Assembly (NCBI GenBank): GCA_964016885.1
Contig: OZ024741.1
Span: forward strand, 107,384,001 to 107,448,000
DNA from: Eledone cirrhosa
Lineage: Eukaryota
Length of the DNA stretch: 64,000 bases
Direction: 5' to 3'
A program made the position numbers and the translations under genes. Positions 1 to 64,000 of this stretch are shown in pieces (positions within the stretch are counted from its first letter, which is position 1; every line of letters starts with the position of its first letter). Below the pieces are notes generated by a model. It saw only the letters and a list, made by a program, of their open reading frames with translations, was not told the origin of the DNA and did no database searches.

Positions 1-63
1 TACATTACTGGTACTTTATTTTATCGACCCCGTAAGGATGAAAGGCAAAGTTAACCTCGGCGG

Positions 64-64
<1 letters not shown>
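1..64 (-). mobile_element. tRNA-derived SINE (main family), partial copy at window edge
   Basis: Reverse complement matches the body of the full copy at 43141-43320 (cccgccgaggttaactttgcctttcatccttacggggtcgataaaataaagtaccag). Confidence 0.85.
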
Positions 65-102
<38 letters not shown>

Positions 103-994
103 CTCCTGAGACTATTAATCAACAAATTAGTGTGTAGATAACATGTTTTGAAATAAACTTCATCAATTTTGTGTAATAAATTAATCATAAGTTTCACACG
201 GTTTAGAAAATAATACATTAAACAATAGCTTGAGTTAAATCCTGTGTTAAGAATATTTCTGGATGCCAGAAACTCAAAGCAGAACCTAATTGGAAGAAGA
301 AGAAGAAGAAGAAGAAGAAGAAGAAGAAGAAGAAGAAGAAGAAGAAGAAGAAGAATGTAAGAGATATCCGCAGCACAGCGACAAGATTTTAACTTCAATA
401 ATTCGGTTATTGTTTCTCGGCCTCCGTTTAACCGATGTTGGTATAAGTATGTAAGAAAATTATTTATGAAAAGATTATGTGAATTCGTTGACATTCAAAT
501 AATGGTCTATAGGGCCGACGTCGAATTTAACTGTAAATACTGAGGATTGGGTTCCTGTTCTTACATCTTCATCATATGTTTTGTTCACGCTGGCACCAGT
601 TTGATTAAAGCCGTAGCTTAAGTGACTGGCAATCCATACAAAGGTTAATCACCAGCTGCTGCTGGTACTACTTTTCAGTTGATTGAATAGAAGCAGCGTA
701 AAAGGAAGAGGCTTGCTTAAGGAAAACGCTAACTATGAGGCAACGCACCTTATATCCTGAATTATATTGTTATATAAATGAGATATCTGAAAGAACGAAA
801 TCAAAACATATGTTGAATATGTTTAACCTTTCTCAAACCCGTTCGCCAAAACAGAGTCCCAAATTTCAGTTATACAATACTATAAATATGTGTTTGGTTG
901 TCCAGTGAAATTAATACAAAAAGCAACAATACCACACATAACACTGCCACACACAGCATTGCATCACATAGCAGTACCACACACACACACACAT

Positions 995-1055
<61 letters not shown>

Positions 1056-1563
1056 GAGAGGGGGGGGACACAGAGAGAGATACTCTCACGAACGCATATT
1101 AATTCTGAAATGTAACATAACTATTAAATAGGTCATAGTTTAATAAATAAAGCTGTCAAAGTTATCTCCCTTGGATCATGTATAGAAATTATCTCCCTTG
1201 CTTCTTTTCTTTCTCAAAACACAAAATGACTTTTGAATATTTATGAAAAGTCAGTTGAGTCCAAACTGGATAATCGCCTCATGATATGTAGTATCAAATG
1301 TAACGGATATAGACTGTTGTTTCAATATGCTGATATATGTATACATCTCCATCCCCCTCTTTATCTACCCTCTTCTTCGAGTATGATCACAGATCAACCA
1401 ACCGAAGACACACACACTCACTCACAAATATATTGTGTGGATATATATATTTATATATGCCTACATAGTCCCTAACTACTGATGGACTCGAAGGGGTGCC
1501 GTAGTGGCATACAACGTTTCTAAGGTATTTTAAGCCTGGCATAGCCCACCTCCCTGAACACGG

Positions 1564-1671
1564 CAAAGAGGGTGTGGTAAGATACCAGGTAGACCATAAC
1601 GCACCAGAGTACTCAATACTTAGGGTAGTAGAGTGGGTAATAGGAAAAGAGTCAGGACTCCTGACTCCCTT

Positions 1672-1675
<4 letters not shown>
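1564..1675 (-). mobile_element. Family A short PLE-like fold-back element (tail plus short hairpin 1641-1675)
   Basis: Same tail as 5427, 13082 and 59607. Hairpin taggaaaagagtcagga/tcctgactcccttccta runs into (TA)n. Confidence 0.75.
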
Positions 1676-1751
<76 letters not shown>

Positions 1752-1753
<2 letters not shown>

Positions 1754-2420
1754 GAATTCACAAGAATCAAAGCTATGTTCAAAACATTTATTCACTTACA
1801 ATTGTTTCATCCAAACCTAGGCTTGGGGTCTTCGGACCATTTTTTAATGCTTGTACATATAATTGACCTCAAATCCAACGCAAGAGACTATAACTTCCTT
1901 TTTCTTTTTCTTTTTCTGCACACATACTTCTTTGATCTATAAAAAAATACCCTCTCACTACAACCACCATAATACTCTTGCGTACCCGCTTAAAGTGCTT
2001 GTATTACATGCAATACCTTGCCACACAATACTCGTATATAAATGAGACACACTTGCATGCTCCATGTATGACTTACGCATACACTATCTACTAGATCCGA
2101 TTATCGGACTATTCTCTTGCATTATCTGTGTTATCTGCCGCATGTATTTTAATTTTAATTTTGATTTTAAATTTGAATTGCTATACAAATATAGTATAGT
2201 ATAATATATGTCTCTCCACAGTACATCAATATATATATATATATATGTCTCTTGCGATGAAACAATTGTAAGTGAATAAATGTTTTGAACATAGCTTTGA
2301 TTCTTGTGAATTCTATATAACTGCTCTGTAGAACAACTGATGTTCTTACATTGAGCTATTTATCTTACTGGTAATAAGGTAGTAATAAATTACTGACCTT
2401 CCCTGTTTGTAGTTTAAAAT
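1752..2420. mobile_element. Family H PLE-like element with 60-bp perfect inverted arms (1752-1811 / 2256-2315)
   Basis: Arms are exact reverse complements and contain GAAA-CAATTG-TA. Minus strand 1790-1835 reads ccgaaga-hairpin-gaaa-caattg-ta, a degenerate hammerhead. Confidence 0.65.
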
Positions 2421-2469
2421 ATACATATCTATAAAAAGTTTAATATATACATAACTATAAATAGTATCC

Positions 2470-2524
<55 letters not shown>

Positions 2525-2526
<2 letters not shown>

Positions 2527-3810
2527 CTTTTCTTACTCTTTTACCTGTTCCAGCCGACTGGTTGAGCCCGTGCTGGGGTACCACCACGGTCATTACACTT
2601 TCTGTATTACTTGGTTGGCCATTGCTGTTAGAAGGGGCTAGTGGCTGCTTCCTTTATTTGTACTTCGTCTTGTGCTGTGTGTTCATCTGGGATCTTGGTT
2701 AGCAGAATTTCGAGATTATTCTTGAAAAGATCTACATACTCACCATGTTGATCTCTCAGTTATTTGTTCGGCTTACTAAAGAGCTTGGGGCCTTTGAACC
2801 TCAGGCTATTGCATCATTTGCCCCTTATTATAGACATGAAGGATGGGATCTTTGGTGCTACACAGTGACATCATGTTGAAGATTTGGATCCACTTTCAAT
2901 GCTAAAGTACGGTGCTAATTCTTTCAGGATCTTCCATATGCATATCACAGCGTATCTTTCTCGTCTTTGTTCCAGGGAATAAAGCTTTAGTTTTTTCAGC
3001 CTCTCTCAGTAGTTCATCTCATTTATCGAGTCAATATTCAGGTTTTGCAGTTAGTTTGACACAATGAGAGATCACAACTGAGAAGTATATGGCAGTCAGC
3101 TGCGGACAAATAGCCTCCATAGGACTAACGTGGTTTGTCTGTCTTTTGTCCTAAATGTCCTCAGAATCTATCCAGCCACTTGTTTGCAAGTTCCGTATTG
3201 ATTTCGACCCGGGGATTTCGATTCCTCTCGGTTCAATGTAACATTGTTTTGTTGGCGAGTTGATAGTTGAGGGTTTGAAATTTTCCAGCATTAAAATTTG
3301 TGTACGACATCAAAATCTCGTAAGAGAGTAGCATGAGCCGGATTGATGAGTGTCTGCGCTACTTTCGTGGCCTCAACATAACTAGTGAATGAGGCTGTCT
3401 ATACCACGGAGGACATGTCTGAGGGAGCTAATACAAACAGCAGTGGTGCCAGGACAGTTTCCTGGAGCATACTCATTTTTATTGATGTTTCTTTGAGAGG
3501 ACTCCTTTGGCTGCAACAGTCTGGATTCTGTCTCTTAAGAATTCATGAAGCCATTCACCTAATTCCCCAACTATATTGAAACTACATATGTTATGAGATA
3601 TCATTCCATGATTATCTTTATCGAAGGCCTTCGCAAAGTCGAGATATATCATATCCATGTTCGAACGGTGTAGCACCTGTTCCAGTACCAAGCCTAATGG
3701 TGTAAGAGCTGTGTAAGGCAACTTCTTCCCGGGCGAAAGCGATGTTGGGTGTCAGTAGGGCATTTCCGTCGAGGAAGGCAATCAATTCCCTTTTGAAGTT
3801 TCGTGACATG
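2525..3810 (-). mobile_element. CR1/L2-type LINE remnant (RT and 3' end), degraded
   Basis: ORF 3479-3721 reads DMIYLDFAKAFDKDNHG...GEWLHEFLRDRIQTV, the non-LTR RT YLDFxKAFDxVxH motif. Many stops and frameshifts. Confidence 0.85.
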
Positions 3811-4406
3811 ACTTCGTGTTAAGATCATAAACAGTAGTCGTTAGACATGCTCAACCAACCGTGACGCCTAAACCAATCAGCTTTAGTAATCCAGTGAAAC
3901 TACACACCGATTGGTCGAAATACAGTTTGCAAAATTTAGCATCCTGTTGCCGCTTTTCACTGTATATAAGGTACAAAATTTACCCATCTCATTACAATTG
4001 AAAATTGAAAACTTGACTGTCACCACAGAATATGAACCTGAAGATTGCGAAAGCATGAAAGTACTTGTTAAATTAACACTTAACATTTAATATTCTACCA
4101 TACTATTTCATTCTAATACCATTATACATTTTAAAGGATTGTAAATAAAACGAATAAATCAGACAAAGTTGGAATTCCTTTTATTAATATATATATAAAT
4201 ATAAGTATGTATACGTACATACATATATGTATACAGACGTATAGTAGTATGTATATATACACATACATGCACACATATATATATGTACGTATGGATTTAG
4301 CGAACATTTATTATAATGCTCGGTTTGTTTGTAAACAAACAGCCCGAATTAAGACGTACAGTGTTAAGCAACTATCGTTGCCCTTTTGTTCAACACTGAC
4401 AAAGGA

Positions 4407-4449
4407 ACGATGTACTAATTTCAAGCTTATTAGCTATCGTCAGCACCGT
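4407..4449 (-). ncRNA. Minimal type I hammerhead ribozyme motif (family B)
   Basis: Reverse complement: acggtg-CTGACGA-tagctaataagctt-GAAA-ttag-TA-catcgt. Helix I acggtg/catcgt has one G-U; helix II is agct/agct. Confidence 0.65.
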
Positions 4450-4812
4450 ATACCTTCCTGCCAGATGATTGAACGTCTGAAAGTATATACTTTCCTTATG
4501 CATATTAACGGTTGAGCAGCCTAATTTGCATATCGAGTGAGTTAATCGGCCGGGCGCACCAAAAACGATAAATGGAAAAAATGAAACGAAATTTCATTTC
4601 TCACTCTTAGTACGGCTGTTACTTAAATATAAGTATGTATACGTACATACATATATGTATACAGACGTACAGTAGTATGTATATATATACATACATGCAC
4701 ATATATATCTATATATGTACGTATGGATTTATCGAACATTTATTATAATGCTCGGTTTGTTTGTAAACAAACATCCCGAATTAAGCCGTACAGTCATCTG
4801 GCAGGAAGGTAT

Positions 4813-4855
4813 ACAGTGCTGACGATAGCTAATAAGCTTGAAACTAGTACATCGT
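4813..4855 (+). ncRNA. Minimal type I hammerhead ribozyme motif (family B)
   Basis: acagtg-CTGACGA-tagctaataagctt-GAAA-ctag-TA-catcgt. Palindromic ACTAGT helix III; one mismatch in helix I. Confidence 0.65.
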
Positions 4856-5115
4856 TCCTTTGTCAGTGTTGAACCAAAGGGCAACGATGGTTGCTTAACA
4901 CTGTACAGCTTAATTCGGGATGTTTGTTTACAAACAAACCGAGCATTATAATAAATGTTCGCTAAATCCATACGTACATATATATATGTGTGCATGTATG
5001 TATATATATATACATACTACTGTACGTCTGTATACATATATGTATGTACGTATACATACTTATATTTAAGTAACAGCCGTACTAAGAGTGAGAAATGAAA
5101 TTTCGTTTCATTTTT

Positions 5116-5181
<66 letters not shown>

Positions 5182-5198
5182 TTCCCTGGACAGTCAGC

Positions 5199-5330
5199 TT
5201 CCTGATGATTTCTCACGAATGAAACAGTTCTAGTCCTGTAGAATTTTCTATATTCTATATTAAATATTTATACTCTGCTTTGTATTGAGTACCTTACTGT
5301 GGTTACACCCGATTGAACTCTGGATAAACT
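5199..5330 (+). mobile_element. Family D element: hammerhead motif (5199-5243) plus structured tail
   Basis: ttc-CTGATGA-tttctcacgaat-GAAA-cag-ttctagtc-ctg-TA-gaa. Matches copies at 17417 and 60048. Confidence 0.7.
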
Positions 5331-5361
5331 TATATATATATATATTAAATTCTGGACTTAC

Positions 5362-5426
<65 letters not shown>

Positions 5427-5428
<2 letters not shown>

Positions 5429-5649
5429 ACAAAGAGGGTGTGGTAAGATACCAGGTGGACCATAACGCACCAGAGTACTCGATACTTAGGGTAGTAGAGT
5501 GGGTAATAGGAAAAGAGTCAGGGCCCCGACGGCTGAGCTTCGGCCATTTCGACAGCTAGATCCAAACTAAGCCAGCGGACTGGCGGTTTAGTTCGGAACT
5601 AGCTGTCGAAACGGCCGGAGCTCAGCCGTCGGGGCCCTGACTCTTTTCC

Positions 5650-5651
<2 letters not shown>
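5427..5651. mobile_element. Family A fold-back element with 145-nt hairpin (5507-5651)
   Basis: Arms taggaaaagagtcagggccccgacggctgagct / agctcagccgtcggggccctgactcttttccta. TA-rich tracts on both sides. Confidence 0.8.
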
Positions 5652-5710
<59 letters not shown>

Positions 5711-5714
<4 letters not shown>

Positions 5715-6184
5715 GAAAACGAAAAATCAGTGATGCATCTGAACTCAATTTATTGTGTGTTACAATAATATCGCCGGCGGACAGCTCGAGACGTGATCAT
5801 TGTGTGGATCTGTCTGATTCTGGACCCGCAGGTTCGACGGACACGTCTAATGATTTCGGATGACGTCGACAGCGGCCAATCCAAGGACGCGTGAAGAGGA
5901 TGAAGTTTTTGACGGTACTGGCCCAGAGGGTCAGATACCCCAGTGAGAGAATATGCTCCGAAATCATTAGACGTGTCCGTCGAACCTGCGGGTCCAGAAT
6001 AAGACAGATCCACACAATGATCACGTCTCGAGCTGTCCGCCGGAGAAACAATTGTAACACAAAATAAATTGAGTTCAGATGCATCACTGATTTTTCGTTT
6101 TCTATTCTATCATACTCTGCTCTGTAAGAGCATAGAGTGCTCAACTGGCATACCGCCTATGGAAGCATCTTAGCTACCATCAGA
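5711..6184. mobile_element. Family C fold-back element: 150-bp inverted arms (5711-5860 / 5957-6106) plus ~80-nt tail on the right arm only
   Basis: Arms are near-identical reverse complements. Further copies at 27207 and 30632. Degenerate hammerhead gtgt-ccgtcga...GAAA-caattg-TA-acac at 5973-6060. Confidence 0.8.
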
Positions 6185-6187
6185 CAT

Positions 6188-6218
<31 letters not shown>

Positions 6219-6659
6219 CGTAGAGGGAGAAAAAGAGAGCACCAGAGATATATGTATATAGACACTGGGGGAGAGAGAGTCAAGAAGAAATGAGAAATAC
6301 AGGGATAAAAAGGCAGATGCAAGGCTAGAGAAGACAGAGAGAAATATAGGGAAAGAGAGAGAGTTACAACTATGATGAAATTTTATCTATACACGAACAC
6401 TCATATGTATATACATATATATATATGGACACACATATATATATATATGGACACATATATATATAGCCGATGATGATTTACTAAATAAATAAAAATTGCC
6501 GATTTTAATGAAATGAAGATATTTTTTCCTTGCCGTTTCTCTTCTTTACTTCGAAAATTAAATAAACAAACCAATAATTAAGATAAGTGAAAATAATACG
6601 TTTTCAGTTTTTAGTATTTTTACCTCGTAGTAAATATGTTAGAAAATATACTTCATAAA

Positions 6660-6691
<32 letters not shown>

Positions 6692-7018
6692 GGAAATAAC
6701 TATTTCAAGTGCTAAAAATACTGAAAATGCTGAAAAAAAAAAAGTTAGTCAAAATTGCGACGTTTGTTCGGATTTGAAGTAGAAATAATAAAAAGAGCTT
6801 ACTTACTTCACTTGTGAATCAACATTTTAACATGCGCACGTGGAAATATTTTTGAGACATACAGAAAGTATACAAAAGGTATACAAGTGCCAGAAAATAA
6901 AGTCGTTCTTTTCAACTTAGGCCTTACAAACATTAATAGATATATACTTTCCCTTCACGATGATTTCAAACTAGCTTTTAACCTATGAAATTAGAATTTG
7001 AAAGAGAATTTTTACGAG

Positions 7019-7069
<51 letters not shown>

Positions 7070-7788
7070 GTGAAGAATAAGTATGTAAAATGGGTTTTTG
7101 CAACAATTTATTCGGATATTTCCCATTACAAATTTTTCGACGGGTTTGACAACTATACAGTTTGTTGTTTCCATACCATCAATCTGGCCTCTTCAGATGG
7201 TCTTCCGAAACATTATTTTTATCCATCACTGGTTCTCTGAAGAATCCCGGGTGGAGAGATAGGGGAACTGGTAAAATTCAATCTCTCCTCTCTCAGTATC
7301 AGTTACCCTATAAGTTAGCAACCACGCCAATACCTATACACTGCATAATTTTCAGTAAACAAGATAATGGGAAGCTTTATAAGTTGGTAACCACGCTCAT
7401 AGCTATACAGAGCATAATTCTGATTTAAAAAGATGATGGGAAGATTTATGTGTTGGTATGATTATTATAGATTGCAGATTTTATAAATCTATGCTAAGAT
7501 CCAGGAGGTAACACAAACGTGCTTAAAAAAAAACTGTTTTACAACCCTTAAAAGTTTGGTTTATATATAAAGATCCCGTTAAGGGTGAAAGCAGCGATTC
7601 TTTGCTTAAACTTTAATCTGTTATTTTAATATATATATATATATGTGTGTGTGTGTTAACTGGTCTGTAAATACATAAAAATGCTCTACCAGGACAAATA
7701 GCAGTATAATAGATTACATAACAAGTGTCTGGCGTGGTCGCGTCAATTACATAATTGATACCATTGAAATGCGTTAACAGCACTGACA

Positions 7789-8083
7789 TAATAATTGTTT
7801 CTACTTTTGGCACAAAGCCAGCAATTACCCAGTACATTACTGGTACTTTATTTTATCGACCCCGTAAGGATGAAAGGCAAAATTATCCTCGGCGGGATTT
7901 GAACTCAGACCGTAAAGGGACGTAACTATGCTGGAAAGCATGGCGTCCGACTCTCTACTGATACTGCCACATAATAATTGTTTCTACTTTAGGCACAAGG
8001 CCAGCAATAATCCAGTTCATTACTGGTACTTTATTTTATCGACCCCGTAAGGATGAAAGGCAAAGTCAACCTCGGCGGGATTT
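7789..8083 (-). mobile_element. Two adjacent tRNA-SINE copies
   Basis: Match to the SINE consensus; B-box reverse complement ggatttgaactc at ~7895. Confidence 0.85.
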
Positions 8084-8723
8084 GTAATAATGAAATGATA
8101 TAAGATTCCAGAATACTACCTTATTTTTCATTCTTATGCAAAAACTCCGCCGCCCACAATCCTGCGTAATTCCGTCGAGTGCTAAACTCTGCGTACACTA
8201 GTATTTGTTGATCAATACATACAACTGAAAAACAATTACCTGTTGACGAAGACGAACGTACCAAATACACCCCTCCCTCCGCTACACACATATAAATATG
8301 TTAGTGCGTGAGTTTTTATATCTGTTTGTGTTTATATATATATATATCTTTGGTGTAGTCCGCTCTGTTGCAAACATTTGGATCAGGTGTTCAGTTTGAG
8401 GTTACCTTCCTCCTGACTAAACAACAATGCTTGAGCAATTGTTAACACATACACTAATACACTAATACAAACACTCACGCATACATTCTCTCACGCACAG
8501 ACGCAAACATTATTAAAAACAAACTCATATACAAACACACAACCTGCCATACATACTGTCACACACATTGACGCACACACAATTGAAAGCACACACATAC
8601 AGAGATACAAACATATATGCACATACATTAGTTCACACACAGACACACAATTGCAAACAACACTAATTACACAAGCTCTTACACAAACATTCGCGCGCGC
8701 GCGCGCACACACACACACACACA

Positions 8724-8844
<121 letters not shown>

Positions 8845-9066
8845 ACTAATGAGAACAAATACATAGACAAATATTGAAAGACACACACATGTATATATCA
8901 CACCCCTTTCATTCTTACTTTGAGACAGAAATAAAACAATAAAAAATTATACAAAAACACCAGCAAAAACTGATCGGAAAATAACATTTGTATCGATAAT
9001 AGCCTAATTAATTATCCTTAAAATGTCATCGGTATTGCTGTTGGTGGTGGCGTTGGTGAGGCTGAT

Positions 9067-9435
9067 GTTGGTGATGATGTTGGTTGTGGGGTGCTGTTGG
9101 TTTAAGAAGTATTGGTGGTAGTGCTGGTGGATTTGGTGGTTATCGTGATGGTGTTGGTGGTGCTGGTGGTGATGGTTGGGATGATGGCGATGTTGTTGAT
9201 ACTTGTGGTGGTGTATAACTAGTGATGGTTATATTGTTGTTGTTGATGTTGGTGGTGACGTTGGTGATGATGTTGGTTGTGGGGGTGCTGTTGGTTTAAG
9301 AAGTATTGGTGGTAGTGCTGGTGGATTTGGTGGTTATCGTGATGGTGTTGGTGGTGCTGGTGGTGATGGTTGGGATGATGGCGATGTTGTTGATACTTGT
9401 GGTGGTGTATAACTAGTAATGGTTGTATTATGGTT
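9067..9435. repeat. Local tandem duplication (~193-bp period) of GGT/GTT-rich sequence
   Basis: gttggtgatgatgttggttgtggg...aactagt occurs at 9067 and 9260, nearly identical. Confidence 0.85.
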
Positions 9436-9940
9436 GTTGTTGGTGGTAGCCGTGTTGTTATTTTTAATTGTGATGATTGTGTTGTTGGTTTTTCTGTTGT
9501 TGCAGCTTTTGTTGATTTTGTAGGTGATGTGGTGGTATTAGTGGCCACACGTTCTTGCTGGTTGTGAGGCAAACGGCGGCGGTGGTGGTTTTGACAGTCG
9601 AGGTGGAATTGGCAATAGTGGTGGTGTTGGCAGTGGTGGTTTTCAAAACTGGGAAGTCAGACTGGAATAGAAAATACTCAGTGATAAACTCTGTGTCCAG
9701 TGAGATGCCCCAGAGATTTGCTAGAGAGGATGCAAGTTGATATCGACACACCTTTAGGATACTAGCGGGGAACGTCTCGAGGCCCTACTGCTGAGTTGTG
9801 TTTATTTTTGTTTATTGACTCTAACATATCAAGGGAGATGAAGGTTATGTCAGATATGGTGTGTTAGGAGTTATCATCAGTGATAATGTCAAGATCAACT
9901 ATAGCAGGATTGCTGAAAACAAAGTAATAGTATTTTTGAA

Positions 9941-10072
9941 GTTACGGCCCTTTACGGTCTAGGTTCAAATCCCGCCGAGGTTAACTTTGCCTTTCATCCT
10001 TACGGGGTCGATAAAATAAAGCACCAGTAATACATTGGGATAATTGCTGGCCTTGTGCCAAAAGTAGAAACC
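9941..10072 (+). mobile_element. tRNA-SINE, 5'-truncated
   Basis: ggttcaaatcccgccgaggttaactttgcc...gtagaaac. Confidence 0.8.
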
Positions 10073-10084
10073 ATTTTTGCAGTA

Positions 10085-11100
10085 TCTCATCCATGGATTT
10101 ATCATCCTCACAGAAAAATATTATATTCATCAATCAGATGGTCTTCAGAGGAAATGGCGATCTTGTGCTTTTTGGCAAATAAGATCATTTGGAATTTGGT
10201 ATAATTTTCTAAATGGTTCAGTCCTTCTCAGATGTTATTAGGTTATTGCTGATAGTATTCATGCCGGTTTGTAGATTAGATTACGTTCTCCGGGATTCAA
10301 GCAAGGCTAAATCCTCGAACATGGGTGTTGCTCCTCGCAATATTTTGTTTGCTGATTTTATTTTTATTAAATCTTTATATTTTTCTAATAAGTGTTTTTA
10401 TATTACTTGGGAGCATACATTTAGTCTTCGTCACGGATCGTGATAGAGTATATTCTAAGCATGTATTTGAAGCAGTATATACAATTTGTTGCTACAAAGT
10501 TTTGATGTCACTTGGTGGTGAGTGTTTATTTGAAAGATCAGACCTCCCAATTTGCATAGTCAAAGTCCATGTAATCAAATGGATTGGATGGAGTGAGTCT
10601 GTTGGGTTTAGATTTAGCATGCTGGAATCTTAAATTTCAGAGAACCATATCATGATCTGAGAGGGAAGTTTTCCACTACAATATTAAGTACACTGTTGGT
10701 GTGGTTACTTAATTTTCCGTACAAGATACCTTTCTGACACTTTTTGGCAGGAACACTAGTTCTGATAAGAAAGTCTCGTCTATAAAGCTGAAAACAGACT
10801 TTGTTAAAGTTCAGATTGAAATACTTGGTTTCAAAGTATGTGTAGACCCTTCAAAGCAGGAGAGGTTGAATTCACCCACTATTAGTATGTTACCAGAATG
10901 ACGCTGCAGGATAAAATATATAATATTGTTGAGGCAATCTTTGATGCACAGCAGAGATGATTGTAGTGGACTATAGAGCCTAATTATGATTAAATAATTA
11001 GTTTTGTTATGTACAGACACCGATTCACAGTAGCCATTATAGAATAAGTCCTTTCTGTGTGTGTGGTGAAAGAATCGTGTAGAAAAATGGCAACTCATTC
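10085..11100 (-). mobile_element. LINE ORF2 N-terminal (APE endonuclease) remnant, degraded
   Basis: Minus-strand translation IIRLYSPLQS...NILIVGEFNL resembles the APE YRPP and IxGDFN motifs. Boundaries approximate. Confidence 0.5.
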
Positions 11101-11233
11101 CTTTCTTCTGCCATAAACACACACACATACATACACACACACATACACACACACATAAACAAACAAACACAAACACACACACATACACACAAACAAACAC
11201 ACACAAACACCCCCCCCCAAACAAACACACAAT

Positions 11234-11265
<32 letters not shown>

Positions 11266-11587
11266 ACACACACACACACACATACACAAAGACACACGCG
11301 CATACACTGATTAATTCATAAAATGTTATTTGTTTACATGTTCATCATGTATAAAAGCGTATATCTGTGTGTGTGAGTGTATGTGTGCGTATGTATGTAT
11401 ATATGTATGTGTGTGTATGTATGTGTGTGTATGTATATGTATATGTATGTATGGGTGTGTTGTGTGTGTGTAGGCTCAATTTGAAATATTTTGGTGCGAA
11501 ATCTTTCAAATGTGTCAAACTCGTGTACACCGGTTAGACACACAAACAAAACATGCACTTACACACAGGCACCTCCACATCGACATA

Positions 11588-11659
<72 letters not shown>

Positions 11660-11681
11660 TACATATATACATATATATGTA

Positions 11682-11719
<38 letters not shown>

Positions 11720-11722
<3 letters not shown>

Positions 11723-12044
11723 TTTGAGTATGCAGATTGGAGCACTCGACGAAGTGCGCAGGTTGGTTTGGTTACTCCGGAGTAATGTAAAATAAAATAA
11801 AATAAATAAGTCAAATGTTTAAAATTTGGCTTCGTTTATTACTGCTATATATATTTCGGTGACAGCCATCTTTGGTTGTGACCTCTTCAGGCAGTCCGAA
11901 TTAGTGTGGTAGAGACGAGTACACATGTTGTTGAGGTATTTAACTAATTCGGACTGCCTGAAGAGGTCACAACCAAAGATGGCTGTCACCGAAATATATA
12001 TAGCAGTAATAAACGAAGCCAAATTTTAAACATTTGACTTATTT
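11720..12044. mobile_element. Family F fold-back element: 102-bp perfect inverted arms (11804-11905 / 11943-12044), tail on left arm (minus sense)
   Basis: Arms are exact reverse complements with a 37-nt spacer. TA-rich tracts lie nearby on both sides. Confidence 0.8.
11953..12007 (+). ncRNA. Type I hammerhead ribozyme motif with canonical core (family F); mirror copy on minus at 11841-11895
   Basis: actgc-CTGAAGA-ggtcacaacca(aaga)tggctgtcacc-GAAA-tatata-TA-gcagt. Perfect 5-bp helix I, G10.1-C11.1, palindromic helix III. Confidence 0.8.
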
Positions 12045-12099
12045 CTTTTCTTTTCTTTTATATATATATACTTATTTATATGTATGTATACACACACAC

Positions 12100-12156
<57 letters not shown>

Positions 12157-12159
<3 letters not shown>

Positions 12160-12273
12160 GAAAATGTATGACCCCGACGGCAGAGCTGAAGCCGTTTCGA
12201 CGGCTATTTCTGGAGATTTGAGTCCGGGAATAGCCATCGAAATGGCTTGAGCTCTGCCGTCGGGGTCATACAT

Positions 12274-12313
<40 letters not shown>

Positions 12314-42030: not shown

Positions 42031-42337
42031 TATATATATACATACACATACACAGATAGATGTGATTCATTCTGAGTTGAAACTTCCTTCTTAGATAATT
42101 TCTTGAAATAAAAACTTAAAAAAATACATATACATATTTTTCATCTGTGAAACTGAATATAAAATTACTGGACATAATTATATTTTCTTCTTATCCTTTT
42201 CATAAATATTCCTGCTAATGTTTCACCTGGTTTACTTTCAGTTTCGTTTAAAAAAAAAATAGCTTCTTGTTTAATGGAGCATTAAAAGTCGGAGCTGTTA
42301 AAAGTACAGTTAATTATACAAATAATAATGATAATAA

Positions 42338-42755
42338 TAATTGTTTTTACATTAGGCACAAGATCAGCAATTTTGGAGAAGGGAAAATCGATTAAATCGA
42401 CCCCAGTGCATTACTAGTGCTTTATTTTGTCGACCCCGCAAGGATGAAAGGCAAAGTTAACCTCGGTGGTATTTGAACTCAGAATGTAAAGGGACGTAGT
42501 TCTATGAATCGAAGCTCTAACGATACTGCCAATTCACCGCCCTAATAATGGTTTCTTATAAAGGCACAAGGCCAGCAACTTTGGAGGAGGGGAAAGTCGA
42601 TTAAATCGACCCCAGTGCATTACTTTATCGACCTCGTAAGGATGAAAGGCAAAGTTAATTTCGGTTGGATTTGAAGTCAGATCATAAAGGACCGTAACTC
42701 TATGCTGCAAAGCATGGCGTCCGAACCTCTATCGATACTACCAATTCACTGCCCT
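42338..42755 (-). mobile_element. Two tandem tRNA-SINE copies (longer variant)
   Basis: Reverse-complement match to the consensus. Confidence 0.8.
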
Positions 42756-43140
42756 AATAATAATAATGATGATTTCTTTATTGGCCACTAGGGCCTAAAT
42801 ATAGTGCACAATACAGAAAGACAGGGACAGTAGGGTTTAACAGTAAAATCGAGTAGAAAAAAAAAAAATTCTCATATACTGACATATGCAGAAAAGGTGT
42901 ACATGTTACGGTTCTATAACTGAGTTCAATTTCAATGTACGTAAAATATCATTTCTTTGCTGATGTTTCAGTATATATGTCGACATATTGATGGATCGAT
43001 TCTGATTGACTTTTGAATGCAAGTAACACAGACACAATATATCTATCTATTGGTGTATTGATCTATATAGTATGTCTGTATTTGTGTGTGTGCATCAATC
43101 ATGCACAAATAAACACATTAATGGAACTAGCCTATATTAT

Positions 43141-43320
43141 TGGCAGTATCGGTGGAGGGTCGGACGCCATGCTTTGACGCATAGAGTTACGGCCCTTGCC
43201 ATTCTGAGTTCAAATCCCGCCGAGGTTAACTTTGCCTTTCATCCTTACGGGGTCGATAAAATAAAGTACCAGTAATGCACTGGGGTAAATGCTGGCCTTG
43301 TGCCAAAAGTAGAAACAATT
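43141..43320 (+). mobile_element. tRNA-SINE, full-length reference copy
   Basis: tggcagtatcgg (A-box-like), gagttcaaatcc (B-box), central gcctttcatcc...ggtcgataaaata.agtaccag domain, AT-rich 3' end. Confidence 0.9.
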
Positions 43321-44590
43321 ATATATGTATTACATTCATTACTATATATATTTCATAGCTATTTCAAAAAGGCCGATTCAAAACAAACTACACAAAAGTA
43401 TGGTGTTTGTAAGTGTGTATTTGCATACATGTACACATAAAAGTATATCTATATCTTTTCATGGTCGATTGGTCGGCGACTGAACTGGCTCCCCCACCAG
43501 ACCCTCTTTTGGCGAGGAGGATAAGTGAAACCTCAGCAATACAAAAAAAAAAAAATCAAGAGCTGTAAAAACAAAATCGGATGATCTCCTCGGAGTCAAC
43601 GGCAATTCACTCCAACACTGGTGTAAATAGCCACACCAACCCGCTATTGTAAACACTCCCAAATAACGTAGACCATAAAACAAGAAATTATTGTTATGGT
43701 TTAATTTCATAAATGTTTGCACGCTCATCATAGAATAAATATCTCTATGATTTCATGTCGATCAGAATAATGCTATAGGAATGGTATATATGTTGTACAG
43801 GATATTGAATTACTTGAGATGATTCGTCAAATTATCATGACATATATAGTCTGACGACGCAATTTAATTGTAAATAAGCTATAATTACTAATTAAAAATC
43901 AAAACAATGCTAAATGAATATACCTTAAGTTTATATTAAATCTTCAAACAGACAACATATTCTAGCACAATGTATTAATTTCAAATTAAACTGATGATTT
44001 CTGTTATTGCTATAGCATATACAGAGTGTGTAAAAATACCAAACTATTATCACTTTTGGATCTTATTGGACCCTCATCAGAAGACGTGCATATCATCGAA
44101 TCAGCCACAAGGTAAAATATATTTGATGGGTATATATACACATTTGCTTTTAGTGCTAAGCAGACATACTAATTTGGAAATAATTAGCGTTCATGTTGGT
44201 AATTAATTAAAAGATATAGGAAGAAGTGCTCTAGCAAGTGTACGATAAAATTATATTTGTATAAATACAGTGTGTAACCGAGATTGCAACAATGTGTATA
44301 AATATATATACCCATATCTAATATGTAGGCATTCAAGAAAAATACGAATTTCCCAGTAAATTGAAAAATCATCATTAATCGATTTTTGATCAAATATAAT
44401 TTAGTACAGGGTGCCTATGCACGTCAAAAGTGATGACTTTGTTTAAATATACTTTATTTCTGTAAGAGTATTATGAAAATTCTTCAATAATTTTGTCCAC
44501 AGAGGTCATCCACACGAAACAAAGTATTATAAAAATTGAAGCATCTCAAAGATCAATCACAAAAAGATAGATGGCATGAACACTACATTA

Positions 44591-46364
44591 CACCGTGTAA
44601 CATATTTTTTGTTCCCCGGTTCTAAGTGTCATTTCATGGTTTGTTATATCCCATTATTATAAAAAAACACTATTATTTAATCAGAAGTTTGGGTTTGTGG
44701 TCGGAGTTTGATATTTCGAAATTTTCATATTTTTCAAGAAAAAAAACATTTTTTTAAAATTTATCAGTTCATATAATTAAATCAGCAGAGTATATATTTA
44801 TTTTATTACACACGCTTATCAAAAGCAAACAAGTAAAAACAAATAACACTTATAAAGCAACTTATACACGTCAGAAATGATTGGATTTCCTGGATTTGCG
44901 GTTGTAAACCAGGTCGCATTCCCGCACTAGCCCCCATTTTTTCATTGTAGTGGCCCTGGTACCCCCGCTCTATCTCTTTCATATCTTGGTGGAATCGTTC
45001 GCCTTGTTCTTCTGAGTAGGCGCCCATATTATCCTTGAATTTTTCCATGTGAGCGTCCAGCATATGCAGTTTAAGCGAAATCCTGCATCCCATGGCGCCA
45101 AAAGCCTTTATCAGATCCTGCACCAGTTGCTCGTAGTTTTCAGCTCTGCAGTTGCTCAGAAAGCCCTTAACAACTGCCTTAAAACAGTTCCATGCTGTTC
45201 TCTCAATCCTATTGAGCTTATTGGAGAACTCGGTAGACTCAAACACCTTCTTTATCTGAGGTTCAACAAAAATTCCACCTTTGATTTTGGCCTCAGATAA
45301 CTTGGGGAAGAACTCAAGAAGGTACTTAAAAGCGGCTGATTCTTGGTTGAGAGCCTTCAAAAACTGCTTCATCAACCCCAACTTAATGTGCAGTGGCGGC
45401 ATGAGCACAATCCTGGGATCAACCAGTGGCTCCCACATGACGTTCCGGGTCCCAACTACAAATTCTGTTCGCTGATCCCAGTTCTTTCTTTTGTAGTGGT
45501 CAGAGGTGGCTCTGCTGTCCCAAAGGCAGAGGAAGCATTGGAATTTGATAAAGCCTCCTTGGAGTCCAAGCAGGAAAGCCACCATCTTGAAGTCTCCAAT
45601 GATTTCCCAATTGTACTGGTTGTATTGCAGAGCTTCCAAGAGGACTTTCACACTGTAGTAATCTTCCTTTAGGCAGACTGAATGAGCTAGGGGCAGTGTC
45701 GGGAACTTGTTTCCATTGTGGAGGAGAACAGCCTTCAAACTTGTGGTGGAACTGTCTATAAATAGCCGCCACTCCTTGGGCCCAAACGGCACCCCAATAA
45801 TCAAACAGTCCAGGCACATCATGGCAGAAGCAGAGGCCAGCCCTAAGAGTGTAAAAGTCTGAGAAAGGTTTGTGTCGACTTCTCTGACTTGTCAGCTGCA
45901 CTTCCTCCTTGACCAAGTTCCACTGCTTCATCCTGGAGACGAATAGCTCTGCATTGGACTTGGTCAGACCCATATCCCTGACCAAGTCATTGACTTCTTT
46001 TTGGTTTGGGAAGTGAGAAACTTTTTCTGGTACCCAGTATCAATAAATCTCTTTAATCCACTTTTTAACAATTTTATACTTTATTGCACTTTTATAATTT
46101 TCTTTAGGTATTACTCTTTATTTTATAATTTTAATTTAATCTGAAACATATATAAAAAAATCATTTAACATAAGCAAATTAAACTTACATACAACGTAAA
46201 ATCCAGCATACAAATAATTCTAGTGAATAGCTTAGAATTTTTACAAACCCCAACTTTTAACTGTTTAATAGCACTTTTTTTTTATTTATTTGGGACCTAA
46301 GCAACACAAAAAAAGTGATTACAAGCCAGGAACAGAGAAACATTTTTTTATTTGTTACACGCTG
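44591..46364 (-). mobile_element. Chapaev3-like (CMC superfamily) DNA transposon, internally deleted
   Basis: Termini caccgtgtaaca (44591) and tgttacacgctg (46364), ~110-bp imperfect TIR similarity, TTA on both flanks, transposase remnant inside. Confidence 0.8.
44900..46030 (-). pseudogene. Chapaev3-like transposase, frameshifted and N-terminally deleted
   Basis: EWRLFIDSS...GDFKMVAFLLGLQGG...CFLCLWDSRA...PPLHIKLGLMKQF...SEEQGERFHQD. The upstream frame VRDMGLTKSNAELFVSRMKQWNL joins by a frameshift near 45800. Confidence 0.85.
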
Positions 46365-46650
46365 TTATCTGCATGATGTATCAGCATTGCCCAAATGATG
46401 ATGGCATCATCTTTAAAATGCACCTAAAGCTTGGGCCCCGTGTTATCTGTCCACAACAAAAATCAAACTCGCATCGCATAACAAGATTGCGGCACAATTA
46501 TTTCACCTCAATTGGTCCGGCTCTCATTAAAACAGCAACAGACCCCATAAAATTGAAAAAGTCTTTGGACAAATTCTTTCAAGAAATCCCGGATAAACCT
46601 TTATACACAGATATGTCTCCATAAAAAATAACTCTCTACTTGAGTGGGCC
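46365..46650 (+). mobile_element. CR1-type LINE 3' end, interrupted by the Chapaev element (left part ~44495-44590)
   Basis: FTSIGPAL...KKSLDKFFQEIPDKP is a typical CR1 ORF2 terminus. Left flank reads KIEASQRSITK. Confidence 0.6.
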
Positions 46651-46889
46651 ACGGTGAGATGTATCTATTATATAGACATTAGTAAAATCGAGTTGCATAT
46701 CGGCTATCGATTAGTCGGTATGTCGATATTACCATGAATAAACAACCTCCTGAAACGATCTTAAGACAACGAATTAGTTAAATCTCTAAACCTCGCCTTT
46801 TACTTTCATTGTCCAACCTATATATATATATATATATATACATATCAATGATATTAATAAATGGAAACTATATTTATAAAACCATATTT

Positions 46890-46948
46890 ATTCTATTATA
46901 TATATTTCAAGGGTACCAAAACTTTGGTACGCCCTCATCAGATGAAAT
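46890..46948 (-). ncRNA. Hammerhead motif (family I), helix I damaged in this copy
   Basis: Reverse complement atttcat-CTGATGA-gggcgtaccaaa(gt)tttggtaccctt-GAAA-tata... The sister fragment at ~30915-30975 supplies GAAA-tatata-TA-atgaaat, which completes helix I. Confidence 0.55.
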
Positions 46949-47064
46949 ACAAAGTTTGTTTTATAAATATTGACATATCCAGGAATGAGACCTTAACGGT
47001 TCAAGTGTTACCTATATATATATATATGTGGAGAGAGACAGGATATATCAATGTACACCATTGT

Positions 47065-48075
47065 GGATTGGCAGCATCGGTAAAGGGTCGGACACCATGC
47101 TTTGACGCATAGAGTTACGGCCCTTGCCATTCTGAGTTCAAATCCCGCCGAGGTTAACTTTGCCTTTCATCCTTACGGGGTCGATAAAATAAAGTACCAG
47201 TACCACTGGGATAATTGCTGGCCTTGTGCCAGAAGTAGAAACAATTATTTATACAATGGTAGGGCGGTGGATTGGCAGTATCGGTAGAGGGTCGGACGCC
47301 ATGGTTTCCAGCATAGTTACGTCCCTTTACGGACTGAGTTCAAATCCCGCCGAGGTTAACTTTGCCTTTCATCCTTGCAGGGTCGATGAAATAAAGTACC
47401 AGTACTGTACTAAGTAATTGCTGGTCTTGTGCCAAAAGTAGAAAGAATTATTTATACAATGGTAGGGCGGTGGATTGGCAGTATCGGTAGAGGGTCGGAC
47501 GCCATGGTTTCCAGCATAGTTACGTCCCTTTACGGACTGAGTTCAAATCCCGCCGAGGTTAACTTTGCCTTTCATCCTTGCAGGGTCGATGAAATAAAGT
47601 ACCAGTACTGTACTAAGTAATTGCTGGTCTTGTGCCAAAAGTAGAAAGAATTATTTATACAATGGTAGGGCGGTGGATTGGCAGTATCGGTAGAGGGTCG
47701 GACGCCATGCTTTGCAGCATAGAGTTACAGCCCTTTATAATCTGAGTTCAAATCCCACCGAGTTTAACTTTGCCTTTCATCCTTACGGGATCGATAAAAT
47801 AAAGTACCAGTCACGCACTGGGGTCGATTTAATCGACTTTCCCCTCTCCCAAAATTGATGACCTTGTGCCTTTATAAGAAACTATTATTTATACTATGGT
47901 GGATTGGTAGTATCGTTAGAGGGTCGGACGCCATGCTTTCCAGCATAGAGTTATCTTCCTTTACGGACTGAGTTCAAATCCCGCTGCCTTTCATCCTTAC
48001 AGGGTAGATAAAATAAAGTACCAGTAATGTACTGGGTAATTGCTGCCGTTGTGCCAAAAGTAGAAACATTTATTT
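47065..48075 (+). mobile_element. Head-to-tail array of five tRNA-SINE copies
   Basis: atacaatggtagggcggtggattggcag at 47251, 47454 and 47657 (203-bp period). Confidence 0.9.
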
Positions 48076-48559
48076 ATAAATATGTTTATATGTGTCTGTG
48101 GAAGTGATCGTGCGCACCGCAGCATGTGTGATTACGTTATACGCGGGCATAAGATATCTTTCTGTGAGAGAAAGAGATATCTCCTGGCAAAGACTTTGTT
48201 TTTGAACAGAGATTGAAGAATTCTAGCAATCAGTTCTGATTCCAATAATTGAAAATGTAACTAATTTCCTTTCTTTCTTTTATTGGTCCAAACTTTACAT
48301 TTATTTATACGGAATCAATATGTGATGTCGCTACTTATTTATCTGTCACTATAGCTCCCTCAATCCCCATTCTTTCCTCTTCCTTCTCTATCTCGCTATT
48401 CCAATACACTCGCTGTATATCAATACATCTAGCCATTAATCTAATAATCTCACCTCTATATTATCCTTCCTCAGTTAATCCAACAGCAGTCCCAAGCATA
48501 TAACTGAATTTCTACTAAATTTCACCGAATCTATCACTAAAACACAATGCCTCGATCAC

Positions 48560-50385
48560 AACTAGTATCACTTTCACATTACCCTCTTGCATTCAAAATA
48601 ATCTTTCGAGCTCCACTTTCAATTCAGAGTACTTGGTGATTTTTTCAATCTCCTTACTCGCAATACTCATGTCATTTGATATAGCTACGTTGATCTGACA
48701 GTATTTGTCCGGTCGGTGATACTCAATTATTCTATCAATTTAAAAATCATAATTCCAAAATATCATTGCTTTCCCATCCTCCTACATTACCTTACAATTC
48801 TCTATAATTTCATATTAGTATTTACGACACAAAAGCCAATGAATGTATAGACAGATGCTATCATGGCCCCCACATCCACTTACCAAGTGGGTTACATTTT
48901 CAACCTTCTATCCACAGAGCCTACATTTCTGGGTGTCAGAAATTTTGTAGATGTTGTACTTCACTGAGTTGGTAGCAAGAACTTAGTCTTGCGCTGCAAC
49001 TATAATGCTTTCAGTGGCCCATTTCAAATCACCTTGCTTAAACTATGTCCACGATGTTATATCCTTGATATCCAATTTATTTATTTCAAATTTACCATAC
49101 CTTCTTATTTCTAGATCTTCTCTTCTTTTCTCTTCAGCTCTTTGGTTAAACTCTTCCTATCTAACCATTTCTACTGTATTTATACCCATATCTTATGCTG
49201 AATATACAACAACTCGTCGTCACTTTTTACCAAATATTCTGCAAGCGTTTTCATTTCACTCCTTATAGAATGATCCACACTGATGAGGCCTCTGCCAACA
49301 GTCTTTCTCTTCATAAATAGTCTATTAATATTTGCTTTAGGGTATACAGCTCCATGTATTGCCATTAACTTTCTCCTCTTTCTATCAAATTTTAATATTT
49401 CTTCTTCAGTACATCTGAGAATGGATGCATTATATCTAGCCACTGCAACTCCCTTATATACATGTAAATACGTTTTTTTTTTAAACTGAGAAAATAAATG
49501 TGGGAAGATAGGAGTAAGAGGAGATTAAAAAAGAAGTATTCAAGATTTTAAAAGATATGAATTAATTTTGCATTAAGGATATTTGAATGATATCAAATAT
49601 CAATTAAATTGACTAGAAAAATTAAACAGAAAAGAATTTGTTGAAATATATTACAATGACAACATTTTACGAAGTATGTAGGTGGTACTTGTTAGAACTA
49701 TGTTTTGAATTTCATAGATGCTATGTTTACCAGATATATTTTCTAGAAACATTTGAACACCTTTCTTTATGACACCTAGAACATCTATCATTATCGGAAT
49801 AGTTTGTGTTTTAAGGTGCCACATTATGTTTATCTCAATTTCCAGATCTTTATATTTTGAAAGTGTTTCGTACTCTTTCGCTGACACACTTCTATATTGA
49901 GAGTACAGTCATGTTAAAGAATAAGCAGGTTTTGTTTTTAAAATCTTTAATAATAACATCATGGCAGTTTGCATTAATAGTGCGATAAATGTGAATGGTA
50001 AAGTCCCAATGATTGTTGCTCCGTCCGTCTCACTACTTGTGGTTTGGGTTCATACCAGTTTTCTGTAATTTCTGCATTGTATGTTTTGCATATTATCATG
50101 TCCAACCCTATATTATATTGGTGTTAGCTTGGAGCATTATGTGGTCAAATGCTTCAAGTTCTACGTCACATATCTGGTCCAGGGTGGTAAAAATAAGTTC
50201 TTCTGTTTCAGTCTTTAATCCTGAACTTTGTAGACACTGATAGGTTCTGCTTGATCTACATCAGCATCGTGGGTGCAAAGTGGGAATTGGCCATGCAGAG
50301 GTTTTGTTGCCATATTTCTCTAAATGATTTTAGACAGCTTTAACTTGCTTCTGTGGATTTTTGCTGCTTTGGTCACCTTCATTAT
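48560..50385 (-). mobile_element. Two R4/Dong-like (RLE) non-LTR fragments (~48560-49445 and ~49651-50385)
   Basis: EEILKFDRKRRKLMAIHGAVYPKANINRLFMKRKTVGRGL (RT thumb) and KYKDLEIEINIMWHLKTQTIPIMIDVLG...IQNIVLTSTTYILRKML (RLE terminus). Confidence 0.75.
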
Positions 50386-50412
50386 TTAGGTGTGTCTTCA
50401 GTTTTTACTGAA

Positions 50413-50582
50413 TTGGCAGTATCGGTAGAGGGTCGGACGCCATGCTTTGACGGTCCTTGCCATTCTGAGTTCAAATCCCGCCGAGGTTCACTTTGCCGTT
50501 CATCCTTACGGGGTCGATAAAATAAAGTACCAGTAATGTACTGGGATAATTGCTGGCCTTGTGCCAACAAGTAGAACATTAT
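50413..50582 (+). mobile_element. tRNA-SINE
   Basis: Consensus match. More diverged copies at ~53915-54130, 55745-55945, 55990-56170 (-) and 57400-57805 (-). Confidence 0.8.
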
Positions 50583-50744
50583 TATCATTATTCTGGTTAA
50601 TTTCTATATTGTTTTATTACTTCTTTTATTCAATCTTTCTGTATTGTTTCTTGTTTCTGTCTCTCTTTCGTCCTTTCTTTCTTTTCTTCGTTCTATATTT
50701 CTTTCCTTTTCACCTCGTCGTTTTCTGTTATTTCTTTGATCTAC

Positions 50745-50803
<59 letters not shown>

Positions 50804-51974
50804 GTTTTGCTTTCATCCTATTTGTATTCAACTTCCCATTCCTATTCCATATATAATAAATACATTACCATCTCTACATTCTGTGTCTATATATGTGTGT
50901 CTATCTGTTTATATGTAAGGTTGTTTTATATCTTGTTTGTTGATAACTTTATACCTTCATACTCCATATTACATCCGTCTGTTTAGATCTCTAAAATATG
51001 AAACTATTTTCGACAATTAATTAATTGCCCCCCTAATTATTTTTCCATAAGTTATTCATTCGTCAATTCATTCAACTTCAGTCAATCATTGCAGCAAATT
51101 TTTCTTCTAACAGAAAACACAAAACAACAATAATGGCAGTCCTTTCCACATAAAAAAAAAAATAAACCCAAAAGAAATTAATTTAATTCATCATCGATAT
51201 TTTTTTTTATCAAAATTAAATTTCCATGGCAGGACTTTGAAAATTCCAATATTGGCTGGGATTTAAATTTGAGAATTCTTCAACTGAACAGAATTTCTAT
51301 CTTGTATGAGATTGGTAAAATTATAGAAAGTGGAACTGTCATCGCATCCTTACGAGAAAATGAATACTTTTAACAATAATTCTATTTTCTTTCTTCCTTA
51401 TTTTTTTCTCATTCTTCTTTAATGTTTCTATCTCTGTCGTTCAATTTCATTCCTTCATTTATTAAAAAAACAAACTGCATCTCCTGTCCCTTTACCACAT
51501 TACACAATTCTCTCTTTATATATATGTATGTATATGTAATATAGTATAATACATATATACATATATATATATATATGAGTATATGTAGTGTATGTATGAT
51601 ATATGTATGTGTGTATGTATGTATGTATGTATGCATATATATATATATATATATGCGTGTGTGTGTGTATGTATGTGTGTGTGTATGTATGTGTATATGT
51701 GTGTGTGTTTATGTGTCTTTCATATCTGTCTAATTATATATATAGTTGTTTTATTTTTCTATTTTTCTAACGAGTTTATTTTCGTCTCTAATTGCTAGGG
51801 GTTTTATCTCTCCCTCCCCCCACTCTCTCTCTCTGTCTATCTATCTACCTACGTACCTACCTACCTTCCTACCTACCTACCTAACTACTGCCTGTCTATC
51901 TATCTATCTATATCTGTCCCCTTCTTTTGTGCCCCTGTGGCTAATAAAGAAACATATATATATCTATCTAACTA

Positions 51975-52900
51975 TCTCTGGGCGCCTGGCACACCGGCTG
52001 TCAGTGGAGAATCCACCTCGTCATTCTATAGAGGGCTAGTGGTTAGCAGGTACGACGACGCCCTCGGAGAAGCCCTAGGCATGGAGGAAGACGAACTGAC
52101 CAACCTGTTCGGTAGGAAATTCAGCCCGGGACCCATGGATAACTTCCAGAGGTCCCTGGCCTGGCAGTGCTACCGAGGGGCTCTTCCCGTTCGAGAAAGA
52201 CTCTACAGATACGGACGCCCGGGTAGGGACCCCTCGAAAAAGATCTGTCCCAGATGCGTGTGCGACGAGGAAACCGTTGCACACGCATTGGTACACTGCT
52301 CGGGCATTGCCAATCTGTGGGGCTATGTCGAACAACTGCTGTCAAGGGTGGGACCGATCCGTTGACCACCGAGTCTATTGTAACGATCAAGCCGCCTCCC
52401 CTCTTCAAAAACGAAGGAGAGGCGGTGTTTCTGTGCGTAATAGCCATGGCGAAAGAGGTTGTATGGTGGACACCATTCTCTCTGGCCAACAACTGGTCCG
52501 TTTCTTCCGATATCATTTCAGAAGAAGGATCAGGATGGAGAGAGAGGTGCTGCACCCCAGCCGTTTTTATGAAAGATGGGTGAAAGTGGCGAGAATGGCC
52601 CGTGTGAATGGGCCTTCACTCTACATCAGACTATAGGTGAGGAAGATGAAAGACCAAGGAAGCACCGCTTCCTTGTGCTCCTGAGGAGAAGGGTTGCACA
52701 CTTTTTTCGGGGGTGTGTGCGACCCCCCAAGGCGCCTCCTCTCTATTGAGGACTTTGTTATAAATTTTATTTTTTGTTATATTTTATTTTATTTTTATAT
52801 ATTGTTATTGCCTCCTCCTTATTGAGGACGCCTTGTTTTGTAAACTCCCCCCATTGTACTTGTCCCACTTTTGATGCCCTGGTGGCAAATAAAAGAAACA
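51975..52900 (+). mobile_element. Tx1/L1-clade LINE 3' end in (TATC)n
   Basis: LAWQCYRGALPVRERL...CPRCVCDEETVAHALVHC..IANLW is the L1/Tx1 CCHC knuckle region. GC-rich, ends aataaaagaaaca-(tatc)n. Confidence 0.8.
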
Positions 52901-52923
52901 TATCTATCTACCTATCTATCTAC

Positions 52924-53002
<79 letters not shown>

Positions 53003-53547
53003 CCGCTCTATTTCTTTCTTTGTTTGTTTATTTATTTATTTCCTTCTTTCTATTAATTTAATTCTTCGTTCCCTCCTTCTCTTCCTCTTCCATGCATTCT
53101 ATTTACCTTATTTTATCTTGTCATTCAGGTTTTTATTTCTATTCCATTTATAATCAATACGTTACTATCACTATATTATATGTATGTGTGTGTTTAACCG
53201 TCTCTGTGTATGTGTCTATACGTCTATGTATGTGCGCGTAGCTGTTCCTCTGTGTATGTGTGCGTGCGTGTGTGTTTATCTCCCTGTCTACTTGTTTGTA
53301 TATATAACTGTCTCTATGTGAGTGTCAGTGTGTTTGTGTATATGTCTGTGTGTATAGTTGTTATGAAATGTTATTTCTTTCTATCTTTAAACCTTCTTGC
53401 ATTTATTACTTTAAAATATGAAACTATTTTCTACAATTAATTAATTGCTTCCTTAATTATATATTCCATAAAATATCCGTTATGTTATTCAACTTCAATC
53501 GAACATTGTGACGGAAAACGAAAACATTTTACCGCAAATATAAATCA

Positions 53548-53603
<56 letters not shown>

Positions 53604-54269
53604 CTGTTAAGGAATTAGATGAAAGAATTTTCCAAATCACCAGAATCCCTATATAGTATGATATGCTAAAGTAGAATTAAATGGATCTGTTATGGCAGTC
53701 AACCATAAAAGCTTGCTATATTTCTATATTTAATACAGTATGTTTCATCCTCACTTGTTGAGTTTTTCATTTATAAGGGAGGCAACTTGCTATAATATCT
53801 AGATTCTTGCTAATAATTAAGACAACTCTATATACATTTTTTATTTAATACTTATTCTAATCCTGTTACGTTTCAGCTGTTATATTTTATTTTTAACATT
53901 TATTTCTCTAAAGGTGCTGGATTAGATCATTAGAACACCGGGCAAGATGCTTTTCGGTATTTAACAGCGGCTCTTTACCTTCTGAATTCAAATCCCGCCC
54001 TAATCAACTTTGCCTTTCTTCCTCTTGGGGGTCGACAAAATTACGTACCAGTTAAGTACAAGGGTCGATTAAATCGAGTTTACCCTCCCCACAAATTACT
54101 GCTCCTGTATCTAAATTAGAAATCAATATTTATTTCTCTAATATTCATAAACAACGTGATGTTTCTACCTAGTTGTGCTACATCCACGGAAACTAATGAG
54201 GGCTCATTAAATTATTATGAGAACAATGATACTTACCAAAGGTTGATCGAAGAAAGATCAGGAAAGATA

Positions 54270-55050
54270 AAAATATTGACAAATGTGTTTGAAAATGATT
54301 ATGGCGGGTACTTTACTGGTGTCTAAAATAGTGGATAAAATTGTGGGTAGCATTATGAGTAAACTGGTGGGTTGATGTTGGGTAAAATTCTGGATAAAAT
54401 GTTCGATATCATGGTTAGAAAAGAGTCGGTACTGTGGTGAAAATGTCGGTAAGAAGTGTGTGCGGGGAATAAAATGGCTGCTAAAGGTTTGGTAAATGTT
54501 GGGTAAATGTTGGATGAATGTTGGATAAAAGTAGTGGGTTGATGTGGGGTGGGAGTCAAGGTAAATATTGGGTAGGTGTTGGGTAGACGTGAGGTAGATG
54601 TAGGGCACATGTTAGTTAAATGGTGGGTATATGTGGGGTATATATTTTGAATAAATGTTGGGTGAGTAGCGGGTAAACGTTAGGTAAATGGGCGTAAAGC
54701 TTTGGTAAATGGATATATGTTGGGTTAGTGTTGGGTGAATGCTGTGTAGAAATGATGGGTAAATGGTAGGTACATGTCTGGTGGATATGGCAAAAATGCC
54801 GTGTATATGATGGATAAATTATGCATAAATGTTGGGTAAATGGTGGGTAATGTTCGTTCAATGTTGGATTAAAATTTTGGATGAAATGGGTGGGTAAAAA
54901 AGTTGGATAAAAATGGCAGACAAGATGACGGGTAAATTTTGCTGAAAAATTGGGTAAATGGTGGGTAAATATGTGGTTGGTAAGAAGATGGATAAAGAAT
55001 GAAAAGAAAATGTTGGTTAAGATTATGGGTAAAATGCTGGGTAAATTAAA
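54270..55050. repeat. Degenerate ~11-12-bp repeat (gttgggtaaat-like)
   Basis: Recurrent tgggtaaat/tggataaa motifs with strong G/T strand bias. Confidence 0.7.
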
Positions 55051-56663
55051 GCTAAAAGTACTAGATTTCACTTAATCTATTCTTTCCATCTGAAAATTTT
55101 CTAAGCTTGTGACTATGTTAGAAAATAACTCCACGGCTAATAAATGAATTAAACTTCAGTGAAATAGAATAGTGAAGGGTATTAAATTTACGTCATAATG
55201 ACGGCTTTTCGATTCCTCAACCTAATTGTATTGTGTTCTTGAGCAAAAGATTTGACTTCACATTGTATACTCTGCTGAAAATGTAGGCAATTTAAGCCTA
55301 CGATGGACTGCCCTCATATCCAGGGAAAAGTCTTGTACTTTCAGTCGCTTAACGCAAAGGAAACTTGGATAAGCTCCGGCCTAATGAGCCATCGGGATTG
55401 AAACAGACTTTAGACTTTAAACTTAGAATATATAGGGATTATTGAACGTACACCGTGAAGATTTGAGCAACGAAAAAAAAAAAAAAAATAATGGAAATGT
55501 CATGCTTCACAATTTCGTATATTTATCGCTGATGCAAAGGAACTGTGGCGAGTAGAGTCATGTGCTGATATGATTGACAATACACTATATCAAATATTTC
55601 GAGAATATATCGTTAATAGATTATCTCACTGAATATGATGTAATTGCACATGTTAATAATTATGATTTCAATATTATTGATTTATTTTCTTGCTGTCGAT
55701 TAAAATGTAATTTTACACTGTTAATATATTATCCACATAAGGATGAAGAATTAGCAGAGTCATTAAAGCGTGGGGCAAAATGCTTTGCTGCATTTAGTTA
55801 CGGCATTTTACGTTCATATCCATCTGAGGTCACCTTTGCCTTTCATCCTTCAGGTTTCGATATAATAAAGTACCAGTCATGTAGTGGGTCGATGTAACCG
55901 ATTTTCCATTCTCTCAAATTGTCAGCTTTGAACTTAAATTAGAAATGAATATTATTGTTTTATTTTATTGCTGTCGATCAGGAAATAATAATTTCTTCTA
56001 CATTTGGCACAAGAACAACAATTTAAAGTGAGGGGAAAGTCGATTATATTGATCGTAGGCACTTTATTTTATCGATCCCGAAAGGTTGAAAGGCAAAGTT
56101 GACCTCGGCGAGACTTGAACTCAGAATGTTAAGAGACCAAACACTTACTGCGACGTGTTTGACCGACGCTTTAACGCGGATCCAAAGCAATGATCAGGAA
56201 ATAATGATATACAGATAATATTTTATCTAAACAGTTATATCCCACCTAATATTTTGTCACTATATCGTATGTTATCCCTCCCTTCTCTTCTGCGACACCA
56301 CAGCTCTTGCCGCCCCCTCTTTTTCCCGTTCTTTTTCTTATTTCTTTCTCGCTTTTTTTTCTACATTTCCTTTTGTTTCCCTTTTTTTCTTATTTTTTCT
56401 TACTAAATTTTATTTAAAAAATAAACATCTACGTCCATTCTCTGAAATATTTCTAAATTCAGATTGTCTAAATTTACAGTCATTACACACAAGGAATTTT
56501 GAATTTTCTTCAAATGACATGAATTTTATAAATAACATTTATAAATCATTGTATCTTATTTTATTTATAATACATATTGTTTTGTTTTTTTCGTCGTCGA
56601 TTAGGGAAAAAATTAAAGAAATAAAACAGCAGTAAAAACAACCAACTGGTTTCATCTTGAAAC

Positions 56664-56859
56664 ATGGGTTCAAAAAGTCGTAATTTGTCACTACTGACTC
56701 TCACACTTGCATCCATGACTGTGGTAACTCTGTCTATAAGTCTTTCAACTGATTACTGGATATATGTAAAGGAGCCTCTTGTTATCAACCCAAAGACTCA
56801 AATGGTGGTTCAGTACCGCTTTAGCAGGATGGGGCTTTGGAGGAAATGTTCGTTTGGCG
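56664..56859 (+). CDS. First coding exon of a PMP-22/EMP/claudin-superfamily gene, most like calcium-channel gamma subunit (CACNG/stargazin-like)
   Basis: MGSKSRNLSLLTLTLASMTVVTLSISLSTDYWIYVKE...RMGLWRKC: TM1, TDYW and the GLW..C signature. Polypyrimidine-AG acceptor ends at 56604; GTAAGT donor starts at 56860 (phase 1). Confidence 0.85.
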
Positions 56860-57120
56860 GTAAGTAGAGCGAAAGAGTTTTATTTTATATTCTATACTTA
56901 ATTATTACAGGTTGGACCACTTAAACCAGGCACGTCTCCTGGTCCAGTAACTTTTGAATCTACTTTCATGTACATTATACATTAATGTTTTGTTTTTAAA
57001 CCATGCATTATACGAAATAAAAAAAAAAACACTGCTGTGTTGGAAGCATTATTAGGTGATTTAGGTTTTGTTCTAGCTTTGATAAGACATCAATATATAT
57101 ATGTACATGTGTATACATAC

Positions 57121-57152
<32 letters not shown>

Positions 57153-57190
57153 GTGTGTGTGTCCATATCTATAAACACATACACTTATAT

Positions 57191-57311
<121 letters not shown>

Positions 57312-58419
57312 TATACATACATACACACACATATATATATATATATATTCAAGGTATAAATCATTCGGTGATTGATTGTAGAATCGATTATACGCTTAGA
57401 AAATGTGGCAGGAACTCTCTATTAAATTGACCAAGTACTTCAATGCTACCTATTTTATCGACTCAGAATAGATGAAAGGCAAAATCGATTTGCTTAGGAA
57501 TTGAACTCAGAAAATAAATATTGTAACTTCATACAGGAAATCGTTGGTAAGGTGTTCTACATATTCTGCCAATCTGATGTCACTCACTTCTCACAATAAT
57601 TGTTTCTACTTTTGGCACAAGACCAACAATTACCCCAGTGCATTACTGGTGCTTTATTTTATCGACCCTGTAAGGATGAAAGGCAAAGTTAATCTTGGCG
57701 GGATTTGAACTCAGAACTTAAAGGGCCATAATTTAATCCTGCAAAACATTGTGTCTGACGCTCTACTGATACTGCCAATTCTCGGCGGGATTTGAACTCA
57801 GACCGTAATAATAATGTTGAATATAACGATATTAGCAATAATATTAATAGTATTTATATATATCAACGACAACGACGACGAAAAAGATGACAATGATGCT
57901 GATTCTCCTGCTCCGTCTAATGATAATATGATGATGACTATGATGGTGAATACGACGAAAATAATATCAAAGAGTTGTACAAGTATAGCCGGCATCATAT
58001 GCTTTTCAATGCAGTTGGAGTTGGAAATTAGTTCGGACAAAAGCCAGAGAATGTTACTAAAATCGATTCTTGTAAGATCTGATGGGATTTCCCAATGTAA
58101 ACTGACCATTGAATAGAAGCACGGACACTGCATATGGTTGTTTAGAGAAAAGAAACAAATTATAGAAGGTCATGAGAACGCACACGGCAGGTCAATGCAG
58201 AATAGATCGGAAAGTATATGGATTTACTAAGAGAATTGAATCTGTATTGAGACATATATACGTATGATAACATCGGATTGTTCATATATGAATTCAATGA
58301 GAGAATTGGTGACGTACTTTCTTTCTGATTGTGTCAACAGACGGTTTGGAGGTGCAAAGTTTGTTGTTGGTGCTGCAGCGTGAATGCATTTTTCTCGGCC
58401 CCTTCATACATATATCCGG

Positions 58420-58508
<89 letters not shown>

Positions 58509-58510
<2 letters not shown>

Positions 58511-58756
58511 TGGACGGATAGGTGTCCTCATCTTGTTTTGTTGTTAACACAACGTTTCGGCTGATGTACTCTTAAAAAAAAAAAAAGTGGTTAAAAAGCG
58601 GGCTACTAACCTCAAGATTCCGAGTACAATTCTAGGCAGTGACCTAAACAAACGCTAATAATAACATCACTAGGACACCTGGTGAAGGCTGGAGCGTACA
58701 TCAGCCGAAACGTTGTGTTAACAACAAAACAAGATGAGGACATCTATCCTTCCAAT
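58509..58756. mobile_element. Family E fold-back element: 61-bp inverted arms (58509-58569 / 58696-58756), hammerhead motif 58674-58719
   Basis: gacac-CTGGTGA(A6>G)-aggctg..cagcc-GAAA-cg-TT-gtgtt. The spacer holds a tRNA-like fragment. Confidence 0.7.
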
Positions 58757-58836
58757 ATATACAATGTAAATAATTCCTCGTTTCAAAAATATAGAACAGT
58801 AATATATATATAATATAGAACAGTAATATAGAACAG

Positions 58837-58873
<37 letters not shown>

Positions 58874-58881
58874 TAGATATA

Positions 58882-59744
<863 letters not shown>

Positions 59745-59997
59745 TATATGTATATATTCATATTTCATATTTTTCCTTATGGATTCATTTTACTTATTTC
59801 TTAATAAATGGAGTATTTTCTTTATTTTGTTTTTTTAGGTTATGGAATAGGAACCAACCTTCTTGTATTGTTCCTCTTGTAATCGTTTCGCTCTTTTCTT
59901 GAATAGCTTAGAATTTTACATTCGAGTATGTATATTATGTTTATTTGAAACCTGGATCTCCCGTTGCACGACTTCACTTCATCTTGGGGATTTTTTG

Positions 59998-60047
<50 letters not shown>

Positions 60048-60050
<3 letters not shown>

Positions 60051-60232
60051 TGAGATTCTACAGGACTAGAACTGTTTCATTCTTTAGAAGTCATCAGGAA
60101 TCCTGATGATTTCTAAAGAATGCAACAGTTCTAGTCCTGTAGAATCTCATCTATATTAAAACTTTTATACTCTGCTATGTATTGAGTACCTTACTTACTG
60201 TGGTTACCTCCGATTCAACCCTGAATAACTTT
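60048..60232. mobile_element. Family D palindrome (60048-60152) plus tail; intact hammerhead motif on minus at 60054-60102
   Basis: Near-perfect palindrome centred at 60100. Reverse complement gattc-CTGATGA-cttctaaagaat-GAAA-cag..ctg-TA-gaatc. The plus arm has GCAA instead of GAAA. Confidence 0.75.
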
Positions 60233-60254
60233 ACGTGTATATATATATATATAA

Positions 60255-60366
60255 GTTGAAAAAAATGAAAACGAAATTTCATTTCTCACTCTTAGTATGG
60301 CACTTACTTAAATGTAAGTATGTATGTATACGTACATACATATATGTATACAGACGTACAGTAGCA

Positions 60367-60434
<68 letters not shown>

Positions 60435-60670
60435 AGTACACATACATATATGCACGCATCAGTTTAGCGGACGCTTATTATAACGCCGCTTTGTTCGTTT
60501 GTCAACAAACTGAACAGCCTGAATTTATGCCATACGGTGTTAAGGCAACCACGTCACCTTTTTGTTCAACACTGACACAGGAACGATGTACTAGTTTCAA
60601 GCTTGTTAGCTATCATCAGCACCGTTTACCCATCTGCCAGATAGTTGAACGTTCGAAAGTATATATATAT
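60255..60670 (-). mobile_element. Family B single unit with hammerhead motif 60583-60625
   Basis: Reverse complement acggtg-CTGATGA-tagctaacaagctt-GAAA-ctag-TA-catcgt. Confidence 0.75.
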
Positions 60671-61420
60671 ATACACGTAAAGAAGACCGATATTGTTCCA
60701 ACCACAGTCTATTCATCATCGATAACTACGTTAAATGTACACACACACACACACACACTATACATACATACACATACACACACGCACGCACACACACACA
60801 TATATAGATATATGTGTATGTATGTGTGCATGTGTGTGTGTGAGTGTATATATATGTGTGTATGTGTGTGTGTGGTGAGTAAGGGAGGCGTGAAAGAGAG
60901 AAAGACGGAAAAGGTGTAGCGAAGGAGGGAAAAGAATGTATGCGATTGTATATGTGTGTATGTGTGTGTGTGTGTGTGTGTATGAGAGAGCGAGTGTGGT
61001 GTGTGTGTGTGTGTGGGGGGGGTATTGGTTCCAGAGCTTGACCAATACTTTATTAAATAATGAAAGGCTTAATTACCCCAGGCGGGATTTGAAATCAGAT
61101 CACATCCAGCTCATTAACGATTCTACCAATTGGCAGAAATAGCGTACTAAGACATATATACATTTGGCAACATATGATTGCTTTTGAATAGATTCGTAAA
61201 GAAAATTAAATACGTACAAAGAGGCTTATACATGTGCCAGCTTTTCACTGCTTCTATGTATTCACCCGCCATCGGACAAAAACTCATCATAATACCGACT
61301 CCACTTTCTAAAGCATCGAGTATTAAGTTGAACAATTGTCTTATATGAACTGATAACTCCAATTGTTTTCTCTCCCTTACTTCATCTCTCTGTCTCTCCC
61401 CTTCTCTCTCTATATATATA

Positions 61421-61465
<45 letters not shown>

Positions 61466-61474
61466 ATCACTATC

Positions 61475-61571
<97 letters not shown>

Positions 61572-62090
61572 ATACATTTGGAGGGGCATATTCCCAATAA
61601 GAAACACACGCACTAGTTAGTTGCTTTCACTTCAATTTATTATAAATTACCGGTTGTTTGGTTGGTTCCACAACCGGATGGTTGTTCAAACATTGTCAAA
61701 CTTCTTTCTTCACACATTCTGTGACCTCATCAGTGACTGGGGATTCTTTTCTTTGTTTTGTGCCTCTCCTTTGTTCTGTCCGACGCCATCTTGTTTTTGT
61801 GTGTGTTGTATGCTTAGTTTGCGCATGTGTAACATCGGGGTGTCTCTGTGTGTTTTTATTTGTTTATTTGTTTATTTACATGTTACTAGTTAGTTTATTC
61901 TATGTGTGTGTGTTTTCATTTTGTCCTTAATTGTAAGTTGTGATGTTGCTATTCCATTCATGTTTTCTATTTAATTTTGGTTGGAATTCATTTATGTTTA
62001 TTGCCTCTGTGATTTGTCTAAACATTGCGTCTTTTCTGTGTGTAGATTTTATTTTTATTTCTGTTCTCTAATTTGCCCTTATGTTCTAAT

Positions 62091-62425
62091 TTAGCATTTC
62101 TCCACAGCAAAATCCACGTCAATGGATGGGTATAGGGCCACTACATCCATACTACCTATTATACAGTCTGTTAGGTCCATAGACAGGTTATTTTCGCTGA
62201 TTCTGCTGAGGAGGTCCTCCGTGCTGTCACATATATCCGGGGACATTTCAATGATGGGGCGTACGATCAGGACGAGAAAGTAGGAAAGTTTGTAGTTGCT
62301 AGCAATGTTAGCTCCACAGACTGGCCGTGTTGGTGGTCCTGTGACTGGGTCACTGTTCATCTTGTGGTCTTTTCGAAGCCCATATAACGCTGGCACGTCA
62401 TTGTTCCAGGCCTGGTGCGTGTGTT
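62091..62425 (-). pseudogene. Penelope-like reverse transcriptase fragment
   Basis: PALYGLRKDHK...PTRPVCGA...YKLSYFL...DSTEDLL...GSMDVVALYPSI matches the PLE RT motifs LYGLPKxHK, RPI and SxDVxxLYPSI. Confidence 0.85.
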
Positions 62426-62574
62426 TCTTATTGGCAACATGACCCTCCCAAAATATAACAATATCGGTTTCAACACATGTTTTCAGATAAAGAATCTTGC
62501 TAAACAAATTCAGAAACGAAATATATATATATATAATATATATTATATATATATATTGGTCATTGTCGGTACAC

Positions 62575-63680
62575 TTTTACATACATTTTGAGTGGCCATT
62601 GATGAAGCGGGTGTTTGTCGCTTTTGCCATTCTTTGTATTTCGTCTCGTGCTGTTGATTCACCTAGTATTTTGTCTAGCTTTATGTCAAGAAATTTCTTA
62701 AAGACATAAACGTCCACACCATATTGATCTCTCAGATTCTTCGTAGCTTATTAAAGAGCTTGGGGCATTTGAACCCCATACTATTGAGGTATCTAGTTCA
62801 TAGTCTATTCTTGAAAGTTGGGAACATTGACACTACAAATTGGCCTCCTGTTCGAGGGTTGGTCCAGCTCTCAATGCCAAAGTTTGGTGCTATTTCTTCT
62901 ATGTGTATATTACTGTGTAATTCTTCCGTCTTCTCTCTATGAAGTAGAGCTTTAGTTCTTTCAGCCTGAAATAATAGCTCATCTCTTTCAATCAGGCAAA
63001 CTTCTAAATGTAACTTCGTTGTATTGTTTCGGGTTCTGCAGTTAATTTGACACTATGGGGTGATCACATCTGAGGTGACCACGGCTGAGGACAAAAATTC
63101 TCCAGAGTATCAATATAGTTTCCTAGTTTCGTGTTCTGAAAGTCTTCAGAATTGAACCAGCCAGTCATCTACACATTGGCACTACTTTAGCGATGTGTAT
63201 ATGAAACGATACATCATTTCTCATGTCAATACACGGGTCAAGTATAGATGTCGATTCAGGGATTTCGTTTCTTCTGGGTCCGATATAGCTTTGTTGTAGT
63301 AGCTTTGTGCTGCGGGATGAAAGAGGATGGCTTGAAATCTAGCATTAAACTGCATATTGTTGTCGTCAGCCTATTTGTATATGGCATCAGAATCTTGTAA
63401 GAAGGTAACATCAGACAGATTCTTGATTGCACGTGCTGTTTTCGTGTCTTCCGCATATCTTTTGAGTGGTGCTGTCTGTACAACGGAGCATATGTCTGAG
63501 AGTGCCACCTCAAACAGCAGTGGGAGCCACCACTTGTTACTGATGATTCCTTTGAAAGGGCTCCGTTGGCCGCAACTGTCTGGCTTCTATCTTGTAAGAT
63601 GTAATGAAGCCATCAGATAATATTCCAACTATGCCAAAACTATATCTATATGTATAACCTTGTATTATCAAACTGCACCT
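62575..63680 (-). mobile_element. CR1/L2-type LINE remnant, related to 2525-3810
   Basis: Nucleotide similarity to the 2700-3580 segment (ttgatctctcag, taaagagcttggggc, gcaac.gtctgg, tgaagccat). Heavily degraded. Confidence 0.7.
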
Positions 63681-64000
63681 TGATCTATATTGTATTTCCC
63701 CTGTGTTTTGATTTCTCCGATATGTTCTTATATACTTCCGTTTTACTCCATGCATCACCACCCTAGTTATGACGGCATTTTATTTATGTATTTTGCTTTT
63801 TATTTACGTATTTCGCTTATTATTCCTTTTATTTATGTGTTTATTTACTCGCTTTACTCTCATTATATACTTATCATTGTGCTCATTAGCACACGACCCT
63901 AGAATATTACTTTCTGTACCCTTATATCTGTTTATCTTTATTCACTCCTCCTACCCACCCAAGAACCGCACTACATATAAATATAGTCTATTTGCGCATT

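Follow-up and report, generated by a model that had tools for sequence, protein, structure and literature searches.

The window, by which we mean the whole 64-kb stretch of a 3.0-Gb animal genome that was analysed, carries arms and stubs of retroelement families A, C, D and F, in which a small bulged hairpin recurs (Table 1). In A, C and D the motif occurs twice between the hammerhead ribozyme and the ATG, as hairpin 1 and hairpin 2, and most copies stop at a UA located some 6 nt 5' of one of the two: ahead of hairpin 1 at the short end, ahead of hairpin 2 at the long end, called the 'tail'. A sequence-only reading of this DNA had drawn hairpins of families A, C and D between 5272 and 6142, and they are present as written; its further copies at 12338, 22208, 59653 and 60169 are likewise found, together with additional ones at 1607, 13128, 58918 and 27379-27407. 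For family F the motif is there, but the partial form then given was too small, the full bulged hairpin running from 11783 to 11740 on the minus strand.

Table 1. Hairpins, hammerheads and element arms in the window
Feature	Position	Strand	Remarks
Family A hairpin 1, additional copy	1607..1634	minus	
GCTC/GAGC-form hairpin of another family, shared with locus L122	2317..2360	plus	
Family D stub	5185..5330	plus	minimal hammerhead (core 5202-5224), AT-rich spacer, hairpin 1, tail to long end in (TA)n
Family D hairpin 1 plus 3' flank	5272..5294	plus	ACTC/GAGT lower stem, TT bulge, 3-bp upper stem
Family A arm with long end	5430..5580	minus	5'-truncated within hammerhead
Family A hairpin 1 plus ACTC flank	5473..5500	minus	ACTC/GAGT, TC bulge, TACT/AGTA upper stem
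Inverted family A arm, same insertion as 5430..5580	5590..5649	plus	short end, ~8 nt before hairpin 1
Inverted family C arm	5711..5860	minus	short end, 6-8 nt ahead of hairpin 1
Family C arm with long end at (CA)n/(TA)n	5942..6187	plus	no canonical hammerhead core resolved
Family C hairpin 1 plus GCTC flank	6114..6142	plus	ACTC/GAGT, TA bulge, 4-6-bp upper stem
Family F full hairpin	11740..11783	minus	ACTC/GAGT, TC bulge, 6-bp upper stem, long loop; fold and covariance-model match
Family F hammerhead	11854-11890	minus	ORF of family F not linked
Family A hairpin 1, additional copy	12338..12365	plus	
Family A hairpin 1, decayed	13128..13147	minus	
Hairpin of A-related subfamily (diverged A relative)	22208..22237	plus	other tail
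Family C hairpin 1, additional copy	27379..27407	plus	G.T at lower-stem base
Family A hairpin 1 with small duplication	58918..58952	minus	
Family A hairpin 1, additional copy	59653..59680	minus	
Family D inverted insertion	60055..60228		short-end arm (minus) and long-end arm (plus); hairpin 1 at 60169-60191

Several other repeats share the window. Another hammerhead family forms inverted pairs at 4197-5119, 41266-42026 and 60257-60659 (cores at 4819 and 41787), and the 3' end of a Neptune-like family, resembling the tails at L120 and L144, lies at about 3900-4190 with a hammerhead core at 4038. A repeat of about 200 nt that looks SINE-like is frequent, occurring at 7786-8084 and about 20 other places, and also as a 203-nt tandem array at 47063-47811. 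Between 5099 and 6230 various families of Penelope-like elements (PLEs) are stacked within shared TA arrays, and since new TA runs flank each insertion, the elements seem to feed their own targets.

On sequence grounds, families A, C and D are Hydra-clade PLEs that are related in protein and whose leaders cannot be aligned. The first look returned 2956 candidates for A, 3982 for C and 2156 for D, so these are abundant families. Walking upstream of their tails led to pieces of ORFs encoding reverse transcriptase (RT) and GIY-YIG endonuclease (EN); in family D these pieces lie 3-6 kb from the tail and probably belong to the family, and its link to an N-terminus downstream is direct, the leader running on to a Hydra ATG at L178 and L172. 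LTR-retrotransposon-like RT/integrase frames were also seen upstream of D tails, at L230 and L231. The N-termini of the A, C and D ORFs are 39-50% identical over 32-44 aa, and the leaders share just one 14-nt stretch, between A and D. The families had been called otherwise unrelated, which is not correct, as all three lead into related ORFs of one clade; full-length alignability, which would have weakened the case for a motif, was not seen, the leaders having diverged apart from the motif itself. Membership in one Hydra clade implies that the motif was inherited and did not arise by convergence.

Both the upstream ORF pieces and the N-termini align to H0, a young family with many intact 713-aa frames, each a single ORF with RT and C-terminal GIY-YIG. 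The many intact ORFs at L229 and L266-L269 are 96-98% identical, their hammerhead core is altered to CAGAAGA, and H0 is a good substrate for biochemistry. Pfam assigned no family to the H0 protein. A search for RNA records carrying the H0 leader gave none, which does not bear on its expression. The Hydra clade is marked by an RWK-type motif, DKT, CxCX5C, the lack of CCHH, and CxxC and CxH around conserved E and N (Craig et al. 2021, PMC8557442, here and below cited from its accessible parts). RWR is shared by H0, A, C and J, and DKT replaces DKG in H0, L121 and C; the CxC-5-C linker is found in H0, L121, L228 and L280, and both the A copy L223 and the D-linked L226 have it in decayed form; H0 has CxxC and CxH and no CCHH. 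A tree of metagenome and host RTs, built without named Hydra reference proteins and without L159, places the host RTs of these families in one clade (100/100) amid Hydra-like RTs from metagenomes, at a great distance from the Neptune-like RTs of the host. The insertion target of the hairpin families is (TA)n. Hammerheads were found in D, F, J and A, with the U3-A8 core TTGATAA in longer A copies such as L009; none was resolved in C. Families F and G could not be linked to any ORF. Taken together, the elements resemble the C-terminal EN+ PLEs of the Hydra clade (PMC8557442) in their RT plus C-terminal GIY-YIG ORF with RWR, DKT and CxCX5C, and further in the hammerhead within the pLTR of D, F, J and A, the (TA)n targets, the 5' inversions and a tail on one end only, the tail here measuring about 55-90 nt against the published 30-40. 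The RTs of PLEs are the sister group of telomerase RT (PMC8557442).

The motif can be written as RCUC-[stem-loop]-UH-GAGY(-RCY), a bulged hairpin. A loose descriptor of it gave 89 matches in 464 kb, made up of the window and 40 stretches picked blind, as compared to 15-28 matches in ten block shuffles, and these matches reveal many further families with stems of both the ACTC/GAGT and the GCTC/GAGC type. Independent elements were collected from metagenomes: homologues of H0 (14 of 120 aligned) led to 78 loci in 56 clusters, chosen by RT similarity alone and here called foreign. A covariance model built from 40 foreign hairpins alone and then run on the window placed 14 of its top 15 matches in tails of families A, C, D and F, among them two opposite-strand matches on C tails; the remaining one is weak and lies at 4812-4835 in another hammerhead family. 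The same model also recovers the junction hairpins. As to the C tail, its opposite strand scores as a hairpin (6133-6172 and 27398-27437, minus), GAGTGCTC reading there as GAGCACTC with a second stem after it, which may be chance or a relic.

Covariation was assessed on 77 foreign sites in 44 clusters, located by sequence-only anchors with no pairing rule and with mis-anchored sites retained. At the upper-stem positions U1 to U4, Watson-Crick pairs are formed in 69, 47, 40 and 34 of the 77 sites, against means of 35.5, 23.8, 19.0 and 20.4 in permutations, which ignore relatedness. The covariation of the upper stem that had been seen in the window is thereby borne out, and in the register of a 2-nt bulge only; registers of 0, 1 and 3 nt are at background. 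The first bulge base is T, fixed by the right anchor, and the second is T, C or A in 50, 17 and 10 sites. In a hand-picked set of 40 sites, pairing holds in 97% of cells and double changes are seen in 36, a number that 0 of 500 shuffles reached. Sense-strand G.U-type pairs outnumber C.A/A.C at U1 (2 vs 0) and U3 (9 vs 0), with no excess at U2 and U4. The lower stem is near-invariant in the foreign set and covaries only between foreign and host elements (G-C vs A-U); the 3' flank ACT, which has no partner on the 5' side, is retained in 67 of 77 foreign sites. We therefore read GCUC/GAGC-ACU as the general form and ACUC/GAGU-RCYY as the compensatory variant of this host. Taken singly, the hairpins have no folding advantage over shuffles (z +0.2 to -1.1), so that the evidence for the structure is covariation and not stability. 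A second tail hairpin with an ATCTT loop, noted earlier for A and C, is not conserved: ATCTT occurs in 28 of 66 A copies and TCCTT in 24, and it is seen in neither D nor F.

Tandem junctions were used to see the RNA past the tail. All five full hammerhead-to-ATG host junctions hold twin elements (A L032, C L291, D L178, H0 L268, J L122). In A, H0 and J a second bulged hairpin is followed by the ATG, whereas D (L178 and L172) has, after the long end, an unbulged GCAC/GTGC stem as its second element. Hairpin 2 of family C was predicted from the rule and found at four loci among 100 listed of 184 pattern matches, the other listed ones being microsatellite flanks; one of the four, L291, was followed into the Hydra ATG. 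Across 19 foreign twin leaders the median spacing is 53 nt from the hammerhead GAAA to hairpin 1, 63 nt from hairpin to hairpin and 27 nt (range 15-51) from hairpin 2 to the ORF start; the host hammerheads lie about 40-70 nt upstream of hairpin 1. With the unbulged stem of D and an H0 hairpin 1 spanning about 55 nt, the twin-hairpin rule is a loose one.

The hairpin is found well beyond this host. It is present in 24 of 26 clusters of foreign intact hammerhead-to-ATG leaders, at least two hairpins being found in 19, as compared to a background of 3 in 273 ORF windows; the two hairpin-less leaders, L377 and L395, look mis-parsed and are counted as misses. The opposite strand is invalid as a control, since the stem is self-complementary (12 of 26 positive). 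The RTs across motif-bearing elements are only about 40-55% identical. In PLEs of other animals, where the sequence-only reading had pointed, the six Hydra consensi published as File S7 were read by eye, and four hold the hairpin (Amil-2, Ajap-1 twice, Ajap-2 and, in a mismatched form, Crog-1), from coral, sea cucumber and sea louse; by eye, it is not clear in Obim-1 and Amil-1. The words TTGAGCACT, TAGAGCACT and TCGAGCACT occur six times in the 584-kb supplement of PMC8557442, four times within these hairpins, in a count from which line breaks may hide matches. Neptune-like families recovered by the first GIY-YIG search of the host served as control: none of 29 tails from about five families carries the hairpin, nor does the one full leader, L143. 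The CX2-5CxxC linker and DKG are found in the control ORFs L141, L143 and L144 and not in the hairpin families. An alignment of host RTs only gave no matches in metagenome, viral or prokaryote contigs, and RT alignment A3 none in viral contigs.

Concerning the ends of copies, host counts were taken from loci not picked by a query of the same family, with an end window of -10..+1 relative to a hairpin and with TA sites as the null. The window holds 40 of 58 ends in A (p 2e-19), 29 of 47 in D (p 2e-5) and 31 of 36 in H0 (p 3e-13); family C alone is not significant (5 of 8, p 0.19). Host ends cluster 5-9 nt ahead of hairpin 1 or hairpin 2, and in H0 the 11 TA sites between both windows take 3 of 36 ends. 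Many of the ends outside the windows (18 of 58 in A, 18 of 47 in D) fall at -21 to -24 or at +60, where subfamilies differ from the reference. Foreign junctions end at -4..+1 in 20 of 26 cases, shared TA counted; four of the six misses look like alignment artefacts and two, L344 and L371, look real. TAH is found at -10..-3 of 57 of 58 foreign hairpins with a peak at -6 (control windows 26, 24 and 16), and the TA peak at -6 precedes both hairpins. As ends fall just 5' of hairpins, the hairpin that marks an end lies outside the copy, and the one visible in a tail is hairpin 1, kept when the end lies before hairpin 2. Long copies of A, C and D stop 36-46 nt past GAGTRCYY at (TA)n or (CA)n, many of them with an inverted 5' arm. 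The position about 40 nt from the 3' end, to which the sequence-only reading had given weight, is merely the spacing to the second start site, just before a hairpin 2 that is absent from the inserted tail.

Inverted insertions use one site per arm. Among 55 head-to-head insertions at non-seed loci, 47 could be classed, in wide windows of -30..+2 and -18..+2, and 8 stayed unclassified: 41 join a long to a short end, 5 two short ends and 1 two long ends. If arms chose freely, 23 of the 47 would be long plus short (p 7e-8). Both the A pair at 5430-5649 and, by direct reading, the C pair at 5711-6187 join a long to a short end. If long perfect palindromes were lost or mis-assembled, the number of long-plus-long pairs could fall, but that of short-plus-short pairs would not. 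Either arm can be the longer one (L267, L269, L029, L185); at L267 the short-end arm measures 3 kb and holds the full ORF, the long-end arm about 0.5 kb.

We propose, with a probability of about two in three, that the hairpin, present twice in the Hydra-clade leader, is a binding site that places the RT at the UA about 6 nt upstream. The RT-endonuclease protein would bind RCUC/UH/GAGY-ACU on an RNA running past the hammerhead site, and the nicked (TA)n target would pair over 2-5 nt with the UA(H) ahead of the hairpin. The cDNA would be primed away from the hairpin, and the hairpin in use would never be copied; a start at hairpin 1 would leave a short end and a start at hairpin 2 a tailed end carrying hairpin 1. 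Each target strand would use one hairpin for priming, and head-to-head joining of the resulting two truncated cDNAs would follow. This scheme draws on genomic end positions, next to the structure, twin arrangement, clade distribution, ends and arm pairing described above. As first suggested from the window, the best reading is an RNA element that acts in cis, is common to the families and is tied to RT priming, freed of the distance from the 3' end and of the unrelatedness of the families. More tentatively, the two hairpins could each seat one subunit of a dimeric Penelope protein on one RNA, which we hold to be possible rather than probable. Each subunit would then prime from one strand of the self-complementary (TA)n at its own hairpin, a single RNA being copied twice simultaneously; if true, this would account together for the one-end tail, the inverted 5' copies and the microsatellite targeting.

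Cutting beside the hairpin remains the main rival. The RNA might be cleaved just 5' of it, or the GIY-YIG endonuclease might resolve a cDNA or DNA intermediate there, with the RT starting from, or the product being trimmed to, that end. Identical end positions are predicted, and there is precedent in that the tail has been ascribed to EN-mediated resolution (PMC8557442) and that the D. virilis tail is needed for EN recognition (Frangieh et al. 2024, PMC11167929, likewise cited from its accessible parts). We nevertheless consider cutting unlikely, because the ends sit on TA(H), matching the target, at 57 of 58 foreign hairpins, as pairing-based priming predicts, because Poseidon_Ac shows internal initiation without cleavage (PMC11167929), and because G.U-type pairs exceed C.A/A.C at U1 and U3, though not at U2 or U4. 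A role of the hairpins in translation or RNA capture, with ends that merely fall on nearby TA microhomology, would suit the short distance from hairpin 2 to the ORF start (median 27 nt in 19 foreign leaders) and the AT-rich leaders. It is improbable, as other TA sites are avoided, including TATAT runs inside H0 hairpin 1, the TA peak stands at -6 before both hairpins, and long-plus-short pairing requires two distinct sites.

Long-plus-short pairs (41 of 47) would be explained directly if the inverted short arm were a snap-back copy of the long cDNA stopping at hairpin 1, with hairpin 2 the sole true start; however, such a copy cannot produce L267, where the short-end arm is the longer, short arms reach further at L029 and L185 too, and full H0 copies end at the short site, so that we regard it as very improbable. 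That GAGYRCTC acts as a palindrome, as a DNA site for a dimeric endonuclease or for RNA dimerisation, is hardly credible even though GAGTACTC of family A is a perfect palindrome and the unpaired flank ACT is kept (67 of 77), for the commonest form GAGCAC sets C opposite A in a self-dimer, the symmetry is broken in D and several families, and a DNA site does not need the covarying upper stem.

Bulged stem-loops or UTR structures bound by the element's own RT are known from hepadnavirus epsilon and the R2 3' UTR, and in L1 twin priming two target-primed starts yield an inversion. Here the sequences of the two arms overlap, and the hairpin, located 3' of the start, stays uncopied; no kinship in sequence is claimed. 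The closest biochemical parallel to the proposed placing of the RT is Poseidon_Ac, whose RT has two internal start sites that delimit the tail and requires the RNA 3' of them, both target strands being cut and extended and a dimer being predicted (PMC11167929). In these respects the proposed mechanism fits Poseidon_Ac. That element, however, belongs to another clade and starts in an AC-rich stem loop inside the ORF that has no homology with the cut DNA (PMC11167929), whereas here the sites are in the 5' UTR, on a TA resembling the target and in each case followed by a covarying hairpin. The accessible text of PMC11167929 describes no repeated conserved motif for Poseidon_Ac, and its supplement text is also without matches. 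The minimal hammerhead ribozymes of PLEs (Cervera and de la Pena 2014, PMC4209133, in its accessible parts) recur here, including the U3-A8 core in family A and the Neptune families; the hairpin is separate from them, lying 3' of the cleavage site and having no hammerhead core.

The available text of PMC8557442 does not use 'stem-loop', nor its supplement 'hairpin', and the structure is not mentioned there. Rfam gave no matches in six junction loci, and none of 150 listed of 321 matches in the window reached the gathering score, those listed being miRNA-like repeat matches, in agreement with the sequence-only reading, which had recognised no named motif. No published description of the hairpin was found in the literature searched, with most subscription papers and Repbase outside its coverage. 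We conclude that the motif is genuine and conserved, belongs to a PLE clade already known, and has no description within the literature searched. At stake is how PLE RTs pick an internal start and give rise to both the tail and the 5' inversions. Since the motif is about 25-40 nt long and follows a sharp positional rule, and the host has young ORFs that are intact, this is directly testable in the existing in vitro assay, and annotators learn to recognise where Hydra elements truly end.

The host's Neptune-like families (L091-L120, L141-L160) also have at least two end sites in (TA)n and mostly a U3-A8 hammerhead core. Several of them carry a CTCGTGT/CCCGTGT-like word near their ends, which perhaps is a clade-specific counterpart of the hairpin.
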